Sequence record: PZ171033.1
Length of the DNA: 64,000 nucleotides
Source of the DNA: a phage
Reading direction: 5' to 3' (one strand)
In this document: one piece after another, positions 1-64,000 of the stretch
Position numbering within the stretch: the first letter of the stretch is position 1
How the letters are laid out: every line of letters starts with the position of its first letter
Notes under the pieces: model-generated
Databases searched by the model: none
Seen by the model: only the letters and a program-made list of their open reading frames with translations
What the model was told of the DNA's origin: nothing
Program-made: the position numbers and the translations under genes

Positions 1-7
1 GGAGGAG

Positions 8-1897
8 ATGATTAAAACCTACCTGCTGCCTAATGACCTAAGCATGGAAGACTTCATCTTCATTGAACTTCATTCTGCCCCCGGCAAGAAGAAGACTCCT
101 GCAAGGGAAATTAAGGAGTTCATACAGCAGGAACTGCAACAGGTACTGGATGATGCAGAAACTCAATACATTATCTGTACTGATTCTGATTACTTCAAAA
201 TACTGACTAAAGAAGCTAAAGCAGAGGCTAACCTCGGCTATGTTTGCGATTCAGTATGGGGTAAGCAGAAGGTTATCTATGCACCTAGCTACAGGCAAGT
301 ATTTTATGACCCACCTGTAGTGAAATCCAAGATTGCTCAGGGTATGGATGCATTACTTAACCACATACGTGGACAGTATGCTGAACCAGGTCATGGAATC
401 ATTGAATTTGAAGCCTATCCAGATACACCAGAGAAGATTAAAGCCTGGCTAGACCAGTTGCTTGAGATGAATAAGCCACTGGCTATAGACATCGAAGCAT
501 TCGGTTTAAAGCACTATAACGCCGGTATAGGGACAATTACATTCTGTTGGAGTAAGACACAAGGCATAGCCTTTAATGTGGACTATGAGCCAATTAAGGG
601 GGCTACTGAAGCTCCCTATGGGCGTATTAACAGGAACGATGTTGTTCGTAACCTGTTACGTGAGTTCTTCATTAAGTACACTCAACGGCAGATGTATCAC
701 AACATTAGCTATGACGTGTACATACTTATCTATCAGTTATTCATGGATAACCTGATTGATACGGAAGGCTTGCTGCATGGCATGGAAATCATGCTACGTA
801 ATTGGGACTGTACTAAGTTAATCACCTACCTGGCTACTAACAGTTGTGCTGGTAATCACCTTAGTCTGAAAGAACAGGCTCAGGAATATGCTGGTAACTA
901 TGCTCAGGATGACATTAAAGACATTCGTCTTATTCCTAATGAGCAACTGTTACGCTACAACCTCATTGATGGTTTGTGTACGTGGTACACCTACGAGAAG
1001 CACTGGGATACTCTCATTGCTGATGACCAACTGGATGTTTACAACAACATCTTTAAACCAGCCTGTGAAGACATTATTCAGATGCAGTTAACCGGTATGC
1101 CCATGAATATGGAAACCGTTAACCAAGTAGCTGAGGAGATGGAAACTGACAGGAACCAGGCTCTGAAAACTATTCGTGAGTCTAAGCTCATGAAGAACTT
1201 CACCCTGATGCTTCGTCAGGAATGGGTAGACGATAAGAATGCTAAGCTTAAGAAGAAGCAAGTAACATTGGCTGATTGTGACATCGAGTTTAATCCTAAC
1301 TCCGGTCCACAATTGCAGAAGTTGTTATTTGACTATATTGGCTTACCGGTTCTTGGTCTTACTAAGAGCAAGCAACCTGCTACTGACGGTGACACTATTA
1401 AAGCACTGCGTACACATACGCAGAGTGAAGATGTTAAGGAACTGCTCAATGCACTTATCGACTATAAACTCGTGGATAAGATTATCACTAGTTTTATACC
1501 AGCTTTCAGGAATGCCCAACCAGGGCCGGATGGCTGGCACTACCTATTCGGCAACCTCAATCTGGGAGGCACAGTCTCCGGTAGGCTATCGGCTTCAGAG
1601 CCAAATCTACAAACAATTCCATCCGGTTCTAAATATGCCAAGAAGATTAAGAAATGCTTCGAAGCTCCTCCTGGCTGGATATTTTGCGGTTTGGACTTCG
1701 CCTCGCTGGAAGACAGAATCTCTGCACTAACTACTAAAGACCCTCAGAAGCTTAAGGTGTACATGGGTGTGACTGTTTATACAGTTACTATAGAAGGAGT
1801 TGACCATCATATCCGAGATGATGATACAATCGTTTATGATGGTAAAACTTATACCGGTGAGGAGTTCTATGACGCTTTTACCTGTGGCCTTCTATGA
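8..1897 (+). CDS. DNA polymerase, family A, N-terminal part (3'-5' exonuclease plus polymerase motif A); frame runs into an HNH insertion and stops
   Basis: GGAGGA RBS at 1-6 then ATG at 8; exo motif AIDIEAFGL; motif A LDFASLEDRI; the last ~40 aa after KVYMG look non-polymerase. Confidence 0.85.
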   Translation: MIKTYLLPNDLSMEDFIFIELHSAPGKKKTPAREIKEFIQQELQQVLDDAETQYIICTDSDYFKILTKEAKAEANLGYVCDSVWGKQKVIYAPSYRQVFYDPPVVKSKIAQGMDALLNHIRGQYAEPGHGIIEFEAYPDTPEKIKAWLDQLLEMNKPLAIDIEAFGLKHYNAGIGTITFCWSKTQGIAFNVDYEPIKGATEAPYGRINRNDVVRNLLREFFIKYTQRQMYHNISYDVYILIYQLFMDNLIDTEGLLHGMEIMLRNWDCTKLITYLATNSCAGNHLSLKEQAQEYAGNYAQDDIKDIRLIPNEQLLRYNLIDGLCTWYTYEKHWDTLIADDQLDVYNNIFKPACEDIIQMQLTGMPMNMETVNQVAEEMETDRNQALKTIRESKLMKNFTLMLRQEWVDDKNAKLKKKQVTLADCDIEFNPNSGPQLQKLLFDYIGLPVLGLTKSKQPATDGDTIKALRTHTQSEDVKELLNALIDYKLVDKIITSFIPAFRNAQPGPDGWHYLFGNLNLGGTVSGRLSASEPNLQTIPSGSKYAKKIKKCFEAPPGWIFCGLDFASLEDRISALTTKDPQKLKVYMGVTVYTVTIEGVDHHIRDDDTIVYDGKTYTGEEFYDAFTCGLL

Positions 1898-2414
1898 ACA
1901 ACGGTATAAGATTTCCGATGAAGGTTTCATCTTAAATCTTGCAAACAATCAACCCCTAAAACCGACTCTCAATCCTAACGGATACCTTAAGGTTGGGTTA
2001 GCTAATGGGGATGGTACACATCACCAAGAGCTACTTCATATTCTGGTAGCTAAACACTTCATCCCTAATCCTTATGGCTATGAACAGGTGAACCATAAAG
2101 ATGGTAATAAACTGCATTGTCATAAGGATAATCTGGAATGGTGCTCTGCTACTCAGAATGTTGAACATGCACTTAAAACAAGGCTACGTCCTGGTTACAT
2201 GTCTGCTGACGATAAAGAAAAGTATCTCTTTGAGGTGCTGGCAGGTAAGCAAGTTAAAGACATTGCTTTTGAAATAGGTAGACGTTCTGAAACTTTGCAT
2301 AAGATGCTCAGAACTACTGCTGACCGACTTGGTGTTCGAAATGAGTGGGATGATGTTATGAGGAGAAATAGAAAAGATGTTGCTTTACGACAGCTTGCCA
2401 AAATCAACTCATGA
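1869..2414 (+). CDS. HNH homing endonuclease inserted in the DNA polymerase gene
   Basis: Motifs NGYLKVGL...HQELLH...VNHKDGNKLHCHKDNLEWCSATQN; frame differs from both polymerase segments; start codon uncertain (first in-frame ATG after pol motif A is 1869). Confidence 0.8.
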   Translation: MTLLPVAFYEQRYKISDEGFILNLANNQPLKPTLNPNGYLKVGLANGDGTHHQELLHILVAKHFIPNPYGYEQVNHKDGNKLHCHKDNLEWCSATQNVEHALKTRLRPGYMSADDKEKYLFEVLAGKQVKDIAFEIGRRSETLHKMLRTTADRLGVRNEWDDVMRRNRKDVALRQLAKINS

Positions 2415-3207
2415 CTTCACTGGCAAGAAAATTGACAACGTAGTCAAAGCCGGGAGTTCATCAGGTTATGATGGGCACAGTCTTCGTGCATATGCTTACT
2501 TCGGTGAGCAGATGCCAGACATAGAAGACACGGTAGAATCCATTAACTCCATTCAGCATAAGTACAAATCATTACGTAGTGACTCGAAGGCTCCAACCTT
2601 CTTGCTTACCTATGGTGGTACGTATATGGGCTTAATGAAAAACTGTGGCTTCTCTGAAGAGAAGGCTAAAACTACAGAGAAGCGTTATCACGACCTCTAT
2701 GTAGTTAGTGACAGGTGGGTTCAGGCTAAGCTAGACGAAGCTGCCAAAACTGGTTATGTTACTGCCGCATTCGGTTTGAGAGTGCGTACTCCTTTACTGG
2801 CTCAGGTTTTACGTGGGACATGCAAGACTCCGTATGAAGCAGAAGCAGAAGGCAGAACTGCTGGTAATGCTTTAGGACAAAGCTGGTGTCTACTGAATAA
2901 CCGTGCTGGTTCAGAATTTATGCGTAAAGTCAGAGCCAGTGAGTTCAGGTTAGATATTCGTCCTAGTATTCACATTCATGATGCTCAGTACTTCATGATT
3001 CGTGACAACATGGATACCTTACAGTTTACGAACAAGCACTTGGTTGAAGCCGTTAACTGGCAAGATCATCCTGATATTGCCCATCCAGAAGTTGGTTTGG
3101 GTGGGGAACTATCCTTGTTCTACCCAACGTGGGCTAATGAGATTGAAATTCCAAATCACGCTACCCCAGAAGAAGTTCATCAAATAATTCAAAAGGCATT
3201 CGCATGA
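2377..3207 (+). CDS. DNA polymerase, family A, C-terminal part (motifs B and C)
   Basis: YDGHSLRA (DIH-like), motif B RSDSKAPTFLLTYGG, motif C IHIHDAQYF; ATG 2377 with AGGAG 11 nt upstream, but may instead be a spliced exon beginning near 2466. Confidence 0.8.
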   Translation: MLLYDSLPKSTHDFTGKKIDNVVKAGSSSGYDGHSLRAYAYFGEQMPDIEDTVESINSIQHKYKSLRSDSKAPTFLLTYGGTYMGLMKNCGFSEEKAKTTEKRYHDLYVVSDRWVQAKLDEAAKTGYVTAAFGLRVRTPLLAQVLRGTCKTPYEAEAEGRTAGNALGQSWCLLNNRAGSEFMRKVRASEFRLDIRPSIHIHDAQYFMIRDNMDTLQFTNKHLVEAVNWQDHPDIAHPEVGLGGELSLFYPTWANEIEIPNHATPEEVHQIIQKAFA

Positions 3208-3509
3208 CCAAAAGTACTAAAGAAACTGTAGTCAGAAAATATCATTGGATGGTAGCAGCACAGGTAGTATTCCAACTTCCTAAAGTGGATGATGGTTCCC
3301 TGCTTACCATGAACACAATGCTGCTCACTGATGAACCTTATGTGACCTATAAAGATTTGGCACGTGCCAATCACTCCCTGAAGATTAGTCTGGACCAACG
3401 CTTTGATACCTCGGTTGACCTGAAAGACATCGTTTATCTGTCTCTCAGCAACCTGGGTCTGATGTCTGAACCAGAGTTCCAGGCAAATATGATTCCTAAG
3501 GAGAAATAA
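3204..3509 (+). CDS. hypothetical protein
   Basis: Compact ORF with start overlapping upstream stop, in replication module. Confidence 0.5.
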   Translation: MTKSTKETVVRKYHWMVAAQVVFQLPKVDDGSLLTMNTMLLTDEPYVTYKDLARANHSLKISLDQRFDTSVDLKDIVYLSLSNLGLMSEPEFQANMIPKEK

Positions 3510-3793
3510 TGGCTAAGCTCTCCGGTGGATTGAATAACTGGTATGTAGTACCAGTTAAACACCCTCAACGGAAAGAGCAAGAGCCATATCAAGCAGAATG
3601 TGAGGATATTATCCAAGCACTGGGCATGACCTTCGATGAAGGTTGTGCCTTTAAAGCTTTATGGCGAAATGCTGCTGCCCGTATGGGTAATGGTAAACCT
3701 GGAAACTCTTCGGTGTACGACTCAGAGAAGATTGTGCACTATGCCAATCGCATATTGAAAAAGGCTTATAATGAAGATAACCAACAATCATGA
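3509..3793 (+). CDS. hypothetical protein
   Basis: ORF translationally coupled to neighbours. Confidence 0.5.
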   Translation: MAKLSGGLNNWYVVPVKHPQRKEQEPYQAECEDIIQALGMTFDEGCAFKALWRNAAARMGNGKPGNSSVYDSEKIVHYANRILKKAYNEDNQQS

Positions 3794-4751
3794 TGTCTCA
3801 CTGGCTCTGGCTGTATGGCTATTACATGATGAGTACGATTACGTAGACAATCCTAAGTATCTGTCTGTTACTACATTGCTTAAGCCCATTAAGCAAATCG
3901 TCATGAAGCATCGTGTAGATTTGAGTGACCAGTCAATTGATGTTATGGATTTCGTCTCAACATCAATGGGTACTGGTTTACATGACTCTATCGAGAAAGC
4001 CTGGAAGTTAGGTCATAAGACTGCATTGAAGAAGCTAGGTTATCCTCAGCGTGTAATTGATGCAGTAGTCATTAATCCAACCAAAGCAGACTTTGATACT
4101 AACCCTGACCTTATCCCAATCTACATTGAACAACGTGGAACCAGGGTAGTTAAGGGTTGGACTATCGGTGGTAAGTTCGACATCGTAACAGAAGGTCTAT
4201 TACAGGACTTTAAGTCTACCTCAACCTATTCCTGGGTTGCTGGTTCCCGTGATGATGAACACAAGATGCAAGGCAGCTTGTATCGTTGGATTCACAACGA
4301 CATCATTACTGAGGATGTAATTCGTATTAACTACATCTTCACTGACTTCATGAAGCACATGGCTAATAGCAATCCGAACTATCCTGCTAATCGTATTATG
4401 CATAAGGATATTCCACTGCTATCTGTCGATAAGACTGAACGTTGGGTAGAAGAGAAGATTCACCTCATTGAGAAGTACTGGAATGCACCTGAAGAGGAAA
4501 TTCCTGAGTGTACTGACGAGGAGTTGTGGCGAACAGAGCCACAGTTCAAATACTTCTCTGATGCTTCTAAGGTAGATGTACCTGGAGCCAGAAGTACCAA
4601 AAACTTTGACGATATGGCATCTGCTCGTATCTTCATGGCTGAAAAAGGTGGCAAGGGTGCTATCAAGGTCGTGGAGGGGCAGGTTAAGCGTTGTCTGTAC
4701 TGCCCTGTCGCATCCATTTGCAAACAAAGAGAGAGATATTTTCCATCATGA
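3771..4751 (+). CDS. PD-(D/E)XK nuclease with C-terminal Cys cluster (Cas4/RecB-like exonuclease)
   Basis: GKFDIVTEG...QDFK core motif; C-terminal C...CLYCPVASIC four-Cys cluster. Confidence 0.55.
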   Translation: MKITNNHDVSLALAVWLLHDEYDYVDNPKYLSVTTLLKPIKQIVMKHRVDLSDQSIDVMDFVSTSMGTGLHDSIEKAWKLGHKTALKKLGYPQRVIDAVVINPTKADFDTNPDLIPIYIEQRGTRVVKGWTIGGKFDIVTEGLLQDFKSTSTYSWVAGSRDDEHKMQGSLYRWIHNDIITEDVIRINYIFTDFMKHMANSNPNYPANRIMHKDIPLLSVDKTERWVEEKIHLIEKYWNAPEEEIPECTDEELWRTEPQFKYFSDASKVDVPGARSTKNFDDMASARIFMAEKGGKGAIKVVEGQVKRCLYCPVASICKQRERYFPS

Positions 4752-6901
4752 GTATTGACCTTACCGGAGTAGTGCATCATCCGGCGATTGAAGAAATCGT
4801 AGATGTGCTCTGCAATAAAACCCAGAATAATGACCGGGGATTTTTCCGTGTCGAAGTAGCCTACTTCTTGGCTAAAATGGCATCCTGCATGGGTGCAACC
4901 ATCGTAACTAAAGATCGTGGTGACCTGCCGGTAAACATCTACGCTATAGCGTTGGCTACATCTGGTTTCGGTAAAGGTCACTCAGTAAATATCATTGAAG
5001 ACGGGTTCATGACTGGCTTCCGTAAACGCTTTATGGAAGACACCATGCCCGTCATTGCAAATGATCGTTTATGGAAGATTGCTAACGAACGTGCTGCTCG
5101 TCAAGGTACAGACCAGAATGATGAGTTTGATAAAGTCGAAGCAGAATATAAACGTGCTGGAGCATATCCGTTTACGTTTGACTCCGGTACTCCACCAGCA
5201 GTTAAGCAACTACGGCATAAACTGTTAATGGCTGGATGTGGTTCAATCAACCTTCAGATTGATGAAATTGGTTCAAACCTGTTGGCTAACACAGATGTAT
5301 TAACCCTGTTCCTGGAGCTGTATGACCAGGGTAAGGTTAAGCAGAAACTAACCAAAAATACTGCTGAAAGTGTTCGTGGTGAAGAACTGGATGGTAAAAC
5401 TCCAGCTAACCTGTTGCTGTTTGGTACACCAAGTAAGCTACTAGATGGTGGTCAGACCGAAGATCAGTTCTATGACTTCCTTGATACAGGGTATGCACGT
5501 CGTTGTCTATTTGCCATTGGGCACTTAGACAAACGAGCACATGCAACAATGTCTCCGGAAGAAATCTACCGTAACCTGATTAAGCAGGATAACGTACAGT
5601 CTCTGGGTAAGTGGGCTAACCACTTCCATAGTCTGGCTGACCCAAACCTGTTTGGCTTTAAGATGGTTGTAGAAGATGCTGTGGGTATTGCTCTGATTAC
5701 TTACAAAATTGATTGTGAGAAACAAGCAGAAGCTATGGCTGACCACGAAGAAATTCGTAAAGCTGAAATTTCCCACCGTTACTTCAAAGCACTTAAACTG
5801 GCTGGAGCACTGGCGTTTGTTGACCAGAGTTCATTCATTGAAATGTCCCACCTTAAACAAGCAATCTTGCTTGTAGAGGAATCCGGGGCAGCATTCCAGG
5901 GTATTCTCAATCGTGAGAAAGCCTATGTGAAGCTGGCTAAGTATATCGCTTCTGTAGGTAAAGAAGTGACTCATGCTGACTTGCTAGAGTCATTGCCGTT
6001 CTATAAGAGTGGCAATGCAGCTCGTAATGAGATGATGACCCTTGCTACAGCATGGGGCTACAAACAGCACATCATCATTAAGAAAACCTTCAATGAAGGT
6101 ATTGAGTTCTTCCGTGGTGAAACTCTGAAAGAAACTGACATCAATGAGATGATAGTGGCATATAGTGATAGCTTTGCTTATGACTACATTGGTGAACGTG
6201 TACCGTTCGACCAGTTGCATGTATTAACCCAAGCTCCCGGTATGCACTGGGTAAACCATCACATGAAGAATGGACATCGTTCTGAAGAGAACGTTATTCC
6301 AGGATTTAACATGATTGTTATCGACTGTGATGGTGGAGTACCACTGCATACGTGCCATGAACTGATGAAGGAATATAAGTTCATGACTTATACCACTAAG
6401 CGTCATTCTGATGAACAGAATCGCTTCCGTCTGATTATTCCAATGAACTATGAGTTACACCTCGATACTGAGGAATACAAAGAGTTCATGAATAACGTTA
6501 TGTCCTGGCTACCATTCGAAACGGATGAATCTGCTAACCAACGAGCCAAGAAGTGGATGTCCTGCGAGACTGGTTCCTATCATTACAATCTTGAAGCAAA
6601 TCTGTTGGACGTGCGTGACTTTATTCCTCGTACTAGTAAGAACGAGCAGTTCCAGAACCAGATGAAGGAAGTACAGTCGTTGGATAATCTGGAGCGTTGG
6701 TTCGCTAGTCGTATTGCTACCGGTAATCGTAATAATCAAATGATTAAGTACGCACTGGCATTGGTTGACAGTGGTTGGGATTTTGCCCAAGTACAGCAAG
6801 CCGTCCACTCATTCAATAAGAAACTGGCTAATCCATTGCCGGATGATGAATTGAATGCAACCGTAATGGTCACCGTGGCTAAACGCTTTGCTGGTAAGTA
6901 A
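4748..6901 (+). CDS. putative DNA primase / replication initiation protein
   Basis: 718-aa ORF with AGAGAG RBS; C-terminal region resembles primase C-terminal / D5-N-like domains; position between nuclease and SSB. Confidence 0.45.
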   Translation: MSIDLTGVVHHPAIEEIVDVLCNKTQNNDRGFFRVEVAYFLAKMASCMGATIVTKDRGDLPVNIYAIALATSGFGKGHSVNIIEDGFMTGFRKRFMEDTMPVIANDRLWKIANERAARQGTDQNDEFDKVEAEYKRAGAYPFTFDSGTPPAVKQLRHKLLMAGCGSINLQIDEIGSNLLANTDVLTLFLELYDQGKVKQKLTKNTAESVRGEELDGKTPANLLLFGTPSKLLDGGQTEDQFYDFLDTGYARRCLFAIGHLDKRAHATMSPEEIYRNLIKQDNVQSLGKWANHFHSLADPNLFGFKMVVEDAVGIALITYKIDCEKQAEAMADHEEIRKAEISHRYFKALKLAGALAFVDQSSFIEMSHLKQAILLVEESGAAFQGILNREKAYVKLAKYIASVGKEVTHADLLESLPFYKSGNAARNEMMTLATAWGYKQHIIIKKTFNEGIEFFRGETLKETDINEMIVAYSDSFAYDYIGERVPFDQLHVLTQAPGMHWVNHHMKNGHRSEENVIPGFNMIVIDCDGGVPLHTCHELMKEYKFMTYTTKRHSDEQNRFRLIIPMNYELHLDTEEYKEFMNNVMSWLPFETDESANQRAKKWMSCETGSYHYNLEANLLDVRDFIPRTSKNEQFQNQMKEVQSLDNLERWFASRIATGNRNNQMIKYALALVDSGWDFAQVQQAVHSFNKKLANPLPDDELNATVMVTVAKRFAGK

Positions 6902-6957
6902 GCAAACAGGAGTCTTTCTTTGGTTTGAAGGACTCCTAAATTAAATGAGGAAAAATA

Positions 6958-7710
6958 ATGTCCGAAGTAATTCCCAATGATATGAACACTCAGCTAATCC
7001 TGATTGCAGGATTCTCAGCGAGTGGTAAATCAGCATCACTGCGTAACATCAGGAACCAGGAACGCTGGCTCTATCTGAACACCGAAGCAGGTAAACGTCT
7101 GCCTTTCCGTAACAAGTTCAATACTTACAACATCGAAGACCCTTATCAAATCTGGGAAGCATTTGATGTTGCATCTCCTAGTGGAGAAATGGCAGATGAT
7201 GTTGATGGTATCATTATTGACTCAGCAACCTTTATGATGGATATGCTGGAATCCCAGTACGTGTTGCCATCTGCAAACACGCAGAAGGCATGGGGAGATT
7301 TTGCACAGTTCTTTAAGATACTGCTGCAACAGAAAGTCGTTAAGTTTGGTAAGCCAGTAATTATTACTGCTCATGCTAAAGACGAACTTGATGAAGCTGC
7401 TGGTGTAATGAAAACATTCATCCCAGTGAAAGGCTCTCTGAAGAATAACGGGCTTGAAGCCTACTTCTCTACTGTGGTTTACGCAGAACGTGTAGACATT
7501 AAAGAGCTGGAGAAGTACGGAAACAAGATGTTAGAAATTACGGAAGAAGAACGTGACTTAGGATATAAGCACGTATTCCAGACCCGTCCAACCAAGAAGT
7601 CAGTAGGTAAACGACTTCGTTCCCCAATGGGTATGTTCGATAAGTCTGAGACTTATATCGACAACGATGCCCAGAAACTCTTAGACCACCTGGCTGAATA
7701 CTACGCTTAA
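6958..7710 (+). CDS. P-loop ATPase (RecA-like / Sak4-like core)
   Basis: Walker A LILIAGFSASGKS; hydrophobic strand then D (GIIIDS); good RBS GAGGAAAAATAATG. Confidence 0.5.
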   Translation: MSEVIPNDMNTQLILIAGFSASGKSASLRNIRNQERWLYLNTEAGKRLPFRNKFNTYNIEDPYQIWEAFDVASPSGEMADDVDGIIIDSATFMMDMLESQYVLPSANTQKAWGDFAQFFKILLQQKVVKFGKPVIITAHAKDELDEAAGVMKTFIPVKGSLKNNGLEAYFSTVVYAERVDIKELEKYGNKMLEITEEERDLGYKHVFQTRPTKKSVGKRLRSPMGMFDKSETYIDNDAQKLLDHLAEYYA

Positions 7711-7749
7711 GCGTTTGTCTGGTTGTTAATCACTTATTAGGAAAATCAT

Positions 7750-8553
7750 ATGTCATTGTTCAGTAATCTGAAAGAAAAAACCAAAAACGTTGAAGCTGCT
7801 AAAGACTCCCTGGGTGGGGGTGGTTTCGGTGCAAAAGAAACCGATATCTACACCGGTAATGTAAAAGTAGCTTACGTAGGTAAAGCTGACTCTGGTGCAG
7901 ACTGGATGCAGTTAATCATTGATGACTTGAAGAACTCTGATGGCGTACCTGCCGGTGAGTTCCGTGCACAGGTGTACTTCACTTCTGGTAATGCTAAAGG
8001 CAACAAGCCGACTTACGAGAAGAACGGTAAAGAATACTTCCTGCCTGGCTACACTGTCATTAATGACATGATGCTGATGGCTACTGGTACTGAACTGCCT
8101 GAAGCAGACTTCGAAGAAAAGATTGTTAAAGTCTATGACTTCGATGCTAAAGCGGAAGTTAATAAATCAGTCATGGTTCCAGTTGATCTGTTAAACCAGA
8201 CTGTTACCTTCGCTCTGGAAAAAGTTCTGGAATCCAAGCAGGTTAAAGGCGACAACGGTTATGTTGACTCCGGTGAAACCCGTGAAGTAAACGAGATTCA
8301 GAAAGTGTTTCACCCGGAACTGCTGGTCACAGTCGTCGAGGCTCAGGAAGCAGAGAAGGCTGAAAAAGAACTGACCCCAGAACTGGCTGTATTCTATGCA
8401 GCATGGCTGGAAAAGAACAAAGGCAAGACTCGTGACAAGACCAAGAGTTCTGCCGGTGGTAATGGTAAAGGTGGCTTGCCTCCTAAACCAGGTGCAGGTG
8501 CTGGCACGGGTACTGCTCCTGCTGGTGGTAAATCACTGTTCGGTAAACGTTAA
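7750..8553 (+). CDS. single-stranded DNA-binding protein-like
   Basis: 267 aa, size and position match N4 SSB; Gly-rich N- and C-terminal tails; call by synteny, not by motif. Confidence 0.4.
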   Translation: MSLFSNLKEKTKNVEAAKDSLGGGGFGAKETDIYTGNVKVAYVGKADSGADWMQLIIDDLKNSDGVPAGEFRAQVYFTSGNAKGNKPTYEKNGKEYFLPGYTVINDMMLMATGTELPEADFEEKIVKVYDFDAKAEVNKSVMVPVDLLNQTVTFALEKVLESKQVKGDNGYVDSGETREVNEIQKVFHPELLVTVVEAQEAEKAEKELTPELAVFYAAWLEKNKGKTRDKTKSSAGGNGKGGLPPKPGAGAGTGTAPAGGKSLFGKR

Positions 8554-9107
8554 TGAAAATCCCAATTGTCGGTGCAGACATTAGTCTCCGCAATTGGGGT
8601 TTAGCTCGTGGGATGCTGGACATTGAGTCCGGCGTCTTCGAGCAGGTCGAACTTAAACTGGTTCAAACTGAAGTTGACCACAACAAACAAGTTCGAACCA
8701 ACTCCAAAGATATACAAGCCGCTCACGATTTGTTTCTTGGTTGTGAGGAATGGTTACGGTCTGCTAAAGCAGTGTTCGTAGAAGTACCAGTAGGCTCTCA
8801 GTCTGCTAACGGTATGAAATCCTATGGTGTATGCATAGGATTAATCGGTGCATTTCATGCATTGGGTTGTCCAATCTTTGAAGTATCCCCAATTGAAAAC
8901 AAACTTGCACTGGTCGGTGATAAAACTGCATCCAAAGACACGATGATCCGTGCTGCTCATGCCATCTATCCCGAAGCCAACTGGCTCACGGATAAGAAAG
9001 GCAAACTTCTGAATAAGAATGAGCACTTAGCAGATGCAATCGGTGCAATCCATGCTGGTGTAAATCTCCCAGCTTTCCAGAACCTCATTAAGTTATTAAA
9101 GGCGTAA
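8553..9107 (+). CDS. RuvC-like Holliday junction resolvase
   Basis: N-terminal IVGADIS and C-terminal HLADAIGAIHAG resemble RuvC catalytic motifs; ATG overlaps upstream stop. Confidence 0.5.
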   Translation: MKIPIVGADISLRNWGLARGMLDIESGVFEQVELKLVQTEVDHNKQVRTNSKDIQAAHDLFLGCEEWLRSAKAVFVEVPVGSQSANGMKSYGVCIGLIGAFHALGCPIFEVSPIENKLALVGDKTASKDTMIRAAHAIYPEANWLTDKKGKLLNKNEHLADAIGAIHAGVNLPAFQNLIKLLKA

Positions 9108-9108
9108 T

Positions 9109-9561
9109 ATGCAAATCATTTTGAACCAGTCCGAAGTAGAAGCTGCTGTACAGGCTTATGTTGATGATCAAATCAATCTTGCTGGTGACATTAATATTGT
9201 CATCAATGCAGATGGTACTGCCTCCGTTGGTATCAACGAAGAGGTGAGTCATGAAGATGACACTCCACCCTTGGTAGAGAAGAAAACTCGTCGTTCCCGT
9301 AAAAACCCCCAAGAAGCTAAGCATCGTCCGGTAGAACCGGAGCCAGAAGAAGTAGTTGAAGAGGCAAAGGTAGAAGAAACCCAGACCTCTACTGGTGGTC
9401 CGAACGGGAATTCTACGCCGGAACCTGAAGAAGCAGTAGCTGAACCAGAAGCACAAGAAGAAGTTGTGCAGGAAGAGGATATGAAAGAAGACCGTGAGCT
9501 TCCTCCGGAAGAACGACCGGTAACGAAGCCTTCACTGTTCGCTGGCCTTAAACGTAGTTAA
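9109..9561 (+). CDS. hypothetical acidic, Pro/Glu-rich low-complexity protein
   Basis: ORF with strongly acidic PEPEEVVEE-type repeats. Confidence 0.45.
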   Translation: MQIILNQSEVEAAVQAYVDDQINLAGDINIVINADGTASVGINEEVSHEDDTPPLVEKKTRRSRKNPQEAKHRPVEPEPEEVVEEAKVEETQTSTGGPNGNSTPEPEEAVAEPEAQEEVVQEEDMKEDRELPPEERPVTKPSLFAGLKRS

Positions 9562-10282
9562 TCTGGTAGGTGGCTCAGAAGCTGCTGCTATTTGTGGTAG
9601 TGTTCGTAATTCTGATGCTATTGCTTATCAGGATTCTGGACGTGTCGGCTCCATACATAGCATTTATCATCACTGTACTTATACTTTGGAAACTCAGTGA
9701 TAAAAACGGTGGTGACAAGCCGCCAGAGTAACAACAACAACCGAACCAGTGGACTTTAATACTCTCCGAAGTCCACAGGTTCAATCTAAACTAAGCGGAA
9801 AAGTTAGCTTTTTCTTGGGTGTAGAACCTGTTGAAGGAAACAAAGAATTTCACATTGAATAGTTAATATCGTAAAGGGTTCTGTTAGAATCCTTTGAGAT
9901 AGGAACTCCTATCATAACTATTCTTAACTTAATCTTTGCCGTATGGCACTGACGCTAGGGGTGGCCCCCCATCCGTCAGGTAGACTATTTTAAGAATGGG
10001 TTATCACAGCAAATGTAAAGCAACATTCGGGTTAATCAATGGCCTCTCCCTATAGGGGCCATTTCTGAATCTTAGGCTATATCCCAAAGGTTAGTATCTT
10101 TGGGATAAGGCTTCAGATCTCTTATCAACTAACGCTCATGTTGAGCATTCTACTCACACAAGCCCCTATATGGGCTGGGTTAAATGTCGGATAGCATAGC
10201 TACCTACAGCATCGAGATGTTAGGTCTTACATGTAATATAGGGTATAAAGGGAGGACTCGTCCCCTCCCTCCTATTATAATG

Positions 10283-10352
10283 GTCGGGGTAGCACGTAGG
10301 CATGTGCGGATGGTCGCTACTTCCCTCGCTGGTTCGAATCCAGCCCCCGACT
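10283..10352 (+). tRNA. tRNA-like gene (possible pseudo-tRNA)
   Basis: 7-bp acceptor GTCGGGG/CCCCGAC, U8A9, D-arm GCAC-GTAGGCAT-GTGC, T-arm GCTGG-TTCGAAT-CCAGC; anticodon arm imperfect by eye. Confidence 0.4.
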
Positions 10353-10903
10353 TACTGACATCCTATCAATGAGTACATTAGGCTAACGTGCGGAGGTTTA
10401 CACTGTAGCCGGTGTAGGTGGAGAAGACGGCAGGGTAGCTACCTGTGCTTAGTGTACTCTTTGATAGTTTTCGTAAGCGATTATGCGGTTTTTTAGAAAC
10501 GAACCAATAACATAAATGCAAACGATGATGTTGTTCTGATGGCGGCGTAATAGCCTGTAAGTCAGCAAGGTCTTCCGACTCCTTGTAAGCAAATTCGGCG
10601 CAGTGGCCCGCTGTGATTAATAATGGGCACACAACAGGTAAGAGCATTTAGGCTACTGAGAAATCATCCGAGGCAATCAGACCTATCTTCTGTTAAGTGC
10701 TCTTTCCGTTGTGGTGAATGCGCAGGCTGATGCGCAGTGGGACGTGGCTGACTCACGAGGATGGCTCAAGCGAATAAGCAAGCTCGACGCCGCCGAATAA
10801 GCGCCTTATGCCGGAGATCAGCACCGGCCACCACAACAAGTCCAGACGATATCTGAGTGACTATAAAAACAGATGGAGCCAGGTGGAATCCCTGGCAACT
10901 AAT

Positions 10904-10969
10904 TCCGGTGTAGGTACTAGTGTCGTGCACGGCATGAGCATTCTGGTTCGAGTCCAGACGCCGGAACCA
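10904..10969 (+). tRNA. short tRNA-like module ending in encoded CCA
   Basis: T-arm TCTGG-TTCGAGT-CCAGA, acceptor TCCGGTG/CGCCGGA, discriminator A plus CCA; too short for a canonical tRNA. Confidence 0.3.
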
Positions 10970-10971
10970 AT

Positions 10972-11095
10972 TATCAGTTGCACGAGATGGCTTGACATGT
11001 TCAAGTTTGGACTAAGTGTGACACCGCTAGATTGGAGGGCTGCTGCGGTAAGCTATAGACTCCAACCGGAGGTTCGAATCCTTCACTGATAACCA
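10972..11095 (+). ncRNA. oversized tRNA-like RNA (124 nt) ending in encoded CCA
   Basis: Acceptor TATCAGT (10972) pairs with ACTGATA (11085) right after T-arm GGAGG-TTCGAAT-CCTTC; ~50 nt of extra internal sequence. Confidence 0.3.
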
Positions 11096-11177
11096 ATTCA
11101 AAGTAGCATTGCACTAACCCATCCCGGAGTTCAAAGGCCAAACATGGAGCAGTGCTACTCTGAATTAGAAGAATTAT

Positions 11178-11287
11178 GGTGGGTCTGGTGAAGTAGATAG
11201 GGTTCGATTCCCTCCGGTAGAGTAATCTACTAGCGTGCTTGGTGCACGAATAAGACTTAATACTGGTGGTTCAATTCCATCCCCCAC
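11178..11287 (+). ncRNA. oversized tRNA-like RNA (~110 nt)
   Basis: T-arm GGTGG-TTCAATT-CCATC followed by CCCCACT pairing with GGTGGG at 11178; contains a second internal GGTTCGATTCC T-loop-like motif. Confidence 0.25.
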
Positions 11288-11732
11288 TGCCTATTTGAGG
11301 TGTAACAGTTAAATCCAGTTGCCGGAAGTGCTATTCTAGATACGCTGCCAATGTGTGAACGGTAAGGCTGTACAGGACTCGGACTCCCACCTCAAACCAA
11401 AGTCGCCAGATACTTATGGCAAACGGGTAGTAACGAACTAGTCATTCGTCAAACGCCCACCCTATTATGAGTCAGCAAGAACGCCTTCATTTAAACTTAA
11501 ACAAAAAAGCTTAACGCAATAATTATGTAGGGGTATGTAAGGATTGCGAAGAAGGAGCCAGTTAAAGTCTGGCATGACTCACCTAATTGAGGCTGTACTT
11601 ATGTTCTACAGTAGGTGCACAACACTGGGCTGCTACACCCAGAGGTACAGCCTCACCCTATTATGGGTAGCCTATACTAGTTATAGGGCAGATAATCTGT
11701 GGCAGTGTAAGGCTGCACTACCCTTTCATTAA

Positions 11733-11808
11733 TACCCGGTAGGCTTAGTGGTAAAGCCCCACTAGTAAACCAACTAGGACGCAGGTTCGAATCCTGTCCG
11801 GGTAGCCA
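11733..11808 (+). tRNA. tRNA-like gene with encoded CCA
   Basis: Acceptor TACCCGG/CCGGGTA, U8A9, D-arm GGCT-TAGTGGTAA-AGCC, T-arm GCAGG-TTCGAAT-CCTGT, G then CCA; anticodon arm atypical (6-nt loop by eye). Confidence 0.5.
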
Positions 11809-11813
11809 TTTAT

Positions 11814-11898
11814 GCCCACTTAGCTCAGTGGTAGAGCGCAGGAAAGCTTCGAGAGAACAAGGTGTCTGTGGTCACTGGTTCAAATCCAGTAGTGGGTA
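11814..11898 (+). tRNA. tRNA-like gene, long-arm (class II-like) length
   Basis: Canonical D-arm GCTCAGTGGTAGAGC, T-arm ACTGG-TTCAAAT-CCAGT, acceptor GCCCACT/AGTGGGT; 36-nt anticodon/variable region does not fold canonically by eye. Confidence 0.45.
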
Positions 11899-12213
11899 CT
11901 TATTTGCTGCAATATTCCCATAGGGAATGGTGTCGTATACGCCACCTAGTTTCTGGTGAAACTCCAGATGCAGCAATCCATTCAGCAGTAACATAGTCCT
12001 GATTGCATTGCACTCTAAAGACAACACTGGTAAGACAGTCCAGTGGCTGCTATTGTATTGTTATTCCCCTCGACGGGAATTTCGCTAGTGAAGGTAACAC
12101 TTAAAAATCCAAACCCACGTCTTACTGCTATCGGGCTATCAACCCACAGTCGCTTAACACACTAGTGGTAGTAGTTTGACGACCTAGCCTCGTTAGCTGC
12201 GTTAAAGCTACTA

Positions 12214-12249
12214 AGTCCCCTAGAGGGGCGGCTCTAGGGGACTTTTTTA
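12214..12249 (+). terminator. rho-independent terminator
   Basis: 12-bp stem AGTCCCCTAGAG/CTCTAGGGGACT then TTTTTTATTT. Confidence 0.7.
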
Positions 12250-12250
12250 T

Positions 12251-12436
12251 TTGAGTATTAATAGCCGGATAATCAATATGATTGACCTAATCTCAACCCC
12301 GTATGCCTATGAGGTAACGGACAACCGAGGGCATAAGTACTTGGTATTTGCAGGTAGCGTAGCCTATAACAACGCAGTCATGTTTAAGTACAAACTCAAA
12401 CCACTCTATGAGGCTAATAATGGCAACAGTAAGTAA
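12251..12436 (+). CDS. hypothetical protein
   Basis: 61-aa ORF immediately after terminator 12214-12249. Confidence 0.4.
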   Translation: MSINSRIINMIDLISTPYAYEVTDNRGHKYLVFAGSVAYNNAVMFKYKLKPLYEANNGNSK

Positions 12437-12800
12437 AGAAGCAATCGAAGCTAAGATTAAGAGCGTCTACTATTTCAATGGAGCGGATGCAGTGAAGTCT
12501 GCATTCGTTGACCCATCTGCACTACCGGCAGATGATTTGGCTAACCTGGGTCTGGTAACCTATTGTGTAATCATTCTGGAAAACAACTTTAAAGTTGAAG
12601 GTGTATCTGCTTGCGTAGACCCAACTATCTATGATGAACAGAAGGGTCGTCAATATGCATATGAAAATGCATTCAATAAGATTTGGGAATTAGAGGGTTA
12701 CCTACTACGTCAGGCACTGCACGAGAAAGAAGAGACTGCTAAAGCTCTGGCTTCCTTTGCAGAAAACAATACCTGTGATGGTGGTGGTTGTACAATCTGA
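12408..12800 (+). CDS. phage gp49-like family protein
   Basis: ~130 aa; position just upstream of the virion RNAP gene matches N4 gp49; motif YCVIILENNFKVEGVSACVDPTIYDEQKGRQYAYENAF. Confidence 0.45.
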   Translation: MRLIMATVSKEAIEAKIKSVYYFNGADAVKSAFVDPSALPADDLANLGLVTYCVIILENNFKVEGVSACVDPTIYDEQKGRQYAYENAFNKIWELEGYLLRQALHEKEETAKALASFAENNTCDGGGCTI

Positions 12801-12882
12801 TCCAAAGGTGTAAGGTAGTTTTTACCGAAAGGTACTGAACTACCCGACAAAGTAGTAAGGCTCTAGAAGCCGAAACAAAACA

Positions 12883-12910
12883 AGCCCTCCTAGCGAGGGC
12901 TTTATCATTT
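12883..12910 (+). terminator. rho-independent terminator
   Basis: GCCCTC-CTAGC-GAGGGC then TTTATCATTT. Confidence 0.55.
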
Positions 12911-12919
12911 GAGGTAGTT

Positions 12920-13411
12920 ATGTCAGAAGAAATTAAAGTCCATTTCACCAACTACATTGGAACCAAGTGTGTAAATGGATTCCGGATGAACAAGGAAACA
13001 TATTGCAAACTCCGTGGCTGGGATGTGCCTGCTAATGAAGACCCATTAGAAGTAGGTTACTTAGTAGAATACCCAGATTCTAAACCTAACCATGAACAAT
13101 TCCGTGGTTATATTAGCTGGTCACCAAGGGCTGCATTTGAAGCTGCATATTGTGATGTAGATAAGGGTTGTACTTTTGGTCACGCAGTAGAACTTATAAA
13201 ACTGGGTCACAGACTGACCCGTAAAGGCTGGAACGGTAAGGGAATGTATATTACCCTAGTATCTGGTGAAAATTGGGCTATGGATAAACATGAGAATACC
13301 GTATGTGAGAAACGGGATTGGTTGGGCATCAAAACTGTTGATGACCAGTTTATGCCTTGGGTTCCTTCCCAATCGGATGTATTAGCTGAAGATTGGGTAT
13401 TAGCTCAGTAA
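12920..13411 (+). CDS. DUF2829-like protein (possible Tad2-type anti-defence sponge) with N-terminal extension
   Basis: C-terminal HAVELIKLGHRLTRKGWNGKGMY...WVPSQSDVLAEDWVL resembles the DUF2829 signature; GAGG RBS; terminator follows. Confidence 0.4.
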   Translation: MSEEIKVHFTNYIGTKCVNGFRMNKETYCKLRGWDVPANEDPLEVGYLVEYPDSKPNHEQFRGYISWSPRAAFEAAYCDVDKGCTFGHAVELIKLGHRLTRKGWNGKGMYITLVSGENWAMDKHENTVCEKRDWLGIKTVDDQFMPWVPSQSDVLAEDWVLAQ

Positions 13412-13417
13412 GAATTA

Positions 13418-13448
13418 AAGCCCCTCATTTGAGGGGCTTTTTTATTTT
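13418..13448. terminator. bidirectional terminator between convergent genes
   Basis: AAGCCCCTC-ATTT-GAGGGGCTT then TTTTTATTTT; A-rich on the other side. Confidence 0.7.
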
Positions 13449-16400
13449 AGTTTATCAGGTTCATCCAAGGGTTCAGGTTGTGAGCACGTAAGCCTTGACC
13501 GAAACCGAAGGAGTAACCAAGATTGCCCTGTGCAGCAATACTAAAGATGTTGTCCTGAATAGGCAGGCCAACGTTACCAAACATGGTAGGGGTTGGGGCC
13601 AACATAGCCATAGCAGCATGAACTGGGTTATTACGAATCATGGACACTGCAACTTTTGCAGAACGAATCTTAAAGTTGTAGAACCACATCAGACCAACAC
13701 TTTCCATATACCCACGGAAACGACCTGGCAGACGATCATAGTTAATAAACTCTTCCGTTACACGTCCTAGTGCTTCTTCGCGAGTCTTACCTTTACGCTG
13801 AGTTAATTCATCATAGATGATTGCTTTAGCAATAAAGTCAGAGTACTCAACCGTCTTCTGGATACCCTGGAACAAAGCAGTATCCTTAGTGATAAGTGCA
13901 TAACGACCAGCATTACGTACAGACTTAGGCAGCTTATCAGCCAACTTATCCATGTACTCGTGAAGTTTACCTTCAGTAATCAGGATGTCGTCACGACCAA
14001 TACCAGCGTCTGCAATTGAAGAGAACTCACCTGCTTCTAACAGGGGCCAGATACTCAAACGCTTATGACTATCAGAGATGGACTGAATCTCAGCCTTAAG
14101 TTTACGAATCTGGTTCGGGTTAGTAGCTGCACGTAATTCTGCTTCTGCATCTACCTGACGCAGACGAGATTTCAGATACTGGTTAATCTCAGCAGTTTTC
14201 TGTGGAATGCTCTTAGCAATGTTCTTAACAGGTACACCACGAGCAACCATCTGGTAAAGGTTAGCCAGGAAGTTAACAGCAGGTACGACTACTGACTTAA
14301 CTACAATCAGGGTCTTAGCTTCTTTAACTAAATTCTGAACCAGGTTCTCACCACCCATTACGTATTTATAGGCACGGTTACCGAAGACACCCAACATAGC
14401 TTTCTTGAAGGTATCCAGTGTTTCTTGGGACCAACGAGAGTTACCAGACCAGGCATCACCAACAGAAGCTGCACGATAGCCGAGAGCATCATTGAGCATG
14501 TCACGACGTACCCACAGCTCACCAGGACCAAACAGACTTTCTGCTTTCTGACGTGTTTCACTATTCATCAGCTTAAGTGCATCGGCAGTTACTGGGTCCA
14601 GTTTAGAACCAAGAAGGTTAACGTACTGGGACTTATTAGAAGCAGACATCTTAATGTCGTTCTCATACATGCTATGCAGGTTCTCAATTAGCATATCGTT
14701 GAAACGCTGAGCCTTAGCCTCTTCTACCTGACGACCACGCCATACACCGATTGCACGAGCAAGATGGTTCTCACCCTCAATGTGCTTCAGCATGTTAGGG
14801 TCAATGGATTGCTCATAAGCAACCACATTACCATTGGCATCATATACAGGCAGAAGTGGTTCATTACCACGTTCACCACGAGCCAGTGCTTTAGTGATAC
14901 GATCTACAGAAGGCTTGTCAGTAATACGACCAGCTACCATGGTTCCCATAGTAAAGCCTGTACCAAGGTCCACACCACCAGCAGTATTGCGAACGTTCTG
15001 TAAGATACCCTGTGAGAATGGGGCCTGTGCCTGTACTGGTGCGAAGTAGTAGCTACGAGCAGGACCACGATTAGCAGAGCTACCCTGATATGTACCCAGT
15101 CGTACATAGGATTTCTCAATCAAATCAGCAAACTGACTATCTTCAGCAACAATCAGATTAACACCCTGTTTAGTCTCACTAGGGATATGCCCTTTGTACT
15201 GGTTCAGGGTTGCACGCATATCAGATTTGGCTTTAGCCATTTCATCTTTACGCTGACCAACCAGGTAAGAGGTGGCAAAGTCCATCCCATCAACTTCTGT
15301 CTGAGCCAGTGAAGATAACATCTCACGGTCGGACTTGTTCATTGCTTCCAGTGCATACAGGGTAATCAGTTTATCCAGTTGAGCTACATCTACAGTAGAG
15401 CGTGCAGCCTGACGTTCACCCAGCATACGGGAGATTGCAGTAGCATTACGCAGCAGGTTTTTACCGACAGTACCATTAATCATGTACTGAGCCAGTTGCT
15501 TAGATTTACGGTTAATCAGAGGCCAGTTACGACCAGCTTGTTTCTGCAAATCTGCTTCCAGCTTATTCACTTCACGGTCAACAATCTTCTGGTCAGTCAG
15601 TAAGTCACGGATTTCAGCCAGTGACATAGTGTCACGCAGGACAGCTAAATCTGTTTTACCCATACCAGTATGCATTACTTTCCACTCATCATTAGTCAGC
15701 TTACGGCTGAACTTAGATGCGATAGTAGTAGGCAGATGTTCACGGAACTGCTGACGGTCTGCCTGCACCTGTGCACGTACTGCTTTAATCAAATCGTATA
15801 CAGAAGCATTGCTCTTAGTACGACCGGTTAAGTCATTAACCAGGTCATGGAAAGGTTGCCATACCTTACCCTGGTTCATTGCAGCCATAACACCTTCAGC
15901 TACGATTGCACCATTCTTCTCTGTAGCAATAGCAGCTACCAGTTGTGCAGCATGAGCAGCACCTTTAACCAATGGATTATTGGTATTGGCTGCAACTTCA
16001 CGAGCACCTTCCAAAGCACGGGTAGATAGTACATCAATAGAATCCACCAGATACTGGTTAGCACGGTCAATAGCATTACCAGTAGGAGTAGCAACGGAAT
16101 CATAGAAGGATTCTGCATTAAGACTGGTCTGCATAATCGTCTGAGCCAGTGCATCCATACCTTCCTGTACGTTAGTAGCTTTAGTATCACCTGCTACACG
16201 AGCATTCAGACTAGCCATTGCAGCAGTACCAATGTTAGTCAGCATTGCATCAACGGTATTACCTGATTTCTTATCTGCTTTCATGACAGGAATGTCAGCC
16301 AGTACTTTACGTACTTCTTCACTTACCATTGCCAGACCAACAAAGGTAGGCAGTAAAGAAGATCGACCTTGTGCATCAAACTCAATGTTGTTAGCACCCA

Positions 16401-19400
16401 TGATGGTATCGAACTTCTGCTGTGCATAATAACGATCAGCAGGGTTAGTACTATCTGGGTCAGCCATAAATGCTTCGACGGTCAGATTCTTAGTAACATG
16501 CGTGTAGTATTCCTGTGCACGAGCCATAGCAGCAGGGTTAACAGCAGCCTCGGTAGCCAGTGCAGCAACAATATTGGTAAAGAGACGCTGTTCCTGCATA
16601 TTCATGGTGAAGCCATGAGCCTGAACATCACGAGTTACTTTAGTTGCATTTACTACTGCATCAGAGAACTTACCTTTGCGAATTACTTGCTGTACTGGTT
16701 CTGAACCAATGTAGTTAGTAATTAGCTTATCAAAGGTTTTCCCTAGCTCTTCCAGACGAGTATTTTCACCATACGCTTTGTTATGGAACAGAGTAGTATC
16801 TTTGGCTACAGCAGCAGTAGGAGCTTGCCCACGCATTACTACAGCAGAGTTAAACAGTAAGCCAGAGAACATATCTTCTGCATTAGCAGGAGCTTTCTTA
16901 CGTCCAAATACCAGACGTTTGATTGCTTCATATACAGCCTGAACCATAGTTTTAAGTGCAGTGGTTTTCTTCTGCTTACTAATCAGTTCTCGGTTGGTTA
17001 AACCCCAAGCCATGTACTCGTTCAGTGCAGCAGCTTTAGCCATTGCTGGTTCAATAAAGCCATTGGATAGGTGACCATTAATGGTATTCAGTGCATCAGC
17101 ATATGCTTCTCGTACTGCCGGAGATTCATCCCTAACATCCAGAGCACGGAACTGATTCATCAGGTCTTCGATGTTCTGGACTGCTTCATTAGGAGTGCCT
17201 TCATAGTGAGCCAGTACAGATTCAAAAGTAGAAGCATGTACCAATTCATGAACCAGAGTCTCTAAGGAAGGGGTAACTAAGTAGATGGTTTTATCTTCAA
17301 AGTTAGTCCAGCCGTATGCATTACCAGCTTCAGCAGCTTCAATATCTTCCGGTGCTGGGCGAGTAATGTTCTTCTCAATAGCATAGGCATCCAATTGAGC
17401 AGGTGTACCGTAAACAACTTTATAGTCTTTAGCAGCAAGGGATTTCTGTATTTCTTTCAATACTTCTTGCTGTTCAGGAGACATCTCTTTAGCCAGTTTA
17501 GTAATGGCAGTGTTAGACAGCAGACGTACACCAGACTTCAGTACACGACCAACCTGTTCCATCGCCGGTACTTCTTCCACTGGTTCTGCTTTAGTAGCAC
17601 GTACTGCTTCACGACGCTTATTTAATTCAGCATCAAACAGTTCGTTCAGCTTAGCTACTTGCTGGTCTACAGTAAGACCTTCCAGAGAGATTTTACCGTT
17701 GTTCACATAAGGAGCACCTACGGCAGCCATCTGGTCAACAGTGACTTGTACCTGGTCCATTACCTTGTGACGAATATCTACACCCAGAGCAATGTTACGC
17801 AGGTTACGTTCAATCTGCTCAGCACCGACACGTAACAGGTCATCAGTAGCACCCTCACGTTGGTCATACTCCAGAGCAGACTTAGCGATAGCCTGTTTGG
17901 TTTCATCAGACAGTTTACTGAAGTCTACGTTCTTCATGAACTTAGCGTAGGAGTCATAAACATTCTTGATAGGGTTACCCTGCCAGGAAGTATATACAGC
18001 CTCATTAGCTTTGCGACTTGCATCAGTGATGTCATTGATACCAATGTTCATACCATCAAAGATTTTCAGGGTATTCTTCGGAGCACCTTTCATAGTAGAA
18101 AGTGTCTGCATCATCATGCCATCACCAGTACCGATGGTCATAAATGGAATACCTGCAACACCTGCCTGTGAAGGAGCATAAATGCTCATTGGCACACGCA
18201 TACGGTCATCTAAGTTAGTAGCCAGTACTTGGTTAGCAACATCAGTATTCTCACTACCAGCAATGTAGAAAGTCTGTGAACCAGTCTCAATCATTGGAGC
18301 CAGTGAAGATAATGATTCCTGGATTTCATTCAGTTCTTTCTGCGTTAAGAAATCACCTTTCTTCCAGGTTGGGTCTTTTTCTTTTTCTGCCAGCTTAGCC
18401 TGTACTGCTTGCTGGAACATATCCTGCAATACCAGAGATTGAATCTGGGTAGCCTTCTGCAAGTTCTCGGTAGAGTGCATCAGACCTTCACCAACAGTAT
18501 TACGGATACCAGTACGCATTGGTTCAACGAACAGGTGGAGCATGTTCTCTTGTAAGTTCTTCAGGGCATTACCGGATACGGTAAATTTCTGGGGGTCTAA
18601 CTTACCAGTCAGAGCACCATCTACTTGCTGAATAGACAACTCACCTTTACGCATAACTGGAACATTACCAGTCAGTGCTTCCATAGAAGTAAGGAAAGTA
18701 TCCAACATAGCCTGAGCATCAGCTTCAGACGCAGCCTCCTTACCAAACATTGCCATAGCTGGGGAAATGCTAGGGTCAGCAGCTCGTGCTTGCAGAACGT
18801 CACTGAAGCGTTCGTAGATGGTATCAGTAATTGCACTGACCATCTTGCCAGCAATACCACGAGCACCAGAACCATAGATGGTAATGGTCAGTGGGTTTTT
18901 AGCAATACCACGTTTCAGGTCCAGAGTACCGTCTTCATTCAGGTTAAAGTCTTTAATGAACAAGTCCATTAACTTCTGGAGATGATTCATCTGGCTCATA
19001 ACTGGAACGTTGTTACGGTAAGTAGTACGTAACTCATTCAGTGCTTGTTGAAGACCATTGGTAGATGCTTCATACAAGTCAACATTATCGTCGATAGAAC
19101 AATGTTCGTTCATCGTTTTACCAGCACGACCAAAGAACAAACCACCTTTGGCAGTGTTCTTAATCCAGTCTGGAGTGAACTTACCACCAGTCATTAATAC
19201 CATTGCGTTGATTGGGCCGTTGGTTACACCATCAGCTTCAACGTACAGTGGAGTAGTAAAATTAGCACGGTCATCACTGTTCAGGTAACGGGCATATTCC
19301 ATCAGAGCCATGAGAGCTACGAAGGATTTATCACTACCCAGAGAGGTCTTCAGGATGTCTACTGCATCTGTCGGTAAGTGACCAGACTTATCAAACTCAA

Positions 19401-22400
19401 CCATCATATCAACAGCAGGTTTCAGTTTACCTTCCAGAGCTTTAGTTAACTCTTCAGACATAACTTCACGGGACATTTTATGTACCTTGATGCCTAATGC
19501 CTGAGCCAGACCTAACTGGAAGTCAGAGAACGCTTGGCTGTTTTCATTACTCAAGTCGATAGTAGAGAAGGTTGGTAGGATTGCTTCACGAACCAGCTTA
19601 CTGGATTGTGGGTTGTTCTTACCAAGCATCTGCATACGACCTACACGGGTCATGTTATAACCGTAGTGGATAGGTGTATCCAGACCATTCTCTTGTTCTC
19701 GTATCTGATTAATTACACCGAACAGAGAATCATATGCCATAGACACGGACAGGTTTTTACCTTCCAAAGATTTAGCAGTGTTCGCGTTCAGTAATTCTGG
19801 ATTAAGAGTACCAGCACCCATCAGTTCCAGAATGTTGTCACGCCCCAATGCTTCATAGAAGTTAACCATTGGCATATGTACACGGAACTCGGTAGCCTGT
19901 TCAGCTTTCAGTGCAGCCTTCTGTTCAGGGGTATTCTTAACAGCAGGGTTACGCAACTGAGTCTGAGCCACAGAAGGAATGTCATCACCAAAGTACATTT
20001 TCTCTTCTGGTTCTAAGAGGACAGCTTCCTCAATAGCAGTAGGGAATTTATTAATGGCATCATTGTCATCCAACTTCTCAATGGTATACAGACCAACAGT
20101 CTTATTGGAGTCTGGGTCAATCTCAGACACATCCAACATAGACTCTTTAACTTCACCCATCTCAATGAGAGAAGACAGAATCTCTGTAGCCATTGCCATT
20201 GGGATACCTTTGGTATAACCCAGCGGTGCATTAGGATTACGATTCAAACCCCAGTAGGATTCAATCTTCTGAGCCAGTGAGTTAGTAGCTTCAACCAGGG
20301 TCTGGGCATTCTCGAACTCAGCCAGAATACCTTCTGGTAACAGAGATGCTTCTACGCCTGTAATAGCAGCTACGTCTTTCATATCTTTAATGGCAGCATT
20401 CTGTGTAGTAGTCAGTCGCCATTGCAAACCAGCAAGCACAGCAGTCTCTAACAACTGGTCGTTGAACTTAAAGGTATCCCCATCTTGTTCAACTATATTC
20501 AGCAGTTTGCCACCTACCCAACGGTTAGCTTCAGTACCTTCTGCAAAACGTTTACCAACGTTCTTATTAGCAAGGAACTTAGCCAGACGTTCAGACAAAG
20601 TAGTCTTCAGAGTTTCACCAAAGTCCATTAAGTCCTGATAACGCTTAATCACATCACTAGTGAGAGCGTTATTTTCTTTTTGAGTGAATGCCTCAAAGCG
20701 AGCAGCAGAAGACAGTGCTTGCTTAATATCAGTCAAAGGAGATTCTGAACCAATGGTACGGGACTTAGGTTCTTCCGGTAAGGTAAATGCTTTCAGGAAC
20801 TGGTTCGGTGTCTTTTCATTGTTATAGACAGGGAACACTGTTTCCATTTCTGTTTTGGTTTCAGCTACTTCCTGGATGGTATCCTCATTCTTGAGAATAG
20901 CATCTACTGTTTCAGGCTTAGTAGTAGAGACTTCTTCTGTTTTTGGACTAGTCTCCTTAGTAGGAGCAGTCTTATTTTCTACCACAGGTTTAGCTTTAGG
21001 CTGTACAGTAGTAGTGTCCTCTTGCACTGGTGCAGGAGATTCATCAACCTGATTCACTGGTTCATTAGTCTGTTGAGACTGAGTGGCATCAAGACCACCT
21101 TGACGGAACTCTTTAACTACCTGGGCAGCAGGCTTGTTCAGACGTGAATCCAACGAGGTAACTTTCACATGAGAAACATTAAGCTCCGGGTAAGCCGTAG
21201 CAAGTGCATTAGCAATATCAGCTACGGTTTTGGCTTCCAGTCCTACTTGCTGGGCAAACTTAACAGACTTGGTATCGTAAGGATTGACACCGAGGCCAGT
21301 ACGACTACGTACCCATTCACGGGAAGGCGAGAGAGCCTGATAATGAACAGACTTATTCTTATCCGCATTCCCCGAAATCAGATGCTCATTCAACGCTCCG
21401 ACCTTATTCTGCATGTGCTGGGCGAACTTCATAAAGTCGCTCAGATAAGCGGAGGCCAAATCGAAGTTACCAGAGTTATACGCAGAACGAATGCGTTTCG
21501 CATGTTGCAACGCAGAGTACTGTCCTTCATTAGAACGAGACTCGTCGGTTTTAATCTGTTTACTAACAATGTCTTGAGGACGTAAGCCTAGTTCTTCTGC
21601 TTTAGCGTCGAACTCACGTGCACCCTGTAACAAGGCAGCAGCAGATTGCAGGGCAGCACGTTGACGATTCCCCAGTGTAATCTTACCTTCACTTGCGTGC
21701 TTCAGAACCATGTTCACTGAATCTGCATCCAGTACTTCTGGAGACACATCAGCAGCCATAGCAATGTTGTTTGCTTGGGCTTGATTAGCTTCTTCAGTAG
21801 CTTTCAGCTTACCTGCTTCAGCCTGTTCCTGAATCATGGAATGGATGGCACGGAATGCACGGAGTACTTTAGGGGTATTCTGTACGTTAGCCATCAAGCC
21901 AGAGAACTGGTCTACGATTGTAGCAGCAGGAGAACCTTGTTCCAGATTAGCCAGAGCACCTGGGTCACGGTTAATGAAGCTATCCATAGACATGATGTTG
22001 TCATACATCTGGATTGCAGCTTCCATTTGAACGTTAGGGTCTTCAGCAGTATTAACCAGGTCAGCCATCTTCTGAATAGCTTCAACACGGTTAGTGGAAC
22101 CAGAAACAGCTTCACGGATTGCCGGGTTAGCTTGTTCCAATTCTACCGGGTCAAACTTCATTGCCTGAGTTAAGTCAGCAGCATACTGGGTAGCAGCAGC
22201 TTTCTCTTCTGGAGTGATGTCCATTGCATCCACTGCTTCTTGTACAGTTGCCTGTGCTTGTTCTGCCTGAGCAGCAGCTTCCTGTGCAGCAGCATTAACC
22301 GTAGCATCAGCTACAGGGGATGCTTGTTCATTACGCTTAGCAACTTCTTCACCACGTTGAATCAGGATGTTAGTAAGAGGGGATGCAGCTTTTGCTAATG

Positions 22401-23817
22401 TTTTGCCAACCAGAGAAGCACCAGCCAGGGTAGTACGAAGAGCAGGGCCAGCAGAAGCACCAACTGCTTTAACAGTTGTACCAGGAGCTTGAGCAACCCC
22501 AGCACTACCGAATCCATAAAGTGCACCCAGACCTGCTTGCTCACCAACCCCTTTGAGGGTGTCACGGGATGCATCAACGTTTTCTTTGATTGCAGTATTC
22601 TGTGCGAACTGACCAAAGCCGGATTGAATACCTTCTTCGACTGTTTCACGTAGCATATTAGAACCAGCACCTGCCAGTGAACCTACCTTAAGTGGGTTAA
22701 GTTCAAAGCGAGATACCAGTGGACCGGTAGCAGCAGCAACTGGAGCAGTTAAGCCAGCAGCAATGATACCTGTTTCAGATGCAGTCTGACGTCGTGCTTC
22801 ATCAGGAGATAAACCATCAGCAATATGTTGCTGGTAAACAGGAGACTTACTTGCCAGTTCTTGGTGGGACATCTTCATGATTTCAGAAGCAGTCTGTTGG
22901 TATGCACCACCAGCTTCCATACCACCAATTGCAATAGCAGGTGCAGCAACACGACCAGCAGACAGTGCAACCTGTGCAGGACGTGAACCTAACCCAGCAG
23001 CTAAGGTAATACCTTTAACAGCTTTATCACCTCCTACCATTACTTTACCTAATGCAGATACACCACGGATAAGTGGACCACCAGTAAAGAGGGAACCAAC
23101 ACCTTCACTCAGTCCGTCGGAAGCAGCCATACCATTATCAAGTGTATTAGCAACAGAATCAAAAGCGTCACGACCAATACGAGACAGGGAGGCAACCAAA
23201 TCGCTCTCTCCGTTTTTTATATCTTGTTCATAGAGTTTCTGGTTCTTTTGGGCAGAAATCTGGTTCTGATTCTGAACAACTTTACGGGTAGCATTCAGTG
23301 CATCAGACTGTAGATTGTGTACACCTTCATTCAACCAATCCATCCCGGAAGCAATGGATGCCCCGGCATTATCATTGACCAGACCTGTGCCAAGAGCAGC
23401 AATGCCCCCAAGGGTATTAGCAACACCAAGACCAACACCAGAAAGAGTATCGCCAAATGCTTCTGCGTTAGTACGTTGTTTAGATAAGCCCTGACGTACA
23501 ACATCAGTAGCATTAGCTCGGCTATTAAGAATCTGTAAACCTTGCTCATTACCATACTTATTAATGATTTCTAAGGGAGAGGCTTGAGTGAAATCTGCCT
23601 GAAGTGAACCGGGTTCGAATGCACCGATTCCAAGATTACCTACTCGTCCAGTCTGGAGATTGTAAGCGTTCTCTGGGGTTAATTGGAAAGGGCTTTGCCC
23701 TTGTGCAGCTTGCTTCTGAGAGGTTGCAGTAGAGACATCGACTTGCTTAGCATTAGTGATGCTGTCTGCGAAACCTGCCAGACGGTCAAATGTTGACATA
23801 GCATGTTTCCTGTTCAA
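13447..23817 (-). CDS. virion-encapsidated RNA polymerase (N4 gp50-like vRNAP), 3456 aa
   Basis: Single 10.4-kb ORF; central T7-like motifs A (YVEADGVTNGPINAM) and B (KRGIAKNPLTITIYGSG); size matches N4 vRNAP. Confidence 0.9.
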   Translation of the reverse strand: MNRKHAMSTFDRLAGFADSITNAKQVDVSTATSQKQAAQGQSPFQLTPENAYNLQTGRVGNLGIGAFEPGSLQADFTQASPLEIINKYGNEQGLQILNSRANATDVVRQGLSKQRTNAEAFGDTLSGVGLGVANTLGGIAALGTGLVNDNAGASIASGMDWLNEGVHNLQSDALNATRKVVQNQNQISAQKNQKLYEQDIKNGESDLVASLSRIGRDAFDSVANTLDNGMAASDGLSEGVGSLFTGGPLIRGVSALGKVMVGGDKAVKGITLAAGLGSRPAQVALSAGRVAAPAIAIGGMEAGGAYQQTASEIMKMSHQELASKSPVYQQHIADGLSPDEARRQTASETGIIAAGLTAPVAAATGPLVSRFELNPLKVGSLAGAGSNMLRETVEEGIQSGFGQFAQNTAIKENVDASRDTLKGVGEQAGLGALYGFGSAGVAQAPGTTVKAVGASAGPALRTTLAGASLVGKTLAKAASPLTNILIQRGEEVAKRNEQASPVADATVNAAAQEAAAQAEQAQATVQEAVDAMDITPEEKAAATQYAADLTQAMKFDPVELEQANPAIREAVSGSTNRVEAIQKMADLVNTAEDPNVQMEAAIQMYDNIMSMDSFINRDPGALANLEQGSPAATIVDQFSGLMANVQNTPKVLRAFRAIHSMIQEQAEAGKLKATEEANQAQANNIAMAADVSPEVLDADSVNMVLKHASEGKITLGNRQRAALQSAAALLQGAREFDAKAEELGLRPQDIVSKQIKTDESRSNEGQYSALQHAKRIRSAYNSGNFDLASAYLSDFMKFAQHMQNKVGALNEHLISGNADKNKSVHYQALSPSREWVRSRTGLGVNPYDTKSVKFAQQVGLEAKTVADIANALATAYPELNVSHVKVTSLDSRLNKPAAQVVKEFRQGGLDATQSQQTNEPVNQVDESPAPVQEDTTTVQPKAKPVVENKTAPTKETSPKTEEVSTTKPETVDAILKNEDTIQEVAETKTEMETVFPVYNNEKTPNQFLKAFTLPEEPKSRTIGSESPLTDIKQALSSAARFEAFTQKENNALTSDVIKRYQDLMDFGETLKTTLSERLAKFLANKNVGKRFAEGTEANRWVGGKLLNIVEQDGDTFKFNDQLLETAVLAGLQWRLTTTQNAAIKDMKDVAAITGVEASLLPEGILAEFENAQTLVEATNSLAQKIESYWGLNRNPNAPLGYTKGIPMAMATEILSSLIEMGEVKESMLDVSEIDPDSNKTVGLYTIEKLDDNDAINKFPTAIEEAVLLEPEEKMYFGDDIPSVAQTQLRNPAVKNTPEQKAALKAEQATEFRVHMPMVNFYEALGRDNILELMGAGTLNPELLNANTAKSLEGKNLSVSMAYDSLFGVINQIREQENGLDTPIHYGYNMTRVGRMQMLGKNNPQSSKLVREAILPTFSTIDLSNENSQAFSDFQLGLAQALGIKVHKMSREVMSEELTKALEGKLKPAVDMMVEFDKSGHLPTDAVDILKTSLGSDKSFVALMALMEYARYLNSDDRANFTTPLYVEADGVTNGPINAMVLMTGGKFTPDWIKNTAKGGLFFGRAGKTMNEHCSIDDNVDLYEASTNGLQQALNELRTTYRNNVPVMSQMNHLQKLMDLFIKDFNLNEDGTLDLKRGIAKNPLTITIYGSGARGIAGKMVSAITDTIYERFSDVLQARAADPSISPAMAMFGKEAASEADAQAMLDTFLTSMEALTGNVPVMRKGELSIQQVDGALTGKLDPQKFTVSGNALKNLQENMLHLFVEPMRTGIRNTVGEGLMHSTENLQKATQIQSLVLQDMFQQAVQAKLAEKEKDPTWKKGDFLTQKELNEIQESLSSLAPMIETGSQTFYIAGSENTDVANQVLATNLDDRMRVPMSIYAPSQAGVAGIPFMTIGTGDGMMMQTLSTMKGAPKNTLKIFDGMNIGINDITDASRKANEAVYTSWQGNPIKNVYDSYAKFMKNVDFSKLSDETKQAIAKSALEYDQREGATDDLLRVGAEQIERNLRNIALGVDIRHKVMDQVQVTVDQMAAVGAPYVNNGKISLEGLTVDQQVAKLNELFDAELNKRREAVRATKAEPVEEVPAMEQVGRVLKSGVRLLSNTAITKLAKEMSPEQQEVLKEIQKSLAAKDYKVVYGTPAQLDAYAIEKNITRPAPEDIEAAEAGNAYGWTNFEDKTIYLVTPSLETLVHELVHASTFESVLAHYEGTPNEAVQNIEDLMNQFRALDVRDESPAVREAYADALNTINGHLSNGFIEPAMAKAAALNEYMAWGLTNRELISKQKKTTALKTMVQAVYEAIKRLVFGRKKAPANAEDMFSGLLFNSAVVMRGQAPTAAVAKDTTLFHNKAYGENTRLEELGKTFDKLITNYIGSEPVQQVIRKGKFSDAVVNATKVTRDVQAHGFTMNMQEQRLFTNIVAALATEAAVNPAAMARAQEYYTHVTKNLTVEAFMADPDSTNPADRYYAQQKFDTIMGANNIEFDAQGRSSLLPTFVGLAMVSEEVRKVLADIPVMKADKKSGNTVDAMLTNIGTAAMASLNARVAGDTKATNVQEGMDALAQTIMQTSLNAESFYDSVATPTGNAIDRANQYLVDSIDVLSTRALEGAREVAANTNNPLVKGAAHAAQLVAAIATEKNGAIVAEGVMAAMNQGKVWQPFHDLVNDLTGRTKSNASVYDLIKAVRAQVQADRQQFREHLPTTIASKFSRKLTNDEWKVMHTGMGKTDLAVLRDTMSLAEIRDLLTDQKIVDREVNKLEADLQKQAGRNWPLINRKSKQLAQYMINGTVGKNLLRNATAISRMLGERQAARSTVDVAQLDKLITLYALEAMNKSDREMLSSLAQTEVDGMDFATSYLVGQRKDEMAKAKSDMRATLNQYKGHIPSETKQGVNLIVAEDSQFADLIEKSYVRLGTYQGSSANRGPARSYYFAPVQAQAPFSQGILQNVRNTAGGVDLGTGFTMGTMVAGRITDKPSVDRITKALARGERGNEPLLPVYDANGNVVAYEQSIDPNMLKHIEGENHLARAIGVWRGRQVEEAKAQRFNDMLIENLHSMYENDIKMSASNKSQYVNLLGSKLDPVTADALKLMNSETRQKAESLFGPGELWVRRDMLNDALGYRAASVGDAWSGNSRWSQETLDTFKKAMLGVFGNRAYKYVMGGENLVQNLVKEAKTLIVVKSVVVPAVNFLANLYQMVARGVPVKNIAKSIPQKTAEINQYLKSRLRQVDAEAELRAATNPNQIRKLKAEIQSISDSHKRLSIWPLLEAGEFSSIADAGIGRDDILITEGKLHEYMDKLADKLPKSVRNAGRYALITKDTALFQGIQKTVEYSDFIAKAIIYDELTQRKGKTREEALGRVTEEFINYDRLPGRFRGYMESVGLMWFYNFKIRSAKVAVSMIRNNPVHAAMAMLAPTPTMFGNVGLPIQDNIFSIAAQGNLGYSFGFGQGLRAHNLNPWMNLIN

Positions 23818-23860
23818 ACTTATATCGTATATAGGTAACTTACTCTACAGTAAGCCAGTT

Positions 23861-23890
23861 AAAGAAAAAAGCCCCGTAGGGCTTTTATTA
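23861..23890 (-). terminator. terminator upstream of the vRNAP gene (minus strand)
   Basis: AAGCCC-CGTA-GGGCTT flanked by A-run and T-run; minus strand reads hairpin then TTTTTTCTTT. Confidence 0.65.
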
Positions 23891-23893
23891 GTA

Positions 23894-25858
23894 TTACCGA
23901 TTTTGTCTTGGTTGCATATACTCAGGCAGTCCTTGTGCCTGACGTAAGTACCGTGCAGCACGTTCTTCATCTTCCTTGGCTCGTGCCCTGTCCACACTAG
24001 CCTGTGACTGAAAACCTCTTGGAGCCAGGTTAGCTGGGTCAGCTTGTACTTGTGCCTGTGCAGCTTGGAGCATTGCAGCAGCTTTAGTAACAGCCTCCTG
24101 TCGTGCAGGTAACAGTGCAGTAAGACCACTTTGTCCGGTGTTAATCTTATTCTGGGTATTTGCCAGTGCAGCTACAGCAGCATCATATGCAGTCTGTGCT
24201 GCCTGAATGTTCTGCATAGCCTGAGCACGACCTAGGTTACGAACACTACCTTCTAATGGTTCACCTCGTTTTACACCCTCAATTAACTGTTCTACCTGAC
24301 GGTCATTAAGACGCATACCATTACCGGCTTCATTGGTAATGAATGGGTTAACTGCATCAATAGCACGACTAATATAACCTTCCGGTACACCAGTCTGTGC
24401 ACGTTGCATAACAGCAGCAGCCATAGCTGGTGACATATTCCCACGTTGGGAAATATCATTCAGTCGGTTCAGTACCCAGTTACGGTCAGCACCTTTAAAG
24501 TCACCCTCCAACAGACGGTTAGCAATCTCACCTACTGGGGTATTATCGGTGACAGTACCAAGGAAGTCAGTGTTAAGACTACCGGTGTTATCCTGCATAG
24601 AACGAGTACCAATCATACCAGTAGCCAGAGTAGATACTGCCTGATTACCTTGGTTATTCTGAACCATAGCTAGTGGGTCAGCCCCCACTTCTGCTTGAGC
24701 AATAACAGGTTTAATCTGTTCCCAAGTCATATCCTTATAAGCACCTGGAGCAGAGTTAGGGAGTGCAGCCCAAGTATCTTTAAGGTTACCGTTCTTACGG
24801 GCCTCGAAGATAGCCTTACCAATCTTATCCTGGTTCTCAGGAGAAAGAGGCTGGCTTTGCCAATCTGAACCAAGAACTTTAGGAGCGAAGTCTTTCAGAG
24901 TAGCTTGGTTAATCTGGAATGCACCAACAGGTGAAGCACCTTGGTTCTTCTTCATACCATCCTGGTGTTTAATTACATCACCAATACTCATTTGAGTAAT
25001 AGGAGTAGATGTACTGGCAAACTGGTAAGTAACATCATAAGGAGAACCCTGACGAGTACCAGCAGTACCTGGAGCAGATGTAGCACCAACATTATTACCG
25101 TAAACACCCGGGTATGCTCGTGCAAGCATTTCCTGCAAACGTGCCTGTGCAACCGGGGACAGGTTCTTACTATATGCTTCTGCCAACAGACGGGCATCAT
25201 TAGGGTTCTCAGCACCACGAGTAATCTGTGACATTACACCCATAGCTGCCTGACTATCAGCATCATTACGTTGGGCAACACCTAAATCAAAACGGTTCTG
25301 TGCCTGATTAATAGCCTGACCACCCTGACCTTGAAGACGACCCAACATGTCCAATTGTTGGTCAGCAGGGAGTGCAGACAGTGCATCACGGGTCTGACTT
25401 AATGCAGCATTAATACGGTTCTGGTCGCCGGACTGATAAGCCTCAGACAGCAAACGAATAGCTGGGGAAGCATTATCTAATGCAGTGTTAGTATCCTGTA
25501 AACGACCAAAGCGATATGCATTGTAGTCATTGGTTCCCTGCTGACCTTGTTGGGTCAGTAATGTACCTGCTCGCTCATCCAGATTCTGGAGAGTACGTTG
25601 GTTTACCAATGAGGGGTCAACCCCCTGAAACAGTGCACCGGATGCTAAAGCATTACGGTACTCATTCGGGTCTTGATACTGCATAGCATTCATCATGACG
25701 GCATTGCCAGCCTCCTGCTTGGCAGCGTTCTGGAAATTACCCAGTGCATCACTTAAGCCGGAGGTGGCGTTACCAATCATGCTGCCAAATGTGCGAATGC
25801 TGTCACCAACTCCAGAGAAGTTAGGTGCATCAACATTTCTCCACGTTATCTGAGCCAT
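23894..25858 (-). CDS. virion internal protein (N4 gp51-like), Gln/Ala-rich
   Basis: 654-aa ORF directly upstream of vRNAP in the late block; low-complexity Q/A-rich N-terminus. Confidence 0.55.
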   Translation of the reverse strand: MAQITWRNVDAPNFSGVGDSIRTFGSMIGNATSGLSDALGNFQNAAKQEAGNAVMMNAMQYQDPNEYRNALASGALFQGVDPSLVNQRTLQNLDERAGTLLTQQGQQGTNDYNAYRFGRLQDTNTALDNASPAIRLLSEAYQSGDQNRINAALSQTRDALSALPADQQLDMLGRLQGQGGQAINQAQNRFDLGVAQRNDADSQAAMGVMSQITRGAENPNDARLLAEAYSKNLSPVAQARLQEMLARAYPGVYGNNVGATSAPGTAGTRQGSPYDVTYQFASTSTPITQMSIGDVIKHQDGMKKNQGASPVGAFQINQATLKDFAPKVLGSDWQSQPLSPENQDKIGKAIFEARKNGNLKDTWAALPNSAPGAYKDMTWEQIKPVIAQAEVGADPLAMVQNNQGNQAVSTLATGMIGTRSMQDNTGSLNTDFLGTVTDNTPVGEIANRLLEGDFKGADRNWVLNRLNDISQRGNMSPAMAAAVMQRAQTGVPEGYISRAIDAVNPFITNEAGNGMRLNDRQVEQLIEGVKRGEPLEGSVRNLGRAQAMQNIQAAQTAYDAAVAALANTQNKINTGQSGLTALLPARQEAVTKAAAMLQAAQAQVQADPANLAPRGFQSQASVDRARAKEDEERAARYLRQAQGLPEYMQPRQNR

Positions 25859-25870
25859 GATGGTTTCCTA

Positions 25871-26335
25871 TTAACGAGTTAGTTTATTAGCAGCAATGTA
25901 AGCATCAGCCGAAGACTGGTCACGGTTCTCTGCTGTAGCACGGCTACGAGCACGGTCTTCCAGTGCAGTGTTATAAGACTTAATCTGGTTATTCAGGTTA
26001 GTGTTAGTAACACTCTTAGTAAAGTTCAACTGGTCTTTGGCTAACTTGTTAGCCTGGAAACCACTATAGATACCAGCTAAGGAACCAAGTGCACCAAGTC
26101 CTAGTTGAAAGGTGGGTACGTTCATACCCAACTGATTAGCTGAACCAGATAAGAAGGAAGTTGGGGAAGCCACTCCTGTACCTGCATTCATACCAATAGC
26201 TGCACCAGGGGTATAGTTCATAGCTGGGGTATTAAAGTTCTGATTGTTATTAGACATCCAAGACATAGCAGCTGGCTGTGGGGTTTGGTTGCCTGTTAAG
26301 AATGACAAATCCATGAGGATTCTCCTGTTAAACAA
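25871..26335 (-). CDS. virion protein (N4 gp52-like)
   Basis: 154-aa ORF, Gly/Asn-rich, between two large internal protein genes. Confidence 0.5.
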   Translation of the reverse strand: MFNRRILMDLSFLTGNQTPQPAAMSWMSNNNQNFNTPAMNYTPGAAIGMNAGTGVASPTSFLSGSANQLGMNVPTFQLGLGALGSLAGIYSGFQANKLAKDQLNFTKSVTNTNLNNQIKSYNTALEDRARSRATAENRDQSSADAYIAANKLTR

Positions 26336-28982
26336 GGTCTGTATTAAGAGTCATATCAGAGTAGCTTCCAATCATGTTTAAAGACATGTCAGCTATATCT
26401 GAACCAGTCATGAGAGTACGTGAGAGGAAAGAATCCATCGACTCCATTGACACAAATTGCATAGGGTCAATTACACCCTGCCCAGCAGTACCAAACATTT
26501 CTTCATACTGCTTATTGATTGCCATCATATCAGTATTGTACTGCTGCATTACATTCTCTGCTTTCTGAATAGTAGCAGCCGTAGATGCATTAATATACTG
26601 ACTAATACCATTACCCACTGAACTGGTAAGTTGCATTATGTTCTGAGCATTCATCATTTCACTGGCTAAGGTAGATAAAGATGTACCAGTAGATAAAGCA
26701 GTACCAACATTCATAGCTACCATTGAAGCAACAGCAGCAATGATAAAACCTAGCTTATCACCAAACAGTGAAGTAGATACTTTAGTGACAATAGATATCA
26801 TAATCATTGCAGCAATGGCGTTTGCTACAGCACCCACTATTACAGCAGCTAATCCAACAAAACCAAGTGATGCGCCAACTGCACTGTAAGCCCCAAGAAT
26901 ACCTGCACCACCAGCACCCATAGTGAATACAGATACAACGACAGCAACTACAACGACCACTATCTTAAAGACAGAAGTTTGATACCACTTCTTCTTAACC
27001 TTCTTATACGAGTTCATTACTAAGTAGGAACAGGCAGTAGACAGTTGAGTACTACGAGTCAGTGACATTGAACGGTAGATGTTAGTGTGTAGTGGAATAA
27101 TGAATCCACTCTCTTCTGCATCACCCATTGCTTCAGCAACATCAATGTTCACTGATTTATTTTTATATACTCTATTGTTGTGGTTTAGGCCCAATACCCT
27201 AAGTTTACGATAAGTGTTATTACCATCCTGCCAAAGCAACTCATACTCCTGCATGGAATAAAACGTAGTGGTAACTTCCAGTTTCTTAGTAGAACCAGAG
27301 TTACTGGCAGTACGTATGTTCTTACGGGTAAGAGTTATATCCCCTGCATATCTGGCTCGAAGTTGTCCTTGTTTAGCACCAGTCCATGCTTCACCTGAAT
27401 GGGTAGTTTCAGACACATAGTTCCAACCAATAGTCATGTCATACTTATATTGCTTATTACTATGTACCCTAAACTCTCGCTTAGGTATGACAGGGTATTC
27501 TGGCAAGGGTGGAGGTGTTCCAACAGTTTGTCCTTCATACCTGTTCCACCATTCCACATATGCATCAACTGCATCATTTGCTGCCTGATAACCTGCAATC
27601 ACTGCTTCCAGTGTAGGGTAGGTTGGATCAGGTGGGAATGCTTCAGTAGCCATCTGAAAGAAACGGTAGATGTATTCCTTAGCAGTATCTTCTGGAGTAT
27701 TAAGAGATACACCGAATGTGCCATAGATGTATTGAATATCACCTATGTCGTCATTCTTCTTAAGCTCAGTCACTACTTTATCAAGCTTACCACCAGTAGC
27801 TTTATAGAGTGCCTTCTTACAGTGAGGGTAGATTGGGTCATTCTCTACCCATTGTTTATCATTCCTGATTGGAATGAATGGATAGAATCGGTTATCGGTA
27901 GCTTCAGTCTCAAACAGTGAATCAAGTACAACGTTACCTGAGTTATGCTTATAGATAAGCATCTTAGGTGTACCAACAGCAGTCATCTCAGTATCAGTGC
28001 GAGTAGTCTGGGATGAGTACTTACGAACCAGTGTCTCTGTAGTTGTAGTGATTGTATCTGTGCGAGTAACACCACCACCTAAATCAACAACATTGGTAGT
28101 TACAGTAGTACTGGATTGAACTTCACCAAACTTTGTATGAGTCATTACCCTATCAGATACAACCACAGTTACATCATCAGGTTTCTCAGTAAATCCTCTA
28201 CGGTAAACCTTAACGTAAGAGTTCCAGTTATCCACACTTGGTTCAGTAACAGTACTGTCTTCATCCGGCCTACCATCAGAGTAAACAGAATGAGTCTGTA
28301 TAGTCTTAGTAAGATTGGTTGTATTAGCTGTCGTATCACTTGAGATGGTAGTCCATAGCAGGGTAGATGGTAAGTCATCCTCGTCATCGTAGACAGTAGT
28401 CGGTCCTACTACCGGTGGATTGGTAGTAGGGGACTTATAGAATGAGTAATCAGCATAGAGATACAAAGCACCTGGTTCAAAGTTAGTAGGTGTGAATGTA
28501 ATAGTGGAACCTCCATCCAGAGAGGTCATAGTAATTTCATTGGTATCTTCATCAATGTCTACGTCGAATCGTTCCATGATTCGACTTGGGGCATTATCAT
28601 AAAGATATTGATCACACCATTGCTCAAAATCAGCAAAGCCAATCTCTGCTGCCTGAACATAGACAGATTCTCCAGCAGGTGGAGTAATTTGACCCTCTAT
28701 AACAGTAGGGTCAATCTTAGCCAGTACGCCTAATGAAGAACCTGCCATGCCAACTTCTGAATCATAGTGGTTCTTGCTCCAGCTGGAGAACAGTCGCATA
28801 CGAATACCGGGTCCATTCAGATAACTATCGGAGATAGTGTCTGCCATAGTGAATCCTGTATTGGAAACAATGTTACCAATGACTACAGTCTTCATATAGT
28901 TTGGGCGTTTATGGATATCCCCTGCCATGTTATAGACAGAGGATGCTACGTATACTTTGGTCTTCCCACTGAATAAGCCCAT
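26328..28982 (-). CDS. large virion protein with transmembrane segments (N4 gp53-like, ejection/core protein)
   Basis: 884 aa; long hydrophobic stretch VVVVVAVVVSVFTMGAGGAGILGA... Confidence 0.55.
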   Translation of the reverse strand: MGLFSGKTKVYVASSVYNMAGDIHKRPNYMKTVVIGNIVSNTGFTMADTISDSYLNGPGIRMRLFSSWSKNHYDSEVGMAGSSLGVLAKIDPTVIEGQITPPAGESVYVQAAEIGFADFEQWCDQYLYDNAPSRIMERFDVDIDEDTNEITMTSLDGGSTITFTPTNFEPGALYLYADYSFYKSPTTNPPVVGPTTVYDDEDDLPSTLLWTTISSDTTANTTNLTKTIQTHSVYSDGRPDEDSTVTEPSVDNWNSYVKVYRRGFTEKPDDVTVVVSDRVMTHTKFGEVQSSTTVTTNVVDLGGGVTRTDTITTTTETLVRKYSSQTTRTDTEMTAVGTPKMLIYKHNSGNVVLDSLFETEATDNRFYPFIPIRNDKQWVENDPIYPHCKKALYKATGGKLDKVVTELKKNDDIGDIQYIYGTFGVSLNTPEDTAKEYIYRFFQMATEAFPPDPTYPTLEAVIAGYQAANDAVDAYVEWWNRYEGQTVGTPPPLPEYPVIPKREFRVHSNKQYKYDMTIGWNYVSETTHSGEAWTGAKQGQLRARYAGDITLTRKNIRTASNSGSTKKLEVTTTFYSMQEYELLWQDGNNTYRKLRVLGLNHNNRVYKNKSVNIDVAEAMGDAEESGFIIPLHTNIYRSMSLTRSTQLSTACSYLVMNSYKKVKKKWYQTSVFKIVVVVVAVVVSVFTMGAGGAGILGAYSAVGASLGFVGLAAVIVGAVANAIAAMIMISIVTKVSTSLFGDKLGFIIAAVASMVAMNVGTALSTGTSLSTLASEMMNAQNIMQLTSSVGNGISQYINASTAATIQKAENVMQQYNTDMMAINKQYEEMFGTAGQGVIDPMQFVSMESMDSFLSRTLMTGSDIADMSLNMIGSYSDMTLNTDLV

Positions 28983-28983
28983 A

Positions 28984-29826
28984 TTAGTTCAGCCCGTTGT
29001 TAGACTTCAGCTTGGTCAGAATGGTATCAATACTTGAGTTAGTGAAACCATTAGGTGGGTTCAAGCCTTCATCAATAGTCTTCTGTGTAATCCATGCATC
29101 GGTAAACAGCTTAGCTGCTTTAACTTCTGCATCTCGTTGGTAAGAAGTAATCTGTTGTGAATACAACTCTTTCTGTTTGCCAATAGAACCAAGAATAGGT
29201 AATGCATCAGAACGGGTTTCTTGGGTCTGTGCACGTTGTACTTCATATTGTTCCTGTATCAAACGTTCTTGTGCAGGAAGAATTTTTTCTGAAGTATACA
29301 GTGCAGCACAGTACGTTTCAGACTCAGTAGCAATCTTCATCTTAGTAAGAGCATACTCACTCTTAGCAGACAGTGCCTGAATCTTAGCCAGTACAAACTG
29401 TGCCTTAGACGTTGCCAGTTGAACACGTGCAGTAACTGCCTGAATCTGTGCCATAGCAGCAGCCCAGTATGCTTGGTCACGACCAAGTAAGAACTGAACA
29501 GCATTACTCATGCACGATTCCATCATAGCAATGTATGCTTTGGTGTATTCACCACCGGTAATACGGTTAGCTTTAAACTCAGCTTTAAGGTGATTGTGTG
29601 CAGATTCCATTAATGCATCAAACGTACCACTACCACCTACTTCACGCGTAGTAAGTGATTCATTTGTTACTTTAGTAATAGCATCAAAGATTAGGGAATT
29701 ATCACCACCAGGGATATCCCATTCAGGGCCAGACATATCAATGTCAGGAAGGGTAAAGTCATCACCCTTAGTTAACTCTTCTAGGAGTCGGTTAGCTTCT
29801 ACCTCAGCAGAACAAGACATAATCAT
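28984..29826 (-). CDS. virion protein (N4 gp54-like)
   Basis: 280-aa ORF in structural block; coiled-coil-like Ala/Gln-rich middle. Confidence 0.5.
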
Positions 29827-29896
29827 TCCTCTTGGTTCAAAAAGAAACGGCCCACGGAGTTACCCCAGTGAGCCGTGTTGAACTGTAGCTTATACG

Positions 29897-30535
29897 TTAA
29901 TCGTTAAGGCTACCAGCAGCAATCTGTGCTTGAGCCAGTTGAGCCAATTCAGCTTCCGTCAACGGAGGCAGTACTTCAATGGAGAACTCACGTGCTTCTG
30001 TTGCACGGATGTCTGGTAAGCCATTCTTACCTTTACGAGTCGTAATGTTGATGAACTTACGCTCTTTAAGAAACTCATAGATACAATACGGAATATGATA
30101 ACCATTGTCGGTTACTTCACCGAACGGAACAAACTTACGTACAGTACCCATATATTCGTTAGCTACGGTGATAATCTCACCCGGCAGGTCTTTCTTCTTA
30201 GGGTCAAGGTTCTGGATACGTACACGAATCAGTCGAGTCTGTTCTGCACGAATCTTCTGACCCAGGGTCATCTTCTTAACACCAGCTTCTTGTTTTTCAC
30301 CAAGCGGGTTAACAGTAGCTTCTACTACTGGTTCATCTTTTACTTGTGCAGCTTCAATCTTCTCACGAAGCTTCTCAACGGAAATGTTGTTAGAGAACTT
30401 GATATTCATCAACGTTGCACGTTGCTTAAGAACTTCAAGTTCGCTAGGCATTGCAATATCGTTAACGGTATCTTCGTTGCCCTGTACGTTCACTTCTACG
30501 TCAGTGGTCGGTTTATCGTTAATGCTCATGTTCAT
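29897..30535 (-). CDS. structural protein, hypothetical
   Basis: 212-aa ORF between major capsid gene and internal protein genes. Confidence 0.5.
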   Translation of the reverse strand: MNMSINDKPTTDVEVNVQGNEDTVNDIAMPSELEVLKQRATLMNIKFSNNISVEKLREKIEAAQVKDEPVVEATVNPLGEKQEAGVKKMTLGQKIRAEQTRLIRVRIQNLDPKKKDLPGEIITVANEYMGTVRKFVPFGEVTDNGYHIPYCIYEFLKERKFINITTRKGKNGLPDIRATEAREFSIEVLPPLTEAELAQLAQAQIAAGSLND

Positions 30536-30565
30536 ATTTCCTGTGGTTCATTTAGTTTTATTAAG

Positions 30566-30595
30566 AGGGGGACTTATGTCCCCCTTGTTTTATTT
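30566..30595. terminator. strong hairpin immediately downstream of the major capsid gene
   Basis: AGGGGGAC-TTAT-GTCCCCCT; U-tract only on the plus-strand side. Confidence 0.5.
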
Positions 30596-30602
30596 CGGAC
30601 TA

Positions 30603-31805
30603 TTACAGAGGAGCAACAGTCTTAATCAGAGCCAGACGTTCTGGGCGTTTAACCAGGATACCATAGTACCACTTGATAGAACTGAAGCCAGTTTCACCAT
30701 ACGGGTCATTACGGTCAGCAGTTTCTTTACCCGGCATCTTAGTCATGATGGTGAACTTAACAGACTTACCATCAGTCTGGAAGCCAATGGTAGAGAAGGA
30801 ATCATCACCAACTACCAGCATCGGGAATACGTCGTAGTGCTCCTGACCAGATACCATAGAAGTACGGTAACCCGGGTTAGAACTAACCTGTGCACCAGCA
30901 CCTGCCCAATGCAGCATCTCAGGAACCTGGATGATACGGAACTTATCAATACAACCGATTTCACCATTCATCAGTGTACCAGCATCAGCATAGTGCTGAA
31001 CTTCGATGAATGCTTTGTTACCGAACAGGTCTTTCATCGCTTTCAGTTCTGGAACCAGTTCAGAACCAACGTACATTACACGAGTACCACCAAGTACTTT
31101 GGTATCTGTCAGTTTAGAACCAGTGATGATAGTAGTCTGGGTCGGAGTACGGTTCTCAGTAAGAATCTGGTCAAGACGCATCAGGTTCTTATAAGAAACT
31201 ACAGACGGGGTAGAACCTTCACCGGTGATGGTAGCGTCAGAGACAGCAGCACCTGCATACAGTACAGTACCAGCAGCAGCCAGCAGGTCTTTCTGGAGAA
31301 CAGCTTCAGTCAACTGTACAGCACCGTTCATCAGTTCACGAGACAGGTGTTCTTTCAGTTGGTCATCAGAATCAAAGTCCAGGGACTCTTGAGTAAATTC
31401 GTAGAAGAAGCCGAACTTATGAATAGAACCTTCTCGAGCCAGACGAGTAAAGCCTACACGGTTAACACGACCACCATTCTCTGACAGCAGAGGCAGTTTA
31501 GAGGTGATATTACCAACGTCTTTAGAAGAACCATACAGGTTACCATTAACGATGGTAGCACCATTAGCATCAATACCCTGGTCGTTAATGTTCTTATCGT
31601 CGAGCAGAGGAACGTACTCATACACCTTAACAGTCTTACCGTAGTTCTTCGGCATGTTAACGGTGTTAGCCAGAGGCATGAAATACTGATCTTTACGGGA
31701 CTGAATAATAGCTTTCTTCAGCCAGTAATAGGTATTCATCTGGTCGGAACCAGCACCATCAATGCTAGATTTCTGACCGTCAATTGGAGCGTTATAGTTT
31801 AACAT
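30603..31805 (-). CDS. major capsid protein
   Basis: 400 aa (N4 gp56 is ~401 aa); sits between scaffold-like and head genes; strong hairpin immediately downstream. Confidence 0.7.
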
Positions 31806-31821
31806 ATCATCTCATTCCTGT

Positions 31822-33042
31822 TTAAAGACTACCCGGTACTGGGAGTTTAGCGAAATCTTCATCACTCATAGCGAGTGGGTTTACAATAGGTGTTGCTTTA
31901 CGTGTAGCAGCCCGATTAAGGGAAGCTGCTTTAGCTTGCTCATTGTTAGCCAGAGTCTGCTTAGGTTGTGCCACACGCACTACCGGCTGAACTGCTGGTT
32001 TAACTGCTTGTACCGGTTCAGGCTTAGCCACTTGGTTAAATGCTCCTTGTTGTGCAAGGAGGTTACCAACATAGTTATAAGCCTGAATGAACGGAGTACC
32101 TACCGGAATCTGACCTAACACCTGAAGACGGTTCACTTCATTAGCAATGGTGTCATAAATACCATTCTCACGCTGTTCGTGAATGGTGTGGAGTAAGCCA
32201 CGATTCTGATAAAGAGCATCTTTACTGGCAGCATCCCATGTCGAGCTAATAACACCTAATGTAGCTTGTCCTTCTTGAGTAGACTTTAAGTCGTCAATTT
32301 CGGTTGCAAAATCTGCTTCGGTGTCTGTAACACGGTGTTTGCCACCCTGGTAGTTAATTTCCTCTTCCGGATTAAAGTCCAGAGGATCTGTACCAGAGTC
32401 TTTCAACAACTTTTTAATGGCTTCAGGATTCTTCTTATCCAGGTCAATCAGGAAAGAAAGTTTTTCCTCATCCATTAAACCGTTGTTCTGTAACATCAGC
32501 ATTACCTTACGATACGGCTGAAGTTCTTGCATCTTACGAGTATAGTTAGCACCCATCTGCATCAGGCTAATGGCCTCCTCCGGAGAACGGGGAGTAATCA
32601 TTTTGCCGTTAGCTTTAAAAGGAGCCATCAACTTCTCATAACCTTCCTTATAGTTGAAGTCAGCAGGCAGACCTTCAGACTGTTTGCCTTCTTCTTTCTG
32701 TTCCTGGCCTGGTTCAGCAGTAGAAGGTTCAGCTTCAGTAATCGGCTTACCGTTACTATCAACTTCTGTGTCAACAACTTTATCATCAACTTTATCAGAA
32801 GTTAAAGAATTTGCTGAATCATCTTCAACTGGTTCAGTCTCAGGGGAGGTTTCTTCGGTTGGTAGGTCTTCAACAGCAGGGGTGACAACTTCTTCATCAG
32901 GAGTCTGTACGCCGTTGGTTTCTGGGTTGTTCTGAGTGGAAGTATCTTCCTCAGCAATAATAGCTGGGGCTTCCATATTCAGAATCTCATCATCCGACAT
33001 TGCGAGAATGTCGGAAGCTGTGGTTGCAGCTTCCGTAGTCAT
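31822..33042 (-). CDS. putative scaffolding protein
   Basis: 406 aa, very acidic N-terminus, helical; position between portal and capsid genes. Confidence 0.4.
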   Translation of the reverse strand: MTTEAATTASDILAMSDDEILNMEAPAIIAEEDTSTQNNPETNGVQTPDEEVVTPAVEDLPTEETSPETEPVEDDSANSLTSDKVDDKVVDTEVDSNGKPITEAEPSTAEPGQEQKEEGKQSEGLPADFNYKEGYEKLMAPFKANGKMITPRSPEEAISLMQMGANYTRKMQELQPYRKVMLMLQNNGLMDEEKLSFLIDLDKKNPEAIKKLLKDSGTDPLDFNPEEEINYQGGKHRVTDTEADFATEIDDLKSTQEGQATLGVISSTWDAASKDALYQNRGLLHTIHEQRENGIYDTIANEVNRLQVLGQIPVGTPFIQAYNYVGNLLAQQGAFNQVAKPEPVQAVKPAVQPVVRVAQPKQTLANNEQAKAASLNRAATRKATPIVNPLAMSDEDFAKLPVPGSL

Positions 33043-33061
33043 AGGAAATATCTCCGGTTAA

Positions 33062-33406
33062 TTATTCGTCTTCAGGTTCAGCACGAACTGCGTCGAGTTC
33101 TTCTTCCACCTGTAGAATAACGTCAGCTTCGTTTTCGCCCATACGAATAGCGAGATCGAGCCAACGACGTAAGTGACCAGCAGCTTGAGCCATGTTCAAT
33201 GCATCTGCACGGTTATTGGCTTCAAGCAGTGGGTCACCAGACTCCTGCACGTAACGTGCACAATCTTCCGTACAGAACTGGCGAAGGATTACTTTACGGA
33301 ACAGTGGATTCTCCAGAAGTTTACGTACATCTTCTGCGTGTGCAACTGCACCTTTAGCAGCTTCCAGTCGATGTTCCAGTCCAGCGATTGTTGATTCTTT
33401 ACTCAT
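33062..33406 (-). CDS. hypothetical head-associated protein
   Basis: 114-aa ORF between portal and scaffold-like genes. Confidence 0.45.
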   Translation of the reverse strand: MSKESTIAGLEHRLEAAKGAVAHAEDVRKLLENPLFRKVILRQFCTEDCARYVQESGDPLLEANNRADALNMAQAAGHLRRWLDLAIRMGENEADVILQVEEELDAVRAEPEDE

Positions 33407-33419
33407 GTGAAGGTCTGCC

Positions 33420-35690
33420 TTACAGGTTCATGCCAAGAGCCGATGCTGGGTCTTGGCTAGGGTCATAGTATTGAGAACTGAGTGAATAAGCCGGGTCTTG
33501 CTGAGCAGCTAAATCACGTTCTGGTATAGAGTTCCCGTTAGTCAAAGTATTATATCCAACAGCTGCAGATATGTTGGGGGTAGTTTCCCCTTCTTTAATA
33601 GGTGTTGTCAATGCCTTAGTTATCTGAAGGTTCTGGTTTCCTTGAGATTGTGCTTTTTGTTTTTCCATATCACGAGCATGTTTAGTACCAGATTCCTGTT
33701 CCAGATAATCCAGGTCTTTAAGGTCACCAGCAGAAGCAGCCTCTTTAGCCTTAGCCATATTGAGTGTAATCTTGCTTTGTAACTCTTCATTCTCAAGCTG
33801 TGCTTTCTGAATCGCCAATTGTTTAAGCTGTTCTTCCATAGGGTCCGGTTGTGGTTGCCAAGTACGTAACTCATGAGCCAGGTCAGGCATACGTTTAAGT
33901 TCTGCAATTTTAGCTACGAGAGATAACGTAATAGTCTGGTCAACCGTATTACCAAGTGTTTGAACCATGAAGCTCAAGTCCTGAGACTTCTGGTTATCAA
34001 TTTCAGCAGTGTTAATATCAACCTCAATATCGAAGTTACCTTTAAGGTCTTCTCGGTTAATTTCTACATACTGCTCGTTAGTAATACGTACTACTTCCTT
34101 CTCAGATAAGAACACAGCATTCATTGCACAAATCTTAGTACCAATGTCTGCCATGCCTTTAGCTAATCGACGAAGGATTGCCATCTCACGTTTGGATGCT
34201 GCATCAAGTGCACCACGAATACCAGCAGCCACATCTCCATAAGCTGAACCAGTTACACCACCTGAGAATGCTTTAACACCAGTTAGTGATTCTGCTTCCT
34301 GGTTTTGCATCTGGGTCATTACTATTGCCGACTGAGGTAATTCAGGGAACTTATGTTCCATAATGGCCTGACTAGGATTGCCCTGCATTGGGTTGTATTC
34401 ATAGTCCTGCCCATCATCGTATCGACGACGGTTCAGTGTATCCAGCATTCCTTTAGGATAACCACGTTGACCATTTGCACTTCGACCCAACAGGTCAATC
34501 ATCCCACGCATAGTTGCACCAAGAATTGCTTGGTTATCCCCTAACAGTTCAGCATCAGCTTCACCAAAGAGTTCACGTTTACGTGGCATGTAAGGAACAA
34601 CTACCAAAGGCAACTTACCATCCGGGAATGGGTTCTTCTCCATACGAATAAGGGTAGAACCAATCCAGGTAGCAACAATTGGTTCCAGAGAACCATCATC
34701 ATTGATGTCGTAAAATCCCCAGTATTCATAGGCAACAACTTTCTTACGAAGTGCATCCTTAAACTGGAAGTCACTTGGAGTTTTACTTTCATGGTCTGGG
34801 TCAGTCATAGGACTGGAACTTTCCCAGTCAATCTTATCTAAATTGTGATAACGGTCCTTGTTCTTCATGAGGTCTGCTTTACATGTCTCAAAGGAGATAA
34901 CTGCATACAGAGCCTTATCCAAATCACCATTACAACTTGGGTCAATGACTACGTTATTAGGGTTAAGCATTTCAACAGTAGGTCTGTTAACCAGTGCTTT
35001 CTCTACTTCTACTTCTGTAACTCCAGTCTGGATTGCATAGGTAGCTTCTCCAGTTTCATTGAAGTAGTTAACAGCTTCCTTAATATCTTCCGGCATTGTT
35101 TCATCGTACTCACGAGGATTCTCTGCCTGAAGCTGTAAAGCTTGTTGGAGAACATCTGCCTGTTCCTGGTTCTCAATTGGATACAACTGGAAGACTGGTG
35201 TTTCTGTTTTAATCTTAACAGTCTTACGTTCCCAACCAATACGAGCGATACCAGTACCGTCATCTACGACACTGTGTACGTAATCATCTATCAGTTTCAC
35301 TTTATTAAGCTGGGTACGGAATTGGTAGTTAAGAACTAATTCATTCTGACGTGCAGCTAACTCATCTTCATAAGTAACAGGAGTTACTTTAAAGAGCTTA
35401 TTAGACGATAGGAATGGTTCAGACAATGGAGCATATCGCCACTCTGCCTGACGGCGAACCAGTCTGGGTTGGACTTGTGAACGTCCCTTAACCTTTGGGG
35501 GTTTAGCCTTACCTTTGACTTCCATCAGGTCATTCCACTCACGAATCTGAGCCATGATTGCATCATGAGCAGGTTTAGCTGATTCCAAATCACCTTTCAG
35601 TAATTGGATACTTGGTTCCTTCTTCCAGTCCGTTAATTTCTCTGATTGAGCCGGGTCTGGTAAAGGCTTAAAAGTGTCTTGGTGTTCCAT
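33420..35690 (-). CDS. portal protein
   Basis: 756 aa (N4 gp59 portal is of similar size); position between lysis cassette and capsid genes. Confidence 0.65.
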
Positions 35691-35692
35691 AG

Positions 35693-36199
35693 TTATTCCT
35701 GTTCAAAAAGTTTACGGTCAGCCTGAATCTGTTTACCCAACTCAATTAGTTGGCTGTCACGGAGTCTAACAGTTGCCCGGAGTTCTTCAACCAAACGTCT
35801 GCCTTCTTCAAGACTGTTGTCGAGTCTGGCTGCATGGCTTGCAAGACTTCTGCACTCAAAGGTTCCGGCTTCGGCTTGACGTTTATATACCGATGCTCGT
35901 CTTTCAGACTGTTGCATCCGGCTGTCGTAATCACTGCTAACGCGAGCAAGCTCGCTTGCGTAATTACTCTCAGCCGTCTGCAACCGGGAAGTGAGTAACC
36001 CGACTTCATAACTATGGTTTCTTTGGAGAGCATTGTATTTGTCCTGTAATTTTTGTGTTGCCTTTTGGTCTTCAATCTTTTGGTCATCCCATTTCTTTTG
36101 AACAGTAGACTGTCCATTGGAGTTACCCCAAAAGTAAATGGTGGCCCCGAGGACCACCACCAGAAGATAAGGCCAACCTTTAGAGATTAGCATCTTCAT
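35693..36199 (-). CDS. i-spanin (Rz-like)
   Basis: N-terminal TM helix [21 protein letters not shown] then coiled-coil region; directly downstream of endolysin. Confidence 0.55.
35746..36033 (-). CDS. o-spanin (Rz1-like lipoprotein) embedded in the i-spanin gene in another frame
   Basis: Signal peptide with lipobox [11 protein letters not shown]; Pro-rich short mature part; fully nested in 35693-36199. Confidence 0.5.
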   Translation of the reverse strand: MLSKETIVMKSGYSLPGCRRLRVITQASLLALAVITTAGCNSLKDEHRYINVKPKPEPLSAEVLQAMQPDSTTVLKKADVWLKNSGQLLDSVTAN

Positions 36200-36815
36200 T
36201 ACATGCCTCCAGTGGCACATTGCCTATTCGGTTAGCTACCCAACCATACGTAAAGTCTGGCATGTTTAATGAGGTGTAGTGGTTCAGTTGTTTGGCATCA
36301 AGTAGCTTAATCATTACCTGACATGCTGCAACTTTGCCTCGTTTTTTCTGTAATGCTTTATATGCATTAACAGTACTTACACCGACTTTACCATCAACCT
36401 GTATTTTAGGGTAGTCTTTGCCATTGCGGGACATTTCATTAAGAGACATCTGCAACCACTTAGCCGGGCGAGTTACACCAGTGTTAACACCAGCGTCAAC
36501 CAGCTTATGTGTTACAGCAGGAGATATATCAGCGAAGGCTACGAAGTTAGGCTTAAGAACGTAGTCATCAATGTATATCTCAGCAGCCATCTCTTTGGAT
36601 AAACCTTTCATAGAACCATCCCAACCATACTCAGTAGCCAAAACTTCTTTATGAGATTTAGCTACCGATTGGGTAATACCATGATTGGTTTCGCCACCTG
36701 GGTCACGGGGATTGTTTACATAACCCCCTTCCATATAGAACACTGCCCCCAGGATAGCAGCGATAACCCCTCCCACTGCACCACCTTTCGCAGCAAGTTT
36801 CTGTTTAGCTTTCAT
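36180..36815 (-). CDS. endolysin, N-acetylmuramidase (GH108 family, N4 gp61-like) with peptidoglycan-binding C-terminus
   Basis: GH108 signature MEGGYVNNPRDPGGETNHGITQ; 211 aa. Confidence 0.85.
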   Translation of the reverse strand: MKAKQKLAAKGGAVGGVIAAILGAVFYMEGGYVNNPRDPGGETNHGITQSVAKSHKEVLATEYGWDGSMKGLSKEMAAEIYIDDYVLKPNFVAFADISPAVTHKLVDAGVNTGVTRPAKWLQMSLNEMSRNGKDYPKIQVDGKVGVSTVNAYKALQKKRGKVAACQVMIKLLDAKQLNHYTSLNMPDFTYGWVANRIGNVPLEACNEDANL

Positions 36816-37065
36816 GTGAATCTTCCTTTGGTCGGAATCGTACCAATCTGCCTACGATGTTTAAGGCAAACAGTGCAATTGCAATATTGGAACCATGGGG
36901 AATATCTTCCAGGATGTGACGGGGTAATCCTGTCAGCATTGGTTGGATAATATCTATAGCAGAAAACAAAATTAAACCTAATGTACTAATCTGAACGGAT
37001 GCCCACTTCCAGCATCTTTTCCAGTTAGGTACTAACTCTACTTTTCTTTTTAGCCTGCGAACCAT
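36805..37065 (-). CDS. putative holin
   Basis: Small protein with two predicted TM helices (ISTLGLILFSAIDII and SNIAIALFALNIVG), immediately upstream of endolysin. Confidence 0.5.
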   Translation of the reverse strand: MVRRLKRKVELVPNWKRCWKWASVQISTLGLILFSAIDIIQPMLTGLPRHILEDIPHGSNIAIALFALNIVGRLVRFRPKEDSHES

Positions 37066-37379
37066 GCGAATATCTCCCGTCTTGCAGCAGCTAATACACC
37101 AATAATTGCACCTGTCCCAGCCCACACCCACTTACCGAAAATTCCAGCACCAACAACTTTATGCTTAATGGTGATGAACTCTTCAATAGTAGGTTCATTC
37201 TTAGCTAAGCTATCCTCCACATTTTTTAGTCTATTACCTATGTCATTGATTGAATCCCGTAGTTCTGACAGAGTCTCCTCCAGTTTCTCACGGTCTTGTC
37301 TGTCTCTTGTCTGGTTCTCAAACAGAGTCTTCAATCGTTCCTCCAGTCTGACTAGGAGCAGTTCACCCGATTCATTCAT
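37050..37379 (-). CDS. coiled-coil protein with C-terminal TM helix (lysis-associated or virion protein)
   Basis: 109 aa; C-terminal VVGAGIFGKWVWAGTGAIIGVLAAA. Confidence 0.4.
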   Translation of the reverse strand: MNESGELLLVRLEERLKTLFENQTRDRQDREKLEETLSELRDSINDIGNRLKNVEDSLAKNEPTIEEFITIKHKVVGAGIFGKWVWAGTGAIIGVLAAARREIFAWFAG

Positions 37380-37596
37380 AATATTACCGTAGTTGTGTAG
37401 TTAGAATCCCCAATAGGGTCATATCATAAGATGACTCTTAGATAATACTTAGTAAGATGAGGTACATCCAGACATAGTGTCTGATATCAGCTCATGGTGG
37501 GTGGTATTCAGTTGGGTATGTTTAATATATCCGAGTAAGTAATTACCCTAACAGCAGTATCAATTAGGGTAATGCAAACAGTAAACTCTATATAAG

Positions 37597-37620
37597 AAAA
37601 GGCCCGTTCGGGCCTTTGTT
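37597..37620. terminator. bidirectional terminator in tail region
   Basis: GGCCC-GTTC-GGGCC flanked by A-run and T-run. Confidence 0.6.
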
Positions 37621-39531
37621 TTAGTTAGAAATCTGATACGGAATGGTAACCCGCACACCAAACGTTGCTGCCTGGCTCCATGTGTTCGTCAAATGGACTC
37701 GCAGTTTATTGCTAGATATTTGTTCTAATTGTATCTGGCATTGAGCTGTAGCAGCACTTCTTGTTGTAACAAAGGCCAGTGCTTCTGATATTTTTACAGG
37801 GTCAGTATACGTTATATCTTGGTAGGTATTCACACCAGCTACTACCGATGAAAACGTCAATGTATCGTTTTTAACGTTATTAAACGCCACAGACCGCTTA
37901 CCCGGAACCACCATAAACCCGGATGCCACGGTAGACGTTATTTCAGTGTTATTTGGAGTCAGAAAAGGGCAGCTCAATACACCGGAACTAGCAGTAGTAT
38001 TATAATGAGTATCTATGATCGAAATCGTAGTTATACGAAGAACAGATAATGGAACTTGATGTGATAACCAGTCAGACTCCATCAGCTTCGCTTTGAACTC
38101 AAGGTGATTAACAGCCCACGCATCAATGGCGATGACGACGTTTTCTAAACCTTTCAGGTATATAGTACATGACGAATCGAAAAGTAAAGACCAGGCTGTT
38201 CCGGATACGATACGAGCGTAAGCGTACTTATTGTAATACGGATCACTTGGGGTTGCAGCATTTCCGCGTGGAGTTAAACCGTCGTATATTGACTGCGTAT
38301 CAAAGTTCTCAAAGTAACACCCGTGGAACCCAAAGTTCTGATACCGCATATATGCAGCAGTATCTGAACCTACAATATAGTTCGTGAAGTTCTCGAAAGC
38401 GCAACCAAAGAAATTAATTGGCCCATTACCAGCAGAGCCAGTCATCGGGAAAAATCTATTAAACGCTGCGGCACGACAACCAAAGAAGGAGGCGTTATAA
38501 GCTTGGTCAATTCCAACACAATCTTTACATGCCAGCCATTCCGTCTGATGGAATTTACTATAAAAACCTCCTGCGACAGAAAATGGTAGGGCCAACCCCA
38601 TAAATGTTACAAACGACGTCTGGATTGAACCGCCTGCACTGTATAACCCTTTTTGGGTTCCTATAACCCCCATAGAATAGGCTGGGATGCCTTTTACCAG
38701 TACATCCTTAAGGACAATATCCGCCTGTGTGCAAGAGATAGCATAATCATCGGCAACGTTACAGTATAATTGACTATGCGTGCTGGTGGGCACTTTGTTT
38801 GTCATGATTCCGGAATAACCACGTATCTCTAACCGACGCCCTGTGAATGTGACTTGATTGTCAAGGCGCACAATACTTCCTGGTGGTATGGTTATGATAA
38901 CGTGGGTAGCATCCGAGTTTAGTATTTGCTGGATGGCGGCGGAATCGTCTGCCACCCCGTCGCAAACTGCCCCGTACATTTGCGGGGTAACGGTAAAAAT
39001 TCCATCCTGAACCGTTCCGCCCTGCGAAATACTAACCATAGACGCACCGGTGGAGGAAGCCAATTCATCTCTCAAATTGGGGTCGGTCTGTGGCTTCCAG
39101 TCCACATTACCAACAGGGTTGATTCCTGTGGTAATTGTTACAGGTAAAGAACCTAAGTAGGTGTAACCTATGCCATTATGGAACAATAACTCATTTCGTG
39201 TATTCACTACCAAACCAGTAGCAAACGAGTCGGATAGGCTCACGAACTCTCTACGTGTAGCAGCCAGTTCACCCAAATCAATTGTGCCTGCTGAATGATC
39301 CAGGACTGCATGTTCATTGAGGCTTACAGCAGTAGTTCCTGCCGGAAGTACAGGTAATGAGTAAGCACGCTGGGTAGATTTATCATAGATTACTTTGTAA
39401 CCACCTAAGTCTACACCTACAGAAAAGTAGACCACCTCATTCTGCTTAACACCAAACTTACGGGCAATTGCTTGCTTGTTGGTAAGAATACCAGTAGAGC
39501 CTTTACCACCTTGTGAGAATAACTCGTTCAT
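37621..39531 (-). CDS. tail protein (beta-helix / tail-fibre-like)
   Basis: 636 aa, Gly/Ser/Thr-rich beta-type composition; in tail gene position. Confidence 0.5.
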   Translation of the reverse strand: MNELFSQGGKGSTGILTNKQAIARKFGVKQNEVVYFSVGVDLGGYKVIYDKSTQRAYSLPVLPAGTTAVSLNEHAVLDHSAGTIDLGELAATRREFVSLSDSFATGLVVNTRNELLFHNGIGYTYLGSLPVTITTGINPVGNVDWKPQTDPNLRDELASSTGASMVSISQGGTVQDGIFTVTPQMYGAVCDGVADDSAAIQQILNSDATHVIITIPPGSIVRLDNQVTFTGRRLEIRGYSGIMTNKVPTSTHSQLYCNVADDYAISCTQADIVLKDVLVKGIPAYSMGVIGTQKGLYSAGGSIQTSFVTFMGLALPFSVAGGFYSKFHQTEWLACKDCVGIDQAYNASFFGCRAAAFNRFFPMTGSAGNGPINFFGCAFENFTNYIVGSDTAAYMRYQNFGFHGCYFENFDTQSIYDGLTPRGNAATPSDPYYNKYAYARIVSGTAWSLLFDSSCTIYLKGLENVVIAIDAWAVNHLEFKAKLMESDWLSHQVPLSVLRITTISIIDTHYNTTASSGVLSCPFLTPNNTEITSTVASGFMVVPGKRSVAFNNVKNDTLTFSSVVAGVNTYQDITYTDPVKISEALAFVTTRSAATAQCQIQLEQISSNKLRVHLTNTWSQAATFGVRVTIPYQISN

Positions 39532-39550
39532 AAATACCTCTTTGTTTTTC

Positions 39551-39576
39551 TAGTAAAAACCCCTCCGGAGAGGGGA
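39551..39576 (-). terminator. terminator after the 1046-aa tail gene (minus strand)
   Basis: CCCCTC-CGGA-GAGGGG preceded on plus strand by AAAAAC (T-run on minus). Confidence 0.6.
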
Positions 39577-39584
39577 ATATTTAA

Positions 39585-42500
39585 TTAGCTTGCAATATAC
39601 ACGCCTGCATTAGTATATCCACTCAGTACTCTTGTTTTGAAAGTTGTATCAACAGTACTCGATGCAGGAGTAGTTCCAAGAACACAGGATTGAATTCGAC
39701 CGACAACCTGAACACCGGAACCAAAGTCAGTACCCATAGTAGTATCAGGGGAAGCGATAGGTTTATCAGAATGCGAGTCCCAACGAAAAACACATCCAAC
39801 AAAGTCAAACAAACCAGATCGGTATGTAGCCCCTGATCCTCCCACACCAAATAACTCACAAGATGTGAATGTTATTTTATTGTACGAGGTGTTACCTGTA
39901 CGTGTAACAGCATTATCAAAAAAACCCTTGTTCATACGTTGGTTACTAACAGCAATAGTCATATCAGTCCAAGCAGAAGTACATGGAATTACATGAGCAC
40001 TGCGTTCAATATGAATTTCCTGTTTAGTACCATACGAAGTAAACTTGAATCCATCCACACGAGCAGCATTCAACGAATCCTGGTTAATACGTCCAAGACG
40101 TTCCAGCTCAATATTACTGACCTTCACAATATACCGGGAACCTGAACGGTTAATTGCGTTCATTTGAGCAGAAGTAATGCTGGTATAGTTGCGTTCGTTG
40201 TAGACAACACGATAATTAGTATTACCTAAATAGCGATTACTACCACCACCAAAAGTGACACCATCTACGGTATGGAACTGAGGAAGAACCTGATACTGCT
40301 CAAAATTACTTCCCCCAGACACACCAAGGTTAATGGTGCGAATGTCCATGTTGGGATTGGTATTCGCAATATCGTACTCTACATTGTTTATAAAGATGTC
40401 CGGGCAATATCCCAGCATTGCATGGTCTGCCTTAGGCTCCATGGCAGTAACAACACTGTGACCAGTACAACCAGAGTGTAGAGTTACCTTAAGGTTTTTA
40501 ACAATAACCTTACCATCCCAGGAGTTATTATAATCATACTTAGTAGACCAGAAATCTTCCGATGCCTTATCTAAACTAAGGTTATGATGACAATCCAGGG
40601 CAGTCCATGTTCCCCAGCCCATACCATTACAATGGTTGGTTATAGTGCATCCTTGGATAAATACATCAGATACACCGCAGTGACCACCAACACTACGCAG
40701 TTTACTATCGCGTACGGTAAGCCCACGATAATAATTACCATCTATACCGGACCAACCAGACAGTGAGTTTATGCGTTCAGCTGTTACACTAGAGGCTTGG
40801 GTAAGCATTACGGTATAGCCTCCCCCATACGTTTCAGGGAAGTTTGCATCCAAACTATAATCAGTAATATAAGACCGAGCACAACGGTTAAATTCAATAA
40901 AGCTCATAGCAAAGCCATTATTCTTAGAAGCAACATTATTACCAAGAATATTAACGTTATTGCGTTCGCAGAATATAACCCAACCAATACCAGCACCATC
41001 CAGGATAATGTTTGGAGCTTTAAATGTAAGTTCTTTAACAAATGGTTTGTAACTTACAGTTGGTGCAGAAGTAAAAGAATGGTAATGATTATAGCTTAAT
41101 GCCCCTTTCTGGTCAGTCTCGTTAACCTCAATTTTGTATTGAGGTGAACCTGCTGCTGACGCATTTGCCTTACGCTGCAACCAAACATCTGTGGATTCAA
41201 AAGAAAGCCACCCGGATAGCCCAGTTACATCTATAGATTTTTTACCACGAGAAAAAGTTTCAGATGCAAACTGTGCGGTTACATCCCGAGATTCCTGAGG
41301 AATACGGAAAAGAATACTGGTATTGTTCCAGTTCTCACTATTGCCATCATTGGTAGTACAGATAATGGTTGCTGCACTAAAGTCAGCAGGTACTTCTATA
41401 TCAATAGGGTCAGTAGGATGAGCATCCAGTACATAAGTACCAGAGGCGCTAACGGAAAGTCCTTTGGCCTTAGCCTCTGCAAGCATAGCCTTAAAAACTG
41501 CTGTGTGGTTGGTTTCTGTACCATTACTAAACATTTCAGGGGTAAGAATAACACCCTTATTATTTAATAATTCATCGACTGAACCAGGTAACGGAACCAG
41601 GTCTACGGTGATGCTACCCGGATTGTAAGTAAGTTTCCCATTGGATACCGAACCAATGTAAATGTTGGTTGGTAATGGTGGCAAACCATAAGCCTTCTGG
41701 GCAGCTACGTCATAAATAATCTTCTTGTCATTAAGGTACTGGGTAGTGTTAGTACTCAGAATGACGTCAGTATCTTTGACATTAGACGAGCGTGCCACTT
41801 CCTGAATGGTTCGGTCTGACATAATTAATGTCTCAGACTCGCCACCAATAGTAATAATAAGACGATCATTGGTTGCCAATGGCTCGGTCAACATAATACG
41901 TTGGTTATCAGCATCAACGGTATAAGAGTTTTCTGACAGACCAGCATAGTAACGAGCACCATTCTTATAAATAGCAGGTATAGACTGGAAGATATAAGGA
42001 ATCTGAATTACCTGTTCGCCCCCGGAAGCATAACCACCATTGTATAACCAGTTAATCTGAACCCAGTCATTAACATTAGGATTATCAGGTACAGCAGGAG
42101 TTCCAGTTAAAAGGATTATTACTTCATCACCTTCCTCAAGAGGTTGAGCCAGGGTTACTGACAGACTATCCACGTTAAACTCAAAACCACGCCCTACATA
42201 CTGCATATTGCCGTTAATGACGATAAAAGGTACACCTACTGTTCCATCCGGTACGTTAATGGAAGTTTCACCACCAGTAGCAGAACCGTTTGCGTATACC
42301 CAAGGAATATAAGCACCCCCACCAGAGGAAGTATCACCACTATTGGAACCAGATGTAGCAACAGTGATCCATGAACCAGTTGCAGTAGTATCGTTAGGTA
42401 TAATGCCGGTACGGTCATCTTCTACATAAAGATAGTCAGTTACCTGACGGTCACTCGCACGGGAGAACCCGTAGATACGAGCATACTTAGCATTAGTAGT

Positions 42501-42725
42501 GAGGGCTTTAAGTTCTGTCTCAGACTGTACACCAATAACCATTCCATACTGATTCAGAAGATCATACAGAAGTTTAAGGTTACCCAAGTTACAGTAAACA
42601 GTACGAACCACATGGTAAGCATTACCAAGCAGTGCATCTACCATTGGATCATTAGAACTGTTCTGACAGTAAGGATTGGACCAATCCTGACTTGCATCAA
42701 AGGGGGTATGTGCGTTCATCGCCAT
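39585..42725 (-). CDS. large tail protein (N4 gp65-like sheath/receptor-binding or tailspike)
   Basis: 1046 aa; repetitive beta-rich sequence typical of tail fibres/spikes; own terminator downstream. Confidence 0.55.
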   Translation of the reverse strand: MAMNAHTPFDASQDWSNPYCQNSSNDPMVDALLGNAYHVVRTVYCNLGNLKLLYDLLNQYGMVIGVQSETELKALTTNAKYARIYGFSRASDRQVTDYLYVEDDRTGIIPNDTTATGSWITVATSGSNSGDTSSGGGAYIPWVYANGSATGGETSINVPDGTVGVPFIVINGNMQYVGRGFEFNVDSLSVTLAQPLEEGDEVIILLTGTPAVPDNPNVNDWVQINWLYNGGYASGGEQVIQIPYIFQSIPAIYKNGARYYAGLSENSYTVDADNQRIMLTEPLATNDRLIITIGGESETLIMSDRTIQEVARSSNVKDTDVILSTNTTQYLNDKKIIYDVAAQKAYGLPPLPTNIYIGSVSNGKLTYNPGSITVDLVPLPGSVDELLNNKGVILTPEMFSNGTETNHTAVFKAMLAEAKAKGLSVSASGTYVLDAHPTDPIDIEVPADFSAATIICTTNDGNSENWNNTSILFRIPQESRDVTAQFASETFSRGKKSIDVTGLSGWLSFESTDVWLQRKANASAAGSPQYKIEVNETDQKGALSYNHYHSFTSAPTVSYKPFVKELTFKAPNIILDGAGIGWVIFCERNNVNILGNNVASKNNGFAMSFIEFNRCARSYITDYSLDANFPETYGGGYTVMLTQASSVTAERINSLSGWSGIDGNYYRGLTVRDSKLRSVGGHCGVSDVFIQGCTITNHCNGMGWGTWTALDCHHNLSLDKASEDFWSTKYDYNNSWDGKVIVKNLKVTLHSGCTGHSVVTAMEPKADHAMLGYCPDIFINNVEYDIANTNPNMDIRTINLGVSGGSNFEQYQVLPQFHTVDGVTFGGGSNRYLGNTNYRVVYNERNYTSITSAQMNAINRSGSRYIVKVSNIELERLGRINQDSLNAARVDGFKFTSYGTKQEIHIERSAHVIPCTSAWTDMTIAVSNQRMNKGFFDNAVTRTGNTSYNKITFTSCELFGVGGSGATYRSGLFDFVGCVFRWDSHSDKPIASPDTTMGTDFGSGVQVVGRIQSCVLGTTPASSTVDTTFKTRVLSGYTNAGVYIAS

Positions 42726-43426
42726 CCTCGTTGTTCAAATTTAGTTTCGGTAATTGAAATACTTCCATTAGCCAGGTCGTAATCAACAACCTCACCACAG
42801 ATGCTTTCATATGTTTGCAGATACTCTGCTGCTTTAGCGTTAGCTTCGGGAGTATTCAAACCAGTGTGGTAACGGTAACCCACCCAGTTATGAAGTGCCG
42901 TCATTAGCGTATCAGCTAAATCAACTTCCTGTTCTTCATCACCCGTAAGAACTGGGTGCTTAGCTTGATACGTTACGTTAAGTGCCTCAAAGTGTCGAGG
43001 TCGCATACACTGAATAGTATCAGGCCGTGGAGTGAAAATAGCACGAGGGTCTGAGTCGTCGTTCAGTCTACGTCGATTCCCAGAGTTATCAAACACATTT
43101 AGGATTTTAATAACATCATCCTGGAAAGGCTTCATGAACCCATCCATGATGTACGGATATTGAACCTCAAGGGTAGGCTTAGTAAATCTGGAGTAAGCAT
43201 ATTTGGATTGAAGAGGATAATCAGTACGACCTTCCTTCATCTCCACAATGCAGCTATTTGTCTTAAGAGGGAAACGACTATACAGTCGTACCAGTCCTTC
43301 ATTAATAGCTGCCAGTATCTCCGGCTTACTATCTGGTTCAATATCCAGTCTGTCATCCGTGACTGAACCAGTACCTTTTAAGGTACTTAGTGCCAAGCCA
43401 CGGTATACTTCCGATAATTTCTGCAT
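42716..43426 (-). CDS. virion/tail-associated protein
   Basis: 236-aa ORF between terminase and tail genes, overlapping stop/start. Confidence 0.45.
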   Translation of the reverse strand: MQKLSEVYRGLALSTLKGTGSVTDDRLDIEPDSKPEILAAINEGLVRLYSRFPLKTNSCIVEMKEGRTDYPLQSKYAYSRFTKPTLEVQYPYIMDGFMKPFQDDVIKILNVFDNSGNRRRLNDDSDPRAIFTPRPDTIQCMRPRHFEALNVTYQAKHPVLTGDEEQEVDLADTLMTALHNWVGYRYHTGLNTPEANAKAAEYLQTYESICGEVVDYDLANGSISITETKFEQRGWR

Positions 43427-43432
43427 GGTTCC

Positions 43433-45043
43433 TCACACAATGTATGAACGTAGTGGATTAACACTATCTTCTTCTTCCTCATCCCACATTGGGTCACCCT
43501 TGTTATCCACCAAAGTCATACCTGCTTGTGGTTTCCAAGGATTGAGATAACCCAGCATGGAGATAGTATCAATACAGTCATCCTTACCTTTAATCCCATT
43601 AATGGTAGCTAGTTTAATCTGGCCCATGAACAGACCCATAATAGTCGTATCTCTCAACTCTTCTGGGAAGTACATCTTACCAGCTTTGAACCATGGAACT
43701 ACCAGGTTAAAGCGTGACAGTTTAGAGGTTACAGGACGGATGCCTGGCTTACCACCCTCAGAGGATGCAAAGTTAAAGAAGACATTACGGTTAATCATTT
43801 CTTTCTGAAGGAGTGAGATAAATCCATTTTGTTGTCCTGTAATTTCGACACCAACGTTTTGTGGTTGGTATTCCTGAACCAGACGGAAGAGGTCGTCAAA
43901 GTTCTTATCCATAAGCTGACGATTAGCCACACCATCAACCCAGAACCAATCTCCATTAGAACTATAAGCCCAAACTGATATGACACTGTAGTCACTGGTC
44001 TGTTTCTCCGAAGTAGCAAAGTCAGTTGTAATATAATAGTTGTAGCAGGACTTCATCCTTAACAGTTGCTGTCTGCTGTACCATTTAATCTCACTATCCT
44101 GAACAAGGCGTTCATCTTCAGAACTAATACGAAGCATAAGTTCCTGGTAGAAGCCAGCCAGCTTACCAGTCTTAACTGCCATGTCATATTGGGCTTTGAT
44201 GTAGTCGTAGGAGAAACGGTCATCCCATGCACCCTGAAATTCTTCTCTACTACAGGGGAACTTCTCACATACAGGCCATACGTTTACATCCCATGCACCA
44301 GACTCTACTGCTTCAATGATAATGTCTTCCTTATTAAAGGGAGTACCATTGAAGATTACTTTACGACGAGTAGGGTCAAGAGCATGGTTCACACCTTTAT
44401 AAACAGTATCTTTAATAGCTTCCATGCTAGTCTTAGAGTTAGCATCACCATCACTAATCAAGTCATCCAGTACACAGAGTGTTGGACGTTTACCATATAT
44501 CTTCGTACCACGAAGACCTGTCTTAGCACCAAACAACTTAACACCAAGTCGATGTCCTTCTACATTACGGAACTCCAGTAGGTTATCCGTAAAGGTAGCT
44601 TCAGGTATCCATTGCTGAAGGAACTCACTATTCTTGTAACGAAATTCAATGTTCTTACGTGCAGACTTAGCACCGTTATCCATTGAGTCAGATACGTAAA
44701 TCATTCCTTCTACTTTACCCAGGCTAGGTAAGTGACCAAACACTGCCAGAAACAAAGTAAAGTATTCCATGAATACAGCAGTCTTACCTGCACCACGGAA
44801 GCACAGGTTAACTACATACTGGTTCGGACTAATCATCTTATCCAGCATCTTCAGGTGAACTGGAGGTGTTTTGTTGGATTCACCTTCTTTGCCATTAACC
44901 AACTTAATAAAGTTGGCAAAGGTAAGAGCAAACTGACTAGGAACATAGTTAGATGAATTAAGGTGGGAGTAATCCACCTGGTCCAGCCATTCATCTAGTT
45001 CCTGTTTAATTAACTCAGACATCTGTAATGTCCTCATCTGCAC
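43433..45043 (-). CDS. terminase large subunit
   Basis: Walker A FRGAGKTAV, Walker B-like LCVLDDLISD, C-terminal nuclease-type acidic residues; 536 aa. Confidence 0.85.
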   Translation of the reverse strand: MQMRTLQMSELIKQELDEWLDQVDYSHLNSSNYVPSQFALTFANFIKLVNGKEGESNKTPPVHLKMLDKMISPNQYVVNLCFRGAGKTAVFMEYFTLFLAVFGHLPSLGKVEGMIYVSDSMDNGAKSARKNIEFRYKNSEFLQQWIPEATFTDNLLEFRNVEGHRLGVKLFGAKTGLRGTKIYGKRPTLCVLDDLISDGDANSKTSMEAIKDTVYKGVNHALDPTRRKVIFNGTPFNKEDIIIEAVESGAWDVNVWPVCEKFPCSREEFQGAWDDRFSYDYIKAQYDMAVKTGKLAGFYQELMLRISSEDERLVQDSEIKWYSRQQLLRMKSCYNYYITTDFATSEKQTSDYSVISVWAYSSNGDWFWVDGVANRQLMDKNFDDLFRLVQEYQPQNVGVEITGQQNGFISLLQKEMINRNVFFNFASSEGGKPGIRPVTSKLSRFNLVVPWFKAGKMYFPEELRDTTIMGLFMGQIKLATINGIKGKDDCIDTISMLGYLNPWKPQAGMTLVDNKGDPMWDEEEEDSVNPLRSYIV

Positions 45044-45704
45044 GAACTAGTTTAGAACCAGCAACCTCTTTGGTAGGTACACCACTATTGATTGCATTGA
45101 TTTGCTGCTCAGCTAATGCAGCAAGTGTTGCCTTGAGGTCAGTTAATCCAGAGTTCTCTCTCAAGTCCAGATTGATATTTGTTACCTGGTCTTTCGGTTT
45201 AGCTAAGTGAGTAAGGATAGAGTTAGCTGCATCACATCTTACTTTCTCACTCGCTGCTGTAGTCATTAGTTCAACCTGAACGTTGATAGCCTTCTGATAA
45301 TTATCTTGGTTCACAATCCACACTGGAACCAAACTTTGTTCCATGATGAGGTTAACTAGCTTACCCCTGTGGTAAGCAGATACATAAGCACTAATATCTT
45401 TCTCACTGGTTCCTCGTGCTACGAGTTCTGCTTGTCGGTTGGGGAATGTCTTGAAGTAGGCTTCCTTATTTGAGTAGCCCATGTGCTTGTAAGTCACATA
45501 CTGAACTGCATTCATGTAGTCCTGTGTCTTAAACTTACCTTCCTTCATTACACCAGAGTAGGAGATAAAGTTTTCACGGAAGGACTCAGCAACCAGTTGG
45601 TCTTGGGTTATGTTGTTAATCGTGTCTACCAACTCCTGGGTCACACTGTTTTTGAAGTTAGCAGGTAGTGCATTAATAATCTGCTGCTTAGTTAGTTCAC
45701 TCAT
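45015..45704 (-). CDS. putative terminase small subunit / first gene of late operon
   Basis: 229 aa, overlaps terminase large start; call by position. Confidence 0.4.
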   Translation of the reverse strand: MSELTKQQIINALPANFKNSVTQELVDTINNITQDQLVAESFRENFISYSGVMKEGKFKTQDYMNAVQYVTYKHMGYSNKEAYFKTFPNRQAELVARGTSEKDISAYVSAYHRGKLVNLIMEQSLVPVWIVNQDNYQKAINVQVELMTTAASEKVRCDAANSILTHLAKPKDQVTNINLDLRENSGLTDLKATLAALAEQQINAINSGVPTKEVAGSKLVRADEDITDV

Positions 45705-45875
45705 ACTTATCTCGCTACAAAGTTATGTCTATTAAAGAAGATTCTTTTCTTGGGGTGAGTTACCCCTTGAAGAAACGATACCATACAGTTACACTTTAGT
45801 CATGATATAGAAAAAGTTCATGATACTAAATAGTATGTAATGTTCCGATGACCCTATTCCCAAAAGGAGTAACAT

Positions 45876-46166
45876 TTGAGAATCTATATGAGAGTCCATG
45901 ACTCTAAAGATGAATACGCAGAGGTAGACCACACCGAAGCTGGTATTCTTTCAGATGATATTATCATCACACATGATGAAGATACCTATCATGAATTAGC
46001 TGGGATGATGCTTTTAGAGAATCGTCCGGGCATTAACATCCTGGAACCAAGAGAAACTTACTCTTTAGAAAAACGTTTTTCAGCTCTCGTGTTCTTCACA
46101 AAATTACCTCATAGTGTCTCCGTCAGGCGAAGCAAAGACAGTGTTCGGATGACGGTGACGATGTGA
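45876..46166 (+). CDS. early protein, paralog family member 1
   Basis: Shares core IIITHDEDTYHELAGMMLLENRPGINILEP with neighbouring ORFs. Confidence 0.55.
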   Translation: MRIYMRVHDSKDEYAEVDHTEAGILSDDIIITHDEDTYHELAGMMLLENRPGINILEPRETYSLEKRFSALVFFTKLPHSVSVRRSKDSVRMTVTM

Positions 46167-46317
46167 TTAGTCATGCCGCCTAGTAGACAGTGGCGGTACT
46201 CGTAAAGAGTTAATAACTTCTACAGTCAGGGTTGCCCGGCTCCTTTCCTACCTAGTAGGCTAACGATACACATGTATCTAGGGTGATGAACTGGCCCGTG
46301 ATAGAAAACGGTAAGGG

Positions 46318-46357
46318 GTAGAGTCGAGAGGCTCTACCCCATTTCTTTTTTAGGAGG
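46318..46357 (+). terminator. rho-independent terminator
   Basis: 9-bp stem GGGGTAGAG/CTCTACCCC then ATTTCTTTTTT. Confidence 0.7.
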
Positions 46358-46366
46358 TATGCAAAT

Positions 46367-46762
46367 ATGAGCATCTACGCTTTTGATATTGATATTACCG
46401 GTGTACTTCGTAAGCAGGAACCCTACTACCTAGGGGAACCAGAGATGGTAAGTAAGTTCTTATCTAAACATGCAGTCTTCCTACCAGACTGTGAAGAATC
46501 CCATGAGATAGTTGGTTCATTCTTCTTAAGTAACCTGCAAATCAATACACGTATACTTACTGAACCAGTTGTGTATGACCTTACTGAGTATGCAGACTTC
46601 GAAACATTCTTCCCAGGAGTTAGGTTCTATAAAGTACCTGGCTGGGAAATGATTGTTGAACATAACCTCTTTAATAAAACACTTTCCATTTACTTCAGAC
46701 CTATCCCTAAAGGAAGGAAAATCCATCATGAAATTCATACTGACCGCCCCCAGTTTTATTAA
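46367..46762 (+). CDS. early protein, paralog family member 2
   Basis: Core AVFLPDCEESHEIVGSFFLSNLQINTRILTEP; strong RBS AGGAGG; preceded by terminator. Confidence 0.6.
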   Translation: MSIYAFDIDITGVLRKQEPYYLGEPEMVSKFLSKHAVFLPDCEESHEIVGSFFLSNLQINTRILTEPVVYDLTEYADFETFFPGVRFYKVPGWEMIVEHNLFNKTLSIYFRPIPKGRKIHHEIHTDRPQFY

Positions 46763-47042
46763 AGGGGAATCCTTATACACAACAGACTTTACTTTAGAAG
46801 AAGTCATAGACAGCAACCCTCAGCATGTAATTCTGGTTCCTACCCTAGAGGACTACCATGAAGTAAGGGGTCAACTCTTCTTAGCAGGTAATGATCGTAA
46901 GGTTGTGTGTATCATTCCTCCTTCTGTCTATACCAATAGTGGTGCGTATGATGCTCTACCTTTTATGTTGGTATCCGAGGACTACCAATGGGATAGTCGC
47001 TACGAGAATGAGGAATACCGCTACTACTATGTAAGGAAGTAA
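46728..47042 (+). CDS. early protein, paralog family member 3
   Basis: Core HVILVPTLEDYHEVRGQLFLAGNDRKVVCIIPP; internal ATG start chosen over track start 46653. Confidence 0.55.
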   Translation: MKFILTAPSFIKGESLYTTDFTLEEVIDSNPQHVILVPTLEDYHEVRGQLFLAGNDRKVVCIIPPSVYTNSGAYDALPFMLVSEDYQWDSRYENEEYRYYYVRK

Positions 47043-47045
47043 GAT

Positions 47046-47363
47046 ATGCACTTCTATGGTTTGAGCTATCGTAGTACCAACCCCCTTAATCTGGGGGTAG
47101 GTAAATCCCATTGGATGAGAATAAGCACGCCTATGACCATGTACTACGAACAATGTGAAAAAGCGGATGAGTTCATCGGAACCTGTCTATTATTAGGCGT
47201 ACCTATTACCTTTATTAAAATAGATACTTCCATTGAAGTTCCAGAGAATGTAGTTGTATACATCTACTCTTCCTGTGAACCTCTGATAGAAACTACCCTT
47301 ACGGGTAGACTTATTACCCTCTACCCTTCTACCTCATATTTATCTAGCGACGAGAGTCTCTAA
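47046..47363 (+). CDS. early protein, divergent paralog family member 4
   Basis: Same size class and tandem position; weaker core match (EQCEKADEFIGTCLLLG). Confidence 0.45.
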   Translation: MHFYGLSYRSTNPLNLGVGKSHWMRISTPMTMYYEQCEKADEFIGTCLLLGVPITFIKIDTSIEVPENVVVYIYSSCEPLIETTLTGRLITLYPSTSYLSSDESL

Positions 47364-47647
47364 TGGTTATCAGTAAAATTTATCCAGAGCCTAATGAGGA
47401 AAATTACATCCTCCATAAAGAAATAGCTGACCCGAATGCTGATGTACTTATCCTGGTTCCAGATGAACAGTCTCTACATGTGATACAAGGATTACTCTTC
47501 CTATACAATAAGAATTCGGTAGTACATCTACTTGAACCAGAAACACCTATGTCCTGGCAGGGTAGCTTTAGTCCTTGGCATCTTAATACAGACAAGTACA
47601 TCCTTTCATTCGAGGGTAACACTCCCATCTATAAGGAAAGGAACTAA
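47363..47647 (+). CDS. early protein, paralog family member 5
   Basis: Core DVLILVPDEQSLHVIQGLLFLYNKNSVVHLLEP. Confidence 0.55.
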   Translation: MVISKIYPEPNEENYILHKEIADPNADVLILVPDEQSLHVIQGLLFLYNKNSVVHLLEPETPMSWQGSFSPWHLNTDKYILSFEGNTPIYKERN

Positions 47648-47650
47648 AAC

Positions 47651-47989
47651 ATGAACGTTAAGCTCTTGGGAATGAGTGGTACTGACTTACTGCATTATTC
47701 CTCTGTACCAGAAAAAGCAATCATCCATATTATGACCTATGGGAGTTCTACACTAATAATGGAACCAGGAGAGTTAGCAGACTTTGCACAGGGGCATAAA
47801 CTTATTACTAACAGTAATGCAGAGATAGTTATCCTGCAAAACGGTGAGTCAGTCTCCATACCATTGGGAGATTATGCTCATGTGTTTATCAAAGATGCTA
47901 CCGTAAGGAATAGTAGTGGTAACCCTAACCATCCTGACTATTACTCTGGCATAGCACGTATCATCACCAGAACCTCCCCTCCTATTTAA
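47651..47989 (+). CDS. early protein, possible divergent paralog 6
   Basis: Tandem position, similar size; weak core match (ELADFAQGHKLITNSNAEIVIL). Confidence 0.45.
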   Translation: MNVKLLGMSGTDLLHYSSVPEKAIIHIMTYGSSTLIMEPGELADFAQGHKLITNSNAEIVILQNGESVSIPLGDYAHVFIKDATVRNSSGNPNHPDYYSGIARIITRTSPPI

Positions 47990-48148
47990 CTGCTTATAAG
48001 TGAGATAGCTATGATATTTTTGCATGTCAAAATGTTGATAGCTATGTATGGCTACAGTGGTGTGGCTGGGGCTACACCCTTACACTCAACCATCCCCCCC
48101 GGTATGTTGACCGTGTAGCCACTACCCTACCCCACCTTACACGTTACA

Positions 48149-48161
48149 CATGCTCCGCATG
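48149..48161 (+). promoter_or_regulatory. vRNAP-promoter-like hairpin (5-bp stem, 3-nt loop)
   Basis: CATGC-TCC-GCATG; template strand reads GCGGAGC; 44 nt upstream of ORF 48205. Confidence 0.45.
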
Positions 48162-48204
48162 TTATGGACATGTCGTCCTATCATCAACTATTGGAGCTAT
48201 CATC

Positions 48205-48528
48205 ATGACCACTACCGCTACTGTACGTATGACTGCAGGAACTTTACTTGGTACTGTTAACTCAGCTGCTACTACTGTTGCAGATACATTTGGTACAGCA
48301 ACTAAAGCAGTAGGTATGCTTAATTCATATGTAAGTACTATGGCAGAGAAACAAGCCATCCGTACTAAATTAGAAATGCATACCTTTGTTAATAAACTGG
48401 CAGAGGAAACAGCTATGACTGAGACTCTGCGTAAGAAAAGTATCGAGGAATTCTGCAAGGATTCAGAGAACGCTCGTATCTATAACGCAGAATATTCCAA
48501 AGTAATTGACATCCTGACTAAAGACTAA
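48205..48528 (+). CDS. hypothetical early protein
   Basis: ORF with GGAG RBS, downstream of promoter-like hairpin 48149-48161; terminator follows. Confidence 0.5.
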   Translation: MTTTATVRMTAGTLLGTVNSAATTVADTFGTATKAVGMLNSYVSTMAEKQAIRTKLEMHTFVNKLAEETAMTETLRKKSIEEFCKDSENARIYNAEYSKVIDILTKD

Positions 48529-48535
48529 GTCACAT

Positions 48536-48562
48536 AGGAGACTCTTCGGAGTCTCCTGTTTT
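48536..48562 (+). terminator. rho-independent terminator
   Basis: AGGAGACTC-TTCG-GAGTCTCCT then GTTTT. Confidence 0.65.
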
Positions 48563-48637
48563 GAACATTAGATAGATAGTCAAAAGTAGATAACTATCTA
48601 CTTTAAGTTAACTAACTCGCACTATCTTTAAAAGAAA

Positions 48638-48650
48638 GACGCTCCGCGTC
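48638..48650 (+). promoter_or_regulatory. vRNAP-promoter-like hairpin (5-bp stem, 3-nt loop)
   Basis: GACGC-TCC-GCGTC; same GCTCCGC core; upstream of ORF 48762. Confidence 0.45.
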
Positions 48651-48761
48651 TAAAGGATAAGAATGAATCCACTTCTTATCGAAATCTTAAGTCTTTTCTT
48701 GGGTTTAGTCACCGACAGACAAACCCATAAATCAAAAAATCATTTATCTGGAGAGTACAAA

Positions 48762-49142
48762 ATGTCTATTCAAAAATTCACTTTCGGTCAATCTAACACT
48801 GCTGCTTCTACTGCTAAAGCTGATAAACCAAAAGCTCAGTTCTGGCTGAACATTGGTTATGTGGCTAATGAAGGCTCTGATGATGAGAAATTCATCTCAC
48901 TGCCTACTGGTATTCCATTGGATACTCAGGAACCGCTGCCTACTAACAGCAGCAATGCTGACTTCCGTGCTATGCGTTGTGCACAGAACGATTTGCTGGA
49001 ACAGTTAATCGAATATGCTCAGAACCTGGAACCAGGTGAAGAGGGTATCATTAACCTGCAAGTTCAACTTCGTCGTGTGAAAGCAGAGGCTGCTGACATC
49101 CCAGCAGACGAGAATAAATATGCTCGTAAACTGACTTTCTAA
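48762..49142 (+). CDS. hypothetical early protein (possible N4 gp2-like ssDNA-binding activator; speculative)
   Basis: Internal ATG with GGAGAG RBS preferred over track start 48663; flanked by promoter-like hairpin and strong terminator. Confidence 0.45.
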
Positions 49143-49152
49143 TCAACCAATA

Positions 49153-49180
49153 GACTCCCTTCAGGGAGTCTTTTATTTTT
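49153..49180 (+). terminator. rho-independent terminator
   Basis: AGACTCCC-TTCA-GGGAGTCT then TTTTATTTTT. Confidence 0.7.
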
Positions 49181-49285
49181 AACTAGACGATAAGCTATTT
49201 CTACTTTTTGAGTATCTTTAGACGAAGGGTACTGAAACAGTAACCAGATAGATATAGATTTATATTAGATGAAGGAGTAACCATT

Positions 49286-49582
49286 ATGCGTACAATTTGT
49301 AACCGTTATAACTCACAGAAGTTGATTGAAATGTTACAACCTTGGGGTAGTAAGATGGCACTGAATGCACGTTGGCAGGTATCTGTAGAAGGTGCAAATG
49401 GTCAGTGTTATGACCACTTCTTTGTAGCTAAGCCTACTCGTAAACAAATCCGTAAACTCCATAAAGTACGTAAGCATTACTTACTAAGCAAATGCTACGA
49501 ATGCGGAAAAAGGATAGAACTGGGTAAAGAATTTACCTGGGATGGCTTAAACTATGCACACACTGACTGCCTGAAAGGATAA
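49286..49582 (+). CDS. hypothetical protein with Cys/His cluster
   Basis: C-terminal CYECGKRIELGKEFTWDGLNYAHTDC; GAAGGAG RBS. Confidence 0.5.
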   Translation: MRTICNRYNSQKLIEMLQPWGSKMALNARWQVSVEGANGQCYDHFFVAKPTRKQIRKLHKVRKHYLLSKCYECGKRIELGKEFTWDGLNYAHTDCLKG

Positions 49583-49586
49583 GACT

Positions 49587-49805
49587 ATGTTGGACTTCAT
49601 TGCGTTTGTAATACTCTGTTATGTGCTGTATCGCCTGCGTGGTTACATTCTCAATGGAGCCAAGTGGGTAAGAACTAAGCTGGTACTTATCTGTAAGTTA
49701 CCAGTTGTATTCGTTAAGTGTCTGTTTGCTTCCATAGTAGCTAAAGAAGTTCGTAAGCAACTCTGGGCTAAAGAAGCAGAAGAGTTTGCAAAGAGGAACC
49801 AGTGA
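49587..49805 (+). CDS. small membrane protein
   Basis: Hydrophobic N-terminus FIAFVILCYVLY. Confidence 0.4.
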   Translation: MLDFIAFVILCYVLYRLRGYILNGAKWVRTKLVLICKLPVVFVKCLFASIVAKEVRKQLWAKEAEEFAKRNQ

Positions 49806-49967
49806 TATTCACTAACATTGAGGATGCCATTGAAGAATGTATCTTCCGTAGATATCACACTGGAGTACAGAAAAGACACTATGGTGTTGTACAGCTCAAT
49901 GGCTATCAAATGGCTGTAAGAATTGTACGTAACAATAAACCTTTTAACTTTATGTGGAGTACTAAAC

Positions 49968-50150
49968 ATGCGTAAGTCATTAATCATGGGAACCAGAGAA
50001 GATGTGTCACGTTTACGTAATCGTAATGCAGCAAGCAAACGGGCACTCAGCATGACCAATGAACAACTGAAAGAATTCATTGATTCAGGACTTAAGCAAA
50101 GTAAAGCTCGTATCGTAACCTTTAATCACCCTGCAATCTTAGGAGAATAA
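49968..50150 (+). CDS. hypothetical small protein
   Basis: ATG with GGAG 7 nt upstream; shorter than track ORF 49923. Confidence 0.4.
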   Translation: MRKSLIMGTREDVSRLRNRNAASKRALSMTNEQLKEFIDSGLKQSKARIVTFNHPAILGE

Positions 50151-50151
50151 A

Positions 50152-50367
50152 ATGTATTTCACTATCTTAATCACCTTAACCTACTTAAGCGTATGGCTTA
50201 CCTCAGAAGCAGCTAATATCACTAAAATGTTTCGTATTAAAGGAGATGTCAGGGGATTTGCTGTATTCGGGTATGTCACTGTACTAAGTAAGGGAGCCAG
50301 TGTTGGATATGTAATATGGTACATTTGGTACTGCTTCGGTGATTTACTTACGAATCTGTTCAAATGA
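50152..50367 (+). CDS. small membrane protein
   Basis: Two hydrophobic segments; terminator downstream. Confidence 0.4.
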   Translation: MYFTILITLTYLSVWLTSEAANITKMFRIKGDVRGFAVFGYVTVLSKGASVGYVIWYIWYCFGDLLTNLFK

Positions 50368-50430
50368 ACTGGCCTATCTCAATAATCATGCTTGCACTGT
50401 TAACCTATGGTGCATTAGTAGAACTGGGAG

Positions 50431-50462
50431 TCCTCCATTAGGGGGACTTCTATTTTTTATTT
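50431..50462 (+). terminator. rho-independent terminator
   Basis: GTCCTCC-ATTA-GGGGGAC (imperfect) then TTCTATTTTTTATTT. Confidence 0.55.
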
Positions 50463-50487
50463 AGATAAATAGACTCAGGAGATAACC

Positions 50488-50706
50488 ATGCAACAAGAAC
50501 ATATCGAATCATTAGAGTATATGTGCCGTATGTACGGTGTTTATGAAGTAGCTAAAACAATAAAGAATTATGCTAAGAAAACCAGTAAAGAGTATAAGAA
50601 AGCTGGTAATGAAGGTGCAATAATCCACCAGGATGCTGAAATCTTAGATACTGCATGCAATGCAATGGCTATTGCCCATCCACTAAGGAGTAAAGATGTT
50701 AAATGA
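50488..50706 (+). CDS. hypothetical protein
   Basis: ORF with GGAG RBS after terminator. Confidence 0.45.
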   Translation: MQQEHIESLEYMCRMYGVYEVAKTIKNYAKKTSKEYKKAGNEGAIIHQDAEILDTACNAMAIAHPLRSKDVK

Positions 50707-51007
50707 AATTGTTTGTATACTTCCTCATTCAGCTAAGATAGCTGACCGGAATATACGTATACACTTACCATTCCCATTAAGCAATCCATTCACTCGTAAT
50801 GAAAGAACCACAGTAGAAGATGTAGAGGTAGCTTATGAAGCTTACCTTCGTAATCGTCTTATTAGTGGTGACAAGTTAATTACAGCAGAGATGGAAAGGA
50901 TTGCATCCTTTGTAACAGATAGTACAGGTAAGCCTGTTGGCTTAATTGGTACTGAATCTGATGTTAACGTTATTCGTAAAATATTAATGGAGGCTTTAAG
51001 CCAATGA
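50696..51007 (+). CDS. hypothetical protein
   Basis: Translationally coupled ORF. Confidence 0.45.
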   Translation: MLNEIVCILPHSAKIADRNIRIHLPFPLSNPFTRNERTTVEDVEVAYEAYLRNRLISGDKLITAEMERIASFVTDSTGKPVGLIGTESDVNVIRKILMEALSQ

Positions 51008-51225
51008 TGTACACGAGCGATTATGGTATTTGCCCAGTCTGTAAGAAAGGACGTGGAGTTGCCAATCATAAACGTTGTAGTCGTATATTACAGAAACAAC
51101 GGAACCAGGAAGAATGGGATAAGTTGTTAAATAATCAGCACAAAGAAGAAAATCAACAGATGGCTGTTAAAGCATCTACTCAACGTATTCGCCGTATTAA
51201 CTATATACAAGGATACCAAAAGTGA
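51004..51225 (+). CDS. small zinc-ribbon-like protein
   Basis: CPVCKKGRG...HKRC motif. Confidence 0.4.
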   Translation: MMYTSDYGICPVCKKGRGVANHKRCSRILQKQRNQEEWDKLLNNQHKEENQQMAVKASTQRIRRINYIQGYQK

Positions 51226-51479
51226 TTATTACCTATCCTACTCACAAGATGGTTGAATATATGGGAAGCACTGTCGATGTCCCTTTATGGGTTAATTACA
51301 TTGCTTTGCTTCCTAATGTATTTACTAAGAGTTCAACCTTAATTGGATTCAGTCATAAACCTAAACTAACTGACCAAGGAATATGGGTTAGTAAGAAAGG
51401 TAAGCAAGAAGATATAGGCGTTATGACACGCTTTAAACCCACTAAAGATTTAATCTACGGTACTTTAAGGAAAGTATGA
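51222..51479 (+). CDS. hypothetical protein
   Basis: Coupled ORF. Confidence 0.4.
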   Translation: MIITYPTHKMVEYMGSTVDVPLWVNYIALLPNVFTKSSTLIGFSHKPKLTDQGIWVSKKGKQEDIGVMTRFKPTKDLIYGTLRKV

Positions 51480-51790
51480 ATAACATAATAGTAGTACACG
51501 ATAATACATTTACTGATGTAGATAAGATGATGCGTAATATTGATTATGTATCTCAGACTAGTAAAGCATTCAATGAAGAGTTTACTCTGTACTGTAATGC
51601 TGAATCTCCACTGGTTCCTATTCTTAAGGAATCAGGACTACCATTCTCTACAGAGAACTTCCCGGAAGAACCAGACTATGTAATTTCATTTATCTATGAC
51701 TTACATGATGGTTCTGAAACTAGTGAATTAGCTATGAACCAGTGGCGTAGTAAACGTCCTGTATTCCCATTCCAGGTACTTAAACCATGA
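51476..51790 (+). CDS. hypothetical protein
   Basis: Coupled ORF. Confidence 0.4.
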   Translation: MNNIIVVHDNTFTDVDKMMRNIDYVSQTSKAFNEEFTLYCNAESPLVPILKESGLPFSTENFPEEPDYVISFIYDLHDGSETSELAMNQWRSKRPVFPFQVLKP

Positions 51791-52167
51791 AGATTATGTC
51801 ATTAGGTGACGATACCAATGCTTTACTTGGTGTATCTGCACGTCCAATTATTATTGTTAATAAACATCGTGGTAAATCCGGTGAGTATATTGGACGTGGT
51901 TCACCGTTAGGCAATCCATTTGTCATTGGTAAACATGGAACCAGAGAGCAAGTAATTGCTAAGTATAAAGTCTGGTTACAAGAACAGATTGATAAAGGTA
52001 ATCCAGTTGTATTGGATGAACTTAATCGTCTGGGTAATAAAGCCATTGATGAGAAAGGGCTAGCCTTACAATGCTTCTGTTATCCGAAACCGTGTCATGG
52101 TGAGGTTATTAAAGAGAAGCTAGTGAAAGCTATGTATAACTATTTTGTGGAGAATCCTAATGGATAA
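51787..52167 (+). CDS. hypothetical protein, DUF4326-like (GNPF motif)
   Basis: Motif YIGRGSPLGNPF. Confidence 0.4.
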   Translation: MKIMSLGDDTNALLGVSARPIIIVNKHRGKSGEYIGRGSPLGNPFVIGKHGTREQVIAKYKVWLQEQIDKGNPVVLDELNRLGNKAIDEKGLALQCFCYPKPCHGEVIKEKLVKAMYNYFVENPNG

Positions 52168-52345
52168 GCAATGCAAATGTGGTAAAGGCCATGTATCCCA
52201 ATGGGATGGTAAATGTGGTCATTGCCGAACCAAGAAAGAACAGCGTGACCATGAATATGCTCTTACTTACTTAGAAGTAACTCGTAAATACAACAATATG
52301 ACCACACACGATGCTTATACTTACAACAGAGAGGCATGTAAATGA
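52145..52345 (+). CDS. small Cys-rich (zinc-finger-like) protein
   Basis: CKCGKGH...CGHC. Confidence 0.4.
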   Translation: MWRILMDKQCKCGKGHVSQWDGKCGHCRTKKEQRDHEYALTYLEVTRKYNNMTTHDAYTYNREACK

Positions 52346-52722
52346 AAGAAATCTTAGTATTCGGAAGTAATTTAGCAGGCCGTCATGGTGCTGGTGCAGC
52401 AAAAGTTGCATATAAGAAGCATGGTGCTCGTTGGGGTATGGGCGTAGGCCATTATGGTTGCAGCTATGCAATCCCAACCAAAGACCAGAACATCAAATCT
52501 ATGAAACTGGATGACATCAAAGTATTCGTAGATGCTTTCATCCTATACGCAGCATCACACCCAGAGTGGGACTTTAAAGTAACACGCATTGGTTGTGGTT
52601 TAGCTGGATATAAGGATGAAGAAATTGCTCCTATGTTTGCCAATGCTACAGGCAATGTCATGTTTGACGAAGCCTGGAAGCCTATTCTGGGAAATGATTA
52701 TATCTACTGGGGAACCTTCTAA
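52342..52722 (+). CDS. hypothetical protein with Gly-rich Rossmann-like motifs
   Basis: ILVFGSNLAGRHGAGAAKVA and IGCGLAGY motifs; family not recognised with certainty. Confidence 0.4.
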   Translation: MKEILVFGSNLAGRHGAGAAKVAYKKHGARWGMGVGHYGCSYAIPTKDQNIKSMKLDDIKVFVDAFILYAASHPEWDFKVTRIGCGLAGYKDEEIAPMFANATGNVMFDEAWKPILGNDYIYWGTF

Positions 52723-52982
52723 TGACATATGAAGAACTATGGGCTGCTCAGGTCAGAGCCAGAGCACTCACACGGCATGACATCTATTGTGCATTACAGA
52801 ACGAATTAAAGGGACGTACTAAGCTAGGTCACATATCAGGTTTCATTAAAATACCTATGCGTAGTCTAGTATGGCCTTATAAAGAAAAAAGTAATGAATT
52901 TAGCGGTAATGGTTTATATGTACGTATCAACTACCTTGGTCAAGAGAACAATATTCGTATTGCCTTTTGGACTAAGCGTTAG
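52722..52982 (+). CDS. hypothetical protein
   Basis: Coupled ORF ending just before promoter-like hairpin. Confidence 0.4.
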   Translation: MTYEELWAAQVRARALTRHDIYCALQNELKGRTKLGHISGFIKIPMRSLVWPYKEKSNEFSGNGLYVRINYLGQENNIRIAFWTKR

Positions 52983-52987
52983 GTAAT

Positions 52988-53002
52988 AGCTGCTCCGCAG
53001 CT
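52988..53002 (+). promoter_or_regulatory. vRNAP-promoter-like hairpin (6-bp stem, 3-nt loop)
   Basis: AGCTGC-TCC-GCAGCT; same GCTCCGC core; 34 nt upstream of RNAPII small subunit gene. Confidence 0.45.
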
Positions 53003-53035
53003 TTTGGTTATTAATAACATTTAGGAGAATATGCG

Positions 53036-53854
53036 ATGTACTCATCTATTGAACATCAGAAGCAGCTTGAAGTCCTTTTTAACAAAAACCAATTACTGCC
53101 TCGCATGAGGAAGGAATTCGAGGACTCCAAAGAAATTGACTTTAAGGCATTCGCTGCCTATTTAGAAATTGATTATAAGCTGCTCATTGATGCAATGGTG
53201 CAGATTGCCCTACATAAACGTGCTGACATCCAGACTATGATTGGCTCTCTCATGAGTCACTCAGATGATGCTCAGTACATCGCTGACTGTCTGTATAAGA
53301 TGGCAGAGAATGACTGCTTCAACTATGACCCTACCATCGACAAGTTCGGTGTTATCTATGAGATTAGTGAAGATGTTCAGATGGAACTGGAAGCATTCCA
53401 GTATCCATTACCAATCGTCAGTAAACCTAAGCCTGTCCTGACTAACCGGGACACTGGTTACTATGAGTCTAAAGGCTCAATCATCCTCAAGAAGAACCAT
53501 CATGAGATGGACGTCTGCCTTGACCACATTAACCGCATGAACAACCAACGTCTCTGTATTAACTGGGACGTTGCTAACTATGTAAAAGACTCTCGTCCTA
53601 ACATGGATAAACCCAAAGAGGGTGAAACCCGTCAGGATTATGAGAAACGTGTTAAAGCCTTTGAGAAGTACAGTCGTACTGCTAAGGAAGTAATGGAGTT
53701 AGTAACCAAAGAGGGCAATAACTTCTCGCTAGCGCATAAGTATGACAAGAGGGGCAGAACCTATGCCTGTGGATACCACATTAACTATGCGGGGACTTCA
53801 TATAACAAGGCAGTGATTGAATTTGCAGATAAAGAACTAGTAAACGAGGATTAG
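53036..53854 (+). CDS. phage RNA polymerase II, small subunit (N4 gp15-like; N-terminal half of a T7-type RNAP)
   Basis: 272 aa; DxxGR-type motif YDKRGRTYACGY; TAGGAG RBS. Confidence 0.75.
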   Translation: MYSSIEHQKQLEVLFNKNQLLPRMRKEFEDSKEIDFKAFAAYLEIDYKLLIDAMVQIALHKRADIQTMIGSLMSHSDDAQYIADCLYKMAENDCFNYDPTIDKFGVIYEISEDVQMELEAFQYPLPIVSKPKPVLTNRDTGYYESKGSIILKKNHHEMDVCLDHINRMNNQRLCINWDVANYVKDSRPNMDKPKEGETRQDYEKRVKAFEKYSRTAKEVMELVTKEGNNFSLAHKYDKRGRTYACGYHINYAGTSYNKAVIEFADKELVNED

Positions 53855-53855
53855 T

Positions 53856-54437
53856 ATGAAGACATGTTCAGTATGTAAGAAGAACTTGCCTCTGGACATG
53901 TTCAATAAACAGTCCACTGGCAAACAGGGTGTTAGGGCAGACTGTAAAGACTGCCTTAAACGCTTTATCCGTTCAAAACACGGAGTCATTAATCAGATGT
54001 ACTCCGGTTGTATCAGTAGAACCAAGAAGAAGGGATTTACTTCCGTATCCTTCACTAGGGAGGAGCTAGAGAAATGGGTATATTCATGCAAAGAATTTCA
54101 CACATTGTATGACAAGTGGGTATTGGAAGATTATCCAACTGCCTTGAAACCTAGCTTAGACAGACTGGATGATTACAAAGGTTATTCCCTGGATAACATT
54201 CGTATTGTTACAGCCAATACCAACGTAAAGAGGTACTACTCTGATGCAATCAACGGCATCAATACTAAATCAGCTAAGCCCGTTGAGCAGTACTCACTAG
54301 ATGGTGAATACATTAGGACATTCCATTCACTTAGTGCTGCTGCACGAAGTGTTAATGGTATACCTTCTAATATTAATCAAGTAATTAATGGTACGTATGC
54401 GCAAGCATATGGCTATAAGTGGAAACTAGGAGCCTAA
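53856..54437 (+). CDS. homing-endonuclease-like protein (zinc finger + HNH_3-like domain + NUMOD1-type DNA-binding tail)
   Basis: CxxC...CxxC N-terminus; SLDRLDDYKGYSLDNIRIVTANTN; C-terminal ...INGTYAQAYGYKWK. Confidence 0.6.
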   Translation: MKTCSVCKKNLPLDMFNKQSTGKQGVRADCKDCLKRFIRSKHGVINQMYSGCISRTKKKGFTSVSFTREELEKWVYSCKEFHTLYDKWVLEDYPTALKPSLDRLDDYKGYSLDNIRIVTANTNVKRYYSDAINGINTKSAKPVEQYSLDGEYIRTFHSLSAAARSVNGIPSNINQVINGTYAQAYGYKWKLGA

Positions 54438-54438
54438 G

Positions 54439-55656
54439 ATGCAGATTTTCACAGCTAAAGAATATTTAAAAATTGATATTGCCAATTCTTACGGGCTGGA
54501 TAAGAAGACATGGGATGAACGTATTAGCTGGTTCGATGAGAACGAAGCTAACCTGCTTAATCTGGTAGATGAAGCAGAAGAATCCGCACTGTTCTATGCA
54601 GGTGTAAACGCATGGAAAGATATGAAAGCCGGTAAGCCTATCGGTTATGCCGTAGCTCTGGATGCTACATCATCAGGCTTACAGTTACTGGCTTGCCTGA
54701 CTGGTGACCGTTCTGCTGCTGAACTGTGTAACGTAGTTAACTACATGGGCGAGAATGGTAAGCCATTACGTCGTGATGCTTATACAGTTATCTATCACAA
54801 GATGCTGGACATCCTTGGTGAAGCATCACGTATTAAACGTAGTGACACTAAGCAAGCAGTTATGACTGCATTCTACGGTTCAGAAGCCAAACCTAAAGAA
54901 GTATTCGGTGAGGGTATCCGTCTCAAGACTTTTGAGAATGTAATGGAAACGGTTGCTAGTGGTCCTTGGGCATTGAACAAGTTCTTACTGCAATGTGGTA
55001 ACCCGGATGCTAACCGTTACGTATGGGTACTGCCTGACAACTTCCATGCTGTCATTAAGGTCATGGTTCCAGAGGTACAGACTGTTAACTTCTTAGGAAA
55101 ACCATTCGACATCACTCGTATGGTTCAGGGTACTGAAGAGAAGACTCGTATGCTCTCTGCTAATATCACTCACTCTATTGATGGGATGGTGGTACGTGAG
55201 ATGCTGCGTCGTTGTAACTTCAACATGAACCAGGTGAGCTATGTTAAGTCACTTTGTGAAGGAACCTGTGATTACATGGTAGGTACTAGTGAGAATTACG
55301 ACATGGTTAGCCAACTGTGGCATAGCTATGAGAAATCAGGTTTCCTGTCTACCCGCATCTTTGATTATCTGGATTCCGACTCAGTTAAACTGGTTGATAC
55401 AGATGTAGTGCTGGCTATGCTGAACACTCTGCCTAAGAAATCATTCCCTGTAATGACCGTACATGACTGCTTCCGTTGCCATCCTAACTATGGCAATGAC
55501 CTGCGTCGTCAGTACAATCAGATTCTGTCTGACATTGCTAAGAGTGACCTACTGGGCTTCATTCTGTCTCAGGTACTGGGGCAAGAGTTCTCTGCTGGTA
55601 AGCTGGATGACAGCCTCTGGCAGGACATTCTCGAAACAGACTATGCATTAAGTTAA
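54439..55656 (+). CDS. phage RNA polymerase II, large subunit (N4 gp16-like; catalytic half of a T7-type RNAP)
   Basis: 405 aa; motif A ALDATSSGLQLLA, motif B KQAVMTAFYGS, motif C VMTVHDCF. Confidence 0.8.
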   Translation: MQIFTAKEYLKIDIANSYGLDKKTWDERISWFDENEANLLNLVDEAEESALFYAGVNAWKDMKAGKPIGYAVALDATSSGLQLLACLTGDRSAAELCNVVNYMGENGKPLRRDAYTVIYHKMLDILGEASRIKRSDTKQAVMTAFYGSEAKPKEVFGEGIRLKTFENVMETVASGPWALNKFLLQCGNPDANRYVWVLPDNFHAVIKVMVPEVQTVNFLGKPFDITRMVQGTEEKTRMLSANITHSIDGMVVREMLRRCNFNMNQVSYVKSLCEGTCDYMVGTSENYDMVSQLWHSYEKSGFLSTRIFDYLDSDSVKLVDTDVVLAMLNTLPKKSFPVMTVHDCFRCHPNYGNDLRRQYNQILSDIAKSDLLGFILSQVLGQEFSAGKLDDSLWQDILETDYALS

Positions 55657-55663
55657 TAAACTA

Positions 55664-55696
55664 GCCTCATTCCTTCGGGAGTGAGGCCTATTTTTT
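55664..55696 (+). terminator. rho-independent terminator after RNAPII genes
   Basis: 10-bp stem GCCTCATTCC/GGAGTGAGGC with TTCG tetraloop, then CTATTTTTT. Confidence 0.75.
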
Positions 55697-55713
55697 GCTT
55701 GGAGGTAATAACT

Positions 55714-55896
55714 ATGCTAATCCTTTTTGAAGTAATCTTTCAGCTAATACTGATAGTTTTATCTGTACTAGTTCTGACTACGATAGTCCGTGCCCACAAA
55801 TCTAAGTTTGCTTATTACTACTACGGAGCATACTCACTAGGCTGCTTTGTAATAGCAGGATGGATAGCTTTTGCTATCTACTGTGTAAACAACTAA
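55714..55896 (+). CDS. small membrane protein
   Basis: Two TM-like segments; GGAGG RBS; terminators on both sides. Confidence 0.45.
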   Translation: MLILFEVIFQLILIVLSVLVLTTIVRAHKSKFAYYYYGAYSLGCFVIAGWIAFAIYCVNN

Positions 55897-55924
55897 CCCT
55901 CTTAACGGAGGGTTTATTTTTTTA
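55895..55924 (+). terminator. rho-independent terminator
   Basis: AACCCTC-TTAACG-GAGGGTT then TATTTTTTTAT. Confidence 0.65.
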
Positions 55925-55970
55925 TCTGTCATGTATACTAACTCTGCTATTTACTTATGAGGAAATTGAT

Positions 55971-56804
55971 ATGCCAACTTTAAAAGTAGGTTTTAACAAA
56001 ACCACTAATGTTGCAACTGTACTGGATGCCAGTGGCTCTATCCCAGGTGGTTCCGTAGAAGTAGGAACCTTTGTACATCCAGATGCCACTTATCCAGATA
56101 GCTTAGTTATTTTTCATGGTGTTCGTGACCTGCTGTATAAACGTTCTGCTAAAGACCCAAGTAAAGCAGGCTTCTGGCCTAACAACATCGTGGATATGCA
56201 GTCTATCTCTATTGATATGAAAGCTACTCCACGACTGACTATTGCTACCAAACTGTCTCGTGTAGTCTCTGCTATCGAAGGTGAAGACATTAACTGGCAT
56301 GTTGATGTAGCAGGTGGTAAAGCACCATTTACTTATAAATGGCAATTCAAAGCTAATACTGCTGGTGCAGCATTCGCTGATATTAGCTCCAGTACTAACC
56401 CATCTGCTGCTACTGCAACATTGACCCTTAATAATGTAACAGCTGCTTCTGCTGGCACTTATAAGGTGATTGTTACTGATGCTAATGGAACCACTGTAGA
56501 AGATACGTCTTTGCTGGCTGTAGGCTACTACGAAGCAAGTTCACTGGTAGCTACTCCTGCTTCACTGGCTCTGTCTGTTGCTGCTGATACTACTGATGGC
56601 AAGAGCGTAACAATTGCTGCTATGCCTGTTGGTTCTTCTGCTGGTGCTTTATCTATCAAGACTGCTCCAGATTCTGCTCGTGCTACGGCTACCATTGCTG
56701 GTAATGTACTTACAGTTAAGCCAGTAGCTGCTGGTAATGCTACTTCTGTAGTAGTTACCAACGGTACGGTCGATGTAACCATCGCCATTACTGTTGCAGA
56801 ATAA
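55971..56804 (+). CDS. Ig-like domain protein, probable capsid decoration protein (N4 gp17-like)
   Basis: Ig-like/Big_2-like segments (TLTLNNVTAASAGTYKVIVTDANG; NATSVVVTNGTVDVTIAITV); directly after RNAPII genes as in N4; tandem terminators downstream. Confidence 0.55.
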   Translation: MPTLKVGFNKTTNVATVLDASGSIPGGSVEVGTFVHPDATYPDSLVIFHGVRDLLYKRSAKDPSKAGFWPNNIVDMQSISIDMKATPRLTIATKLSRVVSAIEGEDINWHVDVAGGKAPFTYKWQFKANTAGAAFADISSSTNPSAATATLTLNNVTAASAGTYKVIVTDANGTTVEDTSLLAVGYYEASSLVATPASLALSVAADTTDGKSVTIAAMPVGSSAGALSIKTAPDSARATATIAGNVLTVKPVAAGNATSVVVTNGTVDVTIAITVAE

Positions 56805-56817
56805 GAGTATCCTTTGT

Positions 56818-56886
56818 TTGGGGTTATAAACCCCAATATGAAACTCCCAAGTTTGACCTCCCCATCGAAGGGAGGTCTTTTTTTGG
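56818..56886 (+). terminator. tandem hairpins / terminator after the decoration protein gene
   Basis: TTGGGGTT-ATA-AACCCCAA, then GACCTCCC-CATCGAA-GGGAGGTC followed by TTTTTTT. Confidence 0.75.
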
Positions 56887-56909
56887 TTTAAACATCCTGG
56901 AGCCAGAAA

Positions 56910-57098
56910 ATGTATAAAGAGATTGCATTTTTCTCATTCTTACTGGGTGGTTTAATAGGTGCAGGATTTGTAGCTATTTCCAATACCTACTTTGGTTCTA
57001 CTCCAAACTCTGTAACACAAACTCTCAAGCATGAATGTGAATTAAATATCCCTCGTAATCAAAACTGTGTAATGCAGTTCGTACCGGAGAAGAAATGA
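56910..57098 (+). CDS. small membrane protein
   Basis: N-terminal TM helix IAFFSFLLGGLIGAGFVAI. Confidence 0.4.
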   Translation: MYKEIAFFSFLLGGLIGAGFVAISNTYFGSTPNSVTQTLKHECELNIPRNQNCVMQFVPEKK

Positions 57099-57304
57099 AA
57101 GTAATAAATCGTTCTGAGAACAATGAGGTAACTTTCGGTGATGTACAACCTGCTAATGGTTTTATTTATAACCAGACAGTGTGCTTAAAGATTCACTTAC
57201 CTGATGGTAAACCTGCTGCTGTTGCTGTAGAGACGGGAAAATCATTCTGTCTATCTGCAAGTACATTCGTAACACCAATAAACCTGGAAGGATATTACCT
57301 TTGA
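57095..57304 (+). CDS. hypothetical protein
   Basis: Coupled ORF. Confidence 0.4.
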   Translation: MKVINRSENNEVTFGDVQPANGFIYNQTVCLKIHLPDGKPAAVAVETGKSFCLSASTFVTPINLEGYYL

Positions 57305-57486
57305 AATTAACCCAGTCCCAAGCAATCTTCCTTCGTATGGTTCAAGGTGGTTCTGCCACCAGCAACCGTAATAACAAAACCGCACAGTCTCTTAAGAAAC
57401 TGGGCTTAGTTCAGTTCAATACTGGTCTTGGGTGGTCATTAACCCCTATCGGTGTACTTCAACTCAATGAAATGAAAGGTAACTAA
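57301..57486 (+). CDS. hypothetical protein
   Basis: Coupled ORF. Confidence 0.4.
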   Translation: MKLTQSQAIFLRMVQGGSATSNRNNKTAQSLKKLGLVQFNTGLGWSLTPIGVLQLNEMKGN

Positions 57487-57816
57487 ATGAAAACTTTACT
57501 TAAAGGTATTGCAGTAGCTGCACTGATAGCTTTGGTTCCAAATGCACAGGCAATTGAACCTGAACCAATTCTGGAAGGTGCTCAGGCTTACCTGGATGAC
57601 ACCCGTGATGCGTTCGGGCAAGGATTCTTCATGGGCAGTATGATCTCTTATATCGAGAGTATAAATAATTGCGTTCCCGAAGGTGTTAAGTATTCAGTCA
57701 TTCTGCCTAAGATTGCCAAAGTAGTTATTTATGATTCTGCAATCCTCAAGATGAAGAATACATCTCAAATTGTTGTGTACTCAGTACACAAGGCATATCC
57801 CTGCACTAAATCTTAA
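57487..57816 (+). CDS. secreted/periplasmic protein
   Basis: Signal peptide MKTLLKGIAVAALIALVPNAQA. Confidence 0.45.
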   Translation: MKTLLKGIAVAALIALVPNAQAIEPEPILEGAQAYLDDTRDAFGQGFFMGSMISYIESINNCVPEGVKYSVILPKIAKVVIYDSAILKMKNTSQIVVYSVHKAYPCTKS

Positions 57817-57850
57817 TCAGCAATCCCATTAGCTTTAGGAGAGTAAGTAA

Positions 57851-58164
57851 ATGGCAAGCATCGACTCCTTGACTGTATGTAATTCACGTCAAGCTCGTAA
57901 CTTTATTATCCGTGCCCTGAAAGCAGGTAACGTACCGTTCCTGACTTCATCACCTGGCATGGGTAAATCTGCAATCATTCGTTCTATTGCAGAAGAATTT
58001 GGTATGAAGTTAATTGACCACCGTCTATCTACTTCTGCCCCGGAAGACCTGTCTGGCTTACCTTTCCGTAATGGTGACCGTGCAGAGTTTATTCCATTCG
58101 CTGACTTATTCCCCATTGAGGGAGACGAAGTACCAGAAGGCTATAATGGCTGGCTCTTATTCCT
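57851..58164 (+). CDS. MoxR-type AAA+ ATPase, exon 1 (ends inside Walker B)
   Basis: Walker A SSPGMGKSA; ORF stops at 58171 right after GWLLFLN; proposed 5' splice site after T at 58164. Confidence 0.6.
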
Positions 58165-59046
58165 TAACTAACGGGGCTTCATGAGAGCAATCTCATGTCG
58201 AAAGTTACCTAAACAGGGAACCTCTTCTAAACTGGTTGGCTCAAGTGTATACTTGAGTTTTAATCAATTGGAGACAATCCTGTGCTAAATAATGAAATTT
58301 GGAAAGATGTGCCCGGCTTACCGTATGAAGTTTCCAACTTTGGCGTAGTACGCCGAAAGGAAGGAAAGTATAAATACAAAAACAGGACACATATAAAACC
58401 GTATCTTAATAACAAAGGATACTACTGCGTGAACCTGTACATGAATAGTAAAGTGTACAAATACCAAGTTCACCGTCTGGTAGGATTAGCCTTTGTACCA
58501 AACCCTAATAACTATCCTGTTATTAATCATATAGATGGAAACCCTCTTAATAACCACGAGAGTAACCTGGAATGGTGTACCCAGTCTCATAACATGAAAC
58601 ATGCTTGGGATACTGGACTGCAAACAAACAGGCACGCTAATGCTAGTAATAAAAATCGTGGAGGCTCCTCCAAATATGTAGGCGTATCCTGGAGTGAGCA
58701 AAGACAAAGATGGTGTGCCCATATAAGGGTTAACAAGAAATCTATTGGTTTGGGACGTTACAAAACAGAGGAAGAAGCTGCTAAAGCTTACGACTCCTAC
58801 GTAACTAATAACAATCTTACACAGATTGGGTACAGTACCAATTTCATTTAAACGCCAAACGACTATCGAAAACACACAGAAATGTGGAAGTGAGTAGAGT
58901 AGGGTGCAAGCCAATGGCACTCGAAACGGTAACAGCCCTAGCAATAGGGCTTTGATATAGTCTCCTCTGCATGGTGACATGCAGCAGTCAGTATTCACTG
59001 AGTGTACTGACGGCATTAGTAGTTGCGAACTAATGTGAAGATAATG
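58165..59046 (+). mobile_element. probable group I intron (882 nt) carrying an HNH-AP2 homing endonuclease ORF
   Basis: 5' exon ends in U, insertion ends in G; joining 58164 to 59047 restores Walker B LLFLDEFN in frame; 117 + 195 nt non-coding flanks around the endonuclease ORF. Confidence 0.55.
58282..58851 (+). CDS. HNH-AP2 homing endonuclease (intron-encoded)
   Basis: HNH motif NHIDGNPLNNHESNLEWCTQSHN; AP2 domain YVGVSWSEQRQRWCAHIRVNKKSIGLGRYKTEEEAAKAYD. Confidence 0.8.
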   Translation: MLNNEIWKDVPGLPYEVSNFGVVRRKEGKYKYKNRTHIKPYLNNKGYYCVNLYMNSKVYKYQVHRLVGLAFVPNPNNYPVINHIDGNPLNNHESNLEWCTQSHNMKHAWDTGLQTNRHANASNKNRGGSSKYVGVSWSEQRQRWCAHIRVNKKSIGLGRYKTEEEAAKAYDSYVTNNNLTQIGYSTNFI

Positions 59047-59785
59047 CGATGAGTTCAACTCAGCTAAGAAAGAAGTAGTAGCTGCTGCATACAAACTGAT
59101 TCTCGACCGTATGACTGGACAGAAAAAACTTCACCCTAATGTGATGATTATCTGTGCCGGTAACAAAGCTACTGACCGTGCCATCGTTAACCCACTGGGT
59201 ACTGCAATGCAGTCTCGTGTTGTCCACTTTGAAATGGAACTTAACTTCGACATCTTTGTTGAAGACGTTATGATTCCGTACAAGTGGGATGAACGTCTGG
59301 TTGCATTCTTACATGCTAACCCAGGCTATCTGCATGACTTTGACCCAGCCCATAAGAACAAAACGTTCTGTTGCCCTCGTACTTGGGACTTTGTTAACAA
59401 AGACCTCAAGAACCTCCCGGAAGGTGCTCTGCCTGACGAGGATTCCCTATACTACAGTGGTTTTGTTACACCAGGTAAGGCCGTAGAGTTTGTTCAGTTC
59501 ACTCAGGTATACAATCGTATGATTACGATTGAGAAGGTAGTCAAAGACCCCATGGGCTGTGCACTGCCGGAAGATACCAACCTATGCTGGGCTACCGTTA
59601 ACCATCTGGCTAACAAAACTACTGAAGAGAACTTCGCTGATGTTCTCCAGTACATTGAACGCTTTAAAACGTTCACCCATAAGATTCTGTACTTCCGTAC
59701 AGTGGGCAAAGCATTACCAGAAATTCAGGCTACCCCTGAATGGCGTAAGGCTGCTGCCAATATCTCTCGTTACATTCACGGATAA
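59047..59785 (+). CDS. MoxR-type AAA+ ATPase, exon 2
   Basis: In-frame DEFNSA... with no start codon upstream of track ATG 59111; sensor-1-like VMIICAGN. Confidence 0.6.
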
Positions 59786-59792
59786 TCACATC

Positions 59793-60269
59793 ATGAACTG
59801 GAATGACTTGTTCACATACAGCAATGGTGCTCTTTACTGGAAAGTATCTAGAGGCCGTGCACTAGCTGGGGCTGTTGCCGGGAGTGTGGACAATAGTGGA
59901 TACGTTAGAGTCAAATGCTTCAAAAAGATGTACTTGGTTCACCGTATAATCTATGAAATGGAAATCGGCCCAATCCCTGATGGCTACCAGGTAGACCATA
60001 TTGACCATAACAGGTTAAATAACTACCCAAGTAACTTCCGTTTAGTCACCAATTTAGATAACTGCCGTAACCAAAAGAAAAGGATAACCAATTCTTCTGG
60101 TATTACAGGAGTCTATTGGCACTCCAGAGATGAAATATGGGCTGCTTCCATAAATGATAATGGTAAGCAAATTTATTTAGGAAAATTCCCTAGTAAAGAA
60201 GAAGCTGCTAAAGCCAGGAAAGAGGCTGAAAAGCTTATTGGTTACCATAAAAATCATGGAGCACCTTAA
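59793..60269 (+). CDS. HNH-AP2 homing endonuclease (free-standing)
   Basis: HNH motif YQVDHIDHNRLNNYPSNFRLVTNLDN; AP2 ITGVYWHSRDEIWAASINDNGKQIYLGKFPSKEEAAKA; ATG 59793 chosen inside track ORF 59559. Confidence 0.75.
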   Translation: MNWNDLFTYSNGALYWKVSRGRALAGAVAGSVDNSGYVRVKCFKKMYLVHRIIYEMEIGPIPDGYQVDHIDHNRLNNYPSNFRLVTNLDNCRNQKKRITNSSGITGVYWHSRDEIWAASINDNGKQIYLGKFPSKEEAAKARKEAEKLIGYHKNHGAP

Positions 60270-61444
60270 TGAATAACATACCTACACATACCCTTACTGA
60301 TGAACAGTTAATGAGGGAGTACGACAGGATCCAAGCTAACGCCTTTCTAGGCAAGTCTGCTGCCTTTTTTGGTTCATTGCTGTGTAGTCTTAAGTTCTCA
60401 TGGAAACGCGAGGACTGTCCCACTGCATGTACAGATGGGATAGAACTCCATTTCAATCCAGACTTCTTTATCTGGATGTGTCCTGATGCAAGAGAAACAG
60501 TACTAATGCACGAACTCTGGCATGTGGCATATCTGCATGGAATCCGTTGTGGAAGCCGTGACCCAGAAATCTGGAACCAGGCATGTGACCACTTCATTAA
60601 CCTTCAGTTAGAGGAAGATGGTTACAAGTTCACTGGTATCGACAAAGGCATTTGCAAAGACCCTCAATATAAAGGATGGGTCGAAGAAGACATCTACGAT
60701 GACCTGATGAAGAACCCTCAGAAAAGGCAGAAGCCGTCAGGGGGTGCTGGAGCAGGTCTTGCTGGCGACATGAAAGCTCCCTCTTCGGGGCAGTCCCAGG
60801 GTGCTGTTGTCAACAACGTAGTACGTGCAATGCAAAGTCAGAAGATGGCTGGTGGAACAATGCCCGGTAAGGGTGCTGGTCGTATGGAAGAGGTTATTAC
60901 CCAATTCCTTAAGCCAGTGGTTCCATGGCAGGAAGTCCTCATGAACTTCTTTACCGACATTGATGACACTCACTATACGTGGGCCAGACCTAACCGTCGT
61001 TACACTGACATCTATCTACCTTCACTGGAAGATGATGAAGGGCGTCTACGACACTTAGCTTACTTTGAGGATGTATCAGGTTCTATTAGTAGTGCTGACT
61101 CTCTGCGTTTTAACTCAGAGGTTGCCTACGTTAAGAGCCAGTTCAACCCTAAAAAGATGTCCTTAATTACCTTCGACGATATTATCCAAGAAGAGATGGA
61201 CATCACTGAAGAAGATACTTTTGAAGAGATTAGGATTACAGGTCGTGGTGGTACAAACCTTGAACCAGTACGAGAATGGATTATTAAGAATAAGCCAACC
61301 GCTGCAATCATATTCTCCGATATGTATGTTCGCCCAATGGAAGAATTGCCATTTGATATACCTATCATTTGGTGTGTTCTGAATAATCCTAATGCTACCG
61401 TACCTTTTGGGGAGGTAGTTCATATCCCTAAAGGAATGAAATAA
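60269..61444 (+). CDS. VWA-domain protein with HExxH metallopeptidase-like motif (MoxR partner)
   Basis: LMHELWHVAYLH; C-terminal VWA-like region; adjacent to AAA+ ATPase. Confidence 0.55.
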   Translation: MNNIPTHTLTDEQLMREYDRIQANAFLGKSAAFFGSLLCSLKFSWKREDCPTACTDGIELHFNPDFFIWMCPDARETVLMHELWHVAYLHGIRCGSRDPEIWNQACDHFINLQLEEDGYKFTGIDKGICKDPQYKGWVEEDIYDDLMKNPQKRQKPSGGAGAGLAGDMKAPSSGQSQGAVVNNVVRAMQSQKMAGGTMPGKGAGRMEEVITQFLKPVVPWQEVLMNFFTDIDDTHYTWARPNRRYTDIYLPSLEDDEGRLRHLAYFEDVSGSISSADSLRFNSEVAYVKSQFNPKKMSLITFDDIIQEEMDITEEDTFEEIRITGRGGTNLEPVREWIIKNKPTAAIIFSDMYVRPMEELPFDIPIIWCVLNNPNATVPFGEVVHIPKGMK

Positions 61445-61950
61445 TGGTTGTTAATGGTAATTCTCTATATCGTTCATCTCAGTTGCTGGATGTCCCTGAC
61501 CGTAAGATATCCGAACATGGTGTAAGCTATGGATTAGGTGAAGCTGGTTATGATATTCGTATCAAACAAGATATTACCTTCTATCGCTTATTTGGGTTGA
61601 TTCCAATGGTGAAGGTCGTTGATGGAAAGCAAGTATCACGACATTTTGGTAAGTTCACATTGGCTTCAGCAATTGAGAAGTTCAACATGTCCCCATCCTG
61701 TGTAGCTATCGTTCACGATAAGTCTACCTGGGCAAGACGTGCATTATCAGTGTTCAATACCGTAATAGAACCAGGTTGGAAAGGGTATTTGACTCTTGAA
61801 CTGGTCTATCATGGTCGCAAGAAATTGCATATCCCGGCTGGTGCTGGGATAGCCCAAGTATTATTTCATCTGGTTCAAGAACCTGCTAATTACAATGGCA
61901 AGTATATGAACCAGGAAAACAAACCAGTAGCTGCAAGAAGCAGTAAATAA
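61444..61950 (+). CDS. dCTP deaminase-like protein (dUTPase fold)
   Basis: Motif VIEPGWKGYLTLELVYHG...GAGIAQVLFH. Confidence 0.55.
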   Translation: MVVNGNSLYRSSQLLDVPDRKISEHGVSYGLGEAGYDIRIKQDITFYRLFGLIPMVKVVDGKQVSRHFGKFTLASAIEKFNMSPSCVAIVHDKSTWARRALSVFNTVIEPGWKGYLTLELVYHGRKKLHIPAGAGIAQVLFHLVQEPANYNGKYMNQENKPVAARSSK

Positions 61951-61959
61951 GGAAGCAAC

Positions 61960-62169
61960 ATGTCAGTATTTCAAGTAACTCATGCAACCTCAGATGTACG
62001 TGTAACCATTAATGCTGCAAATGTAGTAGGAGTGGAACAAATTCCACTGTCTGATTGTGCACGTATCACATTCGTAAATGATAGTACTATGGACACCAAA
62101 GAAACCTATCGTTCGGTACGTAATTACCTGAAGAAAGCTCTTGCTCCTGCAAGCAAAGATGCTGAGTAA
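61960..62169 (+). CDS. hypothetical protein
   Basis: 69-aa ORF followed by 9-bp-stem hairpin. Confidence 0.4.
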   Translation: MSVFQVTHATSDVRVTINAANVVGVEQIPLSDCARITFVNDSTMDTKETYRSVRNYLKKALAPASKDAE

Positions 62170-62242
62170 GTAACTGCCTAAATAGCCCAGCATAGTTGGG
62201 CTATTTGTGAAGAAACTAACTCAACCACTCAAAGGAATTATC

Positions 62243-62485
62243 ATGGAGTCTTTAGCCGTATTTTTCGCTGCATTCTTTATCCTGGTTGTATACCTTATCC
62301 CAACTATCATTGCTTTTGCACGAGGCCATGCCTCTAAGTGGGGTATTGGTGTACTCAATATCGTACTCGGATGGTCACTGGTATTCTGGGTAATTGCACT
62401 GATTTGGTCACTGTCCAACAAAGGTCAGAACCAGGTTACAAATGTAACTGTTGTTCAAACCAATGGTGGCAGTAAAGCAGAGTAA
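62243..62485 (+). CDS. superinfection-immunity-like membrane protein
   Basis: PTIIAFARGH...NIVLGWSLVFWVIALIWS resembles the Imm family signature; AAGGA RBS; terminator downstream. Confidence 0.5.
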   Translation: MESLAVFFAAFFILVVYLIPTIIAFARGHASKWGIGVLNIVLGWSLVFWVIALIWSLSNKGQNQVTNVTVVQTNGGSKAE

Positions 62486-62557
62486 CTAACCGTAATAGTC
62501 TCATGAGGCTATTACTGGAAGTTCCTTCCAGCTCATTGCTTATCCATCTCCTAATCC

Positions 62558-62587
62558 AAGCCCACCTAACCCGTGGGCTTTTTTAAT
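62558..62587 (+). terminator. rho-independent terminator
   Basis: AAGCCCAC-CTAACCC-GTGGGCTT then TTTTAATT. Confidence 0.65.
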
Positions 62588-62600
62588 TACAGGTACTCTT

Positions 62601-62987
62601 ATGTCAAACAGACAAAATGGTAAGTCTATCTTCCAGGGGATGGACTTTGGTAAGTTGGAACAAACTGCAATGCTTGCTGTTGGGAAGTCTCTTCATAACA
62701 CCGTAGAGCAGGGTGAGATTGACCCGGATATCTACGCAGCAATGCAAGTTCTTATTCAGAAAGGGTGGACTAGTAGAACACTCCGTGTCCAACCATATAT
62801 TCCCCCGGAACCCCATCTGAAATCTAAGGTAGAACGAATCATTGATGACTTCTGGGCTTACCCAGGCGAAGGACACATGTATCTGTATCTGGAACAGTTA
62901 CAGAAGAATCCAATCACTAAGGATTCATTCAAAGGTGGGAGCACTACTCACCATTACCCTTGGTATAGAAAAGGTAGCAAATACTAA
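62601..62987 (+). CDS. hypothetical protein
   Basis: 128-aa ORF after terminator. Confidence 0.45.
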   Translation: MSNRQNGKSIFQGMDFGKLEQTAMLAVGKSLHNTVEQGEIDPDIYAAMQVLIQKGWTSRTLRVQPYIPPEPHLKSKVERIIDDFWAYPGEGHMYLYLEQLQKNPITKDSFKGGSTTHHYPWYRKGSKY

Positions 62988-63430
62988 TGCGTATTCCATT
63001 CCTTAAAAAAAGAAAGCAATCCCCTGTTCTTTATAAGAAAGGTATTGAGGATGAGTATGAACTCAACCGTAAAGCCCGTTCCTACGCAACAAAATTATTC
63101 ATGGGGACCAATACCCCCGATAGATTACTGGACTTTGTTTTCGAACAAGTCTTTATCATATACAGCTTAGCTATGTCTGCTGGTTCACAAGAAGTAAGTG
63201 ATAAGGCAAGAGATGCTCTCTGTATGCTCCGTAAAGAGTATGAAGCCCTCATGTATGAAGACTTGTACTCCTTTAAAGAAGAAACCGCTGTAGCGTGTTC
63301 TGTGGCCCTTACTGAAGGTATAGCAGTATTACAGGAACTACCCCGTAGTGAGTTTAAGCTGGTATATGTTCAGGCCAAGAAGATTACAGAAAGCCGTAGT
63401 GGTATCACCAACTATCTAAGGTCATTCTAA
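62987..63430 (+). CDS. hypothetical protein
   Basis: Coupled ORF. Confidence 0.45.
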   Translation: MRIPFLKKRKQSPVLYKKGIEDEYELNRKARSYATKLFMGTNTPDRLLDFVFEQVFIIYSLAMSAGSQEVSDKARDALCMLRKEYEALMYEDLYSFKEETAVACSVALTEGIAVLQELPRSEFKLVYVQAKKITESRSGITNYLRSF

Positions 63431-64000
63431 TGATTAAGGCAACTGTCATTGCAGATTCCGTTCATCATGCAACGGGTACTCGTATTACTACCTTTGAATT
63501 GGTTTATCCCCGATTCATTCACAGTGAGTTTATGACCCACCGTGTATTCAACCGCAATGCTTCAAGTAGTCGTGCTATCCCTACCGCTAAGTTCATCGAA
63601 CAGGTTCGTAATGAGCCAGTGATGCCAAGTCACTGGGGCAAGAACCAGAAAGGTATGCAAGCAGACGAGGAACTCACTCCTATGGAGATTGAGGATGCTA
63701 AGTTTATCTGGGATAACGCTGCATCTGCTGCTGCTGTATATGCCGAACAACTCCGACGTGGGCAAGTACATAAGCAGATTGTTAACCGTATTCTGGAACC
63801 ATTTACGCATATCCGTGTAGTGGTAACTTCAACTAGCTGGGCTAATTTCTATGGATTGCGTGACCATAAGGACGCACAACCAGAGATTCGTGAATTGGCT
63901 CAAGCAATGCGTAAGGCTCATAATGAAAGTGTTCCATCTAAGCTGTCCCAAGGTGAGTGGCATCTGCCTTACATCGGCTTTCCTGACCGTAGTGCTGCTT
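63430..64000 (+). CDS. ThyX-like (flavin-dependent thymidylate synthase-like) protein, 3'-truncated by window end
   Basis: ATG overlapping upstream stop (TAATG); FELVYPRFIHSEFMTHRVFNRNASSSR aligns to the ThyX FxxxxPxFxxxxxxRHR...S.R region; not in ORF track because it has no stop in window. Confidence 0.45.
   Translation, partial: MIKATVIADSVHHATGTRITTFELVYPRFIHSEFMTHRVFNRNASSSRAIPTAKFIEQVRNEPVMPSHWGKNQKGMQADEELTPMEIEDAKFIWDNAASAAAVYAEQLRRGQVHKQIVNRILEPFTHIRVVVTSTSWANFYGLRDHKDAQPEIRELAQAMRKAHNESVPSKLSQGEWHLPYIGFPDRSAA

Follow-up and report, generated by a model that had tools for sequence, protein, structure and literature searches.

Two plus-strand reading frames that resemble parts of one AAA+ ATPase are separated, in the phage DNA analysed here (64,000 nt of record PZ171033.1, hereafter the window), by a frame for an HNH-type endonuclease. 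Is the ATPase made in two pieces, or is a single gene interrupted by an element that is removed from its RNA? The initial annotation, drawn from the letters of the sequence, had favoured the second possibility and proposed that a group I intron, encoding an HNH-AP2 homing endonuclease, probably splits the MoxR-type ATPase gene of an N4-like phage. The phage is indeed a G7C/N4-like phage of E. coli (Gamaleyavirus, Schitoviridae). The exons, the intron and its parts described below lie on the plus strand.

In silico removal of 882 nt restores the ATPase reading frame

The interrupted gene, an AAA+ ATPase of the N4 gp24 type, extends from 57851 to 59785. The reading of its two frames made at the outset was borne out: the upstream ORF (57851..58171) stops immediately after ...GWLLFLN, and the downstream frame, reading C-DEFNSAKK..., has no start before the ATG at 59111. 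This frame (ORF 59111..59785) stays open back to 59045, with a TAA at 59042-44; no ATG, GTG or TTG was found in its open part upstream of 59111, and no Shine-Dalgarno sequence ahead of this ATG, which lies 21 codons beyond the exon junction.

Alignment to the uninterrupted gene of PhAPEC5 (8788-9840), whose allele around the insertion site is CTCCTGTTCCTTGATGAGTTC, gave a clean insertion of exactly 882 nt (58165..59046), the length first proposed. Exon 1 (57851..58164) comprises codons 1-104 plus 2 nt, ends in U58164 and aligns to nt 1-314 of the PhAPEC5 gene. Exon 2 (59047..59785) begins with the C that completes Leu codon 105, continues with DEFNSA... and ends at the stop codon 59783-85. Joining the T at 58164 to the C at 59047, as had been suggested, yields a 1053-nt ORF of 350 aa containing LLFLDEFN. 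Walker A (GMGKS) is carried by exon 1; Walker B, LLFLDE(F), is broken as LLFL|DEF and is restored only by splicing. About 50 Gamaleyavirus records carry an uninterrupted 350-aa gene, to which the spliced product aligns as a single match along its whole length (residues 1-350; tblastn, 95-97% identity), and the intron-less alleles of these ~50 sister phages place the same junction, within one synonymous base. Purifying selection acts on both exons (dN 0.014-0.029 vs dS 0.37-0.43), which remain open, and the gene looks essential.

The assignment of the ATPase to the MoxR type is weakly supported. In its favour are the Walker A and B motifs, a Pfam AAA match (28.7 bits, cut-off 21.2) and an adjacent VWA-like partner gene (60269..61444; DUF2201_N, E = 2e-55; DUF2201, E = 1e-34). 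On the other side, Pfam gave no match to AAA_3, a MoxR family model, and AAA_5 reached 18.1 bits, under its cut-off of 22; NCBIfam gave no match for the ATPase or for the endonuclease. Among PDB sequences, a midasin AAA domain matched best (E = 2.6e-4). The ATPase is related to the MoxR/midasin clade, membership in MoxR itself being unsupported by the family models.

According to a different view of the locus, a free-standing HNH cassette would have split the ATPase gene, and the unspliced halves, of 106 and 224 aa, would be made separately and assemble. A precedent is Aeromonas phage Aeh1, where mobE splits nrdA (Friedrich et al. 2007, cited in PMC5418858). This is also how the locus appears in databases: GenBank/RefSeq give U1G, PW8 and pSb-1 two 'ATPase' CDSs and an HNH CDS, and phrog_21479 and phrog_16335 match fragments only; the genus is, in addition, rich in free-standing HNH genes (59793..60269). 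Against this, the break falls within the Walker B strand, the downstream half would have to start at 59111 without a Shine-Dalgarno sequence, and the insertion of a cassette leaves unexplained the 312 nt of conserved, massively covarying td-like flanks described below. We therefore regard a gene in two separately expressed pieces as very improbable, and treat 58165..59046 as an intron.

Intron boundaries

The boundaries fit the group I rule (...UUCCU|UAAC...AAUG|CGAUG). The 5′ exon ends in U, and U58164 wobble-pairs with a G of GGGG (58173-76). This U.G wobble at the 5′ splice site is present in all eight related introns compared, and the remaining pairs of P1 covary with the exon. The last intron nucleotide is G59046 (omegaG). 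Across the genus, introns occupy three sites of the ATPase gene, A (nt 200), B (nt 314, the site described here) and C (nt 648), and in each of the three intron types the last nucleotide is G.

Raw pairwise alignment preferred a junction 58165|59048; this was discarded, since it would make C the last nucleotide of the intron. An intein or another in-frame insertion was also rejected, as the insertion holds an in-frame stop (58169-71) and its 882 nt include non-coding RNA. This exon-frame stop lies just inside the intron, where another stop codon occupies 58165-67; a stop codon shortly inside the intron is a known trait of phage group I introns (PMC3984707). In silico splicing at U|...G| gave a 350-aa ORF in 6/6 genomes examined. 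The predicted ligated exons read ...CTTATTCCT-CGATGAGTTC..., and the predicted junction contains UUCCUCGAUGAG.

Secondary structure of the candidate ribozyme

All helices from P1 to P9.2 could be placed in the intron, which ends in ...GAUAAUG, including P7.1/P7.2 and the P3/P7 pseudoknot. P1 (58161..58176) is formed by exon UCCU (58161-64) and guide GGGG (58173-76), and closes a loop L1, UAACUAAC (58165-72), with which the intron starts. It has 4 bp only, two of them G.U. Nucleotides 8-9 of L1 (CG) are complementary to positions +1,+2 of the 3′ exon (CG) and form a putative P10 of only 2 bp. The corresponding nucleotides in intron A are UA in L1 and UA in the exon; the pair CG/CG in intron B vs UA/UA in intron A is suggestive of covariation in this 2-bp P10, which at site C would be reduced to ~1 bp.

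P2 (58180..58197) is a hairpin, CAUGAGA-GCAA-UCUCAUG, with a GNRA loop and compensatory changes in 7/7 pairs. The 5′ strand of P3, GUUACC (58204..58209), pairs with GGUAAC (58928-58933) 720 nt away; five of the six pairs are compensatory, and the helix was also found by RNAalifold on an unbiased alignment and in the single-sequence fold. The same three kinds of evidence (covariation, single-sequence fold, RNAalifold) support the P4-P5 domain (58213..58283). Here the 3′ strand of P4 (ACAGGG 58213-18 / UCCUGU 58278-83) overlaps the GTG start of the endonuclease (58282-84), and the 3′ strand of P5 (UCUUC 58223-27 / GGAGA 58270-74), a helix with an extended P5a/b hairpin, doubles as its ribosome-binding site, GGAG (58270-73). 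P6 (AAUGAAAUU 58291-99 / AAUUUCAUU 58840-48) pairs codons 4-6 of the ORF with its last three codons, with compensatory changes across introns in 9/9 pairs; two more G-C pairs follow beyond a bulged U, and the body of the ORF (58300-58839) is looped out.

The catalytic core (58861..58962) contains a core motif that occurs once in the window, and a partial match to RF00028 covers 58840-58984. It comprises P7 (GACUAU 58861-66 / AUAGUC 58957-62), P7.1 (58875-86) and P7.2 (58904-20), both with compensatory changes, the 3′ strand of P3, and P8 (AGCCCUA-GCAA-UAGGGCU, 58934-51). P7.1 and P7.2, two extra helices that separate the 5′ strand of P7 from the 3′ strand of P3, are subgroup-classifying features (PMC3984707). 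In the segment 58967..59046, P9 (CUGCAUG-GUGA-CAUGCAG, 58967-84) is identical to that of T4 td, P9.1 (58987-59011) and P9.2 (59015-34) follow, and a 3′ tail, GUGAAGAUAAUG, runs to omegaG 59046. The 117 nt upstream and 195 nt downstream of the ORF had been thought enough for a ribozyme core. A complete core can be drawn, but it extends beyond these flanks: the 3′ strand of P4, J4/6 and the two strands of P6 fall within the first or last codons of the ORF.

Evidence for relatedness to the T4 td intron

In a structural alignment of eight related introns, 99.3% of cells were paired and 52/75 pairs showed compensatory (double) changes, counts that are inflated since this alignment was hand-fitted to the model. 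None of 500 shuffles reached that level, and slid controls gave 34-42% of paired cells and 7-12 double-change pairs. P7 is the exception: invariant in 8/8 sequences, it is without covariation support, and its identity with T4 td is its sole support. With an unbiased MAFFT alignment, RNAalifold recovered P1-P5, P7.1, P7.2, P8 and P9, with 30 compensatory pairs. The fold of the ORF-less RNA alone (z = -4.4) recovered P2, P3, P4, P5, P6, P8, P9, P9.1 and P9.2.

Searched by blastn, the ORF-less intron matched 595 phage records, among them the td introns of T4, T6 and TuIa (96.9% over 32 nt, E = 5e-5) and that of Dickeya phage JA29 (78% over 141 nt, E = 2e-23). Alignment to the T4 td intron (L006 564..1579, 1016 nt), which we take to belong to subgroup IA2, revealed conserved P/Q/R/S-type blocks. 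The non-coding part of the intron is homologous to td and to hundreds of further group I introns of phages. An 'AAA family ATPase' of PVP-SE1 that lay under a core match is a helicase-primase gene with an annotated intron, and was discarded as a homologue.

Rfam was less responsive. At the gathering threshold, cmscan of the whole window reported two tRNAs only and no group I match, and a scan of a 3-kb region at E<=1 gave no match. The 3′ half of the intron alone scored 18.1 bits against RF00028 (E = 0.012), for a gathering score of 50. With this model, the T4 td intron obtained 36.9 bits, the site-C intron 35.6, and the site-B intron 19 and 18.1. As the T4 td intron, which is proven, also falls below 50 bits, the Rfam miss is uninformative for ORF-bearing phage introns. 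The P1-P9 elements expected in 58165..59046 were thus placed by folding and covariation, the Rfam score remaining, like that of T4 td, below gathering.

Could the element be a former group I intron that no longer splices, the ATPase being a pseudogene or dispensable in this phage? Splicing is deduced here from sequence, P1 is weak, and the Rfam scores at site B are below those of T4 td and site C. The strands of the core are nevertheless all intact, with P7, J8/7 and P9 identical to T4 td, and in the window sequence pairing reaches 100% in each helix; the exons are kept open under the purifying selection reported above, and three viable isolates carry the same intact intron. Decay is hence a reading to which we give hardly any weight. 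From the exact insertion, the td homology and the covariation, 58165..59046 is very probably a mobile td-like group I intron of subgroup IA2 in the ATPase gene, with splicing and homing as its predicted activities.

The predicted intron-encoded endonuclease

The ORF looped out of P6 (58282..58851, GTG start) encodes a predicted homing endonuclease of 189 aa with NUMOD4, HNH_3 and AP2 domains. The initial description of an HNH-AP2 ORF agrees with Pfam, where NUMOD4 (41.1 bits, cut-off 23.4), HNH_3 (34.5 bits, cut-off 24.8) and AP2 all score above cut-off, and with matches to PHROG HNH families. The closest solved relative is I-HmuI (PDB 1U3E, E = 5.9e-12), with which the motif ...NHIDGNPLNNHESNLEWCTQSHN aligns. 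A dN/dS of 0.05-0.06 indicates purifying selection. The stop codon TAA (58849-51) constitutes the first bases of J6/7. At the other end, the ribosome-binding site and the GTG are within P5/P4, and this overlap of the start with P4 could hamper translation or folding; intron A has an ATG where the site-B gene has GTG. Middle genes of N4-like phages are transcribed by phage RNA polymerases. For this reason, the outcome of a sigma-70 promoter scan inside the intron, which found no promoter-like site for the endonuclease, says little. Free-standing HNH genes are abundant in the genus, that at 59793..60269 being one example.

Distribution of the intron

The same intron is present at the identical insertion site in U1G and NAN33P5. 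Overall, site B is occupied in 3/59 matching records and in 2 of about 50 database phages, and this sporadic distribution fits recent lateral spread. When the three hosts were compared, the intron showed 94-100% nucleotide identity vs 90-92% for the exons, and the 312 nt of flanking non-coding RNA were kept at 97-100%, also above the exons. An intron better conserved than its exons is expected for an element that has been spreading recently. A scan of IMG/VR with the A/B-type P1-P2 pattern gave pSb-1 as sole match.

These data also bear on whether the intron might splice while its ORF is not, or never was, a homing nuclease here, the protein being inactive or having a DNA-binding, maturase-like or regulatory role and the intron being inherited vertically. 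The nuclease role is predicted from homology and the AP2 DNA-binding module could serve other roles; P5/P4 sequester the ribosome-binding site and the start of the gene, and the element is not widespread, as the IMG/VR result illustrates. Yet the protein is maintained by selection, its HNH motif aligns with that of I-HmuI, and both the sporadic occurrence and the excess of intron over exon conservation in three phages point to lateral spread. A non-homing ORF is in our opinion distinctly unlikely, and we retain a homing endonuclease as the preferred reading.

Comparison with known introns and with other sites of the ATPase gene

The T4 td intron (IA2, I-TevI) is the nearest reference. P4, J4/6, J6/7, P7, J8/7 and P9 are near-identical to those of the ATPase intron, and the order of helices, P7.1/P7.2 included, the GNRA loops L2 and L9, the looping of the ORF out of P6 and the ...AUAAUG ending are shared. 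The two differ by the host gene (ATPase), by the enzyme (HNH-AP2 instead of the GIY-YIG I-TevI), by the added P5a/b extension and by the start of the ORF, which reaches P4/P5 in the ATPase intron whereas I-TevI is wholly in the loop. The phage that hosts the ATPase intron is, unlike T4, a podovirus and has RNA polymerases of its own.

By its enzyme, the ATPase intron resembles that of the SPO1 DNA-polymerase gene. I-HmuI, a nicking enzyme, belongs to the same endonuclease family and aligns over the N-terminal DNA-binding region and the HNH; each of the two elements is a group I intron of a phage and resides in a conserved gene associated with replication, but the C-terminal AP2 module is particular to the ATPase-intron enzyme. 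The td intron of Vibrio phage vB_VspP_pVa5 (PMC5746245) similarly combines a group I intron and an HNH gene in an N4-like podovirus, with the same U...G rule and an intron-less comparison; it resides in another gene (td) and another genus, and an Rfam E-value of 1e-18 was reported for it, unlike the ATPase intron.

Several group I introns at different conserved sites of one gene are likewise found in orf142 and nrdE of Staphylococcus phage Twort (cited in PMC5418858 and PMC5746245). In contrast to Twort, the three ATPase introns are spread over different isolates, each with its own HNH-AP2 gene, although NAN33P5 carries two introns at once. The endonucleases of sites A, B and C are ~38-41% identical to one another. 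It is conceivable, if rather unlikely, that the ATPase gene is an intron hotspot whose three conserved sites were occupied by a radiating lineage of td-like IA2 introns, and in which the A and B introns, derived from one ancestor, were retargeted within the gene by retuning of the guide and P10 (L1 CG vs UA, matching exon +1,+2) and by swapping or divergence of the HNH-AP2 gene. Should this be true, the locus would be a natural record of how an intron was retargeted within a single gene, through reverse splicing or through drift in endonuclease specificity. A very recent A-to-B transposition is unsupported, segment identities between A and B being mosaic (27-89%).

A proposed pathway for splicing and homing

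From these features, we infer the following pathway. The ATPase gene and its intron would be transcribed as a single pre-mRNA. A ribosome translating exon 1 would halt at UAA 58169-71, two codons into the intron, leaving the RNA free to fold. Guide GGGG and exon UCCU would then form P1, with the U.G wobble at U58164, followed by the P3-P9 core with its P3/P7 pseudoknot. Free guanosine would attack 3′ of U58164; the terminal G59046 would next occupy the G-site and the exons would be ligated (...UUCCU-CGAUGAG...), giving an mRNA for the intact 350-aa ATPase of about 40 kDa with its LLFLDEF. The P6 loop would provide the I-HmuI-like NUMOD4-HNH-AP2 endonuclease, whose translation should compete with ribozyme folding since its Shine-Dalgarno and GTG are buried in P5/P4. 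In mixed infections, this endonuclease would introduce a nick or a cut into the intron-less allele, close to the insertion site, and repair from the intron-bearing copy would spread the intron. Splicing, the activity and specificity of the endonuclease, and homing are in each case predicted from the sequence and its relatives.

Implications

The ATPase intron is a genuine and ordinary member of a well-known class of mobile elements, unannotated in related published genomes. A literature search, which included the U1G and UE-phage papers, found no description of it, and the only hint comes from GenBank, where U1G gp27 carries the note 'Phage intron'. A single joined CDS of 350 aa, in place of two fragments, is the appropriate annotation of the ATPase in the window, U1G, NAN33P5, PW8 and pSb-1. 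Fragments of this kind appear to underlie at least two PHROG families, phrog_21479 and phrog_16335. With ORF-bearing phage introns, T4 td included, scoring under the RF00028 gathering score, Rfam-based screens undercount them.

The N4 gp24-type AAA+ ATPase, split in its Walker B, is a new host gene for phage group I introns. The finding shows that td-like introns pass between N4-like podoviruses of E. coli and other phages, the T-even ones among them. With its three sites, its three related HNH-AP2 enzymes, and isolates that have or lack the intron and are >90% identical, the locus is a compact natural system in which to study how homing sites are chosen and how translation conflicts with the folding of the ribozyme.

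An 882-nt insertion in Walker B of a gp24-type ATPase gene

Megablast and tblastn searches of GenBank phages placed the window in Gamaleyavirus (G7C-like, Schitoviridae; best matches ~93% DNA identity), in line with the N4-like origin proposed in the initial annotation, which had also suggested that an ATPase gene (57851..59785) is split by an intron. The first ORF, 57851..58171, encodes 106 aa including Walker A (SSPGMGKS) and does stop after GWLLFLN, as had been read. The frame of the downstream ORF, 59111..59785, is open back to 59045 (reading C-D-E-F-N-S-A), and no start codon was found in frame between 59045 and 59111, again as described. Joining 58164 to 59047 in silico, the proposed junction, gives a 1053-nt ORF of 350 aa with the expected Walker B, LLFLDEFN.

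Comparison with intron-less relatives bore out this reading. In tblastn against GenBank phages the spliced ATPase aligned over residues 1-350, in one ungapped 1050-nt piece, with ~50 records at 95-97% identity, among them PhAPEC5, PhAPEC7, G7C, ECBP1, IME11 and Bp4. In PhAPEC5, where it is annotated 'ATPase, similar to N4 gp24', the next genes downstream are VWA-like (N4 gp25) and dCTP deaminase (gp26). Pairwise alignment with the PhAPEC5 gene yields a single clean insertion of exactly the 882 nt announced (58165..59046). With ^ marking the boundary, the PhAPEC5 site is TTCCTT^GATGAG and that of the window TTCCT^TAACTAACGGGG...GATAATG^CGATGAG; 58164^58165...59046^59047 is the only placement with a 5' exon ending in U and an intron ending in G. 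This junction turns Leu CTT into Leu CTC, and the alleles just 3' of the insertion (CT^C GAT with the intron, CT^T GAT without) are synonymous.

As for the protein, the AAA+ assignment stood while membership of the MoxR type was not established: the ATPase, with its VWA-like neighbour, shows weak similarity to the midasin/AAA_5 clade. Among PHROGs, phrog_21479 (68 positions, 'unknown function') covers residues 1-67 of the spliced ATPase and phrog_16335 residues 1-187; both profiles look as if they derive from exon pieces of ATPase genes that an intron has split.

The insertion has the predicted fold of a td-like group I intron

An Rfam search for a group I core gave no match anywhere in the window. 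The T4 td intron, an experimentally established group I intron, was used as positive control for RF00028 (L006, the T4 td record, 564..1579, 1016 nt). It scored 36.9 bits against a gathering score of 50, its 5' half being misaligned into its ORF. Introns of related phages scored 35.6 (NAN33P5, site C), 25.6 (PW8, site A) and 19 bits (NAN33P5, site B), and the 3' part of the window intron, searched alone, 18.1 bits (E = 0.012). Since td itself falls below the gathering score, Rfam thresholds pass over ORF-bearing phage introns, and their silence is no counter-evidence. Two adjacent tRNA genes, 11733..11805 and 11814..11898 (+), are the only gathering-level Rfam matches in the window.

Direct comparison with T4 td and other phage introns is decisive for the ribozyme question. 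By blastn, the ORF-less intron matched 595 phage records. The td introns of T4, T6, TuIa and Dickeya phage JA29 (the last at 78% over 141 nt) were among them, as were introns from phages of Vibrio, Pseudomonas, Campylobacter and Bacillus. Blocks common to the window intron and T4 td are CUAAAC-GGGAACCUCU, GACAAUCC-GUGCUAAAU, AACGACUAUC, CUCGAAAC, GAUAUAGUCU, CUGCAUGGUGACAUGCAGC and the end ...AUAAUG.

For folding, ORF loops were cut out and P6 was closed with GAAA. The window RNA alone reached -109.6 kcal/mol (z = -4.4), with P2, long-range P3, P4, P5/P5a/b, P6, P8, P9, P9.1 and P9.2 recovered. Eight introns were then aligned: the td introns of T4 and JA29, three B introns, two A introns and a single C intron. 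They represent only five independent lineages. On a plain MAFFT alignment, RNAalifold independently predicted P1, P2, P3, P4, P5, P7.1, P7.2, P8 and P9, with 30 pairs showing double compensatory changes. On a second alignment, built helix by helix, kept column for column by MAFFT and thus fitted to the model, a 75-pair structure including the P3/P7 pseudoknot had standard pairs in 99.3% of cells and changes on both sides in 52/75 pairs; its covariation score of 0.653 (0.21 in shuffles) was reached by 0/500 shuffles. With the 3' partners shifted by 1-3 columns, pairing fell to 34-42%, and pairs with double changes numbered 7-12. P3 pairs GUUACC/GGUAAC in B, GCUAUC/GAUAGC in A, GCUGCC/GGUAGC in C, UCUAUC/GAUAGA in T4 td and CUCCAU/GUGGAG in JA29 td; P4 pairs ACAGGG/UCCUGU in B, AUGGGG/UCCCAU in A and AACGGG/UCCGUU in C. 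P8, P2, P6 and P9.2 differ almost wholly in sequence among introns, with pairing always kept, and P7 (GACUAU/AUAGUC) is invariant in all eight. Helices P1-P9.2, which take in the P1-P9 elements named in the initial annotation, could be placed. P7.1 and P7.2 are class features of group I introns (PMC3984707); their presence, with the td homology, assigns the intron to subgroup IA2.

In the plain alignment, RNAalifold does not form P7 but joins its 5' strand, ACGACUAUC (columns 178-187, window ~58859-58868), to GAGUAGAGU (columns 210-219, window ~58891-58900), which is invariant and lies upstream of P7.2. This could be an alternative pairing, mutually exclusive with P7, or an artefact of pseudoknot-blind folding; either way it lacks covariation.

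A conserved, covarying ribozyme contradicts the idea that the ATPase halves are made separately without splicing, as do the break within Walker B and a second half with neither start codon nor ribosome-binding site. The idea that the intron is dead and no longer splices is likewise contradicted: the core is intact, the helices pair throughout, and purifying selection acts on the exons.

In P1, exon UCCU (58161-64) pairs with GGGG (58173-76). Its loop, UAACUAAC, supplies two UAA triplets, one at 58165-67 and one, in frame with the exon, at 58169-71, in agreement with the known habit of phage introns of halting ribosomes at the intron border (PMC3984707). Loop nucleotides 8-9 are complementary to exon +1,+2 (CG/CG in intron B, UA/UA in intron A), a small covariation consistent with a putative P10.

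The endonuclease ORF occupies the P6 loop

The HNH-AP2 ORF reported inside the insertion (58282..58851, +, 189 aa, GTG start) was recovered by Pfam as NUMOD4 (2e-10), HNH_3 (1.6e-8) and AP2 (4.6e-10), and the PHROG families it falls into are those of HNH endonucleases. In the PDB it comes closest to I-HmuI (1U3E, E = 5.9e-12), and its C-terminus matches plant AP2/ERF domains. It lies in the P6 loop: P6 itself consists of ORF codons 4-6 (AAUGAAAUU) paired with the three final codons (AAUUUCAUU), and J6/7 begins with the stop codon. The GTG overlaps the P4 3' strand (intron A has ATG at this position and its P4 partner covaries), and the ribosome-binding site GGAG is the P5 3' strand. With these signals within P5/P4, endonuclease translation and ribozyme folding would be expected to be mutually exclusive, an arrangement known where an intron's ORF extends into the core (PMC3984707). 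The enzyme may conceivably be inactive, but its dN/dS of 0.05-0.06 among the window, U1G and NAN33P5 points to a maintained protein. Judged by sequence, the element combines a group I intron of the td-like IA2 type with an HNH endonuclease resembling I-HmuI, and so belongs to a classical kind of phage mobile element.

A second HNH_3 + AP2 gene (59793..60269, +, 158 aa) has the ATPase stop codon on one side and the VWA-like gene (60269..61444) on the other; its product is 41% identical to the intron-encoded enzyme over 109 aa. PhAPEC5 has no counterpart, its ATPase to VWA-like gene gap being 8 nt. This gene is a second mobile endonuclease, free-standing and intron-less, adjoining the intron.

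The window's DUF2201/VWA-like gene is intact (391 aa). In U1G (3501..4675) two CDSs, and in pSb-1 (3622..4753) one, named 'HNH endonuclease' by RefSeq are pieces of this DUF2201 metallopeptidase/VWA-like protein; the C-terminal piece of pSb-1 is named 'hypothetical protein'. A G-rich run (...KPSG^...) marks where the halves part, through either a frameshift or an error in sequencing, and RefSeq's product name is incorrect.

Three intron sites in one gene

Intron B, after nt 314 of the ATPase gene, is shared at this position by U1G and NAN33P5 (3/59 matching records at site B). Among the three hosts it is 94-100% identical (98-100% in the 3' ribozyme half), above the 90-92% of the flanking exons (dS 0.37-0.43). 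Site A, after nt 200, carries an 868-nt intron in PW8 (L002) and pSb-1 (L003) (1852..2719), bordered by GAAGACCT^TAACTAATAGGGC...ACATAACG^TAGTGG and encoding a 182-aa HNH-AP2 protein whose ATG is inside P4. Its 3' exon is heavily altered by synonymous changes (TAGTGGTTTG versus GTCTGGTCTA; T AGT GGT TTG with the intron, G TCT GGT CTA without). Site C, after nt 648, holds an 865-nt intron in NAN33P5 (L005, 3086..3950; CCTCGT^AAACACAC...ATATCACG^ACTTGG) with a 187-aa NUMOD4/HNH-type ORF (L005, 3209..3772), so that this phage has two introns, B and C, in one ATPase gene. Compared pairwise, the endonucleases of the three introns share 37-41% identity. All three sites follow the U...G rule, and removing the introns in silico regained the 350-aa ORF in every genome examined. 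When IMG/VR was scanned with a pattern of the A/B-type 5' end, pSb-1 alone matched, so the element is rare.

Among N4-like phages, a group I intron has been reported from the td gene of pVa5, a Vibrio phage (PMC5746245). A literature search found no published account of one in a gp24-type ATPase gene, which GenBank/RefSeq annotate as two fragments; the sole database hint is a subsystem note, 'Phage intron', on U1G gp27. Unlike the split ATPase, the helicase-primase CDS of Salmonella phage PVP-SE1 (L008, 578..3521), which carries a related core with an I-HmuI-like HNH ORF, was annotated as joined by its depositors. This case shows one intron family in circulation among enterobacterial phages that are not related to each other. 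The ATPase gene is a new intron target, cut exactly in Walker B, and a single gene with three intron sites across a genus.

Follow-up and report, generated by a model that had tools for sequence, protein, structure and literature searches.

Homing by genes that sit between other genes rather than inside introns has been described for the T4 Seg and Mob enzymes, where a nuclease encoded by an intergenic gene cleaves the allele that is without this gene and the markers flanking it are co-converted (PMC2988022; PMC2790892). These free-standing T4 enzymes often cut hundreds of bp away from their own gene (PMC2988022). A further recognized family of homing endonucleases, the HNH-AP2 proteins, has an N-terminal HNH and a C-terminal AP2 domain and is found in phages, cyanobacteria, and protists, and in the vibriophage ICP1 the nuclease genes mark boundaries of genetic exchange (PMC10448857). 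For the G7C-like phages, genes related to homing endonucleases have been counted among the main variable loci (preprint 10.1101/542787).

Here, we analyzed a stretch of phage DNA of 64,000 nucleotides (record PZ171033.1; hereafter the window), which belongs to Gamaleyavirus, that is, the G7C-like, N4-like coliphages of the Schitoviridae. A 158-aa ORF on the + strand (59793-60269), which opens with an ATG at 59793 and closes with a TAA at 60267-60269, is very probably a free-standing gene for a homing endonuclease of the HNH_3 plus AP2 type and is lodged in the gp24/gp25 junction. It is the positional ortholog of G7C gp24.1 (ORF24.1), which the authors of that genome labelled 'putative HNH homing endonuclease', and a Mimir124 gene matches it with 100% identity over 484 nt. 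The same-site orthologs in G7C, the UE phages, and Mimir124 are all labelled HNH homing endonuclease. Moreover, the genes of G7C, Mimir124, UE-S5a/S5b/M3/M6, and PD38/Bp4 have in common with the window gene not only the gp24-gp25 site but also the length (158-159 aa), the HNH_3 and AP2 domains, and a stop codon that overlaps the gp25 start. Given the identical Mimir124 gene and the G7C annotation, the feature is already known as an annotated gene. The proposal made by a first-pass annotation from sequence, a free-standing HNH-AP2 gene between an AAA+ ATPase and a VWA gene, was borne out by the ORF and its domains, and the gene is real, correctly identified, and already annotated; by itself it matters little, since the identical copy has been deposited and the G7C ortholog described. 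What the analysis yields as a by-product is a clean, testable natural case of intronless homing in N4-like phages, with ~30 bp at the gp25 start as a candidate target, two co-conversion tracts that could be mapped, and three allele classes of long standing, and this case could help explain the local mosaicism of Gamaleyavirus genomes. It is also relevant to the engineering and cocktail design of these coliphages, which are candidates for therapy, as a carrier would convert the relatives with which it co-infects. The literature that we searched contained no biochemical or genetic test of the window enzyme or of G7C gp24.1.

The neighbors of the gene are homologs of N4 gp24 (AAA+ ATPase) and gp25 (DUF2201 metallopeptidase/VWA), and a dCTP deaminase gene comes next. 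Upstream lies the 3′ exon of the ATPase gene, encoding its C-terminal part (59048-59785, +), as delimited by alignment to the intact 1053-nt ATPase gene of Mimir124. Downstream lies the VWA-like, putative metallopeptidase gene (60269-61444, +), the probable target gene, which matched the Pfam models DUF2201_N (2e-55) and DUF2201 (1e-34). The ATPase stop codon is the TAA at 59783-59785, such that the gap to the endonuclease ATG, which the first-pass annotation had given as 8 nt, measures 7 nt (59786-59792, +) and consists of the spacer TCACATC, as seen in a junction alignment of 13 genomes. At the other end, the overlap of the endonuclease stop with the VWA start had been read correctly and involves a single base (TAATG, with the shared A at 60269). 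This stop/start overlap was conserved across alleles. Inside the endonuclease ORF, close to its 3′ end and 7 nt upstream of the VWA ATG, we also read a GGAG motif (60258-60261, +) that resembles a Shine-Dalgarno sequence and would serve the VWA gene; it was kept in all occupied genomes except G7C, which has GGGG. Together, GGAG and the TAATG overlap would keep translation coupled from the ATPase through the endonuclease and gp25 to the dCTP deaminase.

The endonuclease ORF starts where gp25 formerly did, 3-7 nt past the ATPase stop, and both ORFs open with ATGAAC or ATGAAT after the same spacer position. An interpretation of the common ATGAAC as a target-site duplication or a start-codon capture was dropped: the N-terminus MNW(N/H)D is conserved in members of the family from unrelated phages (JeanPiccard, HdK1), so that the 6-nt match may be due to chance or microhomology. 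The insertion boundary is ambiguous by these 6 nt. The genes on both sides are complete and the endonuclease gene is not embedded in a self-splicing intron, with an Rfam search returning no ribozyme match that overlapped 59786-60269, even at E<=5.

The encoded protein matched the HNH_3 nuclease domain (PF13392) at aa 47-90 (59931-60062, +), with E=9e-19 and 67.3 bits against a cutoff of 24.8, and the AP2 DNA-binding domain (PF00847) at aa 102-141 (60096-60215, +), with E=9.3e-9 and 35.9 bits, a score barely over its cutoff of 33.3. The AP2 assignment was backed by weak PDB matches to plant WRI1 and to apicomplexan AP2 domains (AP2IX-6), and by the occurrence of this domain in the enzyme of the ATPase insertion. 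The entire 158-aa protein matched PHROG 99 ('HNH endonuclease') at E=2e-63, and these domain and PHROG scores are far beyond chance. The best match among solved structures was I-HmuI (PDB 1u3e; E=4.2e-5), an enzyme encoded in the DNA polymerase intron of Bacillus phage SPO1, in an alignment of low similarity that covers aa 13-99 only and takes in a common N-terminal region. Within HNH_3, D68-H69 (59994-59999), N77/N81, and N90 (60060-60062) align to I-HmuI D74-H75, N83/N87, and N96, which we take to be, respectively, the general-base His preceded by an Asp, the structural Asn, and the metal-ligand Asn. H69, N81, and N90 were invariant in a family alignment of eight sequences. The HNH catalytic residues, on the absence of which the first-pass annotation had said its reading would fall, are thus present, and by its sequence the protein belongs to the HNH_3 His-Me finger nucleases, here combined with an AP2 domain.

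The comparison with I-HmuI has its limits, in that I-HmuI is intron-encoded and its C-terminus is a helix-turn-helix region, whereas the window gene is free-standing and its product carries AP2. I-HmuI is also a strand-specific nicking enzyme, and nicking is therefore a plausible chemistry for the window enzyme. The free-standing enzymes of T4 differ in other ways, Seg being GIY-YIG and Mob being HNH without AP2, unlike the HNH plus AP2 enzyme of the window. The IPA-HNH genes of ICP1 share the HNH-AP2 architecture and the position at an exchange boundary with the window gene; however, their products are too divergent for the Pfam HNH_3 model, which the window protein matches at 9e-19.

Presence or absence across related phages, which had been suggested as a check on the gene, was found to be polymorphic. 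An empty-site query, a chimera of the last 300 nt of the ATPase gene and the first 300 nt of gp25, matched 59 records, and in 12 of these, from 10 phages (Mimir124, G7C, Moonfish, UE-S5a/S5b/M3/M6, Bp4, PD38, and Uz-1), the site was occupied, always at the same junction, with the two query halves ~450-485 nt apart. The halves were contiguous in the other 47 of 59 records (span 603-607 nt), in which the ATPase stop is followed by a spacer of 4-7 nt and the VWA start, such that the ORF alone makes up the insert. In empty genomes the junction reads ...CACGGATAA-TCACAAC-ATGAACCAGATACCT..., the spacer TCACAAC standing before the VWA start, and occupied genomes read ...CACGGATAA-TCACATC-ATGAACTGGAAT...(gene)...TTA-ATGAATAACATACCT... 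at the same place. Among the 59 records, only the window combines the endonuclease gene with an insertion at the Walker B motif of the ATPase. A scan of IMG/VR with the protein recovered G7C as the only match and no further genomes. Outside Gamaleyavirus, the closest relatives (~50% aa identity) were free-standing genes of Nonagvirus, Drexlerviridae, and Klebsiella and Salmonella siphophages.

We then asked how the gene and its surroundings compare between carriers. The window and Mimir124 share a mismatch-free tract of 632 nt (59705-60336, +; pairwise alignment), which runs from the last 81 nt of the ATPase gene through the spacer and the endonuclease gene to gp25 nt 68, and lies in a background that is 5-10% diverged, with 59 mismatches in 59119-59704 and 35 in 60337-60994. 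For the 156 tract bases outside of the element, 8-9 differences would be expected at a background of ~5-6%, giving P about 1e-4 by our own Poisson estimate. A second, independent case came from Uz-1 and Bp4, which are ~95% identical over 1685 nt and have 523 nt without a mismatch that span the gene and end at gp25 nt 35. The 632-nt tract is probably a co-conversion tract that stems from recent homing or recombination, and the evidence for a continuing mobility of the gene, read from sequence comparison, appears good but indirect. G7C-like phages recombine often (10.1101/542787), and for this reason an identity tract alone is no proof of transfer driven by an endonuclease. The intact gene could instead be a passive passenger that spreads only by general homologous recombination, its nuclease initiating none of the events, as might be supposed from a core genome that is highly mosaic through recombination among close relatives (10.1101/542787) and from mosaic breakpoints elsewhere in the region, for example the haplotype at 59407-59484 that is shared only with Bas96. 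We consider this quite unlikely, given that two independent mismatch-free tracts are centered exactly on the gene, that the gene is in tight linkage with the recoded 5′ end of gp25 (see below) whereas the 3′ end of the ATPase gene, just as near, is undifferentiated, and that purifying selection and intact catalytic residues are hard to explain for a useless gene.

Two local features of this alignment were recorded. Just past the right end of the 632-nt tract, 12 mismatches fall within 28 nt (60337-60364), where the window has SP5M-type sequence, and this marks a sharp recombination breakpoint at gp25 nt 68. Separately, the 3′ part of the ATPase gene differs at ~25 positions within 59407-59484 from Mimir124, NAN33P5, and U1G. 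A link between this stretch and an endonuclease target was rejected, as the haplotype is simply shared with Bas96, the only one of the loci examined to have it in common, and it has the appearance of a local mosaic produced by recombination, without relation to the endonuclease gene.

The first 68 nt of the VWA gene in the window (60269-60336, +) form a recoded tract that is linked to the endonuclease gene and that we regard as a putative target and self-immunity tract, based on the comparison with SP5M and on the divergence between carriers and non-carriers. Relative to SP5M, which has the empty site, the window has 20 substitutions in 23 codons, with synonymous changes in 11 codons, among them the two-step changes CTC>TTA and, at two codons, CGT>AGG, and with three nonsynonymous codons (Q3N, Q6T, S10T), which leave room for selection at the protein level. 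Mean divergence over gp25 nt 1-50 was 31.6% between carriers and non-carriers, compared with 3.3% within non-carriers and 12.9% within carriers, and every comparison gave ~10% from nt 69 onward. Over the last 300 nt of the ATPase gene, carriers and non-carriers had neither differentiation nor a fixed difference between them. Every carrier had a recoded start of gp25. In a haplotype search of the 59 records, the ancestral 68-mer was matched at >=85% identity by all 47 empty records, and the recoded 68-mer, at >=82%, was matched by carriers only. Even Moo19 and Jgk1, whose identity over the 600-nt flanks is only ~70%, did not differ in the ancestral nt 1-23. Two recombinants, the carrier Uz-1, recoded only through gp25 nt 34, and the empty Bas96, recoded-like only in gp25 nt 49-85, alone narrow the strictly linked core to ~nt 7-29, and the empty AN24P2 and PBM-3 share one or two 'derived' bases.

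This pattern is the one expected if the enzyme recognizes the conserved gp25 start and carriers are protected by their substitutions, and the recoded tract may represent the actual cleavage site. The comparative footprint, composed of flank identity tracts and a linked variant target, is what the locus has in common with T4 SegF, SegG, and MobE; those enzymes often cut far off, whereas the linked variant tract of the window gene starts right at the insertion point. Because free-standing T4 enzymes often cut hundreds of bp away, the target could also lie outside the recoded tract, and part of the tract could be sequence brought in by the original insertion, rather than selected immunity.

Divergence among the alleles was pronounced. 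The window allele had 74-75% nucleotide and 77-81% amino acid identity to those of G7C and UE-S5a, and 57% amino acid identity to that of PD38. Its pS against the G7C, UE, or PD38 alleles was ~0.76, a saturated value, and that of the flanking ATPase and gp25 genes was 0.2-0.3, which puts the age of the allele classes far above that of the phage backbones that carry them; such an age would fit an element with a horizontal history of its own. At the same time, pN between the window allele and those of G7C and UE was 0.12-0.15 (pN/pS ~0.16-0.19), pN against PD38 was 0.31 (pN/pS ~0.4), and dN/dS in the closer pair of G7C and UE was 0.095, low ratios that indicate a protein under purifying selection.

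That the gene is an inactive relic, its ORF open by chance or through the overlap with gp25 translation signals, has next to no likelihood in our view. Homing endonuclease genes do commonly decay after fixation, and Moonfish has a broken copy at the same site, with a frameshift in or a deletion of the AP2 region, a state that the life cycle of such genes would predict; yet the window gene has a full-length ORF with all catalytic residues present, comparisons of deeply diverged alleles give pN/pS well under 1, and the sequence is 100% identical to the Mimir124 copy within a tract of recent transfer. Frameshifts in the Bp4 copy were not counted as decay, since the ATPase and VWA genes of that record are fragmented too, which suggests sequencing errors, and PD38 has the intact version.

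Purifying selection is compatible with any function, and the gene might thus have been domesticated for a phage function, such as exclusion of competitors, degradation of host DNA, or repression of transcription through AP2, with its mobility secondary or lost. Its place within a translationally coupled early or middle operon would suit such a role, and AP2 domains act as sequence-specific transcriptional silencers in the phage CasPR anti-CRISPR repressors (bioRxiv 10.64898/2026.02.23.707548). The CasPRs, however, are CapR plus AP2 proteins without HNH (bioRxiv 10.64898/2026.02.23.707548), and the nuclease residues of the window protein are intact, unlike in a pure DNA binder. Furthermore, ~80% of close relatives are viable isolates without the gene, one copy (Moonfish) is decaying, and marker exclusion would be a by-product of homing and not an alternative to it. 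Domestication is, on this evidence, very improbable.

For the reading that we favor, that of a homing endonuclease gene, a scheme can be drawn by analogy with intronless homing in T-even phages. Upon co-infection with a relative that has no copy, the enzyme would bind DNA via AP2 and its I-HmuI-like N-terminal region (aa 13-46), and the His-Me finger would cut the empty allele, possibly by a single-strand nick as with I-HmuI, and most likely in the ~first 35 nt of gp25, within the conserved sequence ATGAACCAGATACCTCAGCACACACTTAG. Recombination repair off the carrier genome would then copy the gene together with ~35-80 nt of flank per side, and the carrier itself would be protected by the recoded 5′ end of its own gp25. 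The host phage would suffer little harm, as the element would take over the former gp25 translation start region and supply GGAG and the TAATG overlap, thereby re-coupling gp25 translation.

The alleles at the site fall into three classes (window/Mimir124, G7C/UE, and PD38/Bp4/Moonfish), each with its own variant of the gp25 5′ end. A bolder interpretation, which we find rather doubtful, is that these classes are rival endonucleases whose specificities have shifted, each able to cut the 'immune' haplotypes of the others, making the junction a long-lived arms-race locus. If so, alleles would replace one another at the gp24/gp25 junction, instead of going through a simple cycle of invasion, fixation, and decay, and the element, being coupled to gp25 translation, could be lost only with difficulty.

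Turning to the other endonucleases of the window, the first-pass count of four genes was correct (1800-2414, 53856-54437, 58282-58851, and 59793-60269), and a scan of ten further ORFs found no nuclease domain. The accompanying statement that this is an unusually high load does not hold: G7C, the type phage with manual annotation, alone has five genes annotated as putative homing endonucleases within its first 50 kb (gp2.1, 15.1, 24.1, 41.1, and 47.1), so that the load of the window is typical. We also observed that in many Gamaleyavirus records (RefSeq/PHANOTATE) the VWA/metallopeptidase gene gp25 wrongly bears the product name 'HNH endonuclease' (phrog 1314), for example in the relative records L001 (4484-5659) and L009 (1808-2983); counts taken from product names therefore overestimate endonucleases.

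The gene at 53856-54437, which had been described as an insertion in RNAPII, is free-standing, located between gp15 and an intact 405-aa gp16. It encodes an EndoVII-like protein (PHROG 1035) with NUMOD1, and its place and 582-nt length are those of G7C ORF15.1. The type of catalytic motif recalls the F-CphI family (PMC6083498).

The free-standing enzyme had further been called a paralog of an intron-encoded enzyme, namely that of the ATPase insertion. The two do share HNH_3 and AP2 domains (AP2 of the latter, 40.1 bits), but the term is a loose one, as they are only 36.7% identical over 120 aa, belong to different PHROGs (99 versus 59), and differ by an extra NUMOD4; they are distant family members rather than products of a recent duplication. 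The ATPase insertion itself (58166-59047, 882 nt) splits the gene inside Walker B, between LFL and DEF, and its removal restores the motif. Its ORF (58282-58851) encodes the NUMOD4-HNH_3-AP2 enzyme of PHROG 59, with NUMOD4 at the N-terminus. The last base is a T in the 5′ exon of the ATPase gene and a G in the insertion, and the Rfam model Intron_gpI matched 58797-58984 with E=0.009 and 22.2 bits, below the gathering score of 50. To call this enzyme intron-encoded is thus plausible from the sequence. Of the insertions of this kind in G7C-like phages, one is spliced and another stays unspliced (10.1101/542787). The ATPase insertion was also present in U1G and NAN33P5 and was absent from Mimir124, G7C, and PD38. 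NAN33P5 has a second ATPase insertion of ~864 nt (2032-2895 of its locus, corresponding to window ~59381), in which one stretch is 76% identical to window 58897-58988, the intron-like core. Counting this second insertion, the ATPase insertion of the window, and the free-standing gene, there are at least three sites of mobile elements in gp24 within 2 kb.

Elsewhere in the window, a family A DNA polymerase (8-3207) is split into two ORFs (8-1897 and 2377-3207) by the NUMOD4-HNH_3 ORF at 1800-2414, which overlaps both. The arrangement resembles the non-spliced g39 insertion of the G7C-like phage 10Gb, which gives a two-piece polymerase (10.1101/542787). Rfam searches of the window at gathering thresholds yielded nothing beyond two adjacent tRNA genes (11733-11898; 39 and 54 bits), the second of which has a long variable arm. 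Finally, the 163-aa product of the ORF at 12920-13411 contains a domain that resembles Tad2 (Thoeris anti-defence 2; Pfam E=2.7e-23).

Follow-up and report, generated by a model that had tools for sequence, protein, structure and literature searches.

A short gene for a predicted membrane protein lies on the rightward strand near the end of the window, which is the whole stretch of 64,000 nucleotides of phage DNA analysed here (sequence record PZ171033.1). Its open reading frame starts with an ATG at 62243, the TAA ends at 62485 and the product is MESLAVFFAAFFILVVYLIPTIIAFARGHASKWGIGVLNIVLGWSLVFWVIALIWSLSNKGQNQVTNVTVVQTNGGSKAE. To its left lies a gp27-like gene whose stop codon occupies 62167-62169, and hairpins stand on both sides of the gene, which we call imm in the following (Table 1). 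To its right lies a gp28 homologue (62601-62987; 128 aa, PHROG 12812) that is present in most relatives; G7C has no gp28 homologue and there the terminator is directly followed by gp29 (G7C sequence compared, 1603-1727). The 2.1 kb around imm are 87-90% identical to Gamaleyavirus genomes (PE007, PD205, PD38, Bp4, IME11, ECBP1, St11Ph5 and G7C-like phages), which are N4-like podoviruses of E. coli and Shigella. The window phage is a Gamaleyavirus, a G7C-like N4-like podovirus (Schitoviridae, Enquatrovirinae).

Table 1. Features around imm; positions are those of the window unless residues are named
Feature	Positions	Strand	Description	Basis
Upstream hairpin, after the gp27-like gene	62179-62207	+	13-pair stem, 3-nt loop	RNA fold
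Shine-Dalgarno-like element	62231-62237	+	AAAGGAA, 6 nt 5' of the ATG	Read from sequence
imm-like gene	62243-62485	+	G7C gp27.1 orthologue, 80 aa	Pfam, PHROG, BLASTP, hydropathy, AlphaFold2 (AF2), dN/dS
Parts of the imm product	residues 1-80		TM1 ~3-26; basic turn RGHASK 27-32; TM2 ~33-58; polar N/Q/T/V-rich tail 59-80	
Hairpin A, directly after the imm stop	62492-62515	+	10-pair stem, 4-nt loop	RNA fold
Hairpin B	62517-62529	+	GGAAG-UUC-CUUCC; extendable as CTGGAAG/CTTCCAG, 62515-62531	RNA fold
Conserved unstructured pyrimidine-rich spacer	62530-62557	+	CUCAUUGCUUAUCCAUCUCCUAAUCC; nearly invariant in Gamaleyaviruses	
Intrinsic-terminator-like stem-loop and U-run	62558-62586	+	AAGCCCAC-CUAACCC-GUGGGCUU	Terminator scan, RNA fold

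Gene start and protein

At the position of the Shine-Dalgarno-like element the relatives keep AGGAA or AGGAG. A GTG start at 62207, which would give a 92-aa ORF, was rejected: the codon falls within the 3' arm of the upstream hairpin and is not kept in the relatives, where ECBP1 has GAG and the Moo19 codon is not in frame. Also rejected, as a by-product, was a 66-aa antisense ORF (62221-62421), because the substitutions track the plus-strand frame.

A Kyte-Doolittle profile of the product gave hydrophobic segments at about residues 3-26 and 35-57, and R27, H29 and K32, which lie between the two, are the sole positive charges in residues 1-59. The AlphaFold2 model, computed from an alignment of 37 homologues, has helices at residues 2-26 and 31-61 followed by a disordered tail at 62-80 (mean pLDDT 71.6). 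An earlier note on this DNA, made from the letters alone, had proposed a small membrane protein with two transmembrane helices, and both the hydropathy profile and the model bear this out; the motifs quoted there, PTIIAFARGH and GWSLVFWVIALIWS, are found in the product of 62243-62485. The size and layout, a small protein with two hydrophobic helices and a short basic R-G turn, fit the Imm type.

Further to the left, a free-standing endonuclease ORF (59808-60269 (+); HNH_3 67 bits, AP2 36 bits) lies directly 5' of the gp25-like metallopeptidase/VWA gene at 60269-61444 and looks like a homing-endonuclease insertion. HNH ORFs are found in the same neighbourhood in Bp4, where they split the gp25 homologue.

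Membership of the Imm family

The product matches the Pfam family PF14373 (Imm_superinfect) with 61.4 bits against a gathering cutoff of 27.9 (E 7.3e-17), residues 16-57 aligning with positions 1-42 of the 42-position model and thus with the model in full. As a control, T4 Imm (sequence from NC_000866, 26373-26624) was run on the same family and scored 58.2 bits. Among the PHROG profiles the match was phrog_1039, 'immunity to superinfection' (E 4e-28). Direct BLASTP comparison with T4 Imm gave 30% identity and 54% positives over 63 aa (E 1e-10), in an alignment that is collinear from the last part of helix 1 to the tail; the two proteins have in common the P and I-A that precede the turn, its R-G and (G/N)W...W...WS in helix 2. 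On these sequence comparisons a match to PF14373 or PHROG 1039 by chance is ruled out. The resemblance to the Imm family that the earlier note had seen is thus confirmed, both by the Pfam search proposed there, which returned a full-length match above the cutoff, and by the alignment with T4 Imm.

A search of 5.8 billion clustered proteins gave 78 relatives, and PF14373 was found in all 78; the long contigs among them all measure about 70-74 kb, as an N4-like genome does. The nearest phage homologues outside the N4-like group are those of Acinetobacter AP22-like myoviruses (63% over the core), T4-like Merlin/Mineola-type phages (54%) and Jersey-like Salmonella siphoviruses (48%). The family is spread over myo-, sipho- and podoviruses. 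A sequence search of the PDB returned no solved relative, its best hit being a chance match to a cation exchanger (E 1.1), and searches of the protein with NCBIfam and PADLOC gave nothing significant. Foldseek, run with the AlphaFold2 model against the BFVD viral structures, gave nothing at E <= 0.001, a result that is uninformative because a two-helix hairpin is too simple for a fold search. A literature search on PF14373 by name gave no match.

Orthologues, selection and variation

An imm orthologue occupies the identical slot in all 15 relatives examined (G7C, Bp4, IME11, ECBP1, EC1-UPM, HK2, St11Ph5, PhAPEC5, PhAPEC7, SP5M, pSb-1, PD205, PE007, UE-S5a and Moo19), where the order is dCTP deaminase, gp27 homologue, imm, gp28/gp29 homologues and ThyX. 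The orthologue is annotated in G7C, Bp4, IME11, PhAPEC5, PhAPEC7, SP5M, EC1-UPM and Moo19, usually as 'gp27.1, immunity to superinfection', 'putative membrane immunity protein' or similar, and the notes in the G7C and Bp4 records cite similarity to Imm of the T4-like phage JS98. The gene is therefore already known: it is a clear member of a curated family, and its orthologues are annotated in G7C and many Gamaleyaviruses.

Pairwise Nei-Gojobori estimates against the 15 orthologues (dS 0.2-1.3) gave a dN/dS of 0.12-0.23 for codons 1-61 and of 0.05-0.18 for the core codons 15-61, and imm is therefore a functional gene under purifying selection. Across 37 homologues 21 columns are invariant, including P20, R27, H29, K32, W33, G43, W49 and W55, and in the same 37 sequences the core, residues Y17-G61, hardly varies. 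Variation is seen in the first half of helix 1, where the window has AVFFAAFFILVV against the common AAILVMLFVLAV; the window version is otherwise found only in a few metagenomic sequences (P0001-P0003 and P0015).

The C-terminal tail (window 62420-62482 (+), compared with L001 3524-3620) is dimorphic across the genus, with QNQVTNVTVVQTNGGSKAE, the shorter form, in the window and QSQTTIVNVGSGNQYNVSQTSQSDK as the other form. A frameshift removes the tail from the Bp4 allele, although traces of its codons lie 3' of the stop; the tail may therefore be dispensable. In PGN829.1 there is a split into two ORFs. For both Bp4 and PGN829.1, either the tail is dispensable or the records contain sequencing errors.

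Hairpins and terminator around the gene

The upstream hairpin is followed by GUGAAG and thus by no clean U-run, and the terminator scan left it uncalled. It is kept in 15 of 15 relatives, with a G-U wobble in SP5M and pair-preserving changes in Moo19 (CCCTGCA...TGCAGGG), and the G7C record labels it stem_loop. Its likely role is that of a leaky terminator or of a hairpin that stabilises the RNA.

Downstream of the gene, hairpin A occurs in three unrelated sequence versions among the Gamaleyaviruses. Every one of these folds and 6 pairs are altered on both sides, which is good evidence that the structure matters; hairpin A may serve RNA stability or processing, or may be a site of recombination. 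Hairpin B has an almost invariant stem and a variable loop. The spacer that follows contains CUCCU, which is complementary to a Shine-Dalgarno sequence. Together with the flanking hairpins and the terminator, the spacer has the look of a 3'-UTR-derived small RNA; an Rfam search of 62100-62700 gave sub-threshold chance matches only (Trp leader, 18 bits against 41; SpF51, 19 against 50), and the 3' hairpins belong to no RNA family described there.

The last of these elements has a stem of 8 pairs, 5 of them G-C (AAGCCCAC/GTGGGCTT, 62558-62580), with a 7-nt loop, and is followed by TTTTTT. A G+C-rich stem-loop with a U-run, the hallmark by which an intrinsic terminator is predicted, is thus found here, 15 nt 5' of the ATG of the next gene at 62601. 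The hairpin is part of the minimum-free-energy fold of the 118-nt 3' region (z = -5.0 against shuffled sequences), and neither its stem nor its T-run varies among 16 relatives and N4. Since the terminator stem and hairpin B never vary, covariation says nothing on either. The records of PhAPEC5, PhAPEC7 and SP5M also annotate a downstream terminator. It looks as if the transcript carrying imm would end at this stem-loop.

The same boundary in N4

N4 has gp27, a spacer of 113 nt and gp28, with no gene in between, and no Imm was found in the whole N4 genome (no tblastn or profile match better than E 1, where the window as positive control gave 1e-43 with the same profile). The N4 spacer aligns with the 3' region of the window over a hairpin, GGAA(A/G)TTCC, CATTGCTTA and GCCCAC...GTGGGCTTTTTTAATTA. 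The pyrimidine-rich spacer is thus partly conserved in N4, its CATTGCTTA being common to both, and the N4 hairpin stands at the place equivalent to hairpin A. In the window and its relatives the upstream hairpin is a second one of like sequence, ahead of the gene.

Because N4 is without imm yet carries the same gp27/gp28 terminator, the terminator predates the gene, and it looks to have been inherited from the ancestral gp27/gp28 boundary rather than acquired with imm. The earlier note had given the gene a terminator of its own: the stem-loop and T-run are indeed there, but N4 has the same terminator without the gene. The simplest reading of the alignment is that imm was inserted into an older boundary made up of a hairpin and a terminator, the hairpin having been duplicated or replaced on either side of the gene, and imm appears to behave like a small accessory ('moron-like') cassette. 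What our analysis adds to the known gene is the inherited terminator, the insertion relative to N4 and the structure of hairpin A, which is kept through sequence replacement.

Expression context

On the rightward strand imm stands among genes of nucleotide metabolism and replication, with the dCTP deaminase homologue to one side and the ThyX homologue to the other. This block corresponds to the rightward block of N4 with RNAPII, the replication genes and rIIA/B, and by this correspondence it would be the region that the N4 RNAPII transcribes before the late genes. In N4 the early and middle transcripts run rightward and the late ones leftward (PMC4496689), and the middle promoters are described in a review only as AT-rich, without a usable consensus. 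Our scan found no sigma-70-like promoter on the plus strand, and neither an 18-mer 5' of the gene nor an AT-rich stretch 3' of the terminator recurs in the window. As no promoter was found and the upstream hairpin is neither followed by a clean U-run nor called as a terminator, it seems likely that imm is expressed by read-through from the gp24-gp27 genes.

Other features of the window were noted in passing. tRNA genes lie at 10282-10353, 11733-11808 and 11814-11898 (+), with the replication block on one side and the late genes on the other; ARAGORN gives a tRNA-Ala (CGC) and a second tRNA whose anticodon loop is odd, Rfam gives tRNAs at 11733-11805 and 11814-11898, and the two programs disagree on which are real. 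The virion RNA polymerase ORF is at 13447-23817 (-) and encodes 3456 aa. The window is circularly permuted with respect to PE007, where the imm region lies at ~13-15 kb as against 62 kb here, so that genome ends or an assembly junction must lie inside the window, at roughly ~48 kb.

Proposed function and its alternatives

We propose, with a probability of about 0.6, that imm is the gene of an Imm-type superinfection immunity protein in a Gamaleyavirus. Its exclusion activity, in the earlier note a possible block of DNA entry by related phages, we infer from T4 only, by homology. According to the RefSeq note for T4, Imm 'mediates a membrane change such that the DNA of superinfecting phage is left in the periplasm to be degraded'. 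It is reported to be a plasma-membrane protein that acts with Sp, the periplasmic Spackle (PMC6832632; PMC7677548), and its topology is called 'unusual' in the title of Lu et al. 1993, as cited in PMC6832632. No experiment on an Imm of an N4-like phage turned up in our literature search. Homology and the two-helix architecture suggest that the window protein would form a helical hairpin in the inner membrane. Its basic RGHASK turn would then be cytoplasmic and the short N-terminus and the polar tail periplasmic by the positive-inside rule, a topology predicted from the charge distribution only. In this position the protein may change a step at the inner membrane on which an incoming phage depends, in the manner of T4 Imm. 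A second phage adsorbing to the infected cell would then fail to bring its genome into the cytoplasm, and the cell would be spared membrane damage from repeated adsorption.

N4-like podoviruses have no contractile tail and are not known to have a gp5 lysozyme, their virion RNA polymerase is injected and their DNA delivery is unlike that of T4, and a T4-specific target may therefore be absent for them. The core in common with T4 Imm is a membrane segment of 42 residues with 30% identity. If Imm excludes phages, one possibility, which we hold to be doubtful, is that it acts on a generic inner-membrane or host step rather than on a T4-specific component, or else that it serves as a cross-family weapon against T-even competitors. 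That the 42-residue core is kept in myo-, sipho- and podoviruses suggests a target common to DNA entry at the inner membrane. Were a generic target or a cross-family action true, the target of Imm could be approached by comparing two very different phages.

Given the unlike delivery, and given that imm is missing from N4, which has lysis inhibition, two alternatives to exclusion of related genomes stand. A member of the Imm family could mainly protect the envelope of the infected cell and stabilise delayed lysis rather than exclude genomes, with fewer inner-membrane injuries from secondary adsorption and without premature lysis or lysis from without. N4 does show lysis inhibition on superinfection (bioRxiv 10.1101/2025.11.12.688109), and both Bp4 and N4 have rIIA/rIIB homologues a few kb further downstream. 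However, N4 is the N4-like phage with documented lysis inhibition and is itself without an Imm homologue, so that Imm is not required for lysis inhibition in this group, and envelope protection overlaps with exclusion rather than replacing it; as the main role we consider it unlikely. We think it quite unlikely that Imm was horizontally acquired and is aimed at other phages, that is at T-even-type or other coliphage competitors. Such an origin would agree with its nearest homologues outside the N4-like group being those of unrelated phages (AP22-like, Merlin/Mineola-type and Jersey-like), with the absence of imm from N4 and its position as an insertion, and with the known action of T4 Imm on T-even phages, but the presence of the family in myo-, sipho- and podoviruses fits generic self-exclusion equally, and a core of 42 residues is too short to root a transfer event.

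It is very improbable that we are looking at a small membrane protein unrelated to superinfection, for example a holin/antiholin-like regulator or a modulator of a host membrane protein, and that the Pfam name is misleading outside the T-even phages. T4 Imm is the sole characterised member of the family and is said to resemble a holin (PMC6832632), the common domain is a hydrophobic hairpin of just 42 residues, and PADLOC, NCBIfam and the PDB gave no independent functional support. Yet the lysis cassette of N4 (holin, endolysin and spanin) is in the late leftward region, far from the position of imm, and R27, H29, K32, W33, W49, W55, N59, K60 and G61 are conserved in the protein. This specific polar and aromatic conservation favours a specific interaction over a generic membrane anchor.

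For the superinfection immunity that we favour, there is also a modest practical side. G7C-like phages have been isolated for therapy and biocontrol, and a working exclusion gene could affect cocktails that combine them with related or T-even phages.

Comparison with known systems

Other phages also encode small envelope proteins that act against a second phage, at the entry of its DNA or earlier, among them SieA of P22, Llp of T5 and the lactococcal Sie2009. The likeness of these three to the window protein is by analogy, as their sequences are unrelated and they were absent from all our searches. Llp is described as an outer-membrane lipoprotein that blocks the receptor FhuA (PMC9586334). 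N4 itself has gp18 (7668-7982), annotated as 'superinfection exclusion, similar to P22 gp17', for which no homologue was found in the window at E <= 1; the sister genera thus carry different annotated exclusion-related genes, gp18 in N4 and Imm here.

The orthologues are G7C gp27.1, Bp4 orf62, IME11_45, PhAPEC7 gp28 and Moo19 gp41, of the genera Gamaleyavirus and Moovirus. Each follows the dCTP deaminase and gp27 homologues, as imm does here, and is flanked by hairpins and a terminator like those of the window; their core residues 15-61 are ~85-95% identical to the window.

The only relative for which exclusion activity has been demonstrated is T4 Imm (NP_049660, 83 aa), the founder of PF14373. 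T4 is a contractile-tailed myovirus that encodes the Spackle partner whereas the window phage is an N4-like podovirus, and TM1 of T4 Imm is six residues longer than that of the window protein. The two are nevertheless alike in size and in their two-helix layout, and the window gene, like that of T4, would be expressed from a non-late part of the genome. Both proteins have a P-x2-IA-x2-RG turn and a second helix with (G/N)W-x4-W-x5-WS, and both end in a polar tail with a short V/I-rich stretch, which in T4 is QVIIIRE and hints at a short strand-forming segment.
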